This document shows, piece after piece, positions 1 to 64,000 of a DNA stretch of 64,000 nt. How positions within the stretch are numbered: the stretch's first letter is position 1; the number at the start of each line of letters is the position of its first letter. The stretch is taken from positions 1,037 to 65,036 of IMG/VR virus record IMGVR_UViG_3300020042_003898; one strand, written 5' to 3'. The notes under the pieces are model-generated. The model ran no database searches. It was not told where the DNA came from and saw only the letters and a list, made by a program, of their open reading frames with translations. The DNA is from a virus (Duplodnaviria > Caudoviricetes). The translations under genes and the position numbers were made by a program.

Positions 1-103
1 ACAGAGAAAGGCTTTTTAGTCCTAGGTGTAAACCCTAGGGTTGCTTGTACATACAAAGAAAGACCCTCGTCAAGCCCTGTTAGAGGCTCTCAGAGGGATT
101 CTT

Positions 104-559
104 TTACTCTACTGATGAAGTAGCCTTAGCGCAGATGTACGGGGCGTTCCAGCGACCAATATGAATGCTCATGTAGTACGAGCAATGAAAGTAATCGGTC
201 ATGATGTCTGACTCGTCCCAATGCCCTTCAGACAGGATCTCTTTTACCTTCTTGATGTACTCCAAGGCAAGCCCATCAAAATAAGAGTCTATGTAGTAAT
301 GATTGACTTGAATGTACTTTTGCTTCTCAAGATCGTCAGCAAGTTTATCGTACATCTGTGCCTTGAAAGAGCCACTCAAGAACTCTTCACGCATAATCCT
401 TACAGCATTTCCAATCAGGTCAATCTCACCTGCTGAGATAGTAACCTTAATGGTGCTGGTGTTTTTGCCTGAAAGCGTAGCCTTCATTCCGTATTGCTTG
501 TTCAGAGCCTTGAGAGCATCGCGCTTAGAGTCAATGATTTCTGAAGTAACGTAAGCCAT
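104..559 (-). CDS. conserved phage hypothetical protein (LPD29-like C-terminal motif)
   Basis: 151-aa ORF with SD (AAGGAA) and upstream promoter; C-terminal 'DESDIMTDYFHCSYY' motif is typical of this family. Confidence 0.6.
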   Translation of the reverse strand: MAYVTSEIIDSKRDALKALNKQYGMKATLSGKNTSTIKVTISAGEIDLIGNAVRIMREEFLSGSFKAQMYDKLADDLEKQKYIQVNHYYIDSYFDGLALEYIKKVKEILSEGHWDESDIMTDYFHCSYYMSIHIGRWNAPYICAKATSSVE

Positions 560-612
560 TTTGTTTCCTTAGTTGGTTGAGGATCGGCTGTTGTTGATGA
601 GTTGCTGAAGAG

Positions 613-654
613 CCGATGAAGAGAAGTTTACACTATTTTGGAAAAAAGGATCAA
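613..654 (-). promoter_or_regulatory. early sigma70-like promoter with conserved downstream element
   Basis: TTGATC-18-TAAACT (TG extended) followed by TCTCTTCATCGG, which is repeated at 2668-2682. Confidence 0.55.
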
Positions 655-682
655 ATTTTTAGAGAATTTTTAGGATTTTTGA

Positions 683-772
683 TTAGTTGTAGAAATGCAA
701 CAGAACAAAGAACCCTACCAGAACACACACCATACCACCAATGAACTGCAAGAACATCAAGAGGTATTCCAT
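683..772 (-). CDS. 29-aa hydrophobic peptide (not in ORF track)
   Basis: MEYLLMFLQFIGGMVCVLVGFFVLLHFYN*; the ATG overlaps the TGA of the upstream ORF. Confidence 0.55.
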   Translation of the reverse strand: MEYLLMFLQFIGGMVCVLVGFFVLLHFYN

Positions 773-972
773 CAGAAGCCATCTCCGATGTAAATCAAAT
801 TGTTGTTTTCGTCAAGGATCTTTTTGATGGTGTACTGTGGCTTTTCTTCTTGGAAGCCACGTACAGCATTGTACAGTCGATCTGATGTATAAGTGCTAAT
901 GCCTTTTTGTTTCCCAGAAACTTCGATCCATTCGATGAAGTATACCTTAGATTGCGATATATTTTGGGTCAT
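772..972 (-). CDS. hypothetical protein
   Basis: ORF on operon strand, tightly packed. Confidence 0.6.
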   Translation of the reverse strand: MTQNISQSKVYFIEWIEVSGKQKGISTYTSDRLYNAVRGFQEEKPQYTIKKILDENNNLIYIGDGF

Positions 973-987
973 GCTAGTTCCTTTTGA

Positions 988-1359
988 TTAAATTACAAAG
1001 ATGCTTGCTTTTTTGTCTTTTACTTGCAAGAAAGCAAGGCTTGCCTTATACACAGGTTCTTGAGTATCTGTATAAATAAAATGTGCTCCCATATAAGGAT
1101 TGTACTTTACATTTATGTAGTAATCTGGAATTACTTGTTGAATAGTACCAGCAGACAATACCGTACCAACGCAACCTGCATGAACATTCTTTTTCTTTTC
1201 ACGAATGACACGCTGACGCCCTGCTTCGCTTACCTTAAAGGTGCAGTCACGAAGTTGAACGTATGTAGCGTGCATAATAACTCGACCTTTGTCTGGGCCT
1301 TCAAGTGCCTTGAGACTGAAGCATTTCTTGTGCAAATTGAAGTAAACGAAGACTTTCAT
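988..1359 (-). CDS. conserved phage hypothetical protein
   Basis: 'VFVYFNLHKKCFS...KKKNVHAG...YNPY' pattern is common in phage early genes. Confidence 0.7.
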   Translation of the reverse strand: MKVFVYFNLHKKCFSLKALEGPDKGRVIMHATYVQLRDCTFKVSEAGRQRVIREKKKNVHAGCVGTVLSAGTIQQVIPDYYINVKYNPYMGAHFIYTDTQEPVYKASLAFLQVKDKKASIFVI

Positions 1360-1392
1360 ATATTTCCTAAGTTGTTGAAATCAATTTCTTTA

Positions 1393-1608
1393 TCAAGGTG
1401 TCGTAAATTGATCTGGTTTTGAATACAATCTAATAAATTCAGATAGTTTATTTAAATTAAAGAGTACATCAGAAGGAACAGTACGTGAAAGTTTAAATCC
1501 TTCATACTTCAGTAACATCATTAAAGACTCTCTGCGGCAGTCTTCTTTGACAACCTCAAGTAAAACTGCAAACTCTTTCGCCATATCCCAATCAAGAACT
1601 TTTGACAT
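1393..1608 (-). CDS. hypothetical protein
   Basis: ORF on operon strand with SD. Confidence 0.55.
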   Translation of the reverse strand: MSKVLDWDMAKEFAVLLEVVKEDCRRESLMMLLKYEGFKLSRTVPSDVLFNLNKLSEFIRLYSKPDQFTTP

Positions 1609-1710
1609 AACACTTGTATCCTTTTATATAGAGACTTTAGTCTAACTTACTTTTCAAGAGAAAAGGATCTTTTTTTATTTAATCTTTAAGATGATGCTTT
1701 CTTAAAGGTT

Positions 1711-1983
1711 TTATCCTTTAAGATGTTGCAATTCAGCAACAGCATTAGCGCAGTCTGCTACTATATCAAAAAACATATACTTTGCGGTGGCTTTTGCTTC
1801 TTTATTTTCTTCTGATGGGTTCAGGCTGTAGTCAACGCAGATGTTTGCGTACCTGAGTGCAACCTCTGCAAGAGCAAGCCGCAGCACGATTGGAAGTTCT
1901 TGGTTGTCTGTAGCGTTCATGTCAGTTCCTAAGTTGATGAAGAAATTATACCTTGCTTTTGATCTCTGCAAGCAACTCTTCAA
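1711..1983 (-). CDS. hypothetical protein (true start possibly internal MNATD)
   Basis: ORF on operon strand. Confidence 0.55.
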   Translation of the reverse strand: MKSCLQRSKARYNFFINLGTDMNATDNQELPIVLRLALAEVALRYANICVDYSLNPSEENKEAKATAKYMFFDIVADCANAVAELQHLKG

Positions 1984-2314
1984 GAATTTTCTTTTCTTCT
2001 TTCAGAGCAACTCCGAGAAGAACTGCTACACCTTTATCACCGTTGCCATTCTGGATCAACGGAGCAAGCCTAGCAGCGTTTGATGGCTCGAAGCGAGAAC
2101 AGTCTGTGATACCTGCCCATTGGGGTTTCCCCTCTAGTACTTTAACGTAAATTGATTCTGCTGTACGAATGACTGTGTTATTTCCCAACAAGGCATTCTT
2201 GTAACTCTCGATCTGTTGGTTGATCCTGTCTAGATCATTTTGCATGATCTGGATGATTTCATTCACAATTTCGGATGGGATGTGATCTATTTTCATCGTT
2301 TGCTCTTTTTGCAT
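1946..2314 (-). CDS. hypothetical protein
   Basis: 122-aa ORF downstream of promoter at 2349-2378. Confidence 0.6.
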   Translation of the reverse strand: MQKEQTMKIDHIPSEIVNEIIQIMQNDLDRINQQIESYKNALLGNNTVIRTAESIYVKVLEGKPQWAGITDCSRFEPSNAARLAPLIQNGNGDKGVAVLLGVALKEEKKILEELLAEIKSKV

Positions 2315-2348
2315 GATATTTCCAGAAGGAAGTTGATTACAGAAACTT

Positions 2349-2378
2349 AGTGTACATCAATTCAAGAAACAAGGTCAA
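2349..2378 (-). promoter_or_regulatory. sigma70-like early promoter
   Basis: TTGACC-18-TACACT with TG extension and A-rich UP region. Confidence 0.6.
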
Positions 2379-2408
2379 GTATTTTTAGCAACCCTTTGCG
2401 TACAAGGC

Positions 2409-2630
2409 TCAAACGCCTTTTGCATAGTTCCTAAGGGTCTTGATGTACTCGCTGTAGACTCGACCTTTCGTGTTGCCTTTCCAAGCAACCACTACTGTAC
2501 CAGACTTCTTGACGCCAAGGAAGACGCCTGTGTTACTTTTTTCACCAGCGTAGATGTGTTGTCCAGCCTGTACGTACTTCAAAAGTTCGACAGGAACTTG
2601 CCAGATATCGAAAGATGCTTGGTATTTCAT
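2409..2630 (-). CDS. hypothetical protein
   Basis: ORF downstream of promoter at 2680-2708. Confidence 0.6.
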   Translation of the reverse strand: MKYQASFDIWQVPVELLKYVQAGQHIYAGEKSNTGVFLGVKKSGTVVVAWKGNTKGRVYSEYIKTLRNYAKGV

Positions 2631-2667
2631 AAAAACCTTTAAGTTGATCAGAGGCTTGATTGCCTAA

Positions 2668-2708
2668 CCGATGAAGAGAAGTGTAAAGAACTTGATCTGA
2701 CCTTGCAA
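2668..2708 (-). promoter_or_regulatory. sigma70-like early promoter with conserved downstream element
   Basis: TTGCAA-17-TACACT followed by TCTCTTCATCGG. Confidence 0.65.
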
Positions 2709-2777
2709 GGCTTTTTTGATCTTTTTTACAAAATCGTTTTAAATTTTTAGGATGTTGTTGCAGAGCAACTTGTGTTG

Positions 2778-3011
2778 TTAGTGAGCCACAACTGAAGAAG
2801 GAAGATAAGAATCCTTGACAAGGCTTACAGAATGCACTACGAAAGTTTCATAGCCTAGGATCTGTGCTTTCACAATTGCTTCTTTGTGCAGAATTTCGTC
2901 CATTACGTCGATTGAGTAATAATCCGAAAAGTAACTAATCTTTGTTGTACTAGGTACACCAATAGCATTTTCTTTTCTTACTGTCATCAAAGCAGTATAT
3001 TTATAAATCAT
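2778..3011 (-). CDS. hypothetical protein
   Basis: ORF on operon strand. Confidence 0.55.
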   Translation of the reverse strand: MIYKYTALMTVRKENAIGVPSTTKISYFSDYYSIDVMDEILHKEAIVKAQILGYETFVVHSVSLVKDSYLPSSVVAH

Positions 3012-3020
3012 ACAATCTCC

Positions 3021-3332
3021 TTATTTGATACTGTCTTCTAGACCGAATAAAACGTGATTACAGGCGTTCTCAAGCGAGTGGTATACCCTGTGTTGCTCTG
3101 CTCTATTCAAGAGCCTTGTAGACCCTATACGCCTTACCCTGAGGTAATGCTCTTTCAGGACTACCCTGTTATTCTGGAATAGAAAATCTAGTTCTTTGTT
3201 TGCTTGCTGATGAGTCCATCCATCTCGAACTAAGAAATGAATAAATACTTGGATGATACTAGGTTTGTACAGTACATCGTTCAGGTATTTAAGTACTTGG
3301 GTATCAGGTGGTATAGTATATAAGTCAGGCAT
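3021..3332 (-). CDS. hypothetical protein
   Basis: ORF on operon strand. Confidence 0.55.
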   Translation of the reverse strand: MPDLYTIPPDTQVLKYLNDVLYKPSIIQVFIHFLVRDGWTHQQANKELDFLFQNNRVVLKEHYLRVRRIGSTRLLNRAEQHRVYHSLENACNHVLFGLEDSIK

Positions 3333-3357
3333 GACAAATCCTAATATAAGTATAAAT

Positions 3358-3400
3358 TAAAAAAGACCCTCTCGTAATTAAACGAAAGGGTAGTTCTTTT
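3358..3400 (-). terminator. rho-independent terminator
   Basis: CCCTTTCGT/ACGAGAGGG stem followed by a T-run on the minus strand. Confidence 0.65.
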
Positions 3401-3666
3401 TAGATATCTGACTCTAGATCACGCATCGTAATTTCATATTCTTCCATAATAGCCATGATCTTTTCTAGAGCATATTGCTTACGCAGTCGCTGCTCTTCTT
3501 CAGAGAAGATTTCACCGAATGATTGAATGTTTGAAAGCACTTCATTATTCGATTGGTGGTTTGCTTGAGCGTTTGAATTTGTTTCCATGATGATTTCTCC
3601 AATTTTATGTTTAAAGGGCCATTCTTGATTATATCTGTAATCTTGCGTAGATTTAAGAGTACTCAT
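3400..3666 (-). CDS. small protein resembling an H-NS-family oligomerisation segment with no DNA-binding domain
   Basis: C-terminal 'RKQYALEKIMAIMEEYEITMRDL' resembles the '..I...M.EYGIT..DL' helix of proteobacterial H-NS-like proteins; likely start at internal METNSN. Confidence 0.45.
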   Translation of the reverse strand: MSTLKSTQDYRYNQEWPFKHKIGEIIMETNSNAQANHQSNNEVLSNIQSFGEIFSEEEQRLRKQYALEKIMAIMEEYEITMRDLESDI

Positions 3667-3678
3667 AATAAAGTTAAG

Positions 3679-3942
3679 TTAAATACTAAAGTCAATAAAA
3701 AGATCGTCTTCATTCAAAGCAAGAGTCTCCCTTACAGAACCCATGATCTCCTTTGGTTGATCAAGCAGGACTGTATGCTGAACTACACCACCGTATTTTA
3801 CACGGCTTGATTGAACTGTACCAACAACTAGATCGCCTGTCAAGTACACACCAGAGACTCGCTGGCCTTCTCGATCCCAACCACCGTTGCTGCTGATGCT
3901 GCTGTATGGTACGCTCTTTTTGTACGCTACGCTGTTCTTCAT
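3679..3942 (-). CDS. conserved phage hypothetical protein
   Basis: 'W.REG..V.G.Y....V.GTV.SSRVKYGG.VQH.V.L' pattern. Confidence 0.65.
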   Translation of the reverse strand: MKNSVAYKKSVPYSSISSNGGWDREGQRVSGVYLTGDLVVGTVQSSRVKYGGVVQHTVLLDQPKEIMGSVRETLALNEDDLFIDFSI

Positions 3943-4262
3943 GATGTTCTTTCTGTGCTCGTTTAGGAAGACTAGACTTTATCAGGTCTACAAGAAAAAG
4001 CAAGAACTTTTTGAAATCTTGACTAAATTTCTAGGGAATAAAAAAGAACTTGACAGACTTGTGTTTTTGATATACTGAAATGCACTACAGGATATCACAC
4101 CCCCGCCTAAGATTCTCACCTACAGGCCGATATGTTTTCTAATGCATTTCAGTATAAAAAAAGAAGGCGCATAGGCTCTGATTCAAACAGCGTCGTAGTC
4201 TTGTCAACCTGTGTATCTCACTACACCGACCTATGCAATATTTTAAGAGAGTCTAATTCGTT

Positions 4263-4697
4263 TCAATGCATATTCTTAATAATTCTCTCTAGATCAAACA
4301 TCTCTTCGCTTTCACGAATATCAGTAATGTACCACTTACATTTACCTTTTTCAATCTTCATGAGATAAAAATAATCGCATTCTTCTCTGTGTTGTTTTAG
4401 ATCATCAACTGAAGCATAAAGGCACGAAGAAGTATTTGACTCACCTCGATCTCTACCGTAGAAAATACAAGTATCTTTTTCTGGTGAAAATCCTGAATGA
4501 TTATTCTGAACTTCTGGTACTACGTTATTGCCCAGTACCAGCAGATCACCAAGATCAAGTAACTTTTCAAGACTTTCTTTATTGAAACTCTTAAGTAAGA
4601 CTCGACCAGCATACATAGGTGAACCATCATTATGTAAATATACTGCACAAACAGATCCATCTTTATGTACTAACCCAATCATTGCTGTAATCTGCAT
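4263..4697 (-). CDS. conserved phage hypothetical protein
   Basis: 'V.AVYLHNDG.P...G..L' and 'FYGRDRGE' motifs of a common phage family. Confidence 0.7.
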   Translation of the reverse strand: MQITAMIGLVHKDGSVCAVYLHNDGSPMYAGRVLLKSFNKESLEKLLDLGDLLVLGNNVVPEVQNNHSGFSPEKDTCIFYGRDRGESNTSSCLYASVDDLKQHREECDYFYLMKIEKGKCKWYITDIRESEEMFDLERIIKNMH

Positions 4698-4711
4698 TGA
4701 GTATCCTTATA

Positions 4712-5086
4712 TTACCACCAACTATTATAGTACACGACTTTACCTTTAGAGATATAAAGCAACGCACTTGCAACGAAATCAAGATCATCTTTTTTATCTT
4801 CTTCAGTATAATCTAGAGTACCCCAGAAGAACCCAGATACAGGAGTAAGTTTATTTTCGATGATGCACTTTTGAAGTTCAAGCAAATCATCCACCGTAAG
4901 AATCACAGGTACACAATTAAATTCTTCAGTACCTCCCTTTGAGATATAAAGATCTGCCATCCACTTGTGCAAAGCATTATTCTTTCTCCAGTACTGAAAA
5001 GACTTTACTTCTTCTTTTCGAGTAAAAGAAAACTCATCAATAGAATCTTCTTTGTCGATTGCAAAAGCATACTGATCTAACCCCAT
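4712..5086 (-). CDS. conserved phage hypothetical protein
   Basis: 'MGLDQY...YWRKNNALHKW...GFFWG...YYNSWW' family signature. Confidence 0.75.
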   Translation of the reverse strand: MGLDQYAFAIDKEDSIDEFSFTRKEEVKSFQYWRKNNALHKWMADLYISKGGTEEFNCVPVILTVDDLLELQKCIIENKLTPVSGFFWGTLDYTEEDKKDDLDFVASALLYISKGKVVYYNSWW

Positions 5087-5087
5087 C

Positions 5088-5255
5088 TTAATCTCCTTTA
5101 ATTTTGTGTCGAGTTACTTCAATGATATCTGGGTGTGATTCTAGACCACAAGTTAAGATAAATACTTGCATATCATCTTCTGATTCAAAGTACTTGATCC
5201 ATTGATGATCGTTCTTGAACTTCCATTCTACACTATATTTGTACGTATTGTGCAT
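5088..5255 (-). CDS. 55-aa hypothetical protein (not in ORF track)
   Basis: MHNTYKYSVEWKFKNDHQWIKYFESEDD...; fills the gap between neighbours, SD AAGGAA upstream. Confidence 0.55.
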   Translation of the reverse strand: MHNTYKYSVEWKFKNDHQWIKYFESEDDMQVFILTCGLESHPDIIEVTRHKIKGD

Positions 5256-5265
5256 CTTATTTCCT

Positions 5266-5499
5266 TCAAGTAAAAAAGAATTGTACTACGCACGAATCAA
5301 AACCATCTTCAAGATTAAATACCTTAGCATTCTTGACTTCGTGTTCGATGTTGTAATGATACTCATCATTGAACTCATCAAGTTTTTTCAGAATCTCGAT
5401 GCACTCTTCCTCTGACGAGGCAATTACAGACCACATACCACCGTATTCTGATCTTGGGAATTTTACCCAATATTCTCCGATAAACAAGAACTTTTGCAT
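5266..5499 (-). CDS. hypothetical protein
   Basis: ORF on operon strand with SD. Confidence 0.6.
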   Translation of the reverse strand: MQKFLFIGEYWVKFPRSEYGGMWSVIASSEEECIEILKKLDEFNDEYHYNIEHEVKNAKVFNLEDGFDSCVVQFFFT

Positions 5500-5501
5500 T
5501 T

Positions 5502-5642
5502 TTATTCCTTAATAGGTAAGACTTTATCTTCTTTCTTTTTATCCCTGTGCTTTCCTGCTTTGCGTTTAATACTAGCAGGTACAAGAGGATTTCTTGGTTT
5601 CTTACTTGGTAAGATCATAGATGATACAAAGATATTTTTCAC
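5502..5642 (-). CDS. 46-aa very basic protein (not in ORF track)
   Basis: GTG start; ...KKPRNPLVPASIKRKAGKHRDKKK...; fills the gap exactly. Confidence 0.5.
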   Translation of the reverse strand: MKNIFVSSMILPSKKPRNPLVPASIKRKAGKHRDKKKEDKVLPIKE

Positions 5643-5645
5643 TTG

Positions 5646-5930
5646 TCAACCCTTGTTGTAAATTATATGTTTTTTGATGTACCACTTTTCTACAACAAGA
5701 CCTTCTTCATTTTCATCAACTGCTATATAAACTACAGTCTTCTTGACTAGAGCATAACGTGTTCCACCTACCATGTCAATGATATGCGTGTATCCTTTTT
5801 CAATAAAGAACTGATCTTTCTCAGGATCACATAAAGAGTAACTGAAAGAAAGCCCATGATCAACTTCAACGAACTCGCCAATGATTTTAGAAGACATCCT
5901 GTACATAGCAGTTTCCTTAGAGTTTACCAA
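5646..5930 (-). CDS. hypothetical protein
   Basis: ORF on operon strand. Confidence 0.6.
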   Translation of the reverse strand: MVNSKETAMYRMSSKIIGEFVEVDHGLSFSYSLCDPEKDQFFIEKGYTHIIDMVGGTRYALVKKTVVYIAVDENEEGLVVEKWYIKKHIIYNKG

Positions 5931-6112
5931 TGTCGGATGACACCAGCAACGATGAACAAGTTTGTAATTATATACGAAAGTACGATGAAAGAACGAACAA
6001 CAGCAACTTTATTTGCTTCAGCGTCTGTGTTGCCTGACTTCTCACCAAGTGCCTTAGCCCAGAACCTCCAGACCGACACAAGAACTTTACCTGACTTTTT
6101 TAAGAAAAACAT
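5924..6112 (-). CDS. small membrane protein
   Basis: 'W..WAKALGEKSG..D.EA..VA..R.....SY..TN.FIVAGVIRHW' conserved phage pattern with a TM helix. Confidence 0.65.
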   Translation of the reverse strand: MFFLKKSGKVLVSVWRFWAKALGEKSGNTDAEANKVAVVRSFIVLSYIITNLFIVAGVIRHW

Positions 6113-6127
6113 ACAGACAAACCCTTA

Positions 6128-6640
6128 TTACTTTTGTTCTTTTTTTGATGTATAGAACAGATGCCGACCAATCTTCTTGACGAAGATCTTACTCTTTGCC
6201 CACCTAGGCTTAACCTGAAGTGTATGATACCACATTGTGCCTTTAGGAAGTACGCTAGAAACCTCTTTAACGCTCTGCTGTGCTATTTGTTTTGCCAAGT
6301 AGTACTGCCGTGTATCCTTTTGATTTAAATCGCTTAAATCGCCTTCTAGGATGTTTCTTGCGTACTTAAAATCTACCTGCTTTACCCAACTGAATTGGTT
6401 CTTGTCAAAGACTACGCTACATACGTCTTTAGGATAGAGTTTAGACTTGAGTCTGTTATATGTCACAGCAGCAACTGCTTGCATACCTTTCATAGACTCA
6501 CCTCTTGCTTCAAAGAATATATTAGCCGTCATGCATTGTGTTTCTGTATACCTTGGCATGGGAAAGTCAGATAAAAGATGACAGTATGATAGTAATATAC
6601 CTGTAGATATTACCCTAACGGTAAATAATTTAAGATTCAT
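6128..6640 (-). CDS. SleB-like cell wall hydrolase (Hydrolase_2 family)
   Basis: 'CMTANIFFEARGES', 'AVAAVTYNR', 'VCSVV...QFSW', 'PRWA...IGRHLFY'; N-terminal hydrophobic anchor. Confidence 0.9.
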   Translation of the reverse strand: MNLKLFTVRVISTGILLSYCHLLSDFPMPRYTETQCMTANIFFEARGESMKGMQAVAAVTYNRLKSKLYPKDVCSVVFDKNQFSWVKQVDFKYARNILEGDLSDLNQKDTRQYYLAKQIAQQSVKEVSSVLPKGTMWYHTLQVKPRWAKSKIFVKKIGRHLFYTSKKEQK

Positions 6641-6658
6641 GCTTTTATTTTATGAATT

Positions 6659-6721
6659 ATTACCGATAGGGTAATCTTATCAAAATGATAAGTTTAGTAG
6701 TTATCTTGTCAAGATGATAAG
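6659..6721 (-). promoter_or_regulatory. promoter overlapped by palindromic operator-like sites
   Basis: TTGACA(6707-6712)-16-TATCAT(6685-6690); perfect CTTATCA-AAA-TGATAAG at 6676-6692. Confidence 0.5.
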
Positions 6722-6734
6722 TTTATGCAAAGAA

Positions 6735-6914
6735 TCAATAATCCTCGCCTGTCTTTGCTTTTCGTTCAGCAGAGTAATCCTTCTTCTTTTTCTTTTTGTT
6801 CTTTTGCTCTTGTACGTAATCATCAAAGAGTTTATTCTTTGCTTTTTTATTCTTGGTCTTTTCTCCAGAGAAGGATTGATCGTACTGATTAGAGTTAAAC
6901 ATTGCGTTTTGCAT
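6735..6914 (-). CDS. 59-aa Lys-rich protein (not in ORF track; the + strand ORF 6714-6926 is its shadow)
   Basis: MQNAMFNSNQYDQSFSGEKTKNKKAKNK...DYSAERKAKTGEDY*. Confidence 0.6.
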   Translation of the reverse strand: MQNAMFNSNQYDQSFSGEKTKNKKAKNKLFDDYVQEQKNKKKKKKDYSAERKAKTGEDY

Positions 6915-6945
6915 TTAGTTTCTTAGTAGTTTAAAGGTTGAAAGT

Positions 6946-7161
6946 TTAAAAGGTTACTTGTTTCTTCTTGATTTGCTCAATTAGAGCAGAAGCCTGATCG
7001 AATGTCAATCCGTTTTTTACAAGAACGATAGGGTTGTCTTCTTTGTCTGACTGACACACAGCAAACAACTTTTTGTCAATGTCGCTCCTGTACATCCTAT
7101 AGTACTTGCGGTTCAAAGGCTTGTCGTCGTCTTGCAAGGCTTCTTGATGAATATTTTCCAT
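6946..7161 (-). CDS. hypothetical protein
   Basis: ORF with SD AAGGAA. Confidence 0.6.
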   Translation of the reverse strand: MENIHQEALQDDDKPLNRKYYRMYRSDIDKKLFAVCQSDKEDNPIVLVKNGLTFDQASALIEQIKKKQVTF

Positions 7162-7170
7162 TTTGTTTCC

Positions 7171-7365
7171 TTAGTCCCAGAGTGAGTTAGATGATTTGTT
7201 TACCAGAGACAGAGACTGCACTATAGACTGCACTACGTCTTGTTCGTCCTGCTCTGAGATGAAGTATAAGTCATCTTCTTCTTCAAGGTCAATGCTTTTT
7301 TTGCTTGTTTGAATGTTTTTTACAGAGAAGTTGTTGTTTTGATACAACTTGTTAGACTTCTTCAT
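7171..7365 (-). CDS. hypothetical protein
   Basis: ATGA overlap with the upstream gene. Confidence 0.55.
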   Translation of the reverse strand: MKKSNKLYQNNNFSVKNIQTSKKSIDLEEEDDLYFISEQDEQDVVQSIVQSLSLVNKSSNSLWD

Positions 7366-7559
7366 TCATTCGCCTTTACTAGAAATACATCAATGTCAAA
7401 AAGCAAAGACTCGATAACAGGGTTTGTGGTTTTAGACCCCCGTAGGAAAGCATTAAGAACTCTTGCTGTTTCGTGCAAAAGACCAAAGGCTTCTTCTGAT
7501 GAAAGGATACGCTGTAGATCTCGTGTATTCTCTGTACTAACTTCTACTTTGTACTTCAT
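7362..7559 (-). CDS. hypothetical protein
   Basis: ATGA overlap, operon strand. Confidence 0.55.
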   Translation of the reverse strand: MKYKVEVSTENTRDLQRILSSEEAFGLLHETARVLNAFLRGSKTTNPVIESLLFDIDVFLVKANE

Positions 7560-7753
7560 AAATAAGTCTCCTTTAGTTTATTAATAGCCTCGTACATTAG
7601 TGCTTTTGTAACCTCAATCTTTAATTCTAAGTCATTAATCTCTTGCTCTTGATCTTTGATAACCTGAAGAGCAGTTCCAGCAAGAGTATTATTATGCCAT
7701 GCAAATTCAGCATTGAGTTTCTGTTTTACTTTCTCTACGTATAACTTATTCAT
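7556..7753 (-). CDS. hypothetical protein
   Basis: operon strand, tight packing. Confidence 0.55.
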   Translation of the reverse strand: MNKLYVEKVKQKLNAEFAWHNNTLAGTALQVIKDQEQEINDLELKIEVTKALMYEAINKLKETYL

Positions 7754-7755
7754 TA

Positions 7756-7995
7756 TTACATAAATCCTCTATCCCGTAAAGCCTCGGCTACTCTTCGATG
7801 GATACAATCTCTAATGAATTTAGCCACGCCGTGCTTGTCAGAGCCTCCACAATGCTTAATCCAATCTTGGGCTATCCTTTCAGTCTCCTGAACTTGACCC
7901 TTTGCATAAGCATGATTGAAGATCTCTTGATGAAGTTTAAAATCAGGAACTAAAGTTTCAATAGCAACTCTAGTTTCTGGAATAGATTTAGTCAT
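7756..7995 (-). CDS. hypothetical protein
   Basis: operon strand, tight packing. Confidence 0.55.
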   Translation of the reverse strand: MTKSIPETRVAIETLVPDFKLHQEIFNHAYAKGQVQETERIAQDWIKHCGGSDKHGVAKFIRDCIHRRVAEALRDRGFM

Positions 7996-8012
7996 TTAAA
8001 ATTGAACCTTTA

Positions 8013-8291
8013 TTAATAAGACCAGTCAACATCGCTTGTACTCTTCTTCTTTAATTCTGGAAAAGTATACTCGTGTAATGAAACCAAAGAAAGTAAACAG
8101 TAAACTATAGGTGTACTAAATCCACTTCTTGTATCTGATCTAGTATCATTAAGTATAGCGTATATCATATCAGTAAATTCGATTTCTCCCCAAAATAGTT
8201 CTAATTTTTTAGAAACGTGAGGATGATTAGAGTTAATCATTAAATAATTGAAATCGTCTTTTAGAACTTGGATATCTTTTTCTATAAGCAT
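8013..8291 (-). CDS. hypothetical protein resembling a small betaproteobacterial domain
   Basis: 'HPHV.KKLELFWG..EF......L.DTR...R.GF' pattern. Confidence 0.55.
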   Translation of the reverse strand: MLIEKDIQVLKDDFNYLMINSNHPHVSKKLELFWGEIEFTDMIYAILNDTRSDTRSGFSTPIVYCLLSLVSLHEYTFPELKKKSTSDVDWSY

Positions 8292-8304
8292 AAGTCAATT
8301 CTCT

Positions 8305-8610
8305 TTAAAAATTAAGGATAGCCACAGTAAATACACAAATAATTGGTAAGACCATGTTCCAAAAAAAGTTGTGAAAGTTCCATACTCTTGGATCAAGAGG
8401 GTCATCCCATCGCATATTTTCTCGTAAACCTTTACCATACTGTGCAATCCACCTGTACTCGGCTTGTGCATATTCCCTCCCAATGAAAATACCAGATGCT
8501 AGTATAGCACCAACCCACCAACTAGAAAATATAAAGAACAAAATAATTTGTAGCACCAAGGAAATTACAGTATGTTCTAGATTAAATATAAGAGTATTTG
8601 TTTTAGTCAT
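8305..8610 (-). CDS. membrane protein (conserved prophage family)
   Basis: TM segments plus 'GREYAQAEYRWI..YG.G.R.NM.W' motif. Confidence 0.7.
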   Translation of the reverse strand: MTKTNTLIFNLEHTVISLVLQIILFFIFSSWWVGAILASGIFIGREYAQAEYRWIAQYGKGLRENMRWDDPLDPRVWNFHNFFWNMVLPIICVFTVAILNF

Positions 8611-8819
8611 AGATGTTCACTTGGTATAGTGTAGTAATTGTGTACTCGCTTCAGAGCCTTTAGCATCTTCTTTACTTCTTTTGCTTCTTCTTCTTCATCA
8701 TAAGAATAAAAGGGAACCCCTAAGTCATTATTCTTATATGAATAATAAGTCTCTCGAAGAGACTGAGCAATATAAGTATCTAGTAGTTCAAGTACTAATC
8801 CATTTTGAATATCATTCAT
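8607..8819 (-). CDS. hypothetical protein
   Basis: ATGA overlap, operon strand. Confidence 0.6.
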   Translation of the reverse strand: MNDIQNGLVLELLDTYIAQSLRETYYSYKNNDLGVPFYSYDEEEEAKEVKKMLKALKRVHNYYTIPSEHL

Positions 8820-8836
8820 ATTAATCCTTTATTTGA

Positions 8837-9112
8837 TTACTCTACATTTTTCCAATTACAACCAGCCCATGCTTTTGCATTAACTGCCCTGACGTACTTA
8901 GCGTGTTCTTCTCTCATAAGATCTGTAAGAAGTTTATAATCATCAGAGTACTGTTTTTCTTTATCTAGAAAAGGAAGTACAGACTCTAGTCTTTTCTTTA
9001 AGATTTCATCCATTTTGTTAATATACTCTAGTACTTTATTTACTTCAGACTCAGAGTACATTTCTTGTAGTACTTTAATTACAGTATTATTATAATCGTC
9101 CCATTCTTTCAT
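8837..9112 (-). CDS. hypothetical protein
   Basis: operon strand. Confidence 0.55.
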   Translation of the reverse strand: MKEWDDYNNTVIKVLQEMYSESEVNKVLEYINKMDEILKKRLESVLPFLDKEKQYSDDYKLLTDLMREEHAKYVRAVNAKAWAGCNWKNVE

Positions 9113-9113
9113 T

Positions 9114-9365
9114 TTATTCCTCGTAAAGTTCTTTGCAGATGTCAGAGTATAGCGTACTTTTTATTTCGTTCTGTACTTTTTCTGGCAGTACTTTGTTTGT
9201 ACTGGAGAGCAAGTACCTAGATCTTACCAGAAGATTTCTTGATTTGTAGTCATTTTCTATAACTTCTTTAAGAAAAAGTGCAGCATCTTGATCTGTAAAA
9301 GACTCTCTCTTTTCTAAGATAGAGATCAACTCTTGTAGCCTTTGTTTTTTTGTCTTAGTTAGCAT
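9114..9365 (-). CDS. hypothetical protein
   Basis: operon strand. Confidence 0.5.
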   Translation of the reverse strand: MLTKTKKQRLQELISILEKRESFTDQDAALFLKEVIENDYKSRNLLVRSRYLLSSTNKVLPEKVQNEIKSTLYSDICKELYEE

Positions 9366-9405
9366 TCTTCAGTCTCCGATAAAGAGAGAGTCTATAGATT
9401 TGTAC

Positions 9406-9597
9406 TTAATCTTCTCGTAGCATACCAACCGCTTCAGAAAGTAAAGTAATAAGTTCTTCTTTTGTCTGTACTACGATTTTTACAGACCTCCAATCGTTAT
9501 TAATATCTCTGCCACCTACTTCAAACATATAACCATTGTCATAAGCAGTAATTGTATAAGTGTCACTTACTTTATGTAATTTATCAGCAATTTTCAT
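9406..9597 (-). CDS. conserved phage hypothetical protein
   Basis: 'YDNGYMFEVGGRD..NDW...KI' pattern. Confidence 0.65.
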   Translation of the reverse strand: MKIADKLHKVSDTYTITAYDNGYMFEVGGRDINNDWRSVKIVVQTKEELITLLSEAVGMLRED

Positions 9598-9599
9598 TT

Positions 9600-9944
9600 T
9601 TAATCCTTTAAGTTGTTAATGGGTAATACATCTAGAACTTTTGTGTAGTATACCATAAGATTTTCACCTGCTCTATCATATACTTCTTCTGGTTTAATCA
9701 ACTCAGGTTCAAGTCCTGCTACAAAACAAGCGTAGTCTCCTAGTGTATCTAAGGTATCTTGTGCCATAGCCCTTGCTCCTGCAATATAAGCCTCTTCTAG
9801 CCACTCTAGGATTCGTTTGTCTTGCATTATACCTGCTTCGCAATAGACATAGAACTTTTCTGATCTAAGTTCAAAATCATCTTGTTCTTCGTTGAAGAAT
9901 TTCTGAAACTCTTTCTTTAGATCAAATTTTGTATAACGTGTCAT
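9600..9944 (-). CDS. hypothetical protein
   Basis: operon strand, ATGA overlap. Confidence 0.6.
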   Translation of the reverse strand: MTRYTKFDLKKEFQKFFNEEQDDFELRSEKFYVYCEAGIMQDKRILEWLEEAYIAGARAMAQDTLDTLGDYACFVAGLEPELIKPEEVYDRAGENLMVYYTKVLDVLPINNLKD

Positions 9945-10153
9945 GATTCAACTCCAAAGTATCGTTTAATAAGAACTCCATCATAAATAGGTTCGTAGTG
10001 ATTGTCAACAAGTTTACAGCAATCTTTAACGATTAGTTCAGCAAAATGCCTCCAATCAAAGTCTCCAATGTACTCTCGATCAGATCCATGCTCTTTCTTT
10101 AGACCTGCTTGCTTTGCTAGTTCTAACATTACATCTTGCATTGCCTCTTGCAT
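9941..10153 (-). CDS. hypothetical protein (paralog-like to 10153-10383)
   Basis: both ORFs share the 'ELA.QAG...FA.LIV.EC...V...FG' pattern. Confidence 0.6.
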   Translation of the reverse strand: MQEAMQDVMLELAKQAGLKKEHGSDREYIGDFDWRHFAELIVKDCCKLVDNHYEPIYDGVLIKRYFGVES

Positions 10154-10383
10154 TATTGCACCTCACAAATTCCAAAATGATTCTTCAATTCTGATACACA
10201 TCGAAGAACTTCCATGTCTTCACGGTTATTATCACCCATATACCGTTTCTGTACAGTATTGATACATTCTTGCACTATTAGATCAGCGAACTTTTCAATG
10301 TCCATCATTGCTGGTATCACGCTGTTACCCCATTCACCAGCACCTGCCTGTAGAGCAAGTTCTCGAATTAGTTGATTTACCAT
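10153..10383 (-). CDS. hypothetical protein
   Basis: 'ELALQAG...EKFADLIVQECI...LKNHFG' conserved phage pattern. Confidence 0.6.
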   Translation of the reverse strand: MVNQLIRELALQAGAGEWGNSVIPAMMDIEKFADLIVQECINTVQKRYMGDNNREDMEVLRCVSELKNHFGICEVQ

Positions 10384-10664
10384 CCTCGTAGTTCTCCTAG
10401 ATCATTCTTCAATCGTTCATGAAATGATTCTTCACCATCATCACCAGAAACCAACCAATCAATACGCTGTGCATAGATAATAGCCTTTTGTAGATGCTTT
10501 AGCCCAACCTGAAATTCTTTGATTGTTTCTTTAGAATAATGCCGACCAATAGGATAATCATATGAATCGAGTTCTTCAGAATCGTTATTCAGAATACATT
10601 GCTCGATCATATCAGCAATGTACTGAATTCTGTACTGATCGTAATTAAAATAACCACCGGACAT
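10377..10664 (-). CDS. conserved phage hypothetical protein
   Basis: 'MSGG.FNY.QY.I...A...' and 'IDWLVSGDDGEESF' signature. Confidence 0.75.
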   Translation of the reverse strand: MSGGYFNYDQYRIQYIADMIEQCILNNDSEELDSYDYPIGRHYSKETIKEFQVGLKHLQKAIIYAQRIDWLVSGDDGEESFHERLKNDLGELRGW

Positions 10665-10685
10665 AATTACTCCTTTCTTGTATTA

Positions 10686-10922
10686 TTACAGAACTTCAAT
10701 TTCTTTTTTGATAGACTCTCGACCATCTTGGTATGCCATCTTAGAAATATATTCCATTCTCATAAAAATCTCTGCTGCTTGAGTAAATGAATCAAGTTTA
10801 ATTTCTAGTTTAGGACTTCCTACTACAGTAAAACAAGCAAATCCATCTTTACTTTCTGTAGTACCAATCCAACTAAATTTTACGTACTCTTTCATATAAG
10901 GTTCCTCTGTGCTCCATTGCAT
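10686..10922 (-). CDS. hypothetical protein
   Basis: operon strand. Confidence 0.55.
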   Translation of the reverse strand: MQWSTEEPYMKEYVKFSWIGTTESKDGFACFTVVGSPKLEIKLDSFTQAAEIFMRMEYISKMAYQDGRESIKKEIEVL

Positions 10923-10934
10923 AATATTATACCT

Positions 10935-11174
10935 TTAGATAAAGATAGCCCTTGGTTTAGAGTTTTTATCAAATTCTACATCAGAGCCTATCCCATGAGC
11001 AATTTCGATATCTCTTGCAAAACTTAGAAGATCTAGTGTACTTGGATTACCGGGTAAGCACTTGATCATCAAGATGATATGATCAACTTCTAATGGTGTC
11101 AAGTTGTTTTTTTCTTTTTTATTCACACTACTTCTTCTTTCCACCAAAGTAAGGAATAGCATGACTTTTGTCAA
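10935..11174 (-). CDS. hypothetical protein (true start likely downstream, GTG near 11127)
   Basis: operon strand; overlaps the nuclease gene end. Confidence 0.45.
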   Translation of the reverse strand: MTKVMLFLTLVERRSSVNKKEKNNLTPLEVDHIILMIKCLPGNPSTLDLLSFARDIEIAHGIGSDVEFDKNSKPRAIFI

Positions 11175-11481
11175 TCATTACCTGATTTACTTTTTCACCA
11201 TTTACGTAAATATCAGCAAGATATCTACCGAATTTTTCCTGCCCGAATGATTGAATAGTTACGTTCTGATTCAGAACAAGACTAGCAAGATACTCCTTAG
11301 CCATAACTGCTTGTTTACGAATCTGTTGACATGAAGAATGCAACTCTGGAGTATCAATACCATTAAGTCGAAGTCGATTACTCCACTTTATATTAAATCC
11401 CAGATCAATCTCAGCATCTACAGTATCACCGTCTACTACATTAGTAATAAAAGCATTATATAAATAAGTATCTTTTTTCAT
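11128..11481 (-). CDS. staphylococcal nuclease (SNase/thermonuclease)-like protein
   Basis: 'VVDGDTVD', 'RLRLNGIDTPE', 'KFGRYLA' motifs. Confidence 0.9.
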   Translation of the reverse strand: MKKDTYLYNAFITNVVDGDTVDAEIDLGFNIKWSNRLRLNGIDTPELHSSCQQIRKQAVMAKEYLASLVLNQNVTIQSFGQEKFGRYLADIYVNGEKVNQVMIDKSHAIPYFGGKKK

Positions 11482-11482
11482 T

Positions 11483-11863
11483 TTATTCCTCTGTTGGTTT
11501 ACGAATAATATTCAATAAAGTAAAAGTTGGTTTTGCTGATATAGTAACACTACCTTCTGTTTGCTTAAACCTTTCTTCTCTAATATTATAGTACATTTTA
11601 GGTGGATTAATCTTTGGTGATATTGAAACAAGATGCTCAATCTTTACTGCTTTACCTTTTTCTAGAGATTCAATAACTACATTAACTAAAGCGGTCATGA
11701 TATCTTCTACTTCGTACAAGTAAAACCCAGACTTCTCAGCAATCTTTTTGATTAATGCTTTACCGTGCAGCATCTTAACACCGTAATGCTCATCTGGATT
11801 AGTCTTCTTTTTCTTTTTACTTGATTTAGGTTGTACGTCTAATTCTTCTTCTAGATCACTCAT
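11483..11863 (-). CDS. HU/IHF-like histone-like DNA-binding protein
   Basis: 'LIKKIAEKS...VEDIMTALVNVVIESL.KGKAVKI...P...YNI' HU fold pattern with a basic N-terminal extension. Confidence 0.75.
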   Translation of the reverse strand: MSDLEEELDVQPKSSKKKKKTNPDEHYGVKMLHGKALIKKIAEKSGFYLYEVEDIMTALVNVVIESLEKGKAVKIEHLVSISPKINPPKMYYNIREERFKQTEGSVTISAKPTFTLLNIIRKPTEE

Positions 11864-12108
11864 TTATTTTCACTCCATAGATAAACATCAGACCAAGCAG
11901 CAGGATGAAAAATCTCACCCTTGAACTCTCCAACCATAGACTTACAAATACTATACATACCATCTGTCTTATAAAAGAGATAAGGTTGATCTGGAACTTC
12001 TACAAAAGATATTACTGTATACTTCTTACAATTATATAATTTATCAGTATCTTCAGTCTTAGTAAAGTTACTTGGATTCAAATCACATTCCATATTATAC
12101 CTTTGCAA
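11860..12108 (-). CDS. hypothetical protein
   Basis: 'F...DGMYS.C' conserved phage pattern. Confidence 0.6.
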   Translation of the reverse strand: MQRYNMECDLNPSNFTKTEDTDKLYNCKKYTVISFVEVPDQPYLFYKTDGMYSICKSMVGEFKGEIFHPAAWSDVYLWSENK

Positions 12109-12775
12109 TATTTACATCAAAAATCTTACTAATAGCCTGTGCTGTTTTCTGAGCAAGGATACGATGTTCTAGTTGAGTGCCCTCTTCACAGCGTACATCG
12201 AGGTAGTGAATGAAACTACGTACTGTACCTTGTACGTACAGCCTAGACATCGTAAGACCCTCTGGAAGCACAGAACGAGCCTGTTCTTTAGCAATTCCAT
12301 TTGTCACAGCCCAAGTATAAGCCTTCTTTACTTGAGAAAGCAAGGAGATTTGCATCTCATCCCAAATCTCGATAAGTTCTTTATCGTCTGTCTGGACACT
12401 ATTCTGCCTATTCTTAGGGTCTTGTAGCCTTGCTTCTCTGGTAACAAAGTTCAAGTCTTTAGTAGGGTCTGCGTATCGTTGACTAAATTCTTGAAAAGTA
12501 AAACTACGATGCCGTAGTAATTGCCGAGCAATATCTCGTGTAGTCTCTACTTCTAGAGTAATACTAGCCATCTCAAAAGGTGAGAAGTGCTTATGCTTTA
12601 GAAGATAGTTAATAAGTTTATCTGACGTTTCTGTATTAAATTGATTACTAGGATTACTTACTCTTGCACAATAAGCAACTAGATCTTTAATAGACTTGAA
12701 TTGATCTTTAAACTCTTCAGCAGGTTGTGAGTACGCTACTAGTTTTGCTTTTGTGAATTCATTACAGGTTGTCAT
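12095..12775 (-). CDS. thyX: FAD-dependent thymidylate synthase ThyX
   Basis: 'H.SPFEM', 'RQLLRHRSFTFQEFSQRY', 'EQARSVLP' motifs. Confidence 0.97.
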   Translation of the reverse strand: MTTCNEFTKAKLVAYSQPAEEFKDQFKSIKDLVAYCARVSNPSNQFNTETSDKLINYLLKHKHFSPFEMASITLEVETTRDIARQLLRHRSFTFQEFSQRYADPTKDLNFVTREARLQDPKNRQNSVQTDDKELIEIWDEMQISLLSQVKKAYTWAVTNGIAKEQARSVLPEGLTMSRLYVQGTVRSFIHYLDVRCEEGTQLEHRILAQKTAQAISKIFDVNIAKV

Positions 12776-13216
12776 TTATTTCTCCTTGATTTCAAACTTA
12801 GACACAACTATATCAGCATCTTCTAGCAATTGCAAGCCTTTTTCATCCCTGTAGTTCTCTAAATACAGTACCTTTTTTACACCTGCTTGGATTAGCATTG
12901 CGCTGCATTGAAGACAAGGTGACAACGTAATGTACATCGTTGAGTCTACTACACTTACGCCTTCTCGTGCAGCCTTCAAGATACAATTAATCTCTGCATG
13001 AAGAACACTAGGCTTTGTGATGTACTCTCCTGTTTCATTACAGATGTACTCACAAGTATTATCAACCCCAAATGGGGTTCCATTATACCCAGTTAAGGTA
13101 ACACCTTGTGATGTAACAAGTACAGCACCTACTTTCTTTCTGATGGCCCTAGAAAGACTAGAGTGCAGCAAAGCAGTCTTCATGTAAACTAGATCTAAAT
13201 CGTACAAGGATGCCAT
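12776..13216 (-). CDS. dCMP deaminase
   Basis: 'KVGAVLV...GYNGTP', 'HAEIN', 'SPCLQC' zinc motifs. Confidence 0.93.
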   Translation of the reverse strand: MASLYDLDLVYMKTALLHSSLSRAIRKKVGAVLVTSQGVTLTGYNGTPFGVDNTCEYICNETGEYITKPSVLHAEINCILKAAREGVSVVDSTMYITLSPCLQCSAMLIQAGVKKVLYLENYRDEKGLQLLEDADIVVSKFEIKEK

Positions 13217-13545
13217 GTCTTAATACCTTCTTTTGTAGTATAGCGTACTTCTTTTACACCAAAGTCTTTAAGCATACATTGACAAGTCATGCAAGGCATC
13301 GACATCGCTTGCTCTCCATTAAAGTCAAACCTCTGGATGAGCATAGAATGTACTTGTTTATTTCCTGAAGAAAGCAATGCAGCAAGTTCTGCGTGTTTAA
13401 AGATCTTCTCTTCTGCATCACCAGATTTCTCTGAGTACAAACGCATCAAAGGGTGTGATTTCTTGTAATCATTTACACCTGCACCAATTACTCTACCTTT
13501 CTTGTCGAAGGCTGTTGCAATCAGTTCGTATCGCTTTCTTGACAT
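13195..13545 (-). CDS. second cytidine/dCMP deaminase-fold protein
   Basis: 'HAELAAL' and 'PCMTC' zinc motifs. Confidence 0.8.
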   Translation of the reverse strand: MSRKRYELIATAFDKKGRVIGAGVNDYKKSHPLMRLYSEKSGDAEEKIFKHAELAALLSSGNKQVHSMLIQRFDFNGEQAMSMPCMTCQCMLKDFGVKEVRYTTKEGIKTWHPCTI

Positions 13546-13546
13546 T

Positions 13547-13780
13547 TCAGACCTTAACTTTGTTTGCTGTAAACGAAGACTTATTGTACTTCTCTTTTAG
13601 AGCAAGGTGAAGTTTTTTTGTTGATTCTGTTGAAACTTTTACTTGTTGTTTTTGAACAGCAGGAGTCCTGTATTCATCAAATCCATCAGAGCAACTCAGT
13701 TCATAGAAAATAGAAGATTTGCACTTTCCCATATCAGTCTCCTTTTGCAATTGCTTTAAGTGTACGCTGTGCAGATTCAA
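13547..13780 (-). CDS. hypothetical protein
   Basis: operon strand; start uncertain. Confidence 0.45.
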   Translation of the reverse strand: MNLHSVHLKQLQKETDMGKCKSSIFYELSCSDGFDEYRTPAVQKQQVKVSTESTKKLHLALKEKYNKSSFTANKVKV

Positions 13781-14189
13781 TTGTCTTGAGTTGCTTACAG
13801 GCTTTTCGATAAATAGTCTTTAGTTTATTCATCTCTTTGAAGTACTGCTCTGTTTCTTTATTTTCTTTATCACAGACCAACCAGTATTTCTGAATATTAC
13901 TCTTTGCAATAACCTTACCTGAATGGTACTGGTTAATCATACCACTAAGCACTTTACTAAGAATATCTGCTTCTTGTTTATTAAGTTCAGGTTTATACAT
14001 AAATTCTTCTGTAGGAGTAAGAAGATCTTCAAATTCCTCTACCCGCAGTAGTCTTGATACAGATACATCTTGCTTTAGAGAAAAGCGATTACCAGCATTC
14101 CAGAAGGTGTATGCCGTTACAAGTTGATCATCTTTCACATTTAGTGCCTTAGCAAGTTGATTAAACTTTTTATCAAATACTGAAATCAT
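13734..14189 (-). CDS. hypothetical protein
   Basis: 151-aa ORF on operon strand. Confidence 0.6.
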   Translation of the reverse strand: MISVFDKKFNQLAKALNVKDDQLVTAYTFWNAGNRFSLKQDVSVSRLLRVEEFEDLLTPTEEFMYKPELNKQEADILSKVLSGMINQYHSGKVIAKSNIQKYWLVCDKENKETEQYFKEMNKLKTIYRKACKQLKTIESAQRTLKAIAKGD

Positions 14190-14517
14190 ATTTCTCCTTG
14201 TGTGTGTTGTTAAGCAGTTCCAGAATTTTAGATTCTAACTCATTTTTGAACGAGTCTTCTTGCATTGAGCAGTCTATTTCATAAATTTCTAAAGAAGAAA
14301 GACCTTCTGTTTTATAAAAAATGTCAATGATCTCTATGTACTGATTGTGACCCTGTTCATCGTTAGAACCAACCTCATGAGGATAGTAGTCGAATAGCAC
14401 AATAAAGTCAACACCATCTATACAAATAGTTTTTTCATAAGCACCATTGTACTGACTAGATCTAAGTTTTATTTCCATAACTTTCTTTCTCTCCTTTAGA
14501 TAAAAGCAATTCTTCAA
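14173..14517 (-). CDS. hypothetical protein
   Basis: operon strand; likely start at internal MEIKL. Confidence 0.55.
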   Translation of the reverse strand: MKNCFYLKERKKVMEIKLRSSQYNGAYEKTICIDGVDFIVLFDYYPHEVGSNDEQGHNQYIEIIDIFYKTEGLSSLEIYEIDCSMQEDSFKNELESKILELLNNTHKEKYDFSI

Positions 14518-15009
14518 TTATTTCAATTCTAGTGACTGTTCATGCATCTTGTCAAGAACTATTTTTAACTTTCTAGGTGAGTTCTCATCTACCTTAAAAA
14601 ACATCCTGTGTGTAAGGTCATCTCTTGACGATAAAGAGTCTAGTGTATTTCTTGTGTTGTCTAGTACAATTAAGTTATTTTTCTTATAAACAAGAACTAT
14701 ATGACTTTGCACTAAAAAACCTCTATTAATTCTGTTGTACATAAATAACAGATCTGATTTATTTATTCCGTACTGTAAAAGAAGAAAGTATTTTAATATA
14801 ACAAAATCTTCACAATCTCCTTTTAAATATTTCAAAGTTTCTTTAGGAGTAGCCCAATAGTCTATAGTGTTATATAGTACTTGGTCTGGTATATACTCTA
14901 TATTTCTATTAACCCAAGTATTTACTTTATCTAATAAGACTATATCATCTGCTGATACATTACTTATACACATAAAGAATACTAGCACTATCTTATATAA
15001 ATACTTCAT
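14518..15009 (-). CDS. bacterial transglutaminase-like cysteine proteinase (BTLCP/LapG-like), exported
   Basis: signal peptide-like N-terminus; 'VN.WVN..I.Y..D..LY...DYWATP.ET....GDCEDF.I.KY', then 'HIVL' and 'VLDN' (Cys-His-Asp triad). Confidence 0.88.
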   Translation of the reverse strand: MKYLYKIVLVFFMCISNVSADDIVLLDKVNTWVNRNIEYIPDQVLYNTIDYWATPKETLKYLKGDCEDFVILKYFLLLQYGINKSDLLFMYNRINRGFLVQSHIVLVYKKNNLIVLDNTRNTLDSLSSRDDLTHRMFFKVDENSPRKLKIVLDKMHEQSLELK

Positions 15010-15092
15010 ATTATTACCTTTACTATATTATATTATATTACCCTAGATTACCCTGAGTTGACCCTTGAGCGTCCTCTCGCGCCTCTTCGAGG

Positions 15093-15183
15093 ATTCTATC
15101 AGTTTCAAGATGCTTGTCAAGTCTTTTTTTGATCTAAGTTGAAAGAAAGATTTGCTTGACTTCTTGGATTTGTGTGCTAGACT
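15093..15183. promoter_or_regulatory. back-to-back divergent sigma70-like promoters
   Basis: leftward TTGACA(15115-15120)-16-TAGAAT; rightward TTGACT(15156-15161)-16-TAGACT; located at the strand switch. Confidence 0.7.
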
Positions 15184-15218
15184 TCATCTCCTTGTTAAAA
15201 AGCACTTGAAAGGAAGAG

Positions 15219-15374
15219 ATGGAAGACAGTCTATCAGACACAGAGAAGTTCTACTACGCTATTCGTAAGATGATGGGTGGTGATGTGATGTGGTACGAAC
15301 TAGATCAGATGCAACAAGTTCACTTTATCCAAGCATTAAATGTTATGATCCAGATCACTAAAATGAAGAAGTAA
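15219..15374 (+). CDS. 51-aa hypothetical protein (not in ORF track)
   Basis: MEDSLSDTEKFYYAIRKMMGG...; SD AAGGAAG; its stop overlaps the primase SD. Confidence 0.6.
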   Translation: MEDSLSDTEKFYYAIRKMMGGDVMWYELDQMQQVHFIQALNVMIQITKMKK

Positions 15375-15383
15375 GGAGTCTAT

Positions 15384-17156
15384 ATGGGTGAGTTCGTAAA
15401 GCACGTTTCATGTACGCAATGCGGCAGCAAGGACAACACGGCACTCTATGCCGATGGATCTTCACATTGTTTTGGGTGTTTGTACACGGTTCCATCAAAA
15501 GAACTTCTTGACCAAAACAAGCCATTGAGTAAAATCCGTTCTAGTGTGTCAAATCAGCAATCAATCAAAAAGGAAAAAACTGTGACTAAAGAAAGTATCA
15601 CCTCTACTCAAGCAGAAGAGATCAAGGCAAAGACACAGATCTCTGCTAATAACTACAGGGGGATTTCTGATGCTGTACTGAAGTTCTATGGTGTACGTAC
15701 AGAGATGGACAGTACTGACAATGTACGTACAAGGTACTATCCTATTACCGTAGACGATAAGTTGTCTGGGTATAAAGTACGTGAGCATCCTAAGCAGTTC
15801 TTTGCTATTGGAAATACAGGCAACGATTGTGATTTGTACGGTGCTTTCCGTTTCCGGTCAGGTGGCAAGTACGTCCTTCTTGTAGAAGGTGAAGAAGATT
15901 GTCACGCTGCTTATCAGATGTTCAAGGAATATTCTGAAAACAAAGGTAGCGAATTCGTTACTGCTGTTGTAAGCATTACTACAGGTGCAGGTAATCCTAG
16001 TAAGCAAGTAGCGAATAATTACGAGTTCTTGAATAACTTCGAGAATATCGTAGTTGGTCTAGATAATGATGAAGCAGGTAATAAAGCGATTGACAAGATC
16101 ATTAGTGCTCTACCAAAGGGAAAGGTTCGTATCGCTACATGGACTAAAGCAAAAGATCCGAATAAGTACCTAGAGAATAATCAACAGAAGCAATTCTTGT
16201 CTGACTTCTATAATTCAAAGACGTATGTTCCTGCTGGAGTACTTGCTTCAGATCAGTTGTACGACAAGATGATCGAGCAGTCTTCTGTAGTCAAGATGCC
16301 TTTTCCTCCTATCATGAAGGAATTGAATGAGATGCTTGTAGGTGGTATCAGCCTAGGGCATATCTATAATATTGCAGCAGGTACAGGTGTAGGTAAGACT
16401 TCATTGATTAATGAAATGGTGTATTACTGGATCTTTAATTCTCCGCATATGGTTGGTATTCTTTCTATGGAACTATCTGCACCGCAGTACGCAGAGGCTT
16501 TGTTTAGCCGACACGTAAGCCGAAAGATTGCTATGCTTCCACAAGAAGAGAAGCAAGAGTTTCTTATCTCTGAACGAAGTAAAGAACTTGCTCATAAGTT
16601 ATTTGTAAACGAAGATGGTAATTCTAGGTTCTATCTCTGTGAAGATCGAGATGGAAGCATTGAGCAACTGCAAGAGGTTATCGAGCAGATGGTAATCTCT
16701 AGTGGCTGTAAGGTGATCGTCCTAGACCCTCTACAGGACGTTCTAGACGGTCTATCTAATGATGAGCAAGCAGTATTCTTGAAGTGGGCTAAGAGCATGA
16801 TTAAATCGCATGGTATTGCCTTTATCTTTATTAACCACATTAGGAAATCACAGTCTGGTGAGAAGTCAAGCACAAATGGTGGATCTTTGACTGAAGATTC
16901 AATTCATGGTTCAAGTACTATTATTAAGTCAGCATCTGCTAACATTCTACTTTCTCGTGATAAGTACGCAGAAGATGAAGTAGAGCGAAATACAACAAAG
17001 ATTGTCTTGAGCAAGAATCGTCTAGTTGGTCTTACGGGGCCAGCAGGTGAGTTGTATTACGAGAACTACACTCACACCTTGCACAATAAGGAAGAGTACT
17101 TCAGCAAGACACCTCGACCTGTTTCAGATGCTCCTAAAGAAAAGATTGACTTCTAA
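15384..17156 (+). CDS. bifunctional DNA primase-helicase (T7 gp4-like)
   Basis: CxxC/CxxC zinc finger, TOPRIM 'LLVEGEED' and 'LDND', Walker A 'AGTGVGKT', 'IVLDPL', 'FINHIRK'. Confidence 0.96.
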   Translation: MGEFVKHVSCTQCGSKDNTALYADGSSHCFGCLYTVPSKELLDQNKPLSKIRSSVSNQQSIKKEKTVTKESITSTQAEEIKAKTQISANNYRGISDAVLKFYGVRTEMDSTDNVRTRYYPITVDDKLSGYKVREHPKQFFAIGNTGNDCDLYGAFRFRSGGKYVLLVEGEEDCHAAYQMFKEYSENKGSEFVTAVVSITTGAGNPSKQVANNYEFLNNFENIVVGLDNDEAGNKAIDKIISALPKGKVRIATWTKAKDPNKYLENNQQKQFLSDFYNSKTYVPAGVLASDQLYDKMIEQSSVVKMPFPPIMKELNEMLVGGISLGHIYNIAAGTGVGKTSLINEMVYYWIFNSPHMVGILSMELSAPQYAEALFSRHVSRKIAMLPQEEKQEFLISERSKELAHKLFVNEDGNSRFYLCEDRDGSIEQLQEVIEQMVISSGCKVIVLDPLQDVLDGLSNDEQAVFLKWAKSMIKSHGIAFIFINHIRKSQSGEKSSTNGGSLTEDSIHGSSTIIKSASANILLSRDKYAEDEVERNTTKIVLSKNRLVGLTGPAGELYYENYTHTLHNKEEYFSKTPRPVSDAPKEKIDF

Positions 17157-17162
17157 GACCTT

Positions 17163-17186
17163 AGCCTACTTTACGTAGGCTTTTTT
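17163..17186 (+). terminator. rho-independent terminator
   Basis: AGCCTAC/GTAGGCT stem plus T-run. Confidence 0.7.
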
Positions 17187-17222
17187 CTTTGCTACAATAC
17201 AGGCTGTGACAAAGGAGAAGAA

Positions 17223-19424
17223 ATGCAAGACCAAGTACAAAAGCAAGACTACATTGACGGTGATTGGATTTATGACATTGAGACATATCCAAATTGCTTT
17301 ACTATTAGCCTTATTCGTGCAGATGGTAAAGTCTCAAGAGTATTCGAGATCTCGGATAGAAAGAATGATATAGATGCCATCTTGTGTTGCTTTAGGTGGC
17401 TTCGTGACAATAATTGCAGAATGGTTGGATTCAATAATCTTGGATTCGACTATCCTATTATTCATGAAATCATGAAAGTAGCATCTAAGGAAAAAGAGAA
17501 GAACTACAGTACTTGTACACCAAAGTTTATTTGGGGACTTGCTCAAAAGCAAATTGCTTCATTCAAGGGTGAAGGCTTTGGGCATAGTATCCCTGATAAA
17601 GATATTATTATTAAACAAGTAGACTTGTATAAGATCTGGCACTTCGATAATAAAGCACGTAGTACTTCTTTGAAGATGCTTGAGTTTAATATGAAGTCAG
17701 ATAACATTGAAGACCTTCCTTTTCCAGTAGGAATGAAACTTTCTCATGCAGATATGGATATACTTTGTATATACAACAACCATGATGTAAAGATGACTCT
17801 TGACTTTTACAAGTACTCTTTAGATGCTTTGAATCTTCGTGCAGAACTGAGTGTTAAATATAATAAAGACTTTACTAATCACAACGATACAAAGATTGGT
17901 AAAGATTACTTTATTATGCGTCTAGAAGAGTCAATGAAAGGATCTTGCTATACGTATGACGCTCATGGTAAACGAAGTATCAATCAAACTAAGCGAGATA
18001 TCATTCACGTAAAAGATTTCTTGTTTGATTATTATGATTTCAAGCAACCCGCATTTAAAGCAATTCTTGAATGGTTCAGGAATAGTTCAATTACAGAAAC
18101 CAAAGGAGTCTTTACAGATGTTGAAGAGCATGAACTTGGTGACGTAGCGCAGTACTCTGAACTACAGATCAAGCGAAAGAAGTTCAAGTCTAAGCCTGAT
18201 GAAAACGACCTACAGCAGTTTAAAACAGAGCACCCTATGGGATGGGTCGAGGAAGAAGAACTAAAGGCTACAGAGTACCTCTTTGACGCTAATGGAGAGC
18301 ATATTTACTTCCAACCAGAAGATGAAGAAGGATCTCCTGACTTTACTAAGAAGCCTAAGAAGGCTAGGATTAATAAAAAGTCATACTGGGGCTGCTATAA
18401 AGTAGCAGATAGCCTTAATGTAGTTATTGATGGGTTCAGGTTTGACTTTGGTACAGGTGGTATTCATGGAAGCGTAGAATCAAAGATCATCAAAGCACGA
18501 GGTGATTGGATTATTCGAGATTATGACGTTGCTAGTATGTATCCTAATATCGCTATTTCAAACAGAGTTTTTCCTAAACATCTAGGTGAAAAGTTCTGTG
18601 ATATTTACCAAGACGTATATGAAACACGCAAAAGTTATAAAAAGGGTACTCCTGAGAACGCTGTTATGAAACTTGCTCTTAACGGAGTATACGGTGATAG
18701 TAATAATCAGTTCAGTCCATTCTATGATCCGCAGTACACAATGGCTATTACGATTAATGGTCAGTTATCTTTATGTCTTCTTGCTGAAAGGCTTATGGAG
18801 ATTGAGAAGTTAAAACTTATTCAAGTAAATACAGACGGAGTTACTGCTATCTTTAAGCAACAAGATGAAGATCAAGCAAAGCAGATTTTGTCTGACTGGG
18901 AGAAGGTTACTAAACTTGAACTTGAAACAGCACAGTACAAGCAGATGATTATTCGAGATGTAAATAATTACATTGCTGTGTACTTAAATGATAAAGTTAA
19001 GCGTAAAGGAGCGTATCAGTATGAAGATCTAGGATGGCATCAGAATCAATCTGCTCTAGTAGTTCAACGAGCAGCAGAAGCAGCAATGCTTCATGGGACA
19101 GATCCTGAAGAATTCATCAAGAACTGGAAAAACAAGTACGATTTTCTGCTTAGGACTAAAGTGCCTCGAAACTCTAGGCTTGTCATGCAAATGCAAGATG
19201 GCTCAGAAATTCAGCAGCAAAATATTTGTAGGTACTACCCTTGCAAAGAAGGTGGAAAGTTAGTTAAAATCATGCCAGCCCTTGAAGAAGGGGGAGAAGA
19301 TCGAAGGCTCTCTCTAGACAAAGAATGGAACGTAAAAACTTGCAACAATATTCTTGACTTCAAAGATGACATAGACTATGATTACTACATCAGAGAAGCA
19401 GAAAAACTTATCATCGAGGCATAG
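17223..19424 (+). CDS. DNA polymerase, family-B-type with N-terminal 3'-5' exonuclease
   Basis: Exo 'YDIETY', 'GFNNLGFDYP'; polymerase motifs 'DYDVASMYP', 'KLALNGVYG', 'QVNTDG'. Confidence 0.93.
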   Translation: MQDQVQKQDYIDGDWIYDIETYPNCFTISLIRADGKVSRVFEISDRKNDIDAILCCFRWLRDNNCRMVGFNNLGFDYPIIHEIMKVASKEKEKNYSTCTPKFIWGLAQKQIASFKGEGFGHSIPDKDIIIKQVDLYKIWHFDNKARSTSLKMLEFNMKSDNIEDLPFPVGMKLSHADMDILCIYNNHDVKMTLDFYKYSLDALNLRAELSVKYNKDFTNHNDTKIGKDYFIMRLEESMKGSCYTYDAHGKRSINQTKRDIIHVKDFLFDYYDFKQPAFKAILEWFRNSSITETKGVFTDVEEHELGDVAQYSELQIKRKKFKSKPDENDLQQFKTEHPMGWVEEEELKATEYLFDANGEHIYFQPEDEEGSPDFTKKPKKARINKKSYWGCYKVADSLNVVIDGFRFDFGTGGIHGSVESKIIKARGDWIIRDYDVASMYPNIAISNRVFPKHLGEKFCDIYQDVYETRKSYKKGTPENAVMKLALNGVYGDSNNQFSPFYDPQYTMAITINGQLSLCLLAERLMEIEKLKLIQVNTDGVTAIFKQQDEDQAKQILSDWEKVTKLELETAQYKQMIIRDVNNYIAVYLNDKVKRKGAYQYEDLGWHQNQSALVVQRAAEAAMLHGTDPEEFIKNWKNKYDFLLRTKVPRNSRLVMQMQDGSEIQQQNICRYYPCKEGGKLVKIMPALEEGGEDRRLSLDKEWNVKTCNNILDFKDDIDYDYYIREAEKLIIEA

Positions 19425-19431
19425 CACTATA

Positions 19432-19635
19432 ATGACTTCACTTTGTAAATTTACTTATGATAAAGAATTCCATTGCCTAGTAAAGAGCATAGGCGATAGA
19501 GAAGACACAAGAATTAGTCTTGACAAGGAAGATCTAGATATGCTATACTTCGATCTTTGGGTAATACTGAACGAATTAGAATACTCTTCTGTTGGTGAAC
19601 AGAATAATCAAAATCACCAAATATCAACTTTATAA
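19432..19635 (+). CDS. hypothetical protein
   Basis: same frame as track ORF 19378-19635; internal ATG after the polymerase stop. Confidence 0.5.
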   Translation: MTSLCKFTYDKEFHCLVKSIGDREDTRISLDKEDLDMLYFDLWVILNELEYSSVGEQNNQNHQISTL

Positions 19636-19646
19636 GGAAATGAAAA

Positions 19647-20252
19647 ATGGATAAATTAGTTGGAACTCTTGTTTACGTAATGCTAGACAAGCCACGTACT
19701 TGCTTTGAAGAAACAAAAGGTCAAGAATACAAATGCGGTATCGTAGTAGATGAAGATACAGCAGATACTTTTAATGAACTTTACCCAAAGCAATCTGCCA
19801 AGAAGGTTAAGGCAACTGATTTTGAGGCAGCATATAAATGCCCTCTTCCAGAAGGGGCAGGTAAGAACGTGTACGTAATTACTTTACGTAAGAATACTGT
19901 ACTAGCCAATGGAAATCCTGTTCCAGATAAGTACAGGCCACGAGTGCTAGAAAAGCAGGGCAATACTGTAGTAGACGTTACGTTCACAAAGTTACCTTCA
20001 AACGGATCTAAGGGTGCTATCAGCATTGATCACTACGAAGGTAAGATGGGGAATGTCGCTCGACTAAAGAATGTTCTAGTTACTGAAATGATTGAATATG
20101 TTCGCACTACAGCAGAATACGAAGTAGGTAGCGAGTTTGATGAAAGTCCTGTACAATCACCAAAGGCAGAACCTGCACAAACTGCACAAGAACAAAAGAA
20201 GCCTGTAGCAAAGAAGGCTGCAAAGCAAGAAGAGGATGATATCCCTTTTTAA
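19647..20252 (+). CDS. single-stranded DNA-binding protein
   Basis: OB-like core ('NGSKG'), acidic tail ending 'EEDDIPF'; located in the replication module. Confidence 0.8.
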   Translation: MDKLVGTLVYVMLDKPRTCFEETKGQEYKCGIVVDEDTADTFNELYPKQSAKKVKATDFEAAYKCPLPEGAGKNVYVITLRKNTVLANGNPVPDKYRPRVLEKQGNTVVDVTFTKLPSNGSKGAISIDHYEGKMGNVARLKNVLVTEMIEYVRTTAEYEVGSEFDESPVQSPKAEPAQTAQEQKKPVAKKAAKQEEDDIPF

Positions 20253-20261
20253 TAACTTAAT

Positions 20262-20338
20262 GTGACCGTAACTCAGTTGGATAGAGTAACGGATTTCTAC
20301 TCCGTAGGTCGGGGGTTCAAATCCCTCCGGTCACACCA
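20262..20338 (+). tRNA. trnR: tRNA-Arg (anticodon UCU)
   Basis: acceptor GTGACCG/CGGTCAC, D-arm ACTC/GAGT, anticodon arm ACGGA-TT-TCT-AC-TCCGT, T-loop GTTCAAA, encoded CCA. Confidence 0.96.
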
Positions 20339-20360
20339 TCTATAATAAGGAAACAGTTAA

Positions 20361-20597
20361 ATGGCAAAAAAATATATCGTTCAAGTACTAATTGGAATTG
20401 ATCAGTTAGGTAATGCTATCTTTGGTGGTTGGGCAGATGAAACGCTTTCTAGTAGGTCTTATCGCTTGCATCATAAGAAAGGTTGGCTGATTGCTGAGAA
20501 GTTCATCAATACTCTATTTTTCTTTGAGAAAGATCATTGTCGTATGGCATATGAAGCAGAATTAAATAGAAAGCAAACTTTTACTTTAAAAACATAA
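20361..20597 (+). CDS. conserved phage hypothetical protein
   Basis: 'DQLGNAIFGG.ADETLSSR.YR...HC..AY..E' signature. Confidence 0.75.
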   Translation: MAKKYIVQVLIGIDQLGNAIFGGWADETLSSRSYRLHHKKGWLIAEKFINTLFFFEKDHCRMAYEAELNRKQTFTLKT

Positions 20598-20607
20598 GGA
20601 GACTATA

Positions 20608-20781
20608 ATGCAAAAGAAGTGGTATTTTTCAAAGACGGTATGGATTAACTTTTTTGCTCTAGCAGCAATTTATCTACAGACAGAGTTTGGATTTATTCTA
20701 AGTCCTGAACTACAAGCCTCTGCGTTGACATTGATTAATTTAGGTTTACGTACAGTAACTAAACAAGAAGTTACTTGGTAA
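20608..20781 (+). CDS. 57-aa two-TM holin-like protein (not in ORF track)
   Basis: MQKKWYFSKTVWINFFALAA...LINLGLRTVTKQEVTW*; SD AAGGAG. Confidence 0.7.
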   Translation: MQKKWYFSKTVWINFFALAAIYLQTEFGFILSPELQASALTLINLGLRTVTKQEVTW

Positions 20782-20805
20782 TTTAAGTATAAATAAAGGA
20801 ATAAT

Positions 20806-21045
20806 ATGACTGAAAATGTAAATCAAGTAAAAACACAATCCACGTATGTTAAAGAGATGCTTGGTTGGCTTGTTCAAATTGAATCTCTTAATGAAAAGTT
20901 AAAAGAAGTAAAGGCTGAAGCAAAGGAGGCAGGTTTTAATCCTGTTATCTTGTCTACAGTAGCAAAGTCTATTGCTGCTTCAAATACTGATGAACTAACT
21001 GATAAGTCACAAAGTATTATTGACTTAATTGAAGAACTAATCTAA
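20806..21045 (+). CDS. GapR/DUF2312-like DNA-binding protein
   Basis: 'E.LKEVKAEAKEAGFNP..L..V' pattern. Confidence 0.55.
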   Translation: MTENVNQVKTQSTYVKEMLGWLVQIESLNEKLKEVKAEAKEAGFNPVILSTVAKSIAASNTDELTDKSQSIIDLIEELI

Positions 21046-21053
21046 GGAGTGAT

Positions 21054-21275
21054 ATGGATAAAAAAGAAGCATTCTTTGTTAGTGGAGCACTTAGTGTTGT
21101 TCTACTAGTTTTATTTATTCTAGTTGTATCACCTTTTATTATCATTTGGGGTCTAAATACTTTATTCCCTTTACTTGCTATTCCTTACACTTTCTGGACA
21201 TGGCTTGCTGTATGTGTACTAAACGCTACTGTCAATTCTAGTTTCAATTTAGGAAATATGTTTAAGAGTAAGTAA
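21054..21275 (+). CDS. membrane protein
   Basis: two hydrophobic helices; 'IWGLNTLFP.L.IPYTFWTW' conserved phage pattern. Confidence 0.7.
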   Translation: MDKKEAFFVSGALSVVLLVLFILVVSPFIIIWGLNTLFPLLAIPYTFWTWLAVCVLNATVNSSFNLGNMFKSK

Positions 21276-21291
21276 TTGAATTAACACTAAG

Positions 21292-21322
21292 CCCTATTGG
21301 TTAACTCCAGTAGGGTTTTTTT
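21292..21322 (+). terminator. rho-independent terminator
   Basis: CCCTATTGG/CCAGTAGGG stem plus T-run. Confidence 0.65.
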
Positions 21323-21334
21323 ATTAGGAGTTGT

Positions 21335-22321
21335 ATGAAAAATTCAGAGAAGCAAAGAATCTTATTATTCGATATGGATTTGATTGCGTATAGGTCTGCT
21401 GCTGCGGCAGAGCAGAGAAGCGTAGAAGTTATTCATAAAGCAAGTTCTAGAGTAAAAGAATTCAAGACAAGAACAGAATTCAAAGAGTTCTTATCTGAAA
21501 AGAATTTTGAATACAAAGAAGATGATTATGAGATTAAAGATATCCAAGTCTGTGAGCCTGACACTCATGCTTACCAGATTGTCAAGACTCAAGTAAATTC
21601 TATTACAGAAGGTTTAGAAGCAGACTTTACAGAATGCTACGTAGGTGGTAAGAATAACTTTAGAGTAAACCTAGAGTTACCTGAGTTATACAAAGGTAAT
21701 AGAAAAGGTATGCTAAGACCTCTGCTTTTAGATAAAGTAAAAGAATATGCTTTAAATAAATACGCAGGTGGATTGATCGAAGGTTATGAAGTAGATGATC
21801 ACGTAGTAGTTCGATCACACGAGTTAATCAAGTCAGGTCATGACCCAGTTATAATCAGTCTAGATAAAGACTGTAAAGGTTGTGTAGGTACTAAGTACTT
21901 TAATTGGACTGAAGACAAACCTAAGATTATAGAAGTACCTGCTTTTGGATATTTACTTTATAACAAAGAAAAGAAAAAAGTCGAAGGCTTAGGTCTTAAC
22001 TTTTACTGCTATCAGTTATTAAGAGGTGATCCTTCAGATAACTATACTCCTTCTGATCTGCACAAGCAGAGATTCGGTGATATGTCTGTAGTCAATTTAT
22101 TAAAAGACTGTAAGACAGTAAACGAGTTATTTACTTATAGTGAAAATAAGTTCAAAGAGTGGTTTCCAGAACCAATTACTTATACAAGTCATCTAGGTAA
22201 AGAAGTGACTAAAGATTACAAGCAAATAATTGACCTGTATCACCAATGTGCTTACATGAAACGAATTGCTAATGACAGTACTACTTTCTACGATCTCTGG
22301 GATGAGTTCAAGAATGACTAG
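21335..22321 (+). CDS. 5'-3' exonuclease (T5/T7 flap-endonuclease-like)
   Basis: 'FDMDLIAYR', 'YKGNR', 'EVDD', 'DKD', 'GDPSDN' acidic motifs. Confidence 0.88.
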   Translation: MKNSEKQRILLFDMDLIAYRSAAAAEQRSVEVIHKASSRVKEFKTRTEFKEFLSEKNFEYKEDDYEIKDIQVCEPDTHAYQIVKTQVNSITEGLEADFTECYVGGKNNFRVNLELPELYKGNRKGMLRPLLLDKVKEYALNKYAGGLIEGYEVDDHVVVRSHELIKSGHDPVIISLDKDCKGCVGTKYFNWTEDKPKIIEVPAFGYLLYNKEKKKVEGLGLNFYCYQLLRGDPSDNYTPSDLHKQRFGDMSVVNLLKDCKTVNELFTYSENKFKEWFPEPITYTSHLGKEVTKDYKQIIDLYHQCAYMKRIANDSTTFYDLWDEFKND

Positions 22322-22826
22322 TAAGCAGCCTAGATCGCTCTATACGGCATCGGATGTGAAGGAGGTACGTAGTACTCTACTTAAGCAACAAAGCGGCTTA
22401 GATGCCCTTACAGGCCTTCCTATACCTGCTGGTCAAGAAGTCTGTGATCATTGCCATACAACACAGTTAGTTCGTGGAATCCTTCACAGACAAACTAATG
22501 TAATCCTTGGAAAACTTGAGAATTTGTGGGTCAGGCATCTTGCTTGGTGGTACAATGGGACTCTATCTGAGTTTCTGAGGAAAGCAGCAGACTACTTAGA
22601 TAGAGAGCAGCCGAGAGAGTTCTACCATCCCGGTTGGATCAAACGAGCGCAGATAGATTTCAATAAACTAAAAGTACAACAGAAAGATCAGGTACTTAAG
22701 GCGATTGGTTCCGAGTTGTGTAAGAATGACGATCTTCGTAAGAAGGAATTCAAAAATAAGATCTTGACAAAGAACTTTGACTACACTACAATTCAAGCAC
22801 TTTTACAACAAACAAAGGATTCTTAA
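22266..22826 (+). CDS. recombination endonuclease VII
   Basis: 'VCDHCHTTQLVRGILHRQTNVILGKLEN' motif; likely start MTSKQ. Confidence 0.85.
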   Translation: MLMTVLLSTISGMSSRMTSKQPRSLYTASDVKEVRSTLLKQQSGLDALTGLPIPAGQEVCDHCHTTQLVRGILHRQTNVILGKLENLWVRHLAWWYNGTLSEFLRKAADYLDREQPREFYHPGWIKRAQIDFNKLKVQQKDQVLKAIGSELCKNDDLRKKEFKNKILTKNFDYTTIQALLQQTKDS

Positions 22827-23791
22827 TGAAAAGTACACCGCAACAAACAGTAGATCTAATCTTAGAACTAAAGAACCAAGGTCTTAGTTCACGACAAATT
22901 GCTGATGCACTAGACATTGGAAAGTCTACTGTCAATGATATTTATAATAAAGAAATTGATAAATTTATTGAAGCAAATATTGCTACAGATGAAGCAAATA
23001 ATGCTACAACTTCTGCTCCACGAATCGCTATTGTTGACGTAGAGACTTCTGCCGCTAAGGTTTACTGCTTCGGGCGATTTAAGCAGAATATCGGTCAAGC
23101 AAATGTGTATGAAGAAGGTGGTAAGATCCTAGTTGGTTGTTGGCGTTGGCTAGGTGAAGATAAAGTATACTCGCATTATATGACTCCGAAAGAGATTAAG
23201 TCAGGTGATGATTCTGGGGTGGTTCGTGCTTTGTATAAAGTTTATGAAGAAGCAGATGCTGTAGTAATGCATAACGCAAAGAACTTTGATCATAAAGTAA
23301 TTCAGACTAGAGGAATCTTTAACGGTGGTGGTACTCTTCCTCCTACTAAAGTACTAGATACTCTAGAGATGGCAAAGAAGAAACTACGACTTCCTAGTAA
23401 TCGACTAGATAGCATTGGTGCTTATTTCAATTTAGGTCGAAAGCAAGATAACTCTGGTATTCAACTATGGGCAGATGTTCAAGAAGGCAATAAAGAAAAG
23501 ATGCAGGAGATGGTCGAGTACTGCAAGCAAGATGTAAACTTGCTGCATGATGTTTACTTGAAACTTCGTTGTCTTGGTCATGCAGGTACGAACTTCAATG
23601 CTGGTCATTACTACGATGACAGTAAGCCTCATTGCCGAGTTTGTGGTGGTGAAGATCTTGTCATGACAGAAAAGAAGGTGTATACTGCCTTCCAAGAGTT
23701 TAATGAAATTGTTTGCTTGTCCTGTGGTGCTTCACAGCGTACTAGGTTGAATCTTACAAGCAAAGAAAAGAAAGAACTTCTGCTGAGTTAA
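22826..23791 (+). CDS. DnaQ/RNase H-like 3'-5' exonuclease with N-terminal HTH and C-terminal Zn ribbon
   Basis: 'IVDVET', 'HNAKNFD', 'DTLEMAK', 'YCKQDV', CxxC...CxxC. Confidence 0.85.
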   Translation: MKSTPQQTVDLILELKNQGLSSRQIADALDIGKSTVNDIYNKEIDKFIEANIATDEANNATTSAPRIAIVDVETSAAKVYCFGRFKQNIGQANVYEEGGKILVGCWRWLGEDKVYSHYMTPKEIKSGDDSGVVRALYKVYEEADAVVMHNAKNFDHKVIQTRGIFNGGGTLPPTKVLDTLEMAKKKLRLPSNRLDSIGAYFNLGRKQDNSGIQLWADVQEGNKEKMQEMVEYCKQDVNLLHDVYLKLRCLGHAGTNFNAGHYYDDSKPHCRVCGGEDLVMTEKKVYTAFQEFNEIVCLSCGASQRTRLNLTSKEKKELLLS

Positions 23792-23798
23792 TTTACAC

Positions 23799-23828
23799 TC
23801 CCTCTACTTAAATGTAGGGGGATTTTTT
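23799..23828 (+). terminator. rho-independent terminator
   Basis: TCCCTCTAC/GTAGGGGGA stem plus T-run. Confidence 0.7.
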
Positions 23829-23846
23829 ACATCTTATGGAGATCTT

Positions 23847-24014
23847 ATGACCATAAAAATAATTAAATGCAAGGACGTACTTATGTGGTATAGTTCAATG
23901 ATAGGGGAACTAATGTATGTAGTTAGAGAAGACAAAGAGTTCTTCTGGTGCAGAGAGCCTGATGGGTATTTGAATATAGTAAAAAAAGAAGACGCTGAAA
24001 TAACTAATGATTAA
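23847..24014 (+). CDS. 55-aa hypothetical protein (not in ORF track)
   Basis: MTIKIIKCKDVLMWYSSMIG...WCREPDGYLNIV...; SD GGAG. Confidence 0.6.
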   Translation: MTIKIIKCKDVLMWYSSMIGELMYVVREDKEFFWCREPDGYLNIVKKEDAEITND

Positions 24015-24540
24015 TTCAAAAGGAGATAATATGGGAACTGGTACTATTTACGATTACAATTTTCAGGATTTTGCAGAAGACTGTTTTGCATTTAATGAAA
24101 TTGCAGATAAAGATACAGTACGTACAAAACAAGATCTTCGTAATCAACTAAACTTGATTAAAGAAGAACTAAATGAAACAATTGCTGCTCTTGAAAAAGA
24201 TGACTACGTAGATGTTGCAGATGGATTCTGTGATATCATGGTTACTACTCTTGGTCTTGGTCAGCAACTGAGTAATCTAAAAGTAGACATCTATGGTGCT
24301 ATGCAAAGTACTGCTATAAATAATCATAGTAAGTTTGTTTATTACGACGATGATTCAGACTTCACAATTAAAAAGTCACTAGAAAAGTACAGGAGCGACG
24401 GTATTACTATTCTTGTAGAATTTAACACAGATTATAATTCATTTATCTTGAAAGATATTAATAACAAGATCCGAAAACCTTATGGATTTATTTCAAATAA
24501 TTTAGATAGGTTTGTTCCAGAAATTAAACTAGAGGATTAA
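24007..24540 (+). CDS. MazG-like / PRA-PH-type nucleotide pyrophosphohydrolase
   Basis: 'LIKEELNE', 'DVADGFCDIMV', 'NNHSKF', 'KIRKP' motifs; likely start MGTG. Confidence 0.75.
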   Translation: MINSKGDNMGTGTIYDYNFQDFAEDCFAFNEIADKDTVRTKQDLRNQLNLIKEELNETIAALEKDDYVDVADGFCDIMVTTLGLGQQLSNLKVDIYGAMQSTAINNHSKFVYYDDDSDFTIKKSLEKYRSDGITILVEFNTDYNSFILKDINNKIRKPYGFISNNLDRFVPEIKLED

Positions 24541-24541
24541 G

Positions 24542-24937
24542 ATGCAAAAAGGAAGAAAATTCGATTCAGAAAAACCAAGGTATTCTCTTATTCCTGCTAA
24601 GGCTTTAGATGAAGTTGTTCATGTTTTAACTTATGGTTCAAAGAAGTACGAAGACTTTAATTGGAAGTACATAGACAAACCAAAGGATCGTTTCTTCTCT
24701 GCTGCACAGCGTCATGCTTGGGAGTGGATGCAAGGTGAAGAAAATGATAAAGAAACAGGAAGAAATCATCTAGCAAGTGCTATCTGTAATCTCATGTTTC
24801 TGCTAGAATTAGAACTTGAGAAGCAAGGTAAGAAGGAAGTTGATGATCAACCTAAAGTCAAGATTGAGACAAAGTGGCAACCTATTAAACCTAATATAGT
24901 ATTTGATAAAATAGATTTAGATGAACTTGGAATTTAA
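24542..24937 (+). CDS. dATP/dGTP diphosphohydrolase-domain protein (DUF5664-like)
   Basis: 'GRKFD.EKPRY.L.P', 'VLTYG.KKY..FNW', 'AA.RH...W..GE..D.ETG..HL..A..N..FL'. Confidence 0.88.
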   Translation: MQKGRKFDSEKPRYSLIPAKALDEVVHVLTYGSKKYEDFNWKYIDKPKDRFFSAAQRHAWEWMQGEENDKETGRNHLASAICNLMFLLELELEKQGKKEVDDQPKVKIETKWQPIKPNIVFDKIDLDELGI

Positions 24938-24946
24938 GGAGACTAA

Positions 24947-25114
24947 ATGCAACTTGACTTTTTAACTGCTGAATCAATCTTTGTAATTGGATATATCTCT
25001 GTAGTATTTATTTTATTTCTGATGATTATAATTTCTTGTATAAAAATCAGTACTAATAGTATTAAGAAGTTTATCTTAGAATATAATTACCTTGACAGTA
25101 CCAAGAACGATTGA
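24947..25114 (+). CDS. 55-aa single-TM protein (not in ORF track)
   Basis: MQLDFLTAESIFVIGYISVVFILFLMIIISC...; SD AAGGAG. Confidence 0.55.
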   Translation: MQLDFLTAESIFVIGYISVVFILFLMIIISCIKISTNSIKKFILEYNYLDSTKND

Positions 25115-25120
25115 TATAAT
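25092..25120 (+). promoter_or_regulatory. consensus sigma70 promoter
   Basis: TTGACA-17-TATAAT upstream of the nrd operon. Confidence 0.85.
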
Positions 25121-25162
25121 CTTTATTCTGATTAATTTAGTATAAGAACATAAAGGAATAAC

Positions 25163-25648
25163 ATGAAAATTTCAGATTTAAATAATACAGCAAATAAGCG
25201 ATCTACTTTACGATTAAATAAACATACAGCACCATATCAATTACAGCGAGAGTCGCTTATTGTTGCTACAGTAATTATTTCTGAGTCTGAGATTAAACAA
25301 GCAATTCCTGATTACGATGCTTCTTTTGAATCAGAAAAACCTACTTACTTCAGAAAGATCTTGTATGAACTTGGATTAGACACTACACTAACTTTTATTA
25401 GACAAGATGGGCTTTGGCATCGCAATCGCTTGAATGAAAAAGTACTATGTAGTAGATACGTAGGCGAAGAAAGACAAGATGACGATTGGATTAAGTCAGG
25501 ATACGCAAGTCAAGAAGCAGTAGATAAATACTCTAGGAATAAAATCCTAGAAGATATGTACAGAACTAAATCATTGACAAAAGATACACAAGAAGTTCTA
25601 GAGAGCAGAGATCACTATTCGGTTATTGATGAGTCAGTTTGGGAGTAA
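25163..25648 (+). CDS. hypothetical protein
   Basis: 161-aa ORF with SD, directly upstream of nrdA. Confidence 0.65.
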   Translation: MKISDLNNTANKRSTLRLNKHTAPYQLQRESLIVATVIISESEIKQAIPDYDASFESEKPTYFRKILYELGLDTTLTFIRQDGLWHRNRLNEKVLCSRYVGEERQDDDWIKSGYASQEAVDKYSRNKILEDMYRTKSLTKDTQEVLESRDHYSVIDESVWE

Positions 25649-27438
25649 AGATGAGTATTAGTAAAAATTATTCTAAAGATGCGTTATTTGATGAACTAGG
25701 GCTAAAGCGTCTTCGTGAGTCTTATATGAAAGATGATGAAGTATCTCCACAAGACCGCTTTGCTTTTGTGTCTGAGTCATTTGCATCTAATCCTGATCAT
25801 GCTCAACGACTATACGATTACGCTAGTAATCATTGGTTATCTTACTCTACTCCTATTCTATCTTTTGGTAGGAATAAACGAGGTCTTCCTATTAGTTGCT
25901 ATTTGAACTATCTAGATGATACTTCAGAAGGTCTAGTAAATAATCTATCAGAAACTAACTGGTTGTCTATGATGGGAGGCGGTGTAGGCGTTCACGTAGG
26001 CATTCGAGGGGTAGATGAGAAGAGTACAGGTGTTATGCCGCACCTGAAGGTCTATGACTCTTCTAGCCTTGCTTTTAAACAAGGTACTACACGCCGAGGA
26101 AGTTATGCTGCTTATCTAGATATCTCTCATCCTGATATTATTCAATTCCTTGAGATGCGTAAGCCTACTGGAGATCAGAACTTCCGTACTCTTAATCTAA
26201 ATCATGGAGTTAATATCCCAGACTCTTTCATGAAGATTATTGAGCAATGCTTAATTGACCCTAAAGCAGATGATTCTTGGCCTTTGGTACAGCCTCATAA
26301 CGGTAAAGTTACAGAAGTAGTTTCTGCTAAGATGCTATGGATGAAGTTACTTGAACTAAGGATGCAGACAGGTGAGCCTTATATCTGGTTTATTGACAGA
26401 GCAAATGAAGGTCTTCCTGATTATCAAAAGAAGTTAGGATTAAAGAATCATGGTAGTAATTTATGCTCTGAAATCAGTCTTGCTACTAGTGAAGAGCGCA
26501 CAGCAGTATGCTGCCTTAGTTCTGTAAATCTAGAGTACTATGATGATTGGAAAGATAATCCTTTATTCTTAGCGGATATTCTAGAAATGCTAGATAACGT
26601 AATTGAGTACTTTATTAAAGAAGCACCTTCTGTTATCGACAGGGCAAAGTATAGTGCAACGCGAGAGCGCAGCGTAGGAGTAGGTGCATTAGGTTTTCAT
26701 GCTTATCTACAGAAGCATAATATTGCCTTCGAGAGTGCTTTAAGTAAGTCTGCTAATTTCAAGATGTTCAAGCACATCAGGACTGAACTAGATAAAGCAA
26801 ATGTTGCGCTTGCAGAAGTTAGGGGATCTTGTCCTGATGCCCAAGAGTTCAAAGTACTAAAGCGTAATAGTCATGTAATGGCTGTTGCACCTAATGCAAG
26901 TTCAAGTATTATTATGGGTAATACTTCTCCTAGCATTGAACCTTATTCTGCTAATGCGTACAGGCAAGATACTACTTCAGGAGCATTCTTGACTAAGAAT
27001 AAGTTCTTGGATGATTATTTCAGGTCTGTAGCACTACAAAAGCCAGAAGGATGGTATGATGACCAATGGGCTAATGTTACTGCTAATGACGGTAGTGTTC
27101 AGCAACTAGAATGGATGCCAGATATTCAGAAGGCTGTGTTTAAAACAGCAAATGAAATTGATCAACGATGGATTGTTGAACTATCAGGTGATCGTCAGGT
27201 GTACGTAGATCAGGCAATCAGCACTAACTTGTTCTTTAGACCAGATGTTAGTGTAAAATACTTGAGTGCTGTACACTTCCAAGCATGGAAGCAAGGTCTG
27301 AAGTCTCTGTACTATGTACGTAGTGCAAAGTTAAGGAAAGCAGACAAAGTAGGACAGAAAGTAATTCGTAATAAAATTGAAGATGAGATTGACATCCAAG
27401 CACTTGTAGACAATACTACTTGCTTGGCTTGTGAGTAA
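25639..27438 (+). CDS. nrdA: ribonucleotide reductase class Ia alpha subunit (no ATP-cone visible)
   Basis: 'PISCY', 'GGGVG', 'SNLCSEI', 'APNASSS', C-terminal 'CLACE'; likely start MSISK at 25651. Confidence 0.97.
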   Translation: MGVKMSISKNYSKDALFDELGLKRLRESYMKDDEVSPQDRFAFVSESFASNPDHAQRLYDYASNHWLSYSTPILSFGRNKRGLPISCYLNYLDDTSEGLVNNLSETNWLSMMGGGVGVHVGIRGVDEKSTGVMPHLKVYDSSSLAFKQGTTRRGSYAAYLDISHPDIIQFLEMRKPTGDQNFRTLNLNHGVNIPDSFMKIIEQCLIDPKADDSWPLVQPHNGKVTEVVSAKMLWMKLLELRMQTGEPYIWFIDRANEGLPDYQKKLGLKNHGSNLCSEISLATSEERTAVCCLSSVNLEYYDDWKDNPLFLADILEMLDNVIEYFIKEAPSVIDRAKYSATRERSVGVGALGFHAYLQKHNIAFESALSKSANFKMFKHIRTELDKANVALAEVRGSCPDAQEFKVLKRNSHVMAVAPNASSSIIMGNTSPSIEPYSANAYRQDTTSGAFLTKNKFLDDYFRSVALQKPEGWYDDQWANVTANDGSVQQLEWMPDIQKAVFKTANEIDQRWIVELSGDRQVYVDQAISTNLFFRPDVSVKYLSAVHFQAWKQGLKSLYYVRSAKLRKADKVGQKVIRNKIEDEIDIQALVDNTTCLACE

Positions 27439-27447
27439 ATGATTTAA

Positions 27448-27478
27448 CCAGAGTGGAGAAATCCCTCTGGTCTTTTTT
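27448..27478 (+). terminator. terminator-like hairpin after nrdA
   Basis: ACCAGAG...CTCTGGT stem with inner GGA-GAAA-TCC, followed by a T-run. Confidence 0.65.
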
Positions 27479-27509
27479 AAATTGCAATAATTGAAAATTG
27501 GAATTAAAT

Positions 27510-28157
27510 ATGGGAGTCCCTTACTTTTATAAAATATTACATATACCAACAAACACTTTATAAGTAGGTTCTCAATACTCTAAAACTTGTGATAAGTCTA
27601 ATTTATTAAAAACTTATTTTACTTCATCAAAATATGTAAGGTCTTTAATACAAAAATATGGTATTATTTCCTTTAAAATACTTGACATTAAAGAAAGAGA
27701 AGATGCTAGGTTATATGAATCTAGATATTTAAAAAAGGTATATCGTAAATTTGGTGAATTAAAATTTAAAAGTATTTTTATAAATAGAAATATTTCTCCC
27801 GGTATATTAAACGATGAGTCTTCAATTAAGAAAGCAAATGTAAAAAGAAAAGTAAGTAATTCTTTATCACAAAAGTTATTAATTAAACAAAATAGACATA
27901 ATTGGCAAAAGAAACTTTCTCCTGAAAAAGAGATACTTAGAAGATTAAAATTATCTGAATCTAAGAAAGGAAATACTGCTGGTTCTCATAGAAAAATAAC
28001 AGAGGAATATAGAAAGAATGCTTCTGAAAAAGCAAAAGGAAATACAAATGTAAGAGGTCTTAAATGGTGGACAAATGGGACATCTTTTCTAAGATCTCTT
28101 AATTGTCCTAAAGATGGATTTAAGTTAGGTGGGCCTTCTAAAACAAAAAAGGAAGTT
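27510..28157 (+). pseudogene. GIY-YIG (Seg-like) homing endonuclease with nonsense codon 18, in frame with nrdB
   Basis: manual translation MGVPYFYKILHIPTNTL*VGSQYSK...YFTSSKYV...ESRYL...NRN...RLKLSESKKG...KNASEKAKGN...KWWTNG...CPKDGFKLG; no stop before the nrdB ATG at 28158. Confidence 0.85.
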
Positions 28158-29132
28158 ATGACAAAATTAAAATTGACAGATGAGAGAAGTTTTTATAAGC
28201 CTTTTAATTACCCTTGGGCGTACGACGCATTTATGCAGTCTGAACAAATGCATTGGTTGGCTGCTGAAGCACCTATGATCGAAGATGTAAACGATTGGAA
28301 GAATAAACTCTCAGAAGAAGAGAAGAAATTCCTTACACATATCTTTCGATTCTTTACACAAGGAGATATTGACGTAGCAGGTGCTTATGTAAATAACTAC
28401 TTACCTAACTTCCCTCAACCAGAAGTACGTATGATGCTTTCTAGTTTCGCAGCAAGAGAAGCGATTCACGTAGCAGCATACTCGCACTTGATCGAGACTC
28501 TAGGAATGCCTGAGAGTACTTATAATGAGTTCTTACAGTACCAAGAGATGAAGGATAAGCATGACTACATAGAGTCATTCATCAAGCAAGATGAAAGTAC
28601 AGCAGCACAACAGATTGCTGTATTCTCTGCCTTTACAGAAGGTATGCAGTTATTCAGTTCTTTCGTTATGCTCTTGAACTTTGCTCGATTCGGTAAGATG
28701 AAAGGAATGGGACAGATTATTGCTTGGTCTATCGCAGACGAATCTCTTCATGCAGAAAGTATGATTAAGTTATTCCGAGAGTTCGTAAAAGAAAATAAGC
28801 ATATCTGGAATGATGATCTGAAGTCGCAGTTATATTCAATTGCAGAAAAGATGGTAGTGCTAGAAGACCAGTTTATTGACTTGGCTTTTGGCATCTCTGA
28901 AATGCAAGGTCTTTCTAAAGAAGATGTAAAAACCTATATCAGGTATATTGCAGATCGTAGACTAATCTCTCTAGGTCTTAAAGGTATCTTTAAAGTAAAG
29001 AAGAATCCTCTTCCTTGGGTTGATGGTATGCTAGGGACTACACATTCTAACTTCTTCGAGCAAAAGGTAACAGATTACGCAAAAGGATCTCTAACAGGCT
29101 CTTGGAGTGAAGTTTGGGCTAGTAAAGATTAA
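28158..29132 (+). CDS. nrdB: ribonucleotide reductase class Ia beta subunit
   Basis: 'FFTQGD', 'REAIH..AY', 'FTEG', 'DESLH' diiron ligands. Confidence 0.97.
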   Translation: MTKLKLTDERSFYKPFNYPWAYDAFMQSEQMHWLAAEAPMIEDVNDWKNKLSEEEKKFLTHIFRFFTQGDIDVAGAYVNNYLPNFPQPEVRMMLSSFAAREAIHVAAYSHLIETLGMPESTYNEFLQYQEMKDKHDYIESFIKQDESTAAQQIAVFSAFTEGMQLFSSFVMLLNFARFGKMKGMGQIIAWSIADESLHAESMIKLFREFVKENKHIWNDDLKSQLYSIAEKMVVLEDQFIDLAFGISEMQGLSKEDVKTYIRYIADRRLISLGLKGIFKVKKNPLPWVDGMLGTTHSNFFEQKVTDYAKGSLTGSWSEVWASKD

Positions 29133-29257
29133 AAGCAAGGCTCTAGAACGCTCTCTAAGCGATTTAAATCAAAGGTTGATAGCAGCGTAGCCTGAAGACC
29201 TTAAATCGCTCCTAGAGGCTCCTAGACGCCTTAAAATAGATTTAGATTATATAGACG

Positions 29258-29301
29258 AAAAAATACCCACCTTGGATTGCTCCTTGGTGGGTTTTCTTTT
29301 A
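29258..29301. terminator. bidirectional terminator between convergent modules
   Basis: ACCCACC/GGTGGGT stem flanked by an A-run and a T-run. Confidence 0.75.
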
Positions 29302-29313
29302 TTTAAATTTTAG

Positions 29314-29775
29314 TTAAGCCTCAAGACCATTCTTATAAGTCGCTTTACCGTTATTAAACGTAGCAGTAAGAACTTGACACTTCAGGTCTGATGGATTATA
29401 AGATACATGAACCCAACCAGAGTTAGGTTGCCCCTTTTTATAAGCCTCTAGAATCAATTGAGTAAATTCTAGATTGTGCTTAATCCAAACAGCAAGTTCA
29501 TAATTAGATAAAGAAGAGCACTCTATATCAGCAGCCATCCCTTTGCAATGATCACTTGTAGTGCTTCCACCTACTGAAGAGTTAACCATAGGACTCCTGT
29601 ACCCTGAGTTAACTTTAACAGCACCTAGAGCCTCTCTGATAGGTTGTAGAACCTTTTGAACAAGTACAGTCAAGTTATCAATTTCTTTTTGATTAGGAGT
29701 ATTGTCTAATCCTTTTCTGATTGCTTCTTGACTTTTGGTTAACTCTTCTAAAGTAAAGTTAGTTGATAGTTTCAT
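29314..29775 (-). CDS. endolysin, peptidase M15A family
   Basis: 'NFTLEEL..S', 'NSGYRS..VN..VGGS..SDH..G.AAD', 'WVHVS' zinc motifs. Confidence 0.92.
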   Translation of the reverse strand: MKLSTNFTLEELTKSQEAIRKGLDNTPNQKEIDNLTVLVQKVLQPIREALGAVKVNSGYRSPMVNSSVGGSTTSDHCKGMAADIECSSLSNYELAVWIKHNLEFTQLILEAYKKGQPNSGWVHVSYNPSDLKCQVLTATFNNGKATYKNGLEA

Positions 29776-30583
29776 TTCTTAATTCCTTATTTTTTTCAAT
29801 CATAGAATTTCTATAATCTACTGCAAGTTTCCAAGCACTTTCTTTTCCGTATTTCTTATAACTAAAAGTCTTTGTTTTCTTAATACCAAAGATGTTGTAG
29901 TATTCTACAAAAGCAGCAAATAAGTTCTTACCTGTACGTCTTTCAGAAATTCCATTTATACCAGAGGTATTTGTAACCCTTAGAGCATTGGAAGTATGAA
30001 CAATAGATTGCCTATTATTTTCAGAAATAGAAATCATTGATAAATTATCTATTTTATTATTAGATCTATTTGAATCTATATGATTTATTACTAATGTTTC
30101 ATCTAGAGTTTTATTACATAATAAATATACAATTCTATGGCAACAGTATGATACTCCGTCAACTTCTACCATCCAATAATTATTAGATTGAGAACCTGCT
30201 TCCATTCCTCTTTTAGTCTTGTATCCTTTATTTACTTTCCATCTTAAACAAGACTTACTAGTTTCATCATAATAAAGCAATTCATTAAACTTATTATAAT
30301 CTATAAATTTAGTTGACTCTTTAGTTTTTTTATTTACTAAACACCATTCTTTATTTTTATTTGATAAGTAATTACCTTCAGTTTCTAATGCTTTTTCTTC
30401 TGAAAGATTGTCGTGTACTATTTCTACAGTATAACCACCTGCTTCATTGACAATATTACGCCAAGATTCTGTTCTTTCTTTTCTATATGCGCGTTTAGTT
30501 CTAGTATTTCCTTTTCCAATATAAAAAACTATATTATTATCTTTTCTTCTGTGAAAGTAAACATAATAGTCATTGAATATCAT
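29759..30583 (-). CDS. homing endonuclease-like protein with GIY-YIG + HNH + AP2-like domains
   Basis: 'YYVY...FYIGKG...R...E' then 'HRIVY...INHIDSNRSNN...NL...EN' then 'NTSG..G...KTKTFS.KKYG...A...A...R'. Confidence 0.85.
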   Translation of the reverse strand: MIFNDYYVYFHRRKDNNIVFYIGKGNTRTKRAYRKERTESWRNIVNEAGGYTVEIVHDNLSEEKALETEGNYLSNKNKEWCLVNKKTKESTKFIDYNKFNELLYYDETSKSCLRWKVNKGYKTKRGMEAGSQSNNYWMVEVDGVSYCCHRIVYLLCNKTLDETLVINHIDSNRSNNKIDNLSMISISENNRQSIVHTSNALRVTNTSGINGISERRTGKNLFAAFVEYYNIFGIKKTKTFSYKKYGKESAWKLAVDYRNSMIEKNKELRNETIN

Positions 30584-30584
30584 A

Positions 30585-31088
30585 CTAGTCTTCTTTTTTA
30601 TTTACTAATAAGTTTGTTTTATTTACACTACTTTGTGAACTTCCAAAATAAAAATTCATAACAGTAGCAATAATTTGACCTAAAATAAATCCAGCAATTA
30701 AGTCAGCAAACCTAATATTTTCTGGAGCAATTGGTAAAAATGTTATACAAAAAATATATAAAGCACCAATAATAGACCAGAAAGAGGCTAAGTAATAAAC
30801 AAACCTTTTACTGAATAAATCAGATTGATCTAATGCAGCAACCTGCATGGCTCTAGCATCTGCTGTATTTTTATTAGACTGCTCAATCTGAAACTCTTCG
30901 TGTTTCATAGCAGCCTGTTTAATCTCTTGTAGTTTCTCTGGACTTAGACCACCTTGTACTGTAGCATCAATCTTGATACCTAGTTTATCTTCTACGTAAT
31001 CAAGACCTTTGTCAATAACAGCCTGAGCAACTTGAGGCATATTATTAGAGAATAGACTAGATACAATTCCTGCAATAATAGGAAGCAT
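30585..31088 (-). CDS. holin-like membrane protein (GTA 3TM-like)
   Basis: 'DTADAR.MQ' region, two C-terminal TM helices, 'NFYFGSS'; located in the lysis cassette. Confidence 0.7.
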   Translation of the reverse strand: MLPIIAGIVSSLFSNNMPQVAQAVIDKGLDYVEDKLGIKIDATVQGGLSPEKLQEIKQAAMKHEEFQIEQSNKNTADARAMQVAALDQSDLFSKRFVYYLASFWSIIGALYIFCITFLPIAPENIRFADLIAGFILGQIIATVMNFYFGSSQSSVNKTNLLVNKKED

Positions 31089-31101
31089 GATATCTCCTTA
31101 A

Positions 31102-31404
31102 TTAAGTACTTTTTCTTTTAAGTACTTCTTCTAGTTCTGTAATTCTATCTCGCATATCATCAATGATCTTATATGCTTCACTTAGTTCTTTTCTTACAGC
31201 GTGTAACTCTTCGGCTAACTGTGTATTTTGAGAAATAAGAGTAGATAGTTGTTCTGTTTGTAATTTACCTATAGAAGTTACATTAGCGATATCTGTGTCA
31301 TTTCTTTTTAAGTAAAAAGAGAATACCACAAATAAAATTAATGCAACTGCTGTAAGATCTCCAGATGTAGATTTTAAAACATCTAATATGGTTGTCACTT
31401 CCAT
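31102..31404 (-). CDS. membrane-anchored coiled-coil lysis-associated protein
   Basis: N-terminal TM plus heptad coiled coil; position before holin/endolysin. Confidence 0.55.
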   Translation of the reverse strand: MEVTTILDVLKSTSGDLTAVALILFVVFSFYLKRNDTDIANVTSIGKLQTEQLSTLISQNTQLAEELHAVRKELSEAYKIIDDMRDRITELEEVLKRKST

Positions 31405-31460
31405 AAGAATCCCTTGTTTTTTATTGCAGTATATATTTTATTATATCACAACATAATATG

Positions 31461-31850
31461 TTATGCACTAATACTAGATGCTAGGATGAACAGATCATCC
31501 ACATCAGTATCAGATAGACCTAACATATTAGCAAGGAAGTTAAGTGTTGGGCTTGCTCGTTCCCATTCTGCTGCATCCTCCCAAGCAAGACGTTTAACAT
31601 CTGTTTGAGGTAAGGTTGCAATGTACGTGTTAATGGTATCGAAATGTCCTGCCTGTACAAGGGCCAAACGGGCTTGGAAGCGCGTCACCGTCGCAGGGAT
31701 GGGTGTCGGTGGCGGCACATAAGGCTCTGGCGTGTTGCCTTCTGCGAGCCATGCGAGGTATTGCTGGTAGTCGGTGTTTCCCAAATCTGGTGGAATACCA
31801 GCACCATCGGCAACACGGGTAATGATGGTTGAATTATTTAGTTTGTACAT
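31461..31850 (-). CDS. tail fibre assembly/chaperone-like protein
   Basis: 'IPPD.GN.DYQ.YL.W...GN.P' plus 'VT..QARLAL...W..A....R...LGL....D.LF'; follows the fibre gene. Confidence 0.7.
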
Positions 31851-31852
31851 GA

Positions 31853-33205
31853 TTATAACTCCGCGACTGCTTGCCAGTCATCAAGATCAATCCAGTTGCC
31901 AGTTGGTACTGCTGCGTTAAAGAAAAACATTCCCTGATTGGAACTGACTGGACTAGATGGCCCTGTGGTAGCACCATCTTGAATATCATAGTAAAAAGTA
32001 ACGGTTGGGTTTGCTCTCATCACAACTGGTAAATAACGAGTTATTGCTACACTTGCTGAGACAGTTGATGGGTTATATGATCTACCATCCAAGTATGAGG
32101 AGGGTGTTGTTCCAAAAGCACCTGTTGCTATTGGGTTGCGCTGATAATACCTCTGACACAATTGCAGACTCAAACCGTATGGAATTTGCTCGAATGGCGT
32201 GGCTACGGAACCGATTTCGAGTTGGACTTGAGCAATACTAATGGTCTTGGAGGCTTGGCCGATGGAGCCTGAGCGAATTGCAACAGATGAGCCAGCATCT
32301 AACCAAAATGACAATGCTGTATAACTAGTGTTTTCCGTTGTGCCAAGCGTAATTCCAGACAACGAAGGAACAGTGAATGTTTTCGAATACTTAGTCCATG
32401 TTGTTGTCAATGCTTGGGCTTGTCCTGTTCCTGTTGCAGTAGCACTTGGACTGCCCCCAGTTCCAAAAAACTGCCACAGTTCAAGACCAATTGACGGGGT
32501 TCCTGATGCGGCTTTAGCCCAAAAAGAAACAGTAACTGTTTGACCCCCAAGCACGGTAACGTCTTCCATTGGTTGCAACAATGCATAATAGTTACCAGCA
32601 CCAGCAACTGAAGTAACTGCAACAGTTGTAAAATATTGCGCCCCTCCGTTATTAAATAACGTGTCACCACTAACAAATTTTCCTTGTGTTGTGGAAAATG
32701 TACTGCCTAACGAATCATTTCTCCACCTGTCAGCAGGGCCATACACGTTAGTAGTAACCGCAGCCGTCCCACGCTGCGCGATACCCATATTCCCATTGAT
32801 AACTTTATTCCGCAGCCCCGCCAACTGACCGCCATTAATATCTGAAAAATTATTAGTTAAACTCATCCAGTTTGTTGCATCTAAACTTGGATCTATTGTA
32901 CTTACACCTGCTGTTTTTCTTCTATATGTCAAAAAATTAATAGGACTAAACCTATTGTCTCCAATTGCATAAGTAGTACCACTAATCCAAATACTACAGT
33001 TTGCTGTACTTGCTGCTGAACTTGCAGACGCTGTTGCACTTGAAGCAGCAGCAGATGCAATACTTTGTTTAGAATTTACATCAGCCTGAAGTGCATTTGC
33101 TTCTGTTCCGAATGTAGGTAGAGCAGTAAGAAAGGCATCGGCTCTATCAGAGAAATTAGTAGGGTCTGCTCTACTTGGAGCAGTCGGTAATGTTGTAATT
33201 GGCAT
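31853..33205 (-). CDS. tail fibre / receptor-binding protein
   Basis: N-terminal 'PTAPSR.DPTNF..RADAF'; C-terminal 'INGNM.I.QRG...DRW...[12 protein letters not shown]......L..CQRYY'. Confidence 0.8.
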
Positions 33206-33226
33206 TTAATTATTTCCTTAAAAAGA

Positions 33227-35587
33227 TTAAGTTAAACCTTCAACTTCTATTGAACAAACAGAATAAGAAGGATAAGATATATTAGTTGAAAAGTCCTTAT
33301 AAAATCCCCATACAATTAAAGGTTCTGAGAAATAAGGGTCAGTAGATGCAATCCATACTACAGGAGTAGCACGAATAGAGTACAAGTAATTCTGAATAGA
33401 ATTTAATTTTATATTAGAAATAAATACTTCAGAAGATAATCGTTTACTAAATGCTCTAATTACAAAATTAGTATTACCAAATTCGTCTGTGTCTTTCTTA
33501 GAGTAATCAATAATTCCAGCAGAAGCACCATATTGTGTAGTACCAATTTGAGTAGTAAGTCCAAATACTGCTTGAGCAAGTGAAACCGTAACTCCTGTTG
33601 CTCCTGCAAGTTTAATAGTAACTACTGCATTTGAGTAAGTTTCTGGAACAGCATCAAATACAATCTGAGTTCTTTGAGTAATCGGATCAAAGAAGAAATA
33701 CTGATACCAATCTTGTACGTTACTACCAGACAAACCTGCTGTTTGATTATAAAGTAAATTACCTGTTGCTTGATCAGTAACGGCTACACTTGCGAGAGGT
33801 GCATTTAAAGTAATCAAAGCAACTGAATCTAACTTACCTGATTTTACAACAAAGGTCATCTCTGTAGTTGCTGTAGATACTGTACTTACGGCAGAGTCTA
33901 ATGCTGCATGGATATTATCTGGGCCTGTATCTAACCACCAAGTAGGTGATGTACTAGGAGTATGATTTAAGTTAGTTCCTGCTAAACTTTCATATATTCT
34001 ACTTAGGTATCTTACCTTATCCGCTAGAGCATAAGTAGTACCTGATGAATATACAGCATTTGGGTCAGTAACTGTACTATAAATTAAACCTGAGCCAGTT
34101 ATAGTATCGGCTGCTCTAGTTGCTGCTACGCTTGTAGATACATCTGCTGCTCTAGTTGCGGCTGCTGTAGTTGTTAAGAAATAACTACTAGGGAAAGCAG
34201 TTGCTTCAAGTTGAGCACCATAGATAGAAATGCTAGAAGAACCATCTCCTGTATATGATGTATTTATACCATCTGTGGTCATCCAGATTCTTGCAGCAAG
34301 ACTAGCGGTAGAAATTGTTTTAGATGTACAACTAATTCTCCACCAACCATTACTTGCATTACTAACTGAGTAATATTGAGGAGATCCTGAAGTAGTAGTT
34401 ACTTGACCTGTGAGTAAATTAACTCCTACATAAACATCACCCATTCCTCCACCACTTAAACCAACAAGTGCATATAATCTTTGTGCTGCTTTTACATACA
34501 CAGAGAAAGTATATGCTGTAGAAGCAACAGGAGTAATAACCTGTTGTATAATATGCTGATTAGTAACAGCAGTAGTCTCCATTAACTTCTCAGCAACTGC
34601 TGCGCCAGTAGGAGATGTCAAATTGGTTAAAGGTATAGTAACATTAGTTGCACTCCATGCACTTACTTGATCAAACTGTTCAGAATAAGCAAGTAGATTA
34701 GTAGCCGCTGGTTCTAATAATAGAAAAGGTGGAGCAGTTAAGTCATCAGGGTTATAGTCAAGTCTTGAAGTATTTGTTGTAGCAGTAGCAAGTAATCCGT
34801 TTGATGCTGTATAAGTACCTACTGATGCCCTTGATGTAAAGGTATCAGTTGAGTTAACATATGAACTTGTTCCGTATGTTCCTGCTTCGAGTTGAGAACC
34901 CCAGATATAAATACCAGATAAACCATTTCCTGTATAATTCACAACAGGGGTAGAATTTGCTAATTGAAGTTTAAATGAAACAGTAGTAGGGGCAATTGAC
35001 CAAGTAGCCTTTAAACTTATTCTATACCATCCGTTATTAAATTCTTGAATAGTTGCTGTAGCATCAACTACTGTGCCACTTTTAGTAGGAGTTGTAAAAG
35101 TTCCTGCTGTTAAGTTAAACATACAATTAGCAAGATTTACGCTATTGTCATCAAGTCTTAAGTTACAGAAAGTTCTTTCTCCTGCCTTTACATAAATAGA
35201 CATTGTATAAGTAGTTTCTACTGATACTGTTTTATTCTGAAAGATGTAAAAAAAAGGAGAAGCAGGAGTACCTGTACCTTCAATAAATTTCTCAGCAGAT
35301 AAACTTCCATCTGGAGCAACAATCCCTTCTACGTGAGGAATTACTCTACTTAAGTTTGCTTTACTCCATAATGCATTATCAAAGTTATTTGAATAAGTTA
35401 AAAGGTTAGTCTTTGCTGGCTCAATCATCAAGCCTTCGTATAGTAATGTACTTGGGTTATAATTAAACCTTGGTACATTAGTACTTGCTGTATTTACATA
35501 ACCAGTAGAATTTACATAAGTTCCAGAACTTGCTCTTGTGAAAGAGCCATCTGTCGTAGAGAGTGTATTCGGTTTAATTACTTCCAT
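33227..35587 (-). CDS. tail tip protein with two tandem beta-sandwich modules and a C-terminal Dit-like domain
   Basis: duplicated 'FTRAS.GTY...R..YNP....EPA.TNLL.YS..FD..W...G.QLE' module; C-terminal 'IIDYSKK.TD.FGN'. Confidence 0.75.
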   Translation of the reverse strand: MEVIKPNTLSTTDGSFTRASSGTYVNSTGYVNTASTNVPRFNYNPSTLLYEGLMIEPAKTNLLTYSNNFDNALWSKANLSRVIPHVEGIVAPDGSLSAEKFIEGTGTPASPFFYIFQNKTVSVETTYTMSIYVKAGERTFCNLRLDDNSVNLANCMFNLTAGTFTTPTKSGTVVDATATIQEFNNGWYRISLKATWSIAPTTVSFKLQLANSTPVVNYTGNGLSGIYIWGSQLEAGTYGTSSYVNSTDTFTSRASVGTYTASNGLLATATTNTSRLDYNPDDLTAPPFLLLEPAATNLLAYSEQFDQVSAWSATNVTIPLTNLTSPTGAAVAEKLMETTAVTNQHIIQQVITPVASTAYTFSVYVKAAQRLYALVGLSGGGMGDVYVGVNLLTGQVTTTSGSPQYYSVSNASNGWWRISCTSKTISTASLAARIWMTTDGINTSYTGDGSSSISIYGAQLEATAFPSSYFLTTTAAATRAADVSTSVAATRAADTITGSGLIYSTVTDPNAVYSSGTTYALADKVRYLSRIYESLAGTNLNHTPSTSPTWWLDTGPDNIHAALDSAVSTVSTATTEMTFVVKSGKLDSVALITLNAPLASVAVTDQATGNLLYNQTAGLSGSNVQDWYQYFFFDPITQRTQIVFDAVPETYSNAVVTIKLAGATGVTVSLAQAVFGLTTQIGTTQYGASAGIIDYSKKDTDEFGNTNFVIRAFSKRLSSEVFISNIKLNSIQNYLYSIRATPVVWIASTDPYFSEPLIVWGFYKDFSTNISYPSYSVCSIEVEGLT

Positions 35588-35614
35588 AAGTTCCCTAAAA
35601 TATTATATTATTGT

Positions 35615-35643
35615 AAAATAAGAGGAAGCCGAAACTTCCCCTT
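35615..35643 (-). terminator. terminator-like hairpin after the tape measure gene
   Basis: GGAAG-TTTCGG-CTTCC stem-loop followed by TATTTT. Confidence 0.55.
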
Positions 35644-35650
35644 ACCTTAA

Positions 35651-38600
35651 TTAAACTACAGTAACTGGCTGTGCAGTCAAGAAACTAACAGATAAGGTTT
35701 CACCATCTTGTACTAGTCTAGTTAGTAACTTAGAAGTATTAGCATTATGTGATACGTCTGCTCTCATTTCATGCCTTAATCCTTCGATGTTATTATTTAA
35801 TTTAATAACTAGATCTTGAAGACCTGATCCACCGTTTAGAATACCTGCTGTTGTACTTGCGTTGGTGATCTGTCCCGGTGAATTAAAGTTAATTAACTCT
35901 GGGCCTTTCTCACCTACTAGTGCTAATCCACCTTGGTATAAACCACCATCAGCAAACGGAGGAATTACTAAACCTCTATCTTGAGCAATTGTAGTTCCAG
36001 TTGCCTGTAAACTATTTGCTGTTAGAAGTTGAATTCTTCTTAGTTCGACCATCGTAGCAGCCTGTACACCTGCAATCTCTAATAGGTTTCTACTTAGTTC
36101 AGGAAGTGATTCTGCTGCTGCTTTATCACCTGCTGTAGCCTGTGCTGAAGCAATACTAAACTTAGCCTGTGCTGAAGCAAGACTTTCATTTCCTGCTCCT
36201 GTAGTCAATCCTCTGATTCGTTTAACTTCTTCAAAGATTGAATCTGTAACGCCTTGCCAAGCAGACTTCAATGCTTCGGTTGCACTTGCACTAGCATCTG
36301 CAATCTCTGCAAAAGCAGAACTTAGTAAGATTAACTTAGCAGCAAGTTCTTGATTACCAGCAGCCATCGCTTTATCAATTCTTGCTCTGTAAGCAGCCTT
36401 ATCTACTGGCATTGCTACACCAAGATCAGCCAATGCTTTAGTCATAGCAGAAGTAGCCTTTGCTACTTTCTCTTGCTCTGAATAGAATGATTGATAATAA
36501 GCACCAAGAGCAGCACCTGCTTTTTCAGATCCACCGAGTAAATCATTAAACCTAACAGCAGCCGCAGCACCTGCAATACTTGACTTATAAACAGTAAAGC
36601 CTAGTTGTTCAAATACTTGATTTGTACTAATTAAAACATCAGTTAACCTAGTCAATGTCTGAACAGCAGTTTCACCTTTTAGACTATATGCTGTAGTACC
36701 AAGTACTAACTTAGCCATAGCCTCTGTCATTTTATTAAACTCATCTTCAAGCATCTTGTCAATCTGTGCTTGATTCTTTTTCCTGAAGTTTAATTTAATA
36801 TCATAAGTAAAATTATCTAGTACATCAGCACTTACACCTAATGCTCCACCCATTGCAGAGACACTATCTTTGATTAGGTTGAACTGATCACCAAGAGCAC
36901 TTTGTACAGCAGGATCTAAAGCACTAGTCTTGGTTTTGTTAGATCTAAACATTCCCCCTTTGTAGTACTTGTAGTTCACACCAGAGAAACCTTCTTCTCC
37001 GCCGAATGTACCCTTGATACCAACTTGTTTAAGTTTTCTACCAAATAATCTATTTACACCAGCAGAAATTAATCCTCCTACTGGGCCAATGAAGATACTA
37101 GCAATACCACCTGCTATGTCTACCATGTTACCTAGACCTGTCTTATAGCCTCCACTAAGGCTCTTGCTTAGATTGTATCCAGCAAAGCCGTTCAAGACGC
37201 TACCAGCCATCATACCTGCCATCTCAGCACCACCAGCATTGAATGCATCAAGCATTCCTGATAGATTACCTGTCTGCATCATACCTGCACCAAAGTCACT
37301 AATAGCACCTTCTAGAGCACCAGAAACATAACCAGATAGGCTACTAGCAAGTTGATTATTGATGTAAGCACCACCTGCTGCTGCTACATTTAAACCACCC
37401 GAAATAGCACTATAAGCAGCACCAGCCCCTTCTGTGAAACTTCCTGCTTTAGATACTGCACTCATCGCACCTTTGACTCCACCACCGCCACCTGTGAGAT
37501 TTTTCAAGAAATCACCAGTTAGGTTCTGGATTAAGACATTTACGATAGCAGTAATAGGCTTCTTGAGTTCAGCAGTAATAGCATCACGAATCTGCTTTGA
37601 TCCTGCCTTACCCCCTTCAAATAAAGCAGTAACTACAGAATCAGTTAACTCATCTGTGATTCGCTTGTACTCATCTCTTTGATATTTTGCTACAGCATCA
37701 ATACCTGCTTTTTCAGTAGCAACTCTTGCATCTGATAATGTTTTCTCAGCAAGTGCTCTCTGTGCTATACTAGCAGCATAAGCCGCTTCGATCTCAGCAT
37801 TTGTAGCATTTGGGTTATTTAAAGAGTTCTCAAATAATAAGATAGACTTTGCAAGTTCGATATTTGTTCTGTTGATTTCTTCAGTCCAAATCTTCTGCTC
37901 TGCAATAACGCCTTGGATCTTAGCAGCCTCTGCTCCTGTAGCATTTAACAGTCTTTCTTGTAACTCTGCTTCTATTTTTCTGTTTTCGATTCCATCTTGT
38001 CTAGTCTTATTCCATTTTTCACTAGCAATTCTGTTATCATTAACTGCCTTTTGGAAGCCTAGAATACTTTCTATTTCTCTAGTAGAAACAGTTTTAGCAA
38101 GGGTATCTCTTAGAAGAATAAAAGCATCTGTAGTAACACCAGCAGTCTCTGCAAGATTCTGGATTTCAGTATTGTACTGCTGAGTAATCTTTGTTCTTGC
38201 TTCTGCTTCGCCAGTTTTACCTGAAGTCTCTGCTAAGGCTCTATCCCTAGCCTGAACTGCTTGCATGATACGATCAGAGTACGCTTTGTTGTACTGATCT
38301 TGATAAGAGTTAATTGCTTGGAGTTGAGCATCTTCAGACTGCTTTAATAAAGCAAGATCTTGACTGATATATGCTTCTCTGTCGATTAAACCGTAATCAA
38401 ACTTTAGTTTATTAAGTTTACGTTCTTCTTCGTTTACGCTCTTCGCTGCATTAATCTTGTCGGAGTACTCCTTCTTGATATTCTGCATTGTAGTATCTTT
38501 AGGAAGTGCAAAAGTACTGCTTGCTTCTTTTACATTCTTTAAGGTTTTTGCAGTAAAGTCAGCAACTGCTTTGGCAATCTCAACATCTGTTTTACCTGCC

Positions 38601-41284
38601 TTTTGACCAATATCTTTAATATCAGCAATTCCTCTTTCTAACTTTTCTTGATCAGTTAGACTTTTTGCAGTAATACTTGTCCACTTAGCAAGTGCTTCTG
38701 CCTGTCTTGATTGTTCAGCAGTTAAAGTGTTAGATTTACCAAGAGCAACTGTTCCTGACATTACAGAATTAACATATTCATCCTGTGCTTTCCTAGCAGC
38801 CTCTGCATCAAGTTTCATCTCAACGCCGATGTTTGCCGCACCCTTGAAATCTAATGAAGCAAAAGCAACTAACTGAGCAGCGATACCACCAATTTCTTTA
38901 CCTACAGACTTTAGTGTATACCATACTTCTGATACAATTACAGCCACTACTTGCCAAATTGCTTTAAATCCAGATATTAATTCATCAGAGGTTGATAGAT
39001 CCTTAATTGCACCCCAAACATTATCTAGTCCTTCTTTCATATCCATCCATAATTTCTCTATAGGAGAAAGATTATTAAAGATATTAGTAGCAGCCTGTTT
39101 AGATACCTCAGCAAGAGTCTGCATTGCAAGAGCAGATGCTTCTGCACTCTTGCCTTGATTATCTAAAAGCATAATCTGTTCAATAAGAGCAGGGTTAACT
39201 AAACCAGTTGCTTTTGAAAGTTCTAGTAAAGCCTCTACAGGTTTTTCACGCATTTTAGAGAACTGCTTTACAGTCTCTTCTATTGAAACACCTGCGTATT
39301 TCTGCATATTAATAGCAGCATCGGTAATCATGTCGATTGATTCTTTTCCAAATCCACCAACTTTTGCCATCTGAGTAATTACAGAAATACCTTCTGAAGT
39401 ACTTACTCCTAAAGTTTTCATTGAATTAGCATACTCAATAGCAGATTGCTTTGTTAAACCAAGTGATCCACCTGTTAAGATTAGAGCCTTGGATAATTCA
39501 TTCTGTTCTTTGATTGACTGATATGCTGCGATAGATAAAGTAGCAAGTACAGCAACAAGAGCAAGAATACCAACTTTACCTAATGTATTAGCGGCTAATT
39601 TTACTCTTTGTAAAGCAGCAGCAAATTCGTCAGTATTTCTTCCATTAGTAAGAAAGGATTCTCCCATTAAAAAGAGAGCATCGGTTACGAATGTTTTTGC
39701 TGCCTCACCAACTGAAGCAAATGCTCCACCAACAAGTGAAGTCATAGCACCAGCAGTCATCTTAATGCTCTCTACAGTACCTGATATAGCACCAGCCATA
39801 GCCTTCTGTAGAGCCTCTCCTTGGACTCCTGTCTGTGCGATAAGACCTCTGATCTGATCACCCTGCTGTAGCATTACAGTAAGAGGATTCTGACCAGATG
39901 CAAGTGATACAACAACGTCACCAATCTGAGGTTGTAGACCGCGCTGTAGATACTGGATCTGACGCTTCTCTTCAACCTTCATGATCTGCATTTGCTGATC
40001 TTTATACTTACTTAACTTAGCAGCAGCAGCATCACCAGTAATACCTGCTTGTCTTAAATGTCTTTCATAATTAGCAATTGATCTTGCTGACTTTTCACTA
40101 ATTCTAGAACCGTTATCTTGCTCTTCGTTAATGCTTCTAAGAACAGAAGCCATCTTCTCTTCTTCAATAGTTAACCACTTAGTAGAGTTAGCCATATCTC
40201 TATTGGCTTTAGTTACAGTACCAGATGTAGTACTAGTAGCACTTGCATAATTATTCTGTGCAGCAATTAGATCTTCAATAGCACGTTGTTCTACTTTAGC
40301 AGCACCTAAGTCAAATCTAGTAGTTGCCTCTTTAGTAGACATACCAGTTTGAACCATAGCAGCAATTTGATTTAATCTTTGTGTACTAGCGAGTACATCG
40401 TTGTTTGCTTGAACAATTTTAGTAGCAGCGGCTTCTGCACTTGCTGCTTTTTGATCTTCTGCTTTTCTGAATAAAGCAACAGCCTGATTCATCATATTAG
40501 CATTTGCTTGTTGTGCAACTAGCATAGCCTTTTCTGATTCTTTTAGATCGGCGTTTCTTTTCTTCTCAGCAAGTTCAAGAGCATTTGCTTTTGCTGCTGT
40601 TTCTAAATAAGTTGCTTGGAGTTCTTTTAGACTTCTATCAAATAACTTAACACCTTCTGCTGAAGATGGATCAATACCAGCAGACTTCATCTGAGCCTTA
40701 ATCTCTGATGAAATTCTACTGTACTCATATAACTGCTTGGTACTTAATGAAATACCTGCGTTTAATAAGTTTGCTCTATTTGTTAATGACTCAAACTCTA
40801 GACTAATAGATTTGATTGCACCAATTGCACTATCAAATGGATTCTTATTTAGACTTCCAATGATGTCAAAGGCTTCACGAATTCTCTTTGACTGCTGTTC
40901 TGTACCACCACCAAGCATCTCCATCTGTGATAGAGCACCTGAGAAAGATCTAGTAAATCCTTGACCAAGATACTTACCTAATAACTCAAATCGAGTTACT
41001 AATCTTTCTACTTTATCACCTGTCTCAACTGAAGCATCACCAGATTCAGTAGTAGACTTAGCAGCCTTTGCTTCAGCCTCTGCTAAGTTAGCAGCAGCCT
41101 TTGCTGCTTTCTCTTGTTCTTTTGCTAACTCTTTAGCAGCCTTTGCTGCTTCTCTATCTGAATTTGCTTTTGCACTATTGATATTATTGAAACCTTGAAC
41201 AGCAACACCTAGTGCCTCAATCTTCTTAATAGCATCATCTAGTTCTTTTGTTTCAACTACGAATTTAAGGCTGGTCAAATCCAT
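35651..41284 (-). CDS. tail tape measure protein
   Basis: 1877 aa, Ala-rich helical; lambda-type 'QIGDVVVSLASGQNPLTVMLQQG.QI' domain; 'FADGG...ALVGEKGPEL'. Confidence 0.95.
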   Translation of the reverse strand: MDLTSLKFVVETKELDDAIKKIEALGVAVQGFNNINSAKANSDREAAKAAKELAKEQEKAAKAAANLAEAEAKAAKSTTESGDASVETGDKVERLVTRFELLGKYLGQGFTRSFSGALSQMEMLGGGTEQQSKRIREAFDIIGSLNKNPFDSAIGAIKSISLEFESLTNRANLLNAGISLSTKQLYEYSRISSEIKAQMKSAGIDPSSAEGVKLFDRSLKELQATYLETAAKANALELAEKKRNADLKESEKAMLVAQQANANMMNQAVALFRKAEDQKAASAEAAATKIVQANNDVLASTQRLNQIAAMVQTGMSTKEATTRFDLGAAKVEQRAIEDLIAAQNNYASATSTTSGTVTKANRDMANSTKWLTIEEEKMASVLRSINEEQDNGSRISEKSARSIANYERHLRQAGITGDAAAAKLSKYKDQQMQIMKVEEKRQIQYLQRGLQPQIGDVVVSLASGQNPLTVMLQQGDQIRGLIAQTGVQGEALQKAMAGAISGTVESIKMTAGAMTSLVGGAFASVGEAAKTFVTDALFLMGESFLTNGRNTDEFAAALQRVKLAANTLGKVGILALVAVLATLSIAAYQSIKEQNELSKALILTGGSLGLTKQSAIEYANSMKTLGVSTSEGISVITQMAKVGGFGKESIDMITDAAINMQKYAGVSIEETVKQFSKMREKPVEALLELSKATGLVNPALIEQIMLLDNQGKSAEASALAMQTLAEVSKQAATNIFNNLSPIEKLWMDMKEGLDNVWGAIKDLSTSDELISGFKAIWQVVAVIVSEVWYTLKSVGKEIGGIAAQLVAFASLDFKGAANIGVEMKLDAEAARKAQDEYVNSVMSGTVALGKSNTLTAEQSRQAEALAKWTSITAKSLTDQEKLERGIADIKDIGQKAGKTDVEIAKAVADFTAKTLKNVKEASSTFALPKDTTMQNIKKEYSDKINAAKSVNEEERKLNKLKFDYGLIDREAYISQDLALLKQSEDAQLQAINSYQDQYNKAYSDRIMQAVQARDRALAETSGKTGEAEARTKITQQYNTEIQNLAETAGVTTDAFILLRDTLAKTVSTREIESILGFQKAVNDNRIASEKWNKTRQDGIENRKIEAELQERLLNATGAEAAKIQGVIAEQKIWTEEINRTNIELAKSILLFENSLNNPNATNAEIEAAYAASIAQRALAEKTLSDARVATEKAGIDAVAKYQRDEYKRITDELTDSVVTALFEGGKAGSKQIRDAITAELKKPITAIVNVLIQNLTGDFLKNLTGGGGGVKGAMSAVSKAGSFTEGAGAAYSAISGGLNVAAAGGAYINNQLASSLSGYVSGALEGAISDFGAGMMQTGNLSGMLDAFNAGGAEMAGMMAGSVLNGFAGYNLSKSLSGGYKTGLGNMVDIAGGIASIFIGPVGGLISAGVNRLFGRKLKQVGIKGTFGGEEGFSGVNYKYYKGGMFRSNKTKTSALDPAVQSALGDQFNLIKDSVSAMGGALGVSADVLDNFTYDIKLNFRKKNQAQIDKMLEDEFNKMTEAMAKLVLGTTAYSLKGETAVQTLTRLTDVLISTNQVFEQLGFTVYKSSIAGAAAAVRFNDLLGGSEKAGAALGAYYQSFYSEQEKVAKATSAMTKALADLGVAMPVDKAAYRARIDKAMAAGNQELAAKLILLSSAFAEIADASASATEALKSAWQGVTDSIFEEVKRIRGLTTGAGNESLASAQAKFSIASAQATAGDKAAAESLPELSRNLLEIAGVQAATMVELRRIQLLTANSLQATGTTIAQDRGLVIPPFADGGLYQGGLALVGEKGPELINFNSPGQITNASTTAGILNGGSGLQDLVIKLNNNIEGLRHEMRADVSHNANTSKLLTRLVQDGETLSVSFLTAQPVTVV

Positions 41285-41367
41285 TTTATACCTCTTTTAA
41301 TATAAGTTCATTATGAAGTAGCAACCTAACTACTTTCTTTTTGATTATGTTTGGTTATTTTTAAACC

Positions 41368-41396
41368 AAAAAGAAAGCCCTCGGTTAGGAGGGCTT
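41368..41396 (-). terminator. rho-independent terminator
   Basis: AAGCCCTC/GAGGGCTT stem plus T-rich tail. Confidence 0.65.
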
Positions 41397-41399
41397 AGG

Positions 41400-41783
41400 T
41401 TATTTATTATTCTTTTTGTTCTGACGTTCTGCTTCTTTAGCGTATATCTCTAAAGCGATTCCATCTAATTTAGAAATCATCTCTACTTCCCACTCTTCTG
41501 GTTTTACTTCAATAAGAGTAAAGTACGAGAGTATTTCAGAGTACTGAATAGGGTTAATACCGAATCCATTACTTGTTCTTTTATTATTTAAATCAACAAA
41601 CCACTTATACACAAACTGCATACTATGTGGTAACTCAAGAAGATCCTCAAGTTCTTTAGGTTTAATACCTGTTTGTCTTTGAACAGAAAGTAACTTTGAC
41701 CTTAAAGAATTAGACCCGCCACCTAGTTTAAACTCTTGACGGGTGTACTCTATTAACTCTTCGAGGTCTTCGGCGTAAAATTT
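41400..41783 (-). CDS. tail assembly chaperone, -1 frameshift extension (gpT-like); includes track ORF 41400-41621
   Basis: the -1 frame is open from the slippery site: (NF)YAEDLEELIEYTRQEF...ELPHSMQFVYKWF. Confidence 0.85.
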   Translation of the reverse strand, partial: KFYAEDLEELIEYTRQEFKLGGGSNSLRSKLLSVQRQTGIKPKELEDLLELPHSMQFVYKWFVDLNNKRTSNGFGINPIQYSEILSYFTLIEVKPEEWEVEMISKLDGIALEIYAKEAERQNKKNNK

Positions 41784-42172
41784 GTTACATCACTCGACTC
41801 TTGCATAATAGCATCACGAATCCAAGAGTGCGCTGTAAGAACCTCTGATGCCTTCTCTTTTGAGAAAGGAACTTCCTTGCCGTCTTCTGTAATACCTTCC
41901 CATCCTACAAGTCGAACTAAAGTAGATTCAACACCTAGTTGCTCTGCTTCATCAAGATCCATATCATCCAAATCTTTACCTTTGCGCTTTGCAATGGCTT
42001 GCTTCTGCTGATACTCTTGGAACTTCCTGCGGCTGTATGCTTTAACAGTACTAGACATATCACCTAGAATTGTTAGTTTAGCACCTGAACCTGCACCTGT
42101 AGGTAACTTTAGTTCAAATGTATAACCTGCTTCTGCTGCCTTAGAGAAGTCTTGCTTTTGTAGATCAAACAT
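41753..42172 (-). CDS. tail assembly chaperone (gpG-like)
   Basis: lies between tail tube and tape measure genes; 'LVGWEG...VPFSKE.A..L...WI..'; slippery A-AAT-TTT near the 3' end. Confidence 0.85.
   Translation of the reverse strand: MFDLQKQDFSKAAEAGYTFELKLPTGAGSGAKLTILGDMSSTVKAYSRRKFQEYQQKQAIAKRKGKDLDDMDLDEAEQLGVESTLVRLVGWEGITEDGKEVPFSKEKASEVLTAHSWIRDAIMQESSDVTNFTPKTSKS
41777..41783 (-). other. programmed -1 ribosomal frameshift heptamer AAATTTT
   Basis: X-XXY-YYZ in the correct phase (A AAT TTT) joining the two chaperone frames. Confidence 0.85.
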
Positions 42173-42235
42173 GAGTTGGTAATTCCTTTCGTTTATTAGT
42201 AAAAATAGATATAAAAATATCTAAGACTAGGTTCT

Positions 42236-42264
42236 ATTTTATCACCTGTATTCTGCATTGTCAA
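42236..42264 (-). promoter_or_regulatory. sigma70-like promoter for chaperone/tape measure genes
   Basis: TTGACA-17-TAAAAT right after a terminator. Confidence 0.75.
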
Positions 42265-42279
42265 GAGTATATAAGATAT

Positions 42280-42309
42280 AAAAAATCCCCCTACCGTTAA
42301 GTAGAGGGA
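42280..42309 (-). terminator. rho-independent terminator after the tail tube gene
   Basis: TCCCTCTAC/GTAGGGGGA stem plus T-run; nearly identical to 23799-23828. Confidence 0.75.
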
Positions 42310-42339
42310 AATTCTATTTGATTAAATACTAATCAATTA

Positions 42340-43551
42340 TTAGGCTGCTAGTGAGTCCTGAATAACAATTGTGGTTACATCAGCAGAACCTGTTGTAGGA
42401 TTTAATAGTGCTTGGAAATCACAAGAAGCAGTAATACCTTGCTCACCGTCATCCTTGGTGAAACTATTGATCTTAATACGTGGAAGTGTAATGCTCATGA
42501 AATCAGCATTAGCAGTATTATTTGTAGTTAAGGTAAAGATTACTGAAACTTCTGTTTCATTCTTGAATGCTTCACGAGCAACAGCATCTGTGAAGTAAAG
42601 GCTTAGACTACCGTCTACAATAGCGCGACCATCAAATGACTCAGAGATTGAGTTGCTACCTAGAACTGTAGCATTGCTGATATTACGGTTGATGTTAACT
42701 GAAGCATCTGTAACTACAGCAACTTGAGTACCGTTGAAAATAACAACACCGTTAACACCTGCGAATACACCAGAACTACCTAGTGCTGTTGGAGTAGTGA
42801 AGTACTGTGTAGTACCTGTAGTGTTAAGATCCTTGCCCATGAAGGAAAAGTCAACAGTAGACATACCAGTTGAAGGGATACTAATACCTACTGTATTAAC
42901 CTTGCAACCTGTGTAGACTTCTGATTGAGCAATGTCAGAGTAAAACTCTTCTACTGTAAATGAGTCAGAAGTATGACCTGTTTGTGGTACAAAAGTCTTC
43001 TTACCAAATACGCCGATAACACCTGCTGCCGTAACTGAAGTAGTAGTGAAACCAGAACCGTTTAGAACAACGAATGTCATGGTTAGAGCAGCAACAGCAG
43101 TAATGAGCAGGTTCTTGTTTAGATCACCAGCAACCGCACCAGTACCAGCGGTAATACGAATTACGTCACCAATCTTGAAACCGTCTGTAATCCATGAGCC
43201 TGAAGGACGAGTAAGAACAGTAGAAGTTGCTGTGAAAGCAGCAGCAGTACCTACACCTGTGCCAGCACCGGGAGCAACGAATGCCTTGGCTAGAGCAGCA
43301 GCAAATAGGTCTGAGTAAGAACCGGGAGATAGTTCACCAGAGACAGAACCATCAGCAGAACGTACACCATGTCGGAAGTCTGACATTTGGTAGTCTGTAC
43401 GAATTTCGTCTGACTGATAAGCATCTTTTGTTAGATTGAAAGATGAAGTAACTCTACGTAGTAAGCGACCACCAGTAGCACCTGCGAGAGTACCGTATGT
43501 TGATTCTTTCTTAATTGCTACTTGCTTTGAAATACCTTTTGCAATTGGCAT
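42340..43551 (-). CDS. major tail tube protein
   Basis: 'E..YG......R....S.NL...SDEIR.D', 'SFTVEE', 'GC.VN', 'IVDGSLSLYF'; siphovirus tube position. Confidence 0.9.
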   Translation of the reverse strand: MPIAKGISKQVAIKKESTYGTLAGATGGRLLRRVTSSFNLTKDAYQSDEIRTDYQMSDFRHGVRSADGSVSGELSPGSYSDLFAAALAKAFVAPGAGTGVGTAAAFTATSTVLTRPSGSWITDGFKIGDVIRITAGTGAVAGDLNKNLLITAVAALTMTFVVLNGSGFTTTSVTAAGVIGVFGKKTFVPQTGHTSDSFTVEEFYSDIAQSEVYTGCKVNTVGISIPSTGMSTVDFSFMGKDLNTTGTTQYFTTPTALGSSGVFAGVNGVVIFNGTQVAVVTDASVNINRNISNATVLGSNSISESFDGRAIVDGSLSLYFTDAVAREAFKNETEVSVIFTLTTNNTANADFMSITLPRIKINSFTKDDGEQGITASCDFQALLNPTTGSADVTTIVIQDSLAA

Positions 43552-43601
43552 AATTTTATTCCTTAAAGTTTAATTTGCAAATTTACTTTAATTCAGAGAG
43601 G

Positions 43602-44006
43602 TTAAAATACCCCTACAGAATACTGTATAAGAACAGGTACTATAATTCTATCTCCAATGATAGAAGTTCCTGCGATTTGTGGCGTTCTAATAATAATTAT
43701 TTCGCTTGCGCCTTCTACGAGAGTTGTACCCCTCTGAAAATAACTTCTTACTAACTCTGCTCTTGTTAGAACTTCTGAAGTTCCTTTATTACTTGGATAG
43801 CAGAGAAATACTTGGAACTCTCCTACCTCTCTATAATACCCATCCCCTATAGTAGGGTTGTCTGGTTGGTTAGGTGATAACTGTACTTTTTGGTACGGTA
43901 CACCTTGAGTTGGGGTAAATGATACTGCTTCATACGCAGTCTGTATAGAAGGAGTAATGCTATTAAGTGTCTTTTCAAAAGCCTTTTTAATATCTAATAT
44001 AGCCAT
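43602..44006 (-). CDS. tail terminator protein (DUF4128-like)
   Basis: 'AYE.V.FTP....PY....L.P......G.FQV...YP...G'. Confidence 0.75.
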   Translation of the reverse strand: MAILDIKKAFEKTLNSITPSIQTAYEAVSFTPTQGVPYQKVQLSPNQPDNPTIGDGYYREVGEFQVFLCYPSNKGTSEVLTRAELVRSYFQRGTTLVEGASEIIIIRTPQIAGTSIIGDRIIVPVLIQYSVGVF

Positions 44007-44527
44007 TAGTTTCCTTCATCAAAATAAGATTTTAGATCTACATTATAAGCACTAAAGATAGCATCAAATACAGGCCCATAAATACCATCTGGTGCTTGTG
44101 AAGAATATCCATTCTCAAGACTTCCAAAGGTAGAGAATGGAACTCCTGAATTAGCGATATAAGGTACACTATTGGTAATGTAAATACTGTCACCTAATTT
44201 AAACTTAGGAGTTACTTTCTCTGCTTTATCTTTAATATTATCAGCACCTGCATCATTCGCAAATCCTGTGAAGTAAGGATCTTCCATATTAAGGGTCATC
44301 TTCCAACCACCCTTAGCGTGTCCCGGTCTTGGTATAAGATTGAAACTCTTTTGACGAGCCTCAATATTGTACATTGGGTTCATCGTACCAAAAGGAGTAG
44401 TGTCGATAGCCTTTACTATAATATTATATGAAAACTTAGTAGCCATCTTCATTAGCCTACCTTCAACTTCATTCTTATAGTCAGTTATTTCTTTAAGTAA
44501 CTGTTTAGTATTCATCTCTAGTTGCAT
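44006..44527 (-). CDS. neck/tail completion protein (HK97 gp10-like)
   Basis: 'G...GGW', 'IYITNSVPYI...LENGYSSQAP.G' motifs. Confidence 0.75.
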   Translation of the reverse strand: MQLEMNTKQLLKEITDYKNEVEGRLMKMATKFSYNIIVKAIDTTPFGTMNPMYNIEARQKSFNLIPRPGHAKGGWKMTLNMEDPYFTGFANDAGADNIKDKAEKVTPKFKLGDSIYITNSVPYIANSGVPFSTFGSLENGYSSQAPDGIYGPVFDAIFSAYNVDLKSYFDEGN

Positions 44528-44538
44528 ACAAAAGCCTC

Positions 44539-44892
44539 TTAGACTACACCAATGATTCTATATAAAACAATTGAACCTTGAGCAGCATGACTCTGTACAG
44601 AATCTACTTTATAAGTTTTAGAATTGAAGATAATTAAGTCTTGTGGCTTAGGTACAAAAGCAAGCCCACCTGCATACAAGTAAAACATACCAGTATCTTT
44701 ACCAATTAAATTTGGATAATTGAACTGATTTACATTAAGATTTTTCATGTAAATCTTAACAGTATAACTAGTTTCTGTATTAGTTACAGATCCAGCATTT
44801 ACATCATACGTACCTTGAGTAACTGATTTATATGTACTAGAAAGACCATTTCTTTCAATAGCCTCTGATGTAGCCTTAGCAAATACATTCAT
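44539..44892 (-). CDS. head closure / head-tail adaptor
   Basis: synteny; 'G.YD...GSV' and 'PKPQD.I....Y.V' pattern. Confidence 0.7.
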   Translation of the reverse strand: MNVFAKATSEAIERNGLSSTYKSVTQGTYDVNAGSVTNTETSYTVKIYMKNLNVNQFNYPNLIGKDTGMFYLYAGGLAFVPKPQDLIIFNSKTYKVDSVQSHAAQGSIVLYRIIGVV

Positions 44893-44901
44893 AGTTGCAC
44901 C

Positions 44902-45324
44902 TTAGATACTAAATGGATCGTCATTTACAGGATAGGTGTATACTCCATCATCATTTGCTGTAATCACAGCATTTGTATCAAATACATCTACGTTATCTTG
45001 CATATCTTGTTTACTAATTCCACCGCAGTATGCATTGACAGAAGTTAAAACAGGATTTAGACTAGGATCTCTCAAGAACATTTGAAGAGATAGTCTGTAC
45101 TGTTCAGCAGCCTTGCTTCCTTTTACAGAAAAGATATCTACTGTTTCTTCACCTCTTAGAGATAACTGCAATAGGATAGTCCTAGCAGCCTCTAAAGATG
45201 CTCTACGAACAGAAGACTCATTCTTTGTAAGAAAGTACTCATATGTAGCATCATCAAGAATAGGGAATGCTGTATCTAAATCAGCAACTGCAACTCTGCA
45301 TTCTTGTATTAAAGTAAGAGCCAT
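44902..45324 (-). CDS. head-tail connector (adaptor)
   Basis: synteny after the major capsid gene; 'R...D.......LDD..Y.YFL' pattern. Confidence 0.7.
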   Translation of the reverse strand: MALTLIQECRVAVADLDTAFPILDDATYEYFLTKNESSVRRASLEAARTILLQLSLRGEETVDIFSVKGSKAAEQYRLSLQMFLRDPSLNPVLTSVNAYCGGISKQDMQDNVDVFDTNAVITANDDGVYTYPVNDDPFSI

Positions 45325-45417
45325 TTTAATCCTTTATTATTTCAGAGTTGTAACCTAAGAACACTATCAGAATTCTTAGGATACAAGGGAGCCGAGACTC
45401 CCGAGTAAAAAGCAATT

Positions 45418-46431
45418 TTAGTTGCTTGAGAATAGTCTTACGACTGTTGCTGGTCTACGAACTAGGTGTAGTTGGTTAGACTCTGACTGAAGAAGAATGC
45501 CTTCATCCTTAGGATCACGGTATTGGAATACATAGGCTTCTTGACCTAGTGTATTAACTAGTGATAGTTTGTTGGCTGGTGAGAAATAACTCATGAAGGT
45601 ATCTGAAGTACCTTGTGGTAGTGCATAAGCATCACCTGAAGGAATTAGAGCAGTACCATTGTATGAGCCTCTGTATTCGATGAAGTCCATACCACCGTGG
45701 CTGAATCTACGATATACGCCAGAACCTAGGCGTGAACGTAGTGGGTCTTGGATTGAAGTGTAGTACTTGTAAGCATCCTTTAGACCAGCCTGAGCGATTA
45801 ACTTAGCGAAGAATACTGGTGAGCAAAGAACTGTAACGCCTGTGATAACTTCACCTGAGAGTTGGTTATCTTGAATGTGAGCGATACCTTCTTCAATCTT
45901 GGCAACTACGTCAGTAGTAGTAGTACCTAGAACGAAGTCGATTTCCTTACGGGTGATACCGAAAGCGGTGTAGTAGTTATCAACAACAGTACCGTTAGGA
46001 GCATAGATAGCACCTGTGGTAATAGCATAAGCACGACCTGCTTCCATTGTGATAGCATGGTTACGACGAATACGCTCTAGTTTACGAGCAATAACAGCAG
46101 ACTCAGTATCTACTTGGTCTGAACCATAAGCACGCTTACCTGCTAGATCTTGTGGTGAAACTTGATCGTCTAGTGCAAAGTGTGGAACACCGAAAGCATA
46201 GATGCTACGGGTGTCGTTAGCGTTTACGTTGTTACGAGTACCGCGATAAGTGTCAGGAATGACGCTTAGTGTACCGCTGGTTGCTTCTACAGTAACGGTA
46301 TGCTGTGATACTGCTTCTGAATTGAAGATGCCGAGTTCGTTAATTAGACCCCATGAATTAGGGATTAGATTAAGTTCTTCGGTAAGATCGACTACCTCAA
46401 ATGGTTTGTCAAAACTGCGAATAATAGCCAT
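45418..46431 (-). CDS. major capsid protein (lambda gpE-like family)
   Basis: 337 aa, follows scaffold and decoration genes; 'PH....D.V.P.D..G.R..G', 'LQSESNQL...RP' pattern. Confidence 0.9.
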   Translation of the reverse strand: MAIIRSFDKPFEVVDLTEELNLIPNSWGLINELGIFNSEAVSQHTVTVEATSGTLSVIPDTYRGTRNNVNANDTRSIYAFGVPHFALDDQVSPQDLAGKRAYGSDQVDTESAVIARKLERIRRNHAITMEAGRAYAITTGAIYAPNGTVVDNYYTAFGITRKEIDFVLGTTTTDVVAKIEEGIAHIQDNQLSGEVITGVTVLCSPVFFAKLIAQAGLKDAYKYYTSIQDPLRSRLGSGVYRRFSHGGMDFIEYRGSYNGTALIPSGDAYALPQGTSDTFMSYFSPANKLSLVNTLGQEAYVFQYRDPKDEGILLQSESNQLHLVRRPATVVRLFSSN

Positions 46432-46470
46432 AGTTTTTCCTTAAAATTTAATATTCAGTATCTAAATGAT

Positions 46471-46866
46471 TTAGACTGTTGTGTTAACAGAGATACCCTT
46501 GGCTTCAAGAGCAGCATAAATAGCAGCCTTCTCAGCATCGAGATCATGGCTTGCGTCTAGGACTAGAGCAGCCTTAGAAACAATGGCTGGGCCTTTTAGT
46601 AGAACTTGGACTACTGTATCTGTAGTTGCAGGAACAGTCTTGTCTTCTAGTAGGATAGCATCGGCAGTTTGTGAACCATCAACAGCGGTCTGTACGCAGA
46701 TCTTGTACTTACCACCAGTTGTAACCTTGCCAAGAACTGTACCAATGACTAGGGAGCCAGCAGTACCGTTGTATGTAACGGTAGCACGGTTGTAACCCAT
46801 TTCAGGCCATAATTCTTGCTTAACAAGATTGCTGAATCGTTTATTTTCTGTATATAGGAGAGACAT
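46471..46866 (-). CDS. head decoration protein (gpD-like)
   Basis: 'GTVLGKVT..GKY......DGSQ.A.AIL' signature. Confidence 0.88.
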   Translation of the reverse strand: MSLLYTENKRFSNLVKQELWPEMGYNRATVTYNGTAGSLVIGTVLGKVTTGGKYKICVQTAVDGSQTADAILLEDKTVPATTDTVVQVLLKGPAIVSKAALVLDASHDLDAEKAAIYAALEAKGISVNTTV

Positions 46867-46887
46867 ATTTTTTCCTTAAATTTAAAA

Positions 46888-47937
46888 TTACTTACTTAGA
46901 CGGGCTTTAATGACACGCGCAATAGCAGATTCCTTGACGGTATCATCAGCCTCTACCTGCACACCCTTTTCAACAAACAAATCAGAACTGTCGATAACAG
47001 CCCGCATATCTGATAACGCCTTAACGATATCTAGAAATTCTTTTTCATTCTCAATTAGACCAACTGCTTTGAATAGAACTTCGGCTTTTGCATCATCCTT
47101 AACAGCATTCTTGACTTGCTCAAAACGTGCCTTAAGGATAGCGTCCTTCTTTTCTTGTTCAAACTTAGCAACTAATTCTAGTGCTTTTTGTAGTTGTTCT
47201 TTCTGTTCATCAAATGCCTTTTGAATAGCCTCAAACTGTGATTTCTCAACAACGTCGGCTTTTACTTCATCGGCTACTTGTACTTCTTTCGTCATACTGT
47301 TTCCTTTAGTTACGGTTTCAGAAGGTTCAACCTTCGTTTCAGTTTCATCCGATTGTTCTGCTTTCGCAACGGCTTCGGTTGAGCCTTCTTCAGCATTAGA
47401 CATAATAGCCTTTGCAGAATTCTTTTCTAACTTATCAATCTTCTTGAAGGCTTTCTCGATAAGTTCTTGATCTTTAAGCATTGATAGATATTCGTCTTCA
47501 TTTAGACTAGATAGTACTTCTGGGATTGAAGTTGCTTCGTATAGAGACTTCATTACTTCAAAAGCCTCTAGTTTAGATTGGATATAATCTTCGTAAGTGC
47601 TAGGCTCTGATTCCATAGCATATTCGGCTGCATCTTCTGCTTTGTCATCCTGCATAGCAGTAGTTAGACCAAGTGCTCTAGCAAGAACTTCAGCGTCTTC
47701 ACCGTACATTCCAAAGAATCTACATAAGAAGTCGGTAATCTCTAGAGTAACAGTTACTTGTGATGCCTTCTTAATAAATTCATCTGAGAAATTCACAGAC
47801 TTCATTACTAGAGCATAGTCAGCACCTGATGCAGGGCCACCTTGACTTTCGCTGACAAGGGCGAAGTGTGCCCCATCTTTACTGAAGTCAATATTGCTTA
47901 ACTTTCGTTTCGCTTTTCGTTTAATTAATTCACTCAT
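46888..47937 (-). CDS. capsid scaffolding protein
   Basis: acidic, helical, E/K/A-rich; directly upstream of decoration/MCP. Confidence 0.7.
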   Translation of the reverse strand: MSELIKRKAKRKLSNIDFSKDGAHFALVSESQGGPASGADYALVMKSVNFSDEFIKKASQVTVTLEITDFLCRFFGMYGEDAEVLARALGLTTAMQDDKAEDAAEYAMESEPSTYEDYIQSKLEAFEVMKSLYEATSIPEVLSSLNEDEYLSMLKDQELIEKAFKKIDKLEKNSAKAIMSNAEEGSTEAVAKAEQSDETETKVEPSETVTKGNSMTKEVQVADEVKADVVEKSQFEAIQKAFDEQKEQLQKALELVAKFEQEKKDAILKARFEQVKNAVKDDAKAEVLFKAVGLIENEKEFLDIVKALSDMRAVIDSSDLFVEKGVQVEADDTVKESAIARVIKARLSK

Positions 47938-48730
47938 CAGTATCCTCTTCTAAGTTTTGAACTGATGCTAAAGCACCAATGCTTACACCATTAATCTTCC
48001 CTGATTTAACAAGTTCCCATACTTCAGCATCCCTGATTTGTAGATTAACTAACCAAGTACCTGCTTTTACTAGTTTTTCACCTAGTACAAAATCTGTAGG
48101 GGCGATAAAACTTTCTACTATAGAAAAGGAATCTGTTTCAACTAAATGAAAAAGATTTGCTTTCATACAGAAGGTATTAAAGTTATGACAGGCTTTACGT
48201 ACTTCATCTACAGTAGTTACATCACCATGAAGATCAACTTCATCTGGTAACATAGCCACAAACATGACTTGCATTAATTCTTCATTCGTTGCTTTGCTGA
48301 CTTGAAGTTTCATCCAAGATAAATTATCTTCTCTGTTTACTTCTTCATCAGTAATGTCTTTGCGATAAGACTTAAGAATCTCTTCTTGTTTTAGAATACG
48401 TCTAGCAAAGGCTAAACCTGCACTTCCACCCCAAAGTAACCATGCAATAGTACCTGCTGTAGGCCCACCGTCAGGCATCTTCTTCTTTGGAGCATAATTC
48501 TTTTCATGCCTAGAGAAAAAGGAGTACATCCTCTTTACTGTGTCTAGACTAAGATTTCCATTTATAATGTCTCTTGCTCTTGCTACTCCAGAACCAACGC
48601 CTTCAGCATTTGCTTGAGAGGCATCTAAACCCCCTCTGTTGAACTTCTCTCTTAGAGCGAGTCCCCTGCTTGCGTTATTCTTCATTGCTTGAGTAGGGGC
48701 AAATGATTTTGCTTTTTTAATTTCTTCCAT
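47930..48730 (-). CDS. XkdF-like putative prohead serine protease with an N-terminal accessory domain
   Basis: 'PDEVDLHGD', 'NLFH', 'VESFIAP', 'GTW', 'W.LVKSG.INGVSIG'; start reassigned to MEEIKK (track gives 48814). Confidence 0.8.
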   Translation of the reverse strand: MEEIKKAKSFAPTQAMKNNASRGLALREKFNRGGLDASQANAEGVGSGVARARDIINGNLSLDTVKRMYSFFSRHEKNYAPKKKMPDGGPTAGTIAWLLWGGSAGLAFARRILKQEEILKSYRKDITDEEVNREDNLSWMKLQVSKATNEELMQVMFVAMLPDEVDLHGDVTTVDEVRKACHNFNTFCMKANLFHLVETDSFSIVESFIAPTDFVLGEKLVKAGTWLVNLQIRDAEVWELVKSGKINGVSIGALASVQNLEEDTDE

Positions 48731-48773
48731 ATTACCCTTTTTATAAATGCAATACTTATAATATATACATATT

Positions 48774-48802
48774 AGTATACCACACCAGACTTGCATTGTC
48801 AA
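48774..48802 (-). promoter_or_regulatory. sigma70-like promoter for head genes
   Basis: TTGACA-17-TATACT. Confidence 0.8.
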
Positions 48803-48848
48803 GGTATATAACATACTACAGTATAATTATAAGTATTGCTGTACTCTA

Positions 48849-50804
48849 TTACAGAGTAATTGCCGATTTAGAAGATATAGGTTTAATTAAATTGCCTGTA
48901 CTGATATCAACCTTAATGCTTAAGTCTACGTATGTTCCTATGTAATTATCACCCTCTGGGCCATATGCTACACCAGCAACAACCTGTGAAGGTAAAGGCC
49001 AGTAAGGATATTGTAGACTTGCTCCAACTCCATTTATATTATAAACAGCAGGAGTAACATTTAAGATCTTAGTCTTCTCAAACTGAGCAGGTGCTCCAGT
49101 TATACTATATGATGAACTTTGTGAGTTCAGTATCTTTGTAGTTACTAGTCCAGCACCTGATGAAGATACTGTATAAGAACTAGAAATAGCATCTAAAGTA
49201 ACATCTCGATCTAGAGTAGCAGAACTTCCTGTTAATGAATAACTAGAAGCATTTGCTTGTACTGCTCTATCTGAATAAGAACTAGAAGCAAAACCAGTTA
49301 GAGAATATATACCTGTATCAGAACTTAATACTCTGTTACAATCTAAACGAGCATCATTTCCAGTTAAGGTAAACGAATTAAATTCTGCGTTGAATAGTAA
49401 ACTTCTTGAGAATACTACATCAAAACCTGTCTCTGAGTAAGATCCAGATCCTGCATTAACTGAATAGTTCTTACCGATTCCTGCATCAAATCCAGTTAGA
49501 CTATATGAACTTGTTTGTACGCTTACTACTGTATTACGTAATAAAGCACTATTTGACCCAGTAAGATCATAATTACCAGAAGAAGAATTAAGGGAAATTC
49601 CTCTTAGTATACTAGCGGCACTTCCTGTTAAATCATAAGAAGCACTTTGAGCATTTGGATTAAATGTCTGGTACTTGAAAGAATCTACACCAGTTAGATT
49701 ATAAGTACCTAGATTTGGAACTAAATTAATACTTCTTGCTAAAGTACTAGATGCCCCTGTATAAGAGTAAGAACCCGAATTGGCATTAACTGATAAATTA
49801 GGAGTTAAGTTTGTAGTTAAAGTAGCAGGGGTTCCTGTTGTACTAAATGTACCAAAAGCCGCATCTAAGGAAAGATTAGCGGTTGCACCATTAATAAGGT
49901 TAGCCGCAACACCGTTAATAGATATTGTACCAGAATTAGAAGATAGAACTAAATCTACTCTTGTTGTAGCAGAACTTCCAGTAGTGCTATAACTACTTGG
50001 ACTTGAAACTAGTAATATACTTGTATTAAGTAAAGAAGCAACTCCTGTAATTGAATAACTACTAGGTGCTGCATCAATTGTATAACTAATACCTAAGTTT
50101 GCTGCTACACCAGTTGAACTGAAAGATCCTGAGTTAGCATTTATCTTGTATTGAATATACTGATTGCTTGCTGATCCAGTTAACTCATAACTTGAACTAG
50201 CAGAATTTAGAACTAAAGATTTTAATAAGGTACTAGATATACCTGTATATAAATAACTATCTGGGCTTGCAAGTAAAGTTCTACTTGGGGTGTTCTGTAC
50301 TAGAGTAGCATCTGAACCTGTGAGGCTTAGACTTGAACTACTAGCATCTAAAGTATAAAAATTCAGTACAATAGCAGGGATTTCCATCTCTGCCCAAGAT
50401 ACTTGATATACTTGAGGAATTGTATAAGTAAGAGTAGCGGCTGATCCAGTTAAGGAATAAGCCTCTGTAGAAAGTACTAGGTTTTTATCTTGTAATAAAG
50501 AAGCAATCGCCCCTGAGATACTGTAAGAACCAGAGCCTAAAGATAGACTTCTTGTTGAATAAGAAAAAGAGTCTAACCCTGTAATTGAATAACTACTTGG
50601 TACTAATTCTAAATTACGATTAGAAATAAGACCAGCAGTTACTCCAGTTATAACATAACTTGAAGGACTAGCATCTAATGAATAAGCAACTAATGCTAAC
50701 TCAAAATAGTCTGCACTTAGAATTACACCAGCGGGGCCATTATCCCAATAATCGGAACCACCTTTTATACCTCGTGGGAGATCAAACTCTGGATTCTTGA
50801 CCAT
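48849..50804 (-). CDS. Ser/Thr/Gly-rich repeat virion protein
   Basis: more than 20 repeats of '(G/S)SY.(L/I)TG..A.L' with ~25-aa period. Confidence 0.7.
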   Translation of the reverse strand: MVKNPEFDLPRGIKGGSDYWDNGPAGVILSADYFELALVAYSLDASPSSYVITGVTAGLISNRNLELVPSSYSITGLDSFSYSTRSLSLGSGSYSISGAIASLLQDKNLVLSTEAYSLTGSAATLTYTIPQVYQVSWAEMEIPAIVLNFYTLDASSSSLSLTGSDATLVQNTPSRTLLASPDSYLYTGISSTLLKSLVLNSASSSYELTGSASNQYIQYKINANSGSFSSTGVAANLGISYTIDAAPSSYSITGVASLLNTSILLVSSPSSYSTTGSSATTRVDLVLSSNSGTISINGVAANLINGATANLSLDAAFGTFSTTGTPATLTTNLTPNLSVNANSGSYSYTGASSTLARSINLVPNLGTYNLTGVDSFKYQTFNPNAQSASYDLTGSAASILRGISLNSSSGNYDLTGSNSALLRNTVVSVQTSSYSLTGFDAGIGKNYSVNAGSGSYSETGFDVVFSRSLLFNAEFNSFTLTGNDARLDCNRVLSSDTGIYSLTGFASSSYSDRAVQANASSYSLTGSSATLDRDVTLDAISSSYTVSSSGAGLVTTKILNSQSSSYSITGAPAQFEKTKILNVTPAVYNINGVGASLQYPYWPLPSQVVAGVAYGPEGDNYIGTYVDLSIKVDISTGNLIKPISSKSAITL

Positions 50805-50810
50805 AATATT

Positions 50811-51623
50811 TTACCCGTGCGCGATCTTAGACTGACCTCTTACTGTACCAGTAGTTGTTGTTGAACAAATCATTAACATCATTAAACAAGAATCATTTTC
50901 AATTTCTGGAAATCCCAATTGTGCCCAGTCAAAAGTCTCTGTCTTGTTAAGTAAAGGGCAAGAAACAGAAGTACGTGGCCTAGTTGCTGTGATACCAAAG
51001 TTACCTGCTGTACCAGTAGTTGCTGATAATGTAACGCTGTTGACTGCTCTGATATATCTTCCTGAAACAGCAGAAATTAAAGGATATAATCTACCTGCAC
51101 GAGGAGTAGCACCTAAAGCAATTGCTGCTAAGTTACCAGTAGAAGCATCATCGTAAGTTACGTTAACCGTAGCATTAACGCCTGTAGCACCAAGAGCAGT
51201 ATAAACTTCTAACCACCATTGAACTTCGTCATAAGTAGCATCACCAATTCTAGCAGCAGAAGGTGCTAAAGTAACAAGATTCAATGCTCCTTGAGCAGTA
51301 GTAACAATTCCTGATAAACCACCCATGTGAGCAATTCTGTCATGAATTTCTAGATTAGTTGCACTATTACCTGTTTGAACCGCTAACCAGCCAAGATAAC
51401 TAGTAGCAGGAGATGTCTGATTGGTAAGACCAAAAGAACCTGCTAAAGCCTGTGTACAAACAGCAGCAGTTGAAGGAGTTGCTCCGACACCGGGAGAACC
51501 AGCAGAAGTCCATAAACTAAATACCTGTCCCGCTACAGTATTAGCAAGAGATGCTTTATCAATTACCTGTCTATCTGCGCCATTTCCCAGTCCTGCGATT
51601 AAACCATCTCTTGTAGTAATCAT
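50811..51623 (-). CDS. putative virion structural protein
   Basis: 270-aa A/T/G-rich beta protein in the late cluster. Confidence 0.6.
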   Translation of the reverse strand: MITTRDGLIAGLGNGADRQVIDKASLANTVAGQVFSLWTSAGSPGVGATPSTAAVCTQALAGSFGLTNQTSPATSYLGWLAVQTGNSATNLEIHDRIAHMGGLSGIVTTAQGALNLVTLAPSAARIGDATYDEVQWWLEVYTALGATGVNATVNVTYDDASTGNLAAIALGATPRAGRLYPLISAVSGRYIRAVNSVTLSATTGTAGNFGITATRPRTSVSCPLLNKTETFDWAQLGFPEIENDSCLMMLMICSTTTTGTVRGQSKIAHG

Positions 51624-51784
51624 TCTACTAACTCCATATAAAGTTCATCAAAAGCACCATTATCACCTAAGATATAAGCAACTTGTCCAATAGAATCAGT
51701 AACTGAATCTGTAATAACATAAGTGTCTGGGAAGGACTCAGCAAAAGGATATAGCACTCTTACCGTATCTCCTGTATTAAACAT
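51620..51784 (-). CDS. 54-aa acidic protein (not in ORF track)
   Basis: MFNTGDTVRVLYPFAESFPDTY...; SD AAGGAG; ATGA overlap with the next gene. Confidence 0.65.
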   Translation of the reverse strand: MFNTGDTVRVLYPFAESFPDTYVITDSVTDSIGQVAYILGDNGAFDELYMELVE

Positions 51785-51801
51785 AATAAAACTCCTTTAT
51801 A

Positions 51802-52224
51802 TTAACTACTGACAAATCTTAATCTTAAATCTGTATAGTTTGTGATTGAATCTGCTTCAGTAGAACTCAAAGTAAATGTAAAGGTTTGAAATCCTGAAGT
51901 TAACGTAGGAACATGAGTAGCAATTAAGGTAGTACCTTGATATAAACTTACAGTTAGAGTTCCGTTGCCTTTTGCTCTGTATCTAATAATGTGTCCAGTA
52001 GATGATGCTGGATCAAATCCTACCCCTAACTTAACTTCACTTGTTGTTGAAGTACTAGCAAGAATATAATCTGCATCGTCATAAGGAGTCTCATCTAGCA
52101 TAGAGAATAAATCAGTACCACTAGAAGGAGTCCATGCTCCTGCTGTGATATCTGAAGTAGGTCTTAGTAACTGTACTACAGCAGATGATAAAGCACTTCC
52201 TTGAAGTAAAGGGCTAAACCACAT
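51802..52224 (-). CDS. putative virion structural protein
   Basis: 'RPTSD...G.W', 'ITNYTDLRLRF' beta-sandwich-like pattern. Confidence 0.6.
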   Translation of the reverse strand: MWFSPLLQGSALSSAVVQLLRPTSDITAGAWTPSSGTDLFSMLDETPYDDADYILASTSTTSEVKLGVGFDPASSTGHIIRYRAKGNGTLTVSLYQGTTLIATHVPTLTSGFQTFTFTLSSTEADSITNYTDLRLRFVSS

Positions 52225-52225
52225 A

Positions 52226-52573
52226 TTATGCTACCTGTCTGATAGACCAGATAATACTACGATCTGTTCCTTGGTTTTTCTTTAAAGAAATAGTCCAACC
52301 ATGCAAAAATAATAAAGCAGGTGTTACATAAATAGGTTCTGATTGAACTCCACTAATGATTATTTCTTGAACTACTCTTTGTGTAGAAGAAGAGATAGTC
52401 TTTTCATAAATTCTTAGTCTATATTCTTCTGTAGCAGTCAGGGCATTAAGATCAAGGAATACTTGATAAATACCATCTGTTGTTTGTGATCCTAGAGTAG
52501 TTGTACTGCTTGGAAGATCGTATTCTGTAGCACCAATGGTTGCTGTTCCACTAAATGATTCTGCGATAGCCAT
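52226..52573 (-). CDS. putative virion structural protein
   Basis: 115-aa ORF, tightly packed. Confidence 0.6.
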   Translation of the reverse strand: MAIAESFSGTATIGATEYDLPSSTTTLGSQTTDGIYQVFLDLNALTATEEYRLRIYEKTISSSTQRVVQEIIISGVQSEPIYVTPALLFLHGWTISLKKNQGTDRSIIWSIRQVA

Positions 52574-53520
52574 TATTCTGCACTCCAGTAGGTGAACGAT
52601 ACATAGCCTGCGGTTCCATTACCTCCAGCAGCATTACCCGACCCGCCACCGCCAGCAGCACCATAACCAGTTCCAGAACTTCCCGCCATACCACCACCAG
52701 CAGTAGCCGATCCACCTGCACCAGATCGACCATAAGCAGAAGCACCACCAACTCCACCGCCACCTAGGGAAATAGTGGTTGTCGTTGCTCCTGATGCAAC
52801 TGAACTAAATGGTTGAAGTAAGTTTTCAAAGTTGCCACCTATCATCGGGCCACCGCCAGAGGCTCCCGCAGTAGTGACTGTGGTGCTTGCGCCGCCGCCA
52901 CCGCCACCAGTATTACCCGAAAAACTTCCTCCCCATAAATTGAGAAAAAGCGCGGAATCGCCCCGAACGTTATAATTTCCTTGAGAAGAACCCCCGCTAG
53001 TAGGTGTTGCTTGAGTAAGACCCCCACTCCCCGGGTTGCCGCCGTTACCAAACTGCCCAGAGGCACCACCGCCAGTTACTGTGCCCGGATTGCCTCCTCG
53101 CGTAACATAACCAAACCCCACTTGACCCGAATTAGCAGAGCCAAGTTGAGCATTTAACAAGCCAGTAAGAACAGTAGCCCCACCAGAACTACCTCCTACA
53201 CCAATAGCACCACCAGCACCACCAGCACCTACAGTTACTCCAACAGAAGAATTTGGCAAAACCGAAAAAATTGCGCCCTCAAGAGCAATCCCACTATCTC
53301 CACCGCCACCACCTGCCAAAGAGTTTCCAGTTCCATATCCACCACCTCCACCTCCCGCACCGGAGATCATTGTGGTAATAAGTTGAGTAACACCTACAGG
53401 AACAACAAACGTCCAAGGCCCGTTTACTGAAGTAGCATCCGTCACCCCGTCCCTTACAACTCCTGTACCTCGAATAAACTCAACAACGTGTTGTTTTAAT
53501 GCTAATCCACCTAAACTCAT
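52573..53520 (-). CDS. glycine-rich fibre-like protein
   Basis: 'FVVP.GVT......GAGGGGG' and 'GAAGGGG....GG.G..G.V' glycine-rich domain. Confidence 0.75.
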   Translation of the reverse strand: MSLGGLALKQHVVEFIRGTGVVRDGVTDATSVNGPWTFVVPVGVTQLITTMISGAGGGGGGYGTGNSLAGGGGGDSGIALEGAIFSVLPNSSVGVTVGAGGAGGAIGVGGSSGGATVLTGLLNAQLGSANSGQVGFGYVTRGGNPGTVTGGGASGQFGNGGNPGSGGLTQATPTSGGSSQGNYNVRGDSALFLNLWGGSFSGNTGGGGGGASTTVTTAGASGGGPMIGGNFENLLQPFSSVASGATTTTISLGGGGVGGASAYGRSGAGGSATAGGGMAGSSGTGYGAAGGGGSGNAAGGNGTAGYVSFTYWSAE

Positions 53521-53927
53521 ACTACCCCCAAAATTCTAAGTGAATCTTCTTCTGTAATAAGATTCTGAGTTACAAGATAATTAACAAAAAATACAGTATC
53601 TTGGTCATCTAGTTTAACTTCTTCAGCAAGATCTAGCATCTGAAGAGCGTCTTTAATAACAGCATCTTCTTGTGCTCTAATAGCAATTCTTTGCTGTGCA
53701 GTAAATCTTCTTAAAAAAGTAAGTCTACTAATTGGATAAAGAATAGGAGGTTTTGGTGGAGATTTAGTAAAAACACCTGCATTATATAAATCTCCAATTC
53801 CAAATTGACTTAAAAGTTCTGTTCGTTCGATACAAGTATAGTCGGGATAAAATTGTTGAGCGCGTTCAGTAGAATCTGCTGAAATACAATTTTCAATGAC
53901 ACTATCTTTGATAAGAAATACGTCCAT
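53517..53927 (-). CDS. fibre-associated/chaperone-like protein
   Basis: 'IS.L.F..RFT..Q...I...D.......LD.A..V.L.D..T...V..L' pattern. Confidence 0.55.
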   Translation of the reverse strand: MDVFLIKDSVIENCISADSTERAQQFYPDYTCIERTELLSQFGIGDLYNAGVFTKSPPKPPILYPISRLTFLRRFTAQQRIAIRAQEDAVIKDALQMLDLAEEVKLDDQDTVFFVNYLVTQNLITEEDSLRILGVV

Positions 53928-53948
53928 ATTTTATCCTTGTATGTTATA

Positions 53949-54383
53949 TTAAACTAGTGTAAAGATAGTACCGGGAGTAGTATTATTAAACTTTACAGTA
54001 AATGTTTCAGTATCTGCTAGAGTAACTGAAGAACCATAGTCCCACCAAGCAACAGCAGCGTCAACTGGTGAAGTTGCTGTGTCGTTATATAGAACAGCAT
54101 AGCGGAATGGGCCTAGATTGCCACCAGCAGCAGTAAAGACTACTTGAGTACCAGTAACAGTAGTTGTACCGCTTGCTTCACTTACCGCAATAGTAGTAGC
54201 AGTACCACCTACTGTATAACCATTTACAGCAGCAGGTGAAGGATGACTTGATACGTTCCATGAAGCATCAGTTGCTGTAGGAGCAGTATTAGTTAAAGCG
54301 ATTTTGAAAGTATGAGCATCCCAGTCATGAACGCCACGAATTAGTTGTTCTGAGAAGTCTTGAAATTTATTATAAGCAGCCAT
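53949..54383 (-). CDS. conserved virion structural protein
   Basis: 'NKF..F......HD....TFKIALTN', 'GY..GG', 'F.A.G...GPFRYAVLYNDT...WWDYG' signature. Confidence 0.7.
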   Translation of the reverse strand: MAAYNKFQDFSEQLIRGVHDWDAHTFKIALTNTAPTATDASWNVSSHPSPAAVNGYTVGGTATTIAVSEASGTTTVTGTQVVFTAAGGNLGPFRYAVLYNDTATSPVDAAVAWWDYGSSVTLADTETFTVKFNNTTPGTIFTLV

Positions 54384-54443
54384 TTATTTTCTCCTTGAAT
54401 TATAGGAAGGTATACATTTATATACGAGTATTAAAATATAGAA

Positions 54444-54815
54444 TTATGGAATTACGGATTCATCTATTGACAGGATGTTTCCACCTATATCATAGTTGAA
54501 TACTCTTCTATAAGTCTTTGAGTCATGTAAGTAATCAAGTTGAGTTACTAATCCTGCACTATAAGTAATTAACTTATAATTTCCAGAGTCATAATCAATT
54601 CTTGTTACGTCAGATCCTGTATAAGTAAATACAGCATTCTTCTCAGCATCTGAGGAAAAAGGATTAACTGTTTTAAGTTGAATCGCTTCTCCTGTAGAAT
54701 CTTTTCTAAATACTTCATGCGCTTGAGCATAAAGTCTTACTGAACTTACAGGAGTAGACTCTGCATCAGTAGTTTGTTCTGGTAATTCTATACTTGTTAG
54801 AAATTTATTAGACAT
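54444..54815 (-). CDS. hypothetical virion-associated protein
   Basis: 'FTYTG..VTRIDY', 'Y..G.VT..DY' repeats. Confidence 0.55.
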   Translation of the reverse strand: MSNKFLTSIELPEQTTDAESTPVSSVRLYAQAHEVFRKDSTGEAIQLKTVNPFSSDAEKNAVFTYTGSDVTRIDYDSGNYKLITYSAGLVTQLDYLHDSKTYRRVFNYDIGGNILSIDESVIP

Positions 54816-54824
54816 TAGATATCC

Positions 54825-56534
54825 TTATAGACTACTAAAGCCTGTTACAGTAACTACTAAACCAGTAATAGATACTGTAGTAGTTATACTTACTGTATTA
54901 ACATCTGTGCTAACCGCTTGAACTTGAACTTGTTGGTTGTTGTACATACAATTAATTGTGAAAGCATCTCTATTAACAAGTTGTAAGTTATGCACAAAAG
55001 AATAAGGTGTATTTGCTGTAGTGTTAATACTAGAGAAATAACCTTTTACTACATTAGAAGGAACAGCAGTAGAAGAAGAAGCATTCAGGCTACCTGATAT
55101 CCTCCAATCTATATAATCTCCACCTTCAGTAGTACTCACTACTCTAGCGTTTACTGCATTAGTATAAGCATCTCTTGCTTCATAAATTACAGTAGCAATT
55201 GGTACAAACTCAGCAAAAGGTAAACCAGTAAGACTTGCTATTTCTGTTTTTGCGGCAGCATTAACTTCTGCTTTAGTAACGTACTGCTTACCAAGTAAAG
55301 CAATTACAGGTTCATTAATATTATTTGTAGCAAGAATATGTACAAGAAAAAAGTTATTATTAGTAACTTCACCCAATGACCAAATACCAGCAGTTTCTGA
55401 ATTAAATGCAGGTTTAGTTCCTGTAGTATAACTTGGACTATCACCTGATAGTACTAAAGGATAATTATCAGCAGTAGTCTTATACCAGTTAGTCGCTGCA
55501 CCTAATCTATAAAAGACAGGAAAGTTACCTAGAGCAGCAAGAGTCTGTGGAAGGTCATTAGTAATAGTATGCTCAATATCTTCGTCTGCAATCCTACCAT
55601 CTAAGATACCAAACTGAGCATGACTAGATAGTGAACCATTACCATCTACAATCATACCAGTAAGACTTAAACCACTTCTGTACTGTGTACCTAACGATAG
55701 ATGCAAGTGCGCTTGAGTAGCACCATCCATCTGCATCCCATGTCTTTCATCAGCGAAGTAAATTGCTTGCTGCTGATCAACTTGCCAGTAAATAATACTG
55801 ACCATTGCGTGTTTAAGAAATAAATCTGAGTTAAAAGTACCAGTAACTTTCAGTACTGAATCAGTAGAATCAAAGTAGATATAGTACAAACCTGTAGTAT
55901 TAAGGATGGTAACACTATCACTTGTATTTTTATAAATCTCACCACCTGCTAACCAAAGGGTATATCCTTCAGCAACAGGACTAATAGTAAATATTCTAGT
56001 TGTGTTACTAAACGCTAAAGCAGAAGTTGTTCTATTTACAAAACCAGTAGGCTCAATTCCACCTAATGTTTTTGTTTGAGATAAACTAACGTAGTTCTCT
56101 ATAGTCTCATCTACATTAATAGGCTTAGTAACAAGTTTCTCTGCTGTATCAAAAGTAAGAACAAGTCTATTCTTTTCATCAAAATCAGCAGCAACTAATG
56201 TTCTATCTTGACCTACAGGAAGAGCATTCTTACCAAGAAACTCTTTCTTCATCGGTTGGCGTACAGCAGAATCCTCTACAACAGGGATAGGAGCCTCTAC
56301 AGCGCGTTTTTGAAGTACAGCCGATAGATGAGAAGGAGGCTTAGGTTTTAAAGGCTCTGAGAGCCTCCTAGAGCCTTTCTCTATAGCGTTCATTGAGGCT
56401 ATACCAGAGAAGATACATTCATCTTCTGTAAGACCTCTATCCTTAGCAGAGTTATAAGCAGTTAAGAATACTTTCTTTGATCTTTCTGATTTATTCTGAA
56501 CTGCTGGAGGCAGCACGTTTTCATCATATAGCAT
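54825..56534 (-). CDS. ChaB-like N-terminal domain fused to a fibre-like body
   Basis: 'LPPAVQNKSERSKKVFLTAYNSA' ChaB pattern; 'EPTGF.NRT.S...F', 'TTGLYYIYFD'; start reassigned to MLYDEN. Confidence 0.6.
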   Translation of the reverse strand: MLYDENVLPPAVQNKSERSKKVFLTAYNSAKDRGLTEDECIFSGIASMNAIEKGSRRLSEPLKPKPPSHLSAVLQKRAVEAPIPVVEDSAVRQPMKKEFLGKNALPVGQDRTLVAADFDEKNRLVLTFDTAEKLVTKPINVDETIENYVSLSQTKTLGGIEPTGFVNRTTSALAFSNTTRIFTISPVAEGYTLWLAGGEIYKNTSDSVTILNTTGLYYIYFDSTDSVLKVTGTFNSDLFLKHAMVSIIYWQVDQQQAIYFADERHGMQMDGATQAHLHLSLGTQYRSGLSLTGMIVDGNGSLSSHAQFGILDGRIADEDIEHTITNDLPQTLAALGNFPVFYRLGAATNWYKTTADNYPLVLSGDSPSYTTGTKPAFNSETAGIWSLGEVTNNNFFLVHILATNNINEPVIALLGKQYVTKAEVNAAAKTEIASLTGLPFAEFVPIATVIYEARDAYTNAVNARVVSTTEGGDYIDWRISGSLNASSSTAVPSNVVKGYFSSINTTANTPYSFVHNLQLVNRDAFTINCMYNNQQVQVQAVSTDVNTVSITTTVSITGLVVTVTGFSSL

Positions 56535-56572
56535 ACCGCCTCCATTCAAGATTATTAAACTGCTTTTCTAGA

Positions 56573-56791
56573 TTATTCAATTCTGTACTTTGACTTGATA
56601 ATCTCTTCTACGCTTTTCTTAACTTTCTTCTCTGCTTGTTCTGCATTTTGCATAGCAGCAAGTGAAGCGATTCTTGCTTTCTCTTCTGACTTAGTTGATC
56701 TATATGTTTCATTGAAAACACGAATTGCTACTTCACGAACTTTAAGAGATTTCTTTGAAGCCCATTGTGGTACGTTATCTTTTGAGTACAT
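56573..56791 (-). CDS. ChaB-like small protein
   Basis: 'YS..NVP.W.....REVAIRVFN..Y...SEEKARIAS.AA' pattern. Confidence 0.6.
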   Translation of the reverse strand: MYSKDNVPQWASKKSLKVREVAIRVFNETYRSTKSEEKARIASLAAMQNAEQAEKKVKKSVEEIIKSKYRIE

Positions 56792-56807
56792 TATATTTCC
56801 TTATAGA

Positions 56808-58313
56808 TTAAGCAGCGTTATCTAAGTTTAAGGTAGAAGTATCAGTACCGCTTACTTCTGTACTAGTACCCTGACCAGCAGTTACCATACCATCACCTGC
56901 TCTTGAAGTATTACCAGATAAGATATCTGTCTGAGGATCTAGGCTATCAGGAAGAGCATCTAGTCCAGCAGCAGTTCTAACTGCATTAAGAACAGCGCGA
57001 TCCTTCTCTACTAGACCAACAGAACTAACACGTTGCCAGTACTTACTTAGTGTCTCAAGATCAACTGCGTGTAGATTCTCGTAATCTAATGAAGCACAGC
57101 GTGAAACTTCCCAACCATTTAATTCATACAACTGTCGAACTACATCTCTGTTAAAGCACTCAACAATATTATTAAGCATAGCCTCAACAGCAGAACCAGT
57201 AAGACTGTTCTTAATCTGTCCGAGAGCAAATGAACCACCACCACCTTGACCTAAGACTAGAACATCAGCAAACAAACCTGTGTAGATCTGATTCTGGTAG
57301 TATTCTTTAACCTTAGAAGTATCAAAACTCTTCTTACCACCTTCAGAACTTAGTAGTCTGATATCGAATAATTTCTCTCTTGTATCTGGATCTACTTGCG
57401 AAGGTAGAATAATACCTGATTGAGAATTGTTCTGGATATTACGAATAATATTCTTAAAGTTTTCATAAATAAGTTTCTGTTCAGAAGAAGCATCAGAAGA
57501 CATATACTGCGCTGGAATCTCAAGGATAGGAATACCCTGAAGATCTCGTGCTACACCAGAGGCTTCGATCTCTTGGATCACCTCAAGGTATCTCCAAGCA
57601 AGATAAACATCCCTTAAGGGACTTTTACCGAAAGGATCACCTCTTGTTCTACCTGTAGTAATATGTACGTACTTACTACGTGGAAGAACTACTTCTAGAG
57701 CATTTCTTGCTGTGAAAGTATTAGTACCTACATTAGATAGGTTCTGCTTTACACCAATAATCTCATTACCTGTATCATCAAAGATGAACTTCTGGATAGT
57801 CTCTTGATTTCTTAAAGATAGTTTCTTTAAACCAATCTTACCGTCATCATACATACTACCATTAGACTTGAATCTTCTTCTGTAGACTTTCTCTACAATA
57901 GCGAAACCGTATACATTGCTTGTTAGAGCATCTCTAATGAATTGTCTGAATGGCATCTGCATATCAGATAAGCATTCATTAATAAAAGCCGCCTGTGCTT
58001 TTTCTTCTTCTGTAGCATCAATTGGAGCAATTACTCTCCAGTTTACTTTAGAGATTAAGTTTTCATACAACGTCAAACAAGCATTAATACTTGTGTGATA
58101 TGACATTTGTTTATAAGTATCAGCAGAGTAAGGCCAGTTTAACTCTCGCTTGATTTCGTCGTTAGTTACACCGTTGAATAACTGCACACCTGTATAACCA
58201 AGTTCGCCTAGTCTGAATCTTTCAGGTTCATCCATATAGTTAGAAACAAGAGCCTTTACTACAGGTGCAGAAACAGCAGAGTCAGCAGATTGATCTTTCT
58301 TAGTCCTTGCCAT
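56808..58313 (-). CDS. portal protein (DUF935-like)
   Basis: follows TerL; 'YGFA..EKVY', 'G.SPLR..Y..W', 'RDL.G.P', 'GSFALG'. Confidence 0.9.
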   Translation of the reverse strand: MARTKKDQSADSAVSAPVVKALVSNYMDEPERFRLGELGYTGVQLFNGVTNDEIKRELNWPYSADTYKQMSYHTSINACLTLYENLISKVNWRVIAPIDATEEEKAQAAFINECLSDMQMPFRQFIRDALTSNVYGFAIVEKVYRRRFKSNGSMYDDGKIGLKKLSLRNQETIQKFIFDDTGNEIIGVKQNLSNVGTNTFTARNALEVVLPRSKYVHITTGRTRGDPFGKSPLRDVYLAWRYLEVIQEIEASGVARDLQGIPILEIPAQYMSSDASSEQKLIYENFKNIIRNIQNNSQSGIILPSQVDPDTREKLFDIRLLSSEGGKKSFDTSKVKEYYQNQIYTGLFADVLVLGQGGGGSFALGQIKNSLTGSAVEAMLNNIVECFNRDVVRQLYELNGWEVSRCASLDYENLHAVDLETLSKYWQRVSSVGLVEKDRAVLNAVRTAAGLDALPDSLDPQTDILSGNTSRAGDGMVTAGQGTSTEVSGTDTSTLNLDNAA

Positions 58314-58337
58314 ATATTAAAGGCTCCTTATATTTTA

Positions 58338-59822
58338 TTAAAAATTATTACTAGGTAATGTCAAACCTGAAGATGGTAAAGATATACCAGACATTTCAAA
58401 TGAAGGTGCTTGAAACAAATCAGGCAAAGAAAATGTAGGCATTACAAAATCTTTATTCAAAAGACTAAAACAGTCACTTACGCAGTCAACTTGGTCGTCA
58501 TGATGTTTACCAGATCCATCAAATATCTCTAGTTCATCAAAGAAATCTTTATTCCATTCTGCCTTGACTACATTAACAAACCCTGCTTGCGCTACACTAC
58601 TGAAAGGAGCAAATCTAGTAATCTTAGATTTAACAGGACGTTGTAATCTACAAGTAAACCCCATCTCACCAAGTCTCATTTGTAAGTTCTTGGCATAAGC
58701 CGCAGCAGCGGCATTCGGATCTTGTGGAATAGAAATAATAACTTCTGTACCATCTTGTACTGCTGTACTAAAGATAAGTTTCTCTACTTCATGTACTCTA
58801 TCTCTTAAGCCTACTACACTTTCTATAGTATAAACTTTCGCTTTATCCTTAGAGATTAAAACACCTCTAGTCCAGTCTGGATTAGCGTACTGCTCAGAAG
58901 GCTTAGAGAAAGCAAAGTCCCAAGCACGAACCCGTTGTGTAGCCCTTGCATTTGCATGATCTACTAATCCAACCCAATCTCTCTTAAATAATCCAGATGA
59001 CTCTTGTCTAGCAAACCAAGACCCAAGTAAAAGCCTCTCCATCTCTACTCTAGGTAAAGACATTAACCTGCTTATATAATCAGGCTGTGCTTTTAATAAA
59101 GGAGGATTATCTCTACAAGTAGCAGGAATAAAAGTAAATGTAGACAGACCAGATTCATTACCTGCTCCATGAACAGCCTCTGCTTCTGCTAAAGAGTTAT
59201 ACCAAAGCATAGTATTACCTTGCCTGAAGAACCAACGCTTTACACCTGCTAGTTCTTCTTTAGGAATACCTGTATTTGGATCTAAATAGAAATCCTGAAT
59301 CCATGTTCTTAGGAATGAATTATAATCAGGATTAGTCATCATGAACATCTGTGGTTTATAATCTACATACGCATTACGTAATCTAGATAATAAATACACA
59401 ATCATATCTTCTGTGAAGTCTGTTGCTTCATCAAAAATAACTAATGAGTACTGACCACCTTTATGATCGTACATATTACTAGCGTGCTGCATATGACTGA
59501 ACTTCAGGATAGCACCATTAGGAAATAGAATCTCATTTTCTCTGTGTCTTATACGTAACCCTGTCTTATATATCGAGGTGTACATATTAACGGCTTCATG
59601 CCAGATAGAGCCGGGACTCGTAATCATTTTGCTAGTTCTACGAAAGATAACTCCCGTAGCCCTTGGGTGCTGCATAAACTTCAAAGCAATCAAAAGAGAA
59701 GTATATGTCTTACCTGATCCTGCTGAACCACCACATAAAGTAATGTTAGCATCAGAGTTCAAAAAGATCTCTTGCTTCTTCGAGGCAGGTGCTAGGCTAA
59801 CAATTTCAGTATCGTTTTGCAT
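58338..59822 (-). CDS. terL: terminase large subunit
   Basis: Walker A 'GGSAGSGKT', Walker B 'VIFDEA', 'TNPD', nuclease 'RAWDFA' and 'HDDQVD'. Confidence 0.96.
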   Translation of the reverse strand: MQNDTEIVSLAPASKKQEIFLNSDANITLCGGSAGSGKTYTSLLIALKFMQHPRATGVIFRRTSKMITSPGSIWHEAVNMYTSIYKTGLRIRHRENEILFPNGAILKFSHMQHASNMYDHKGGQYSLVIFDEATDFTEDMIVYLLSRLRNAYVDYKPQMFMMTNPDYNSFLRTWIQDFYLDPNTGIPKEELAGVKRWFFRQGNTMLWYNSLAEAEAVHGAGNESGLSTFTFIPATCRDNPPLLKAQPDYISRLMSLPRVEMERLLLGSWFARQESSGLFKRDWVGLVDHANARATQRVRAWDFAFSKPSEQYANPDWTRGVLISKDKAKVYTIESVVGLRDRVHEVEKLIFSTAVQDGTEVIISIPQDPNAAAAAYAKNLQMRLGEMGFTCRLQRPVKSKITRFAPFSSVAQAGFVNVVKAEWNKDFFDELEIFDGSGKHHDDQVDCVSDCFSLLNKDFVMPTFSLPDLFQAPSFEMSGISLPSSGLTLPSNNF

Positions 59823-59829
59823 TTAAGAT

Positions 59830-60198
59830 TTATTCTTCCGGTGTATCTCCGCTAATCATCTTTAGAGAGAATGTAGGCTGATTCTGTGCTTGGACTTCTG
59901 TCGCTTCAGCATCAGGATCTTCACTCTCGTATAAATCAAGAGTAAGCCTTCTGTAATTATCTAAAAGAATAGTAGCAGCCTTTAATTGATTCTGGTGCGC
60001 TGCTTCTTCGTTCTTCATGATCTTCGCTGCTTGCATAATAGCATCAGCAACGTGAGGTCTAATTCTACGTAGAAGCATTAAGAGTTCACGCTCTTTTAGA
60101 CTTCTGTTTGTTTCTTTACCATCTTTAGGACGACGACCACCTATATTAATATTAGGGTCAGTCATTCCACCAAGTTCTTCTCTTTTCTTAAAAACCAA
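59830..60198 (-). CDS. terS: terminase small subunit (putative), TTG start
   Basis: 'NINIGGRRPK' motif; helical; immediately upstream of TerL; SD AAGGAG. Confidence 0.7.
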   Translation of the reverse strand: MVFKKREELGGMTDPNINIGGRRPKDGKETNRSLKERELLMLLRRIRPHVADAIMQAAKIMKNEEAAHQNQLKAATILLDNYRRLTLDLYESEDPDAEATEVQAQNQPTFSLKMISGDTPEE

Positions 60199-60367
60199 TT
60201 TAATCTCCTTTATTTTGAATTAGTCCTGCTTAACAGGCTTACGGTGTTAGCCCTGCTTACTTTATACAGGATAGACTCTCGTGCTATAGTGTAATTACAC
60301 GAAGCATTTAACGGTACTCAGTCGGTGTAGTAACTCTACACAAGTCCTAAGGTAGTAGGACAGTTGG

Positions 60368-60577
60368 CTAAAGACCTGCGTCTGTTTCGTTTGAATCTAC
60401 TTCATTAAAAACAGCAGCAGTTTTACCATTAGGGTTTACCAGCATCTGTATCTCTATCTCGCACTCTTCATCTAATTCAACTACAGGAAGCACATAAGCA
60501 CAATCCTGACAGTTATAACTATCGTTATAGAACTGCGTAATTCTATAGTAACTAGCACAAGTGATACAGGTAGGCAT
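60368..60577 (-). CDS. small zinc-finger protein
   Basis: CxxC...CxxC plus acidic tail. Confidence 0.6.
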   Translation of the reverse strand: MPTCITCASYYRITQFYNDSYNCQDCAYVLPVVELDEECEIEIQMLVNPNGKTAAVFNEVDSNETDAGL

Positions 60578-60629
60578 TTATTATTAAAATCCGTAATAAA
60601 AGAAATAAAGGTTTACTTTATCGAAAGGT

Positions 60630-60653
60630 AAAAAAAAAGACTCTTTCGAGCCT
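60630..60653 (-). terminator. rho-independent terminator
   Basis: AGGCTC-GAAA-GAGTCT hairpin plus a 9-T run. Confidence 0.8.
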
Positions 60654-60993
60654 TGGTAAGTAATAAATGCTGCTTACTATACTACAGCGTCGATGCCGCC
60701 CTAACGGGCCTTACATAAGATTCCTCCTACGCTCGACAGATCTAGCATCATGGACTTGTGCTAATTGGTACATCACCTGTGAGCACAATCCTCTTCCCAT
60801 CCCAATGGGTTCTTTAAATTAGTTCCAGTTAATTATCTGGAGTTATGCAAGTTGTGCTTATCTATGATTTACGAGCAAAACAGACATAGCAGGTTTATGA
60901 AGATGCAGAGTCTATTCATTTGTATCGTCTAAGCAGGTACTATACGCTTAATATATAATTTTACAAAGACAGTATAAATAGATTTACAATTTC
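60630..60993 (-). ncRNA. candidate structured non-coding RNA (~360 nt), family unassigned
   Basis: lies between a consensus promoter and a strong terminator; no ORF in the track; many stems visible. Confidence 0.55.
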
Positions 60994-60999
60994 TAGTAA

Positions 61000-61028
61000 A
61001 TTATAACATCACAATACAGTATTGTCAA
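61000..61028 (-). promoter_or_regulatory. consensus sigma70 promoter
   Basis: TTGACA-17-TATAAT. Confidence 0.88.
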
Positions 61029-61093
61029 GGTATATGACGTTTGCTATTTCCGAATAGAGAACACAGGTAGATCTCATTAAGAGATCATGCATC

Positions 61094-61585
61094 TCATTGA
61101 GAGATAGTGTATTTCCCTAGCACTTTAATAAACTTAAGTTGAAGTTTAGTAAACTTCTTTCTTGCTATCGTTATATCAGATATCACTTCGCGCTTTATCC
61201 TACCTTTGTACTTGTATTCAAGCACGTAAGAAAAAGCATCTCTTGAATGCGGAGTAATCTTTAAATTACCAGATAAGTTCTTTAGAGACTCTTGAATAAC
61301 AAAATACTCTTTTTTAGTAATAAGAATAAGGTTATTAAGTCTATTATTATAAATATCTAAGTCTTTATGAAACACCACCTCTGTCGAGGTAGGGTAGTAG
61401 TTATGCACTAAGCACCAAACAAGTCTGTCGTACTTAATCTTTAACCTAATTGAATTTACATTAGTTATAACCATATGCTCTTCATTAGGTAGAAGTTTTC
61501 TATACCTGACTTTATCTTTAAGCACAAAGATATCTCCTGTTGTAGGGATATACTCTAAATGCTGAGATATTTCAGATATTTGCAT
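61094..61585 (-). CDS. degenerate HNH-like protein
   Basis: 'L.Y.P.TG', 'RLVW...', 'VFHKDLDIYNNRLNNL' resembles HNH_3, but the final N/H is missing. Confidence 0.6.
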   Translation of the reverse strand: MQISEISQHLEYIPTTGDIFVLKDKVRYRKLLPNEEHMVITNVNSIRLKIKYDRLVWCLVHNYYPTSTEVVFHKDLDIYNNRLNNLILITKKEYFVIQESLKNLSGNLKITPHSRDAFSYVLEYKYKGRIKREVISDITIARKKFTKLQLKFIKVLGKYTISQ

Positions 61586-61591
61586 TATAAT

Positions 61592-61882
61592 CCTTAGTGT
61601 ATCTTAGGTTGTATTCTTAGTTTAATCTTAGGTGTAATCTTGTAAGTATATACTTTGTACTTCGTTAGAAGATTAAATATACTAAGTATTAGATAGCACA
61701 TAAGATGACAACAAGATTTAAGCACTAAGGTCGTAGCACTAAACATATAGCACTAAACTCAAAACACTAAAGACTTAGCACTAAGATAAAATAATTTACT
61801 AAGTTAAATAAACTCAGTCTCTTTCAAGTCAGAATCCTGTATCTAAGATATATACCTTAGAATGTAACCTTGTAAGTATATA
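61592..61882. repeat. ordered repeat locus (iteron/pac-like)
   Basis: five AGCACTAA-type units at exact 14-bp spacing (61721-61790); opposed CTTAG units (61593-61631); 20-bp near-perfect direct repeat (61633/61863). Confidence 0.75.
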
Positions 61883-61989
61883 ATCTTATTATTGTTAAAT
61901 GGGTTAATATTTATTTTATTAGATAAGTCTTAAAGTTTAATCTTAGAATACATAACCGGCGATGTCATCTTATATACAATACAAATTTA

Positions 61990-62078
61990 ATTGTATCATA
62001 TTTTTGTGGTAAAGTCAAGGTAAGATTTAGGACTAAATTTGCTTAACCTATTGCTTTTTCAGAAAGTACTGCTATAAT
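61990..62078. promoter_or_regulatory. divergent sigma70-like promoters
   Basis: leftward TTGACT(62013-62018)-17-TACAAT; rightward TTGCTT(62051-62056)-16-TATAAT with TG. Confidence 0.7.
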
Positions 62079-62177
62079 CAAAGAGTACCTTAAAAAGAGG
62101 TGTAAATAGAAGTACTCAAAAATATATTTTATTTATTTTATAAAAAGCCATAAACCAATTGACAAGAAGGAGCAAAT

Positions 62178-62477
62178 ATGCCTGACTTTAAATATCCAAC
62201 AGTCCAGATCGAAGCCTATAACCTAGCAGAGTTCTGTACTAAAGTTCAAGAAGCCTTCATTAAAGGATTCAGATTTGATCTAGAGACAAACAGTAACTAT
62301 CCTACAGCCTTCGGAGCGTACTACTCTGCTGGTATGCAACTAAAGGTAGAATCTCCTAAAGAAGTTACCTATAATACTGTTCTAGATCCAGTTCTAGACC
62401 CAGTTGTAGAACAAGAGATTAGCGTAGATCCTCAGGAAGAGCCACAGAAGGCTACCAGAGCCTCTAAGAAGGTATAA
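62178..62477 (+). CDS. hypothetical protein
   Basis: SD AAGGAG; 99 aa. Confidence 0.7.
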   Translation: MPDFKYPTVQIEAYNLAEFCTKVQEAFIKGFRFDLETNSNYPTAFGAYYSAGMQLKVESPKEVTYNTVLDPVLDPVVEQEISVDPQEEPQKATRASKKV

Positions 62478-62561
62478 CCAAGGGCTACATAGCCAAATGA
62501 CTTATAAGACGCTCCTAGAGGCTTTAAAAGGCTTCTAGAGGTCTAGAAGAAGGAGTACGTA

Positions 62562-63338
62562 TTGAAAAGAGTAAATAAGACTCAAGATATGCTAGTCAAG
62601 AAAGAAAAGTTCGCTAGAGTTCAGTTCCCGCAGTTGCTACCTATGAATGAAAAGCAAACTCAGTTATTAGATGCTCTTAAATACAGTACATTGGTTGCAG
62701 CACAGGGTTCTGCTGGTACAGGTAAGACACTTATTTCTGTATGGCACGCTGCTAAGAGGTTGCATTACGGTGATGTTAAGAAAGTTGTCTTGATCAGAGC
62801 ATATCAACCTCTTGCTGGAAGAAGCATTGGATTCTTACCCGGTACGCTAGACGAAAAACTCCTTCCTTACTACCAACAACTTATTGATTACTTTGAGGAC
62901 TATCTAGGTAAGGCTTCTACCGAGATTCACATCAAGAACAAGACTATTGAGATCTGTAGTCTAGAGACAATCAGAGGTCGTAGTTGGAACGACAGTATTA
63001 TTATAGTAGACGAAGCACAGTCTTTATTTGTACCTGAAGTACAAGCACTAGTTACACGAGTAGGTAATAACTCACAGATGATCTTCTGTGGAGATGATAG
63101 CGGTATCCAGACAGATGTAAAGAACACAATGAACGGTCTTACTTATCTTCGTAAGATCTGTGAAAAGTACAAGATTGCTGATAGCACTTTTGTTAACTTT
63201 ACTAGAGATGAAATCGTAAGAAGCGGTATTACTAAAGAATTCGTAATTGCCTTTGAAGAAGAGTTGTTTGCTGATGCAAGAGGTGAAAGTATCATCTCTA
63301 TTCAAGATCAAGACAAGCAGTTCAAGAAATCTAGATAA
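62562..63338 (+). CDS. phoH: PhoH-like ATPase (TTG start)
   Basis: 'GSAGTGKT', 'GFLPG', 'RGRSW', 'IVDEAQ', 'FCGD', 'IVRSG'. Confidence 0.95.
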   Translation: MKRVNKTQDMLVKKEKFARVQFPQLLPMNEKQTQLLDALKYSTLVAAQGSAGTGKTLISVWHAAKRLHYGDVKKVVLIRAYQPLAGRSIGFLPGTLDEKLLPYYQQLIDYFEDYLGKASTEIHIKNKTIEICSLETIRGRSWNDSIIIVDEAQSLFVPEVQALVTRVGNNSQMIFCGDDSGIQTDVKNTMNGLTYLRKICEKYKIADSTFVNFTRDEIVRSGITKEFVIAFEEELFADARGESIISIQDQDKQFKKSR

Positions 63339-63370
63339 TAAATCTAATCTAACTAACATAAAGGATACCA

Positions 63371-64000
63371 ATGCCTACATATTATTCAAATCTAAAGAAG
63401 ACTCTTTCAAGTCAGACTCCTTCATCTAAGTCTTTTAACTCTAGTAAGAAAAATCACGAAGAAGAGATTGAACTAGAAGAAGAGTCACCTACAGCACTAG
63501 GTTTCTTTCAAAGATTCCGACAGAACAGATGCATAATTGTACCTATTGACGAAGGCGTTAAGGAAGCCTCTTACTACAGATCAGTTACTTACGGTATCTC
63601 AGAGTTATCAGAAGGTGACATCGTAGAGTTTAACATTAACTCGCCCGGTGGGAATCTCAACGGTCTGATTGCACTTCTATCTGCTATCTCAGAAACAGAT
63701 GCTCACGTAATCGCTAACATCACAGGTGAATGCCACAGCGCAGCAAGTATCCTTGCTCTTAACTGCGATGAGATTAGAGTCTCTCCGCATTGCACTATGC
63801 TAGTACATCATGTCTCATTCAGCACAGGAGGCAAAGCCGCTGATATCAGAGCGTACGTCAATCACCTTAACGAGAACACAGAAGAACTTCTACGTAAGAC
63901 TTATACTAATTTCCTAAGCGAAGTAGAGATTGAGAACGTCCTGAATGGTCTACAACTCTGGCTAGACGCTGATGAAGTTATCTCTAGACTAGAAAAGAAA
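63371..64000 (+). CDS. ClpP-like serine protease (partial, runs off the window)
   Basis: manual translation: 'INSPGG', 'G.CHSAAS', 'MLVHH', 'LWLDADE'. Confidence 0.85.
   Translation, partial: MPTYYSNLKKTLSSQTPSSKSFNSSKKNHEEEIELEEESPTALGFFQRFRQNRCIIVPIDEGVKEASYYRSVTYGISELSEGDIVEFNINSPGGNLNGLIALLSAISETDAHVIANITGECHSAASILALNCDEIRVSPHCTMLVHHVSFSTGGKAADIRAYVNHLNENTEELLRKTYTNFLSEVEIENVLNGLQLWLDADEVISRLEKK

What the first reader, a model, noticed from the sequence alone, without database searches (positions are those of the whole stretch)
60630..61028. Self-contained structured non-coding transcription unit at the head of the terminase operon
Seen: a perfect TTGACA-17-TATAAT promoter (minus strand), then ~360 nt with no ORF in the track, then a GAAA-loop terminator with 9 T. 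The interval is packed with stems: GGA-TTGTGCT/AGCACAA-G-TCC, CCCAT/ATGGG, CCAG/CTGG, GCCC-GTTA-GGGC, GTCGA/TCGAC, GCTG/CAGC and TGCT/AGCA. It also has a strong SD followed by a start-stop (AGGAGG-aatctt-ATG-TAA). I found no other consensus promoter between this terminator and terS. Known: phages carry large structured ncRNAs (GOLLD, ROOL), packaging RNAs (phi29 pRNA) and cis antiterminator RNAs (HK022 put). Inference: this is either a stand-alone phage ncRNA of unassigned class or a leader whose folding or ribosome loading controls read-through into the packaging/head operon.
Basis: partly seen in the sequence, partly recalled or inferred. Interest (0 to 1): 0.8.

Follow-up and report, generated by a model that had tools for sequence, protein, structure and literature searches.

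The report
New phage packaging-operon leader RNA
A perfect promoter ahead of this freshwater phage's DNA-packaging genes drives a roughly 370-nt non-coding unit (by sequence; no RNA data), whose first 180 nt belong to a structured RNA family with no Rfam match, shared with Limnohabitans and Curvibacter phages; it probably gates packaging-gene expression.

Summary
A 12/12 sigma-70 promoter with an extended -10 lies at 61028..61000 (minus strand). About 370 nt without a conserved ORF follow, then a GAAA-loop terminator with a run of nine T.

The unit has two unequal halves. The 5' 181 nt (60999..60819) belong to a structured RNA family that matches no Rfam model. A covariance model built only from relatives hits it full-length (76.9 bits, E about 3e-15). 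The family has seven helices and 41 pairs. In a 20-sequence alignment, 95% of cells pair, against 30-39% when partners are slid, and 22 pairs show compensatory changes. It occurs once per genome, always behind a near-consensus promoter and upstream of orf69/terS/terL. Carriers include the cultured Limnohabitans phage DC31 and Curvibacter phage P26059A.

It occurs only in four near-identical strains. The start-stop sits inside an 8-bp hairpin with a GGAA loop.

The last hairpin of the core, with its ACUAA flank, recurs just 5' of the terS ribosome site. In other lineages it lies just 5' of an intrinsic terminator.

Best guess (about 0.4): a cis-acting leader that controls read-through into the packaging genes. 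A trans-acting RNA is the main rival. No expression data could be obtained.

The parts
61000..61028 (-). Promoter P1: TTGACA, 17-nt spacer, TG-extended TATAAT
   Evidence: 12/12 match with TG. A promoter matching at least 11/12 stands at this same distance (29 nt) from the model start in 23 of the 43 listed matches, and 30-59 nt away in four more: DC31, L034, L042 and Curvibacter phage P26059A.
60819..60999 (-). Conserved core RNA ('RNA-1'), 181 nt. Helices: P1a 60991-60993/60899-60901; P1b 60976-60982/60911-60917; P2 60967-60971/60926-60930; P3 60953-60959/60939-60945; P4 60885-60890/60842-60847; P5 60875-60879/60853-60857; P6 60837-60841/60824-60828; ACUAA flank 60819-60823
   Evidence: Covariance model R1, built from 20 relatives without the window, hits it full-length at 76.9 bits, E about 3e-15. 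35 of the 41 model pairs form in the window.
60939..60959 (-). P3 hairpin. UAUUAAGCG (60953-60945) spans the closing U.G pair and the 7-nt loop AUUAAGC. It is flanked by GUAAA on the 5' side and CCUGC on the 3' side. The same GUAAA/C-rich-UGC internal loop recurs between P1a and P1b.
   Evidence: This is the most conserved feature of the family. Five of the seven P3 pairs show compensatory changes. The motif was used to fish out further members.
60819..60841 (-). P6 module: 5-bp GC-rich stem, 8-nt loop ending in UAA, then ACUAA
   Evidence: Conserved in all family members. It is duplicated in tandem in strains L106 and L107, with compensated stems. By a strict search this module occurs at only one other place in the 64-kb window, before orf122.
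60655..60818 (-). Lineage-specific 3' extension: hairpin 60796-60809; two-allele hairpin 60752-60791; GGAA-loop hairpin 60713-60732, which holds the SD-like AGGAGG and most of the ATG-TAA (60716-60711); GCCC-GUUA-GGGC 60698-60709; GCUG/CAGC hairpin 60669-60688
   Evidence: Found only in L002, L106 and L107, strains 92-100% identical to the window. Strain differences keep the pairing: one G-C to A-U double change and several G.U to A-U changes.
60630..60654 (-). Intrinsic terminator: 7-bp stem, GAAA loop, run of nine U
   Evidence: Identical in all four strains.
60368..60577 (-). orf69: small zinc-ribbon protein (CxxC-x15-CxxC) with an acidic tail and an NPSGKT motif. It is the first ORF after the RNA.
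   Evidence: Homologues are found in nearly every locus that carries RNA-1, mostly directly downstream of it. No Pfam or PHROG family matches and the Atlas search gave no lead.
60199..60367 (-). Second leader, before orf122. It carries two P6-like modules (60247-60271 and 60220-60238), then AAGGAG and a TTG start codon.
   Evidence: In relatives, a 150-nt structured RNA ending in the same module lies in this position.
59830..60198 (-). orf122, the small-terminase-like gene directly upstream of terL
   Evidence: The terS-like assignment rests on position only. PHROG 3900 (function unknown) is the sole family hit. The synteny holds across relatives.
61094..61585 (-). HNH163: HNH_3-domain protein. 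It is the conserved upstream neighbour of the RNA.
   Evidence: Pfam HNH_3, E = 1.1e-6. The order HNH, then RNA, then orf69 holds in about 20 loci.

Best explanation
Shown. The interval is a real promoter-to-terminator unit. Its first 181 nt (60999..60819, minus strand) belong to a structured RNA family with no Rfam match. The family is carried once per genome by DC31-like and P26059A-like phages of freshwater Comamonadaceae. A (near-)consensus sigma-70 promoter sits just upstream, so transcription should start at or within a few bases of helix P1a. The RNA forms a rod (P1a-P1b-P2-P3) with two copies of a GUAAA/CCCUGC internal loop and a conserved AUUAAGC apical loop. A second domain (P4-P5) follows, then a terminal hairpin (P6) with an ACUAA flank. 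Four base pairs stay G.U in 15 to 20 of the 20 aligned sequences (two in all 20). This fixes the strand as that of the promoter.

Inferred. The RNA works in cis as the leader of the transcript that enters the packaging genes (orf69, terS-like orf122, terL, portal). The constitutive promoter fires. In the window lineage most transcripts should stop at the GAAA terminator, giving a roughly 370-nt RNA. Expression of orf69 and terS then depends on read-through. The conserved fold would promote or tune that read-through, most likely through a host or phage factor, or RNA polymerase itself, recognising the P6/ACUAA module. In effect this would be a nut- or put-like antitermination or attenuation leader.

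The 3' 180 nt are a recent add-on that supplies the terminator.
For: Family and fold:
- On 20 sequences there are 41 pairs. 95.1% of cells pair, against 29.5-39.2% when partners are slid by 1-3 columns.
- 22 pairs change on both sides. The covariation score is 0.415 against 0.05-0.08 slid, and 0 of 500 shuffles reach it.
- The window scores 76.9 bits with a model it did not help to build.
- The family is present in Limnohabitans phage DC31 at 192.8 bits.
- It is also in Curvibacter phage P26059A at 82.4 bits, where TerL is only 48% identical.
- There is one copy per genome in five near-complete genomes.
- The promoter stands at a fixed distance.

Cis position:
- In every locus oriented by terL (L002-L049), the RNA has the same orientation as terL and lies upstream of it.
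- In P26059A, L034/35/42, L010 and L005 it is the 5' UTR of orf69, ending 15-60 nt before the start codon with no second promoter.

Termination theme:
- In the window there is no promoter between the terminator and terS.
- The P6/ACUAA module recurs 7-20 nt upstream of the terS ribosome site.
- In six other lineages (L004, L006, L007, L008, L022, L046) the module is followed within about 10 nt by a GC-rich hairpin with a U-tract, and then directly by the terS SD and start codon.

A perfect constitutive promoter in front of late-type genes implies that control comes after initiation. This last point rests on general knowledge of lambda PR'/tR'.
Against:
- In the DC31/L014/L011 clade a second sigma-70 promoter (up to 12/12) lies between the RNA and orf69. 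There the RNA looks like a separate gene.
- Near-consensus promoters also lie inside the structural block, at 58364, 48802, 42264 and 36762 on the minus strand. Long-range processive antitermination is therefore not needed.
- No covariation-supported alternative pairing links the core to any terminator.
- No binding factor has been identified.
- The CU-rich P5 loop (ACUCCUUUC), conserved in most members, is missing from the window.
Confidence: 0.4

Rival explanations
1. A stand-alone, trans-acting stable RNA, made early and in quantity from a constitutive promoter. It would act as a base-pairing sRNA or as a protein sponge or decoy. Its conserved single-stranded loops (AUUAAGC, the CU-rich P5 loop, the P6 loop) and the twin internal loops would be the binding sites.
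For: It has its own perfect or near-perfect promoter. The window lineage closes the unit with a strong terminator. The DC31/L014 clade places a second promoter after it, so the fold is under purifying selection even where downstream genes have their own promoter. The loop sequences are invariant. The P5 loop ACUCCUUUC looks like an anti-Shine-Dalgarno sequence (by eye).
Against: Most lineages have no terminator after the core, and in five it runs straight into orf69. No target was identified. The window lacks the CU-rich loop. The fixed position and orientation upstream of the packaging genes are not required of a trans-acting RNA, although synteny alone could explain them.
Confidence: 0.3
2. 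A 5' UTR operator, or a processing and stability element. The P6/ACUAA hairpin just upstream of the ribosome sites of orf69 and terS would be bound by a translational regulator (perhaps the zinc-ribbon orf69 itself, by analogy with phage Mu Com). Alternatively it is cut by RNase E in the AU-rich flank, which would set mRNA 5' ends and translation rates.
For: The module lies 7-20 nt before the SD of terS in most relatives and before orf69 in basal lineages. orf69 is a CxxC-x15-CxxC zinc ribbon that almost always accompanies the RNA. ACUAA followed by UUU fits the RNase E preference (general knowledge).
Against: The module keeps its sequence when a terminator, a promoter or 190 nt are inserted between it and the start codon. 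This argues against a spacing-dependent translational operator. The large conserved 5' domain is left unexplained. orf69 matches no RNA-binding family.
Confidence: 0.15
3. A riboswitch. The 180-nt core would be an aptamer for a metabolite or ion, possibly with two sites in the twin internal loops. Expression platforms would vary by lineage (terminator, SD proximity).
For: The pattern is typical of aptamers: invariant internal loops and junctions with freely covarying stems. It has a 5' UTR position in several lineages. Terminators lie downstream in some lineages.
Against: Covariation supports no mutually exclusive pairing. The terminators look self-contained. In the window the 'platform' is 190 nt away and lineage-specific. 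In one clade a promoter separates the RNA from the gene.
Confidence: 0.08
4. A DNA-level signal between the HNH and terS genes, such as a pac/cos site, an origin or a protein-binding array, rather than an RNA.
For: HNH, terS, terL is the usual neighbourhood of cos/pac sites (general knowledge). Another first-stage note made this suggestion for a relative.
Against: The near-invariant G.U pairs would be A-C mismatches on the other strand. Stems covary while their sequence drifts. A promoter is fixed at the 5' end of the fold. In a 77-kb genome with direct terminal repeats the element lies mid-genome, at 35.7 kb.
Confidence: 0.03

Closest known systems
Phage HK022 put RNAs (cis-acting, factor-independent processive antitermination)
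   Same: Structured RNA encoded just downstream of strong promoters, in cis with long operons. Terminators lie downstream. There are two related elements per genome: here RNA-1 and the terS leader, which share the P6 module.
   Different: put is about 70 nt with two stem-loops. This RNA is about 185 nt with seven helices and no resemblance I could see to put as I recall it. The hosts are Betaproteobacteria. No functional test exists. One clade has a promoter after the RNA.
Lambda PR' - 6S leader - tR' with Q, and lambda nut (boxA/boxB) with N
   Same: A constitutive consensus promoter, a short non-coding transcript, a strong terminator, then late or packaging genes. A small conserved hairpin plus a linear flank (P6 + ACUAA) upstream of terminators resembles a nut site in layout.
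   Different: Q acts through DNA and the lambda leader has no conserved fold. No N- or Q-like protein was found. The P6 loop (8 nt ending GUAA) is unlike boxB. Any likeness to boxA is by eye only.
Phage P1/P7 c4 RNA (leader-derived regulatory RNA)
   Same: A structured RNA made from the 5' part of an operon transcript. It could be released and act on downstream ribosome sites.
   Different: c4 is 77 nt with defined antisense targets in its own operon. No such complementarity was found here.
Large phage-associated ncRNAs (GOLLD, ROOL) and phi29 pRNA
   Same: Phage-borne structured RNAs of unknown or packaging-related function.
   Different: Nothing from Rfam, which should include these models, came up at E <= 10. 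The sizes and architectures differ. There is no evidence for loop-loop oligomerisation.
Catalogue candidates in IMG/VR (Fremin and Bhatt 2023, PMC10690425: 8,495 unnamed 'DNAVirus_X' motifs, 29-151 nt)
   Same: The same data source and the same kind of object. That paper reports 14 motifs upstream of a putative large terminase.
   Different: Their files are not held here, so overlap could not be checked. Their longest motif is 151 nt, shorter than this core. At most a fragment of this RNA could be listed there.

Membership tests
RNA-1 family defined here (model R1) | Full-length match to the covariance model (seven helices, 41 pairs) | tested here: met
   Window 60819..60999 (-): 76.9 bits, E about 3e-15, model positions 1-188. 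35 of 41 pairs form. The window was not in the training set.
RNA-1 family defined here (model R1) | Sigma-70 promoter directly 5' of helix P1a | tested here: met
   The -10 hexamer ends at 61000 and the model starts at 60999. The spacing is the same in 23 of the 43 listed matches.
RNA-1 family defined here (model R1) | Position after the HNH gene and upstream of orf69/terS/terL, in the same orientation | tested here: met
RNA-1 family defined here (model R1) | CU-rich P5 loop (ACUCCUUUC) | tested here: not met
   Absent from the window and L002, and also from L018, L099, L044 and L049. It is therefore not a universal feature of the family.
Any Rfam 15 family (including pRNA, GOLLD, ROOL, riboswitches, 6S, tmRNA, group I intron) | cmscan match at or near the gathering score | tested here: not met
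   Only chance-level eukaryotic hits at E >= 0.2 in 59500-62500. Nothing fell on the homologous region of six relatives at E <= 0.1.
Intrinsic (Rho-independent) terminator | GC-containing stem-loop followed directly by a U-tract | tested here: met
   60654..60637: 7 pairs, GAAA loop, then a run of nine U.
Riboswitch | Aptamer coupled to an expression platform through mutually exclusive pairings | tested here: inconclusive
   The candidate alternative helices pair in 76-82% of cells with at most one compensatory pair. P4 pairs in 100% with five. Ligand binding cannot be tested here.
put-type or nut-type antitermination RNA | Makes RNA polymerase resistant to downstream terminators in cis | not testable with these tools
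   Only the layout is seen: promoter, RNA, terminator, genes.
Start-stop (minimal ORF) ribosome-loading site | Accessible SD at the proper distance from an AUG-stop, conserved as such | tested here: not met
   The SD-like bases and the AUG pair within an 8-bp hairpin with a GGAA loop. AGGAGG is AAGAGG in L107. The element is absent outside four strains.

The most novel reading that the evidence does not exclude
RNA-1, together with the related terS leader, is a new RNA-based antitermination system of Betaproteobacteria phages. It would time late (packaging) gene expression from constitutive promoters, either put-like and acting on RNA polymerase itself, or as a nut-like site for an unknown factor. 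Alternatively the twin-loop rod is a new ligand- or protein-sensing aptamer class.
Probability: 0.2. Interest if true: 0.85.

Novelty: new variant of a known kind. Interest (0 to 1): 0.6.

Why it matters
Structured phage leaders and ncRNAs are a known kind, but very few have a known mechanism. RNA-only or RNA-centred antitermination is known from only a handful of systems.

This RNA is unusually large (about 185 nt, 41 pairs) and its covariation support is strong. It sits at the entry to the packaging genes. It is present in two cultured phage-host pairs (DC31 with Limnohabitans sp. DCL3; P26059A with Curvibacter sp. IMCC26059), so its function can be tested directly.

DC31-like phages are reported as globally distributed in fresh waters (PMC12195039). 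The neighbourhood also holds a second structured leader and a conserved zinc-ribbon protein, neither of which matched any family searched here.

Tried and rejected
- **Rfam.** Scans of the window and six relatives at permissive E-values gave nothing.
- **Sequence searches.** blastn of the region against 50,697 phage records found no match. blastn and nhmmer against 48 terL-related loci found only one near-identical strain. The family emerged only after comparing syntenic intergenic regions by eye.
- **Prokaryote genomes.** A strict two-part pattern found 0 hits in 185,579 genomes. This gives no sign of a prophage or host copy, but divergent copies would be missed.
- **Pseudomonas Pakpunavirus PaGz-1.** No hit with filters off in the 17-kb stretch around terL.
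- **Small ORFs.** Rejected because of frame-breaking indels between strains.
- **Start-stop reading.** Rejected.
- **Alternative pairings and pseudoknots in the core.** No covariation support.
- **orf69 as a Com-like RNA binder.** No support from Pfam, PHROGs or the ESM Atlas. Its structure was not predicted.
- **Ideas seen by eye only, not tested.** These were: the P5 loop or the ACUAA flank as boxA-like; a likeness of CCUGC/CUCCUUU to the 16S 3' end; the AUAAACC linker as a type I-E CRISPR handle (an RNA anti-CRISPR). All rest on short motifs that are not universal in the family, so they are dropped as unsupported.
- **Prior description.** The supplementary files of PMC10690425 are not held, so whether a fragment of this RNA is already catalogued is unknown. 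The papers on DC31 and P26059A mention no ncRNA or promoter.

Full report
**1. Observation**

On the minus strand, TTGACA-17-TATAAT with a TG-extended -10 lies at 61028..61000. It is the only 12/12 site in 56-64 kb and one of two in the whole window. The other, at 25092 on the plus strand, leads straight into a gene with a 40-nt leader.

A 7-pair GAAA-loop hairpin lies at 60654..60637, followed by a run of nine T that ends at 60630. No ORF of 30 aa or more lies between promoter and terminator on the transcribed strand. The short frames that do exist are broken by a 1-nt indel between near-identical strains. No promoter-like site lies on this strand between the terminator and orf122.

Folding energy is only modestly better than shuffles, with z = -2.3. 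Single-sequence folding alone would therefore not have made the case.

**2. Context**

The window is an IMG/VR phage record of 65 kb, 79% complete. Reading leftward, the order is:
- HNH163, with a Pfam HNH_3 domain
- this intergenic region
- orf69, a zinc ribbon
- orf122, terS-like by position
- terL
- a Mu-type portal

The closest cultured relative is Limnohabitans phage DC31 (TerL 76% identical). Next come Curvibacter phage P26059A (48%) and the Pseudomonas Pakpunavirus group (43%).

**3. A conserved RNA hidden from sequence search**

blastn and nhmmer found the region in only one near-identical strain. However, about 20 terL-related loci keep the order HNH, then a 230-520-nt gap (longer in two loci), then orf69. 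Laid side by side, these gaps share several features:
- a TTGAAA/TTGACT-17-TGnTATAAT promoter
- a hairpin in which UAUUAAGCG spans the closing pair and the loop
- two CCCUGC motifs
- a terminal CNGG...GUAAC-CNG hairpin followed by ACUAA

A motif scan of IMG/VR added further members.

A scan for paired columns that vary in concert gave seven helices. On a 20-sequence alignment these 41 pairs are formed in 95.1% of cells, against 29.5-39.2% when the partners are slid by 1-3 columns. Twenty-two pairs change on both sides. The covariation score is 0.415 against 0.05-0.08 for the slid versions, and no shuffle out of 500 reaches it.

Four pairs stay G.U in 15 to 20 of the 20 sequences (two in all 20). 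This fixes the folding strand as the one downstream of the promoter.

The helices were picked from near-identical sequences using this same pairing and co-variation criterion. The slid and shuffle controls are therefore tilted in the structure's favour. The cleaner support is the next step, which used sequences that played no part in picking the helices.

A covariance model built from these 20 sequences hits window 60819..60999 full-length at 76.9 bits, E about 3e-15. The window was not used to build the model. The model also finds about 45 instances in all, including divergent ones. It scores 192.8 bits in DC31 and 82.4 bits in P26059A. It finds exactly one copy in each of five 74-84-kb genomes. 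In a genome with terminal repeats the copy lies mid-genome.

It was not found around terL of Pseudomonas phage PaGz-1. A strict pattern also found nothing in 185,579 prokaryote genomes. No Rfam family matches the window or its relatives. The two papers describing DC31 and P26059A do not mention it.

**4. Anatomy in the window**

- P1a (3 of 5 pairs) and P1b (7 of 7) flank an internal loop with GUAAA on one strand and CUCUGC on the other.
- P2 (5 of 5) and P3 (7 of 7) flank a second copy of the same loop.
- P3 carries the apical loop AUUAAGC.
- The linker AUAAACC follows.
- P4 (5 of 6) encloses P5.
- P6 (5 of 5) follows, then ACUAA.

Most relatives have ACUCCUUUC in the P5 loop. The window does not. 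No alternative helix or pseudoknot has covariation support.

**5. The 3' half is young**

This stretch exists only in the window and three strains whose flanking genes are 98-100% identical.

Among these four strains:
- The P6 module is single or tandemly duplicated, with compensated stems.
- The hairpin at 60752-60791 comes in two alleles that differ at 13 positions. The alleles are reshuffled relative to the other polymorphisms.
- The 'SD + start-stop' forms an 8-bp hairpin with a GGAA loop. Its three differences are all G.U to A-U changes, one of which turns AGGAGG into AAGAGG.

I therefore read the start-stop as coincidental.

**6. What follows the core in other lineages**

- In P26059A, L034/35/42, L010 and L005 the RNA runs into orf69 within 15-60 nt, with no further promoter. 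There it is a 5' UTR.
- In the DC31/L014/L011 clade a second sigma-70 promoter (up to 12/12) lies between the RNA and orf69. Small 28-nt insertions flanked by a repeated GCACTAATT sometimes accompany it.
- In the window clade there are 190 nt and a terminator, with no promoter.

**7. A shared module and a second RNA**

Directly upstream of the terS-like gene, most relatives carry another structured RNA of about 150 nt. It has 30 predicted pairs, formed in 96.9% of cells, and 23 of them show double changes. This structure is an RNAalifold prediction on the same alignment, with no slid or shuffle control.

This second RNA ends in the same hairpin-plus-ACUAA module, 7 nt before the SD. The window has two such modules before orf122, at 60247-60271 and 60220-60238. 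Strain L002 has four. A strict search finds this module at no other place in the 64-kb window (2 found, 0.37 expected).

In L004, L006, L007, L008, L022 and L046 the module is followed within about 10 nt by a GC-rich hairpin with a U-tract, and then immediately by the terS SD and start codon. In those phages terS can be transcribed only by reading through a terminator.

**8. Interpretation**

Shown: a new structured RNA family with its own promoter, at the entry to the packaging genes.

Inferred: its function. I favour a cis-acting leader that controls read-through into orf69/terS/terL (about 0.4), for three reasons:
- A perfect constitutive promoter in front of late-type genes calls for control after initiation.
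- Terminators recur exactly behind the P6/ACUAA module in independent lineages.
- The module tolerates insertions between itself and the start codon. This fits a nut- or put-like signal better than a spacing-dependent translational operator.

Against this reading stand the second promoter in the DC31 clade, the internal promoters in the structural block, and the lack of any identified factor or transcript data.

The main rival is a trans-acting stable RNA (0.3). A translational or processing operator (0.15), a riboswitch (0.08) and a DNA signal (0.03) follow.

**9. Novelty**

There is no Rfam family and no mention in the papers on the two cultured carriers. A fragment may be among the 8,495 unnamed IMG/VR candidates of PMC10690425, which are at most 151 nt long. 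That could not be checked.

I rate it a new variant of a known kind (a phage leader or ncRNA), and above average in size, support and experimental tractability.

Noticed in passing
window 60199-60367 (-); relatives such as L014, L021 and L102, the 150-170 nt before the orf122 homologue: A second structured RNA that also matches no Rfam family lies directly upstream of the terS-like gene. It begins with GGCGUCC, has five hairpins, and ends in the same hairpin + ACUAA module 7 nt before the SD. RNAalifold gives 30 pairs, 96.9% of cells paired, and 23 pairs with double changes in 22 sequences. The window carries a divergent version with two modules.
   Followed up: partly
L004, L006, L007, L008, L022, L046 (just before the orf122 homologue): A GC-rich hairpin with a U-tract lies between the hairpin/ACUAA module and the terS SD and start codon, with no room for a promoter. 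In these phages terS/terL expression needs terminator read-through.
   Followed up: partly
window 60752-60791 (-); L002, L106, L107: This hairpin occurs in two alleles that differ at 13 positions within about 30 nt. The flanks are otherwise 99% identical and the alleles are reshuffled among strains. One G-C to A-U compensatory change keeps the stem.
   Followed up: partly
window 60819-60841 (-); L106 and L107 downstream of the core; L002 before orf122: The copy number of the hairpin/ACUAA module varies from one to four tandem copies between near-identical strains. The copies have compensated stems.
   Followed up: partly
window 60368-60577 (-): orf69 belongs to a family of 60-90-aa proteins with CxxC-x15-CxxC, an acidic linker and a conserved L-x-NPSGKT motif. 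It is present in nearly every locus that carries the RNA. It matches no Pfam or PHROG family.
   Followed up: partly
L046 5327-5529; split terL matches in L028-L030 and L040-L049: A group I intron (RF00028, 101 bits) interrupts terL in L046. Several other relatives show terL in two pieces. This agrees with another first-stage note on a related genome.
   Followed up: no
L011 862-927, 1607-1674, 2623-2688; L046 3913-3977: Matches to the int-alpA RNA motif (RF02996; 30-39 bits against a gathering score of 35.8). In L011 they lie among the tRNA genes; in L046 the match lies just after the terS-like gene.
   Followed up: no
L014, L020, L102 (DC31), between the RNA and orf69: Hairpin-forming insertions of about 28 nt, bounded by a repeated GCACTAATT, are present in zero, one or two copies. 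They look like tiny mobile or duplicating units.
   Followed up: no
relatives, between orf69 and the terS-like gene (e.g. L102 4953-5447, L018, L011): Arrays of 5-6 tRNA genes occupy this gap in relatives. The window has none there; its only tRNA, Arg(tct), is at 20262-20338.
   Followed up: no
window, both strands: About 19 near-consensus sigma-70 promoters (mostly TTGACA -35 boxes) are spread over the genome, including inside the structural block at 58364, 48802, 42264 and 36762 on the minus strand. The phage seems to rely on host RNA polymerase throughout.
   Followed up: no
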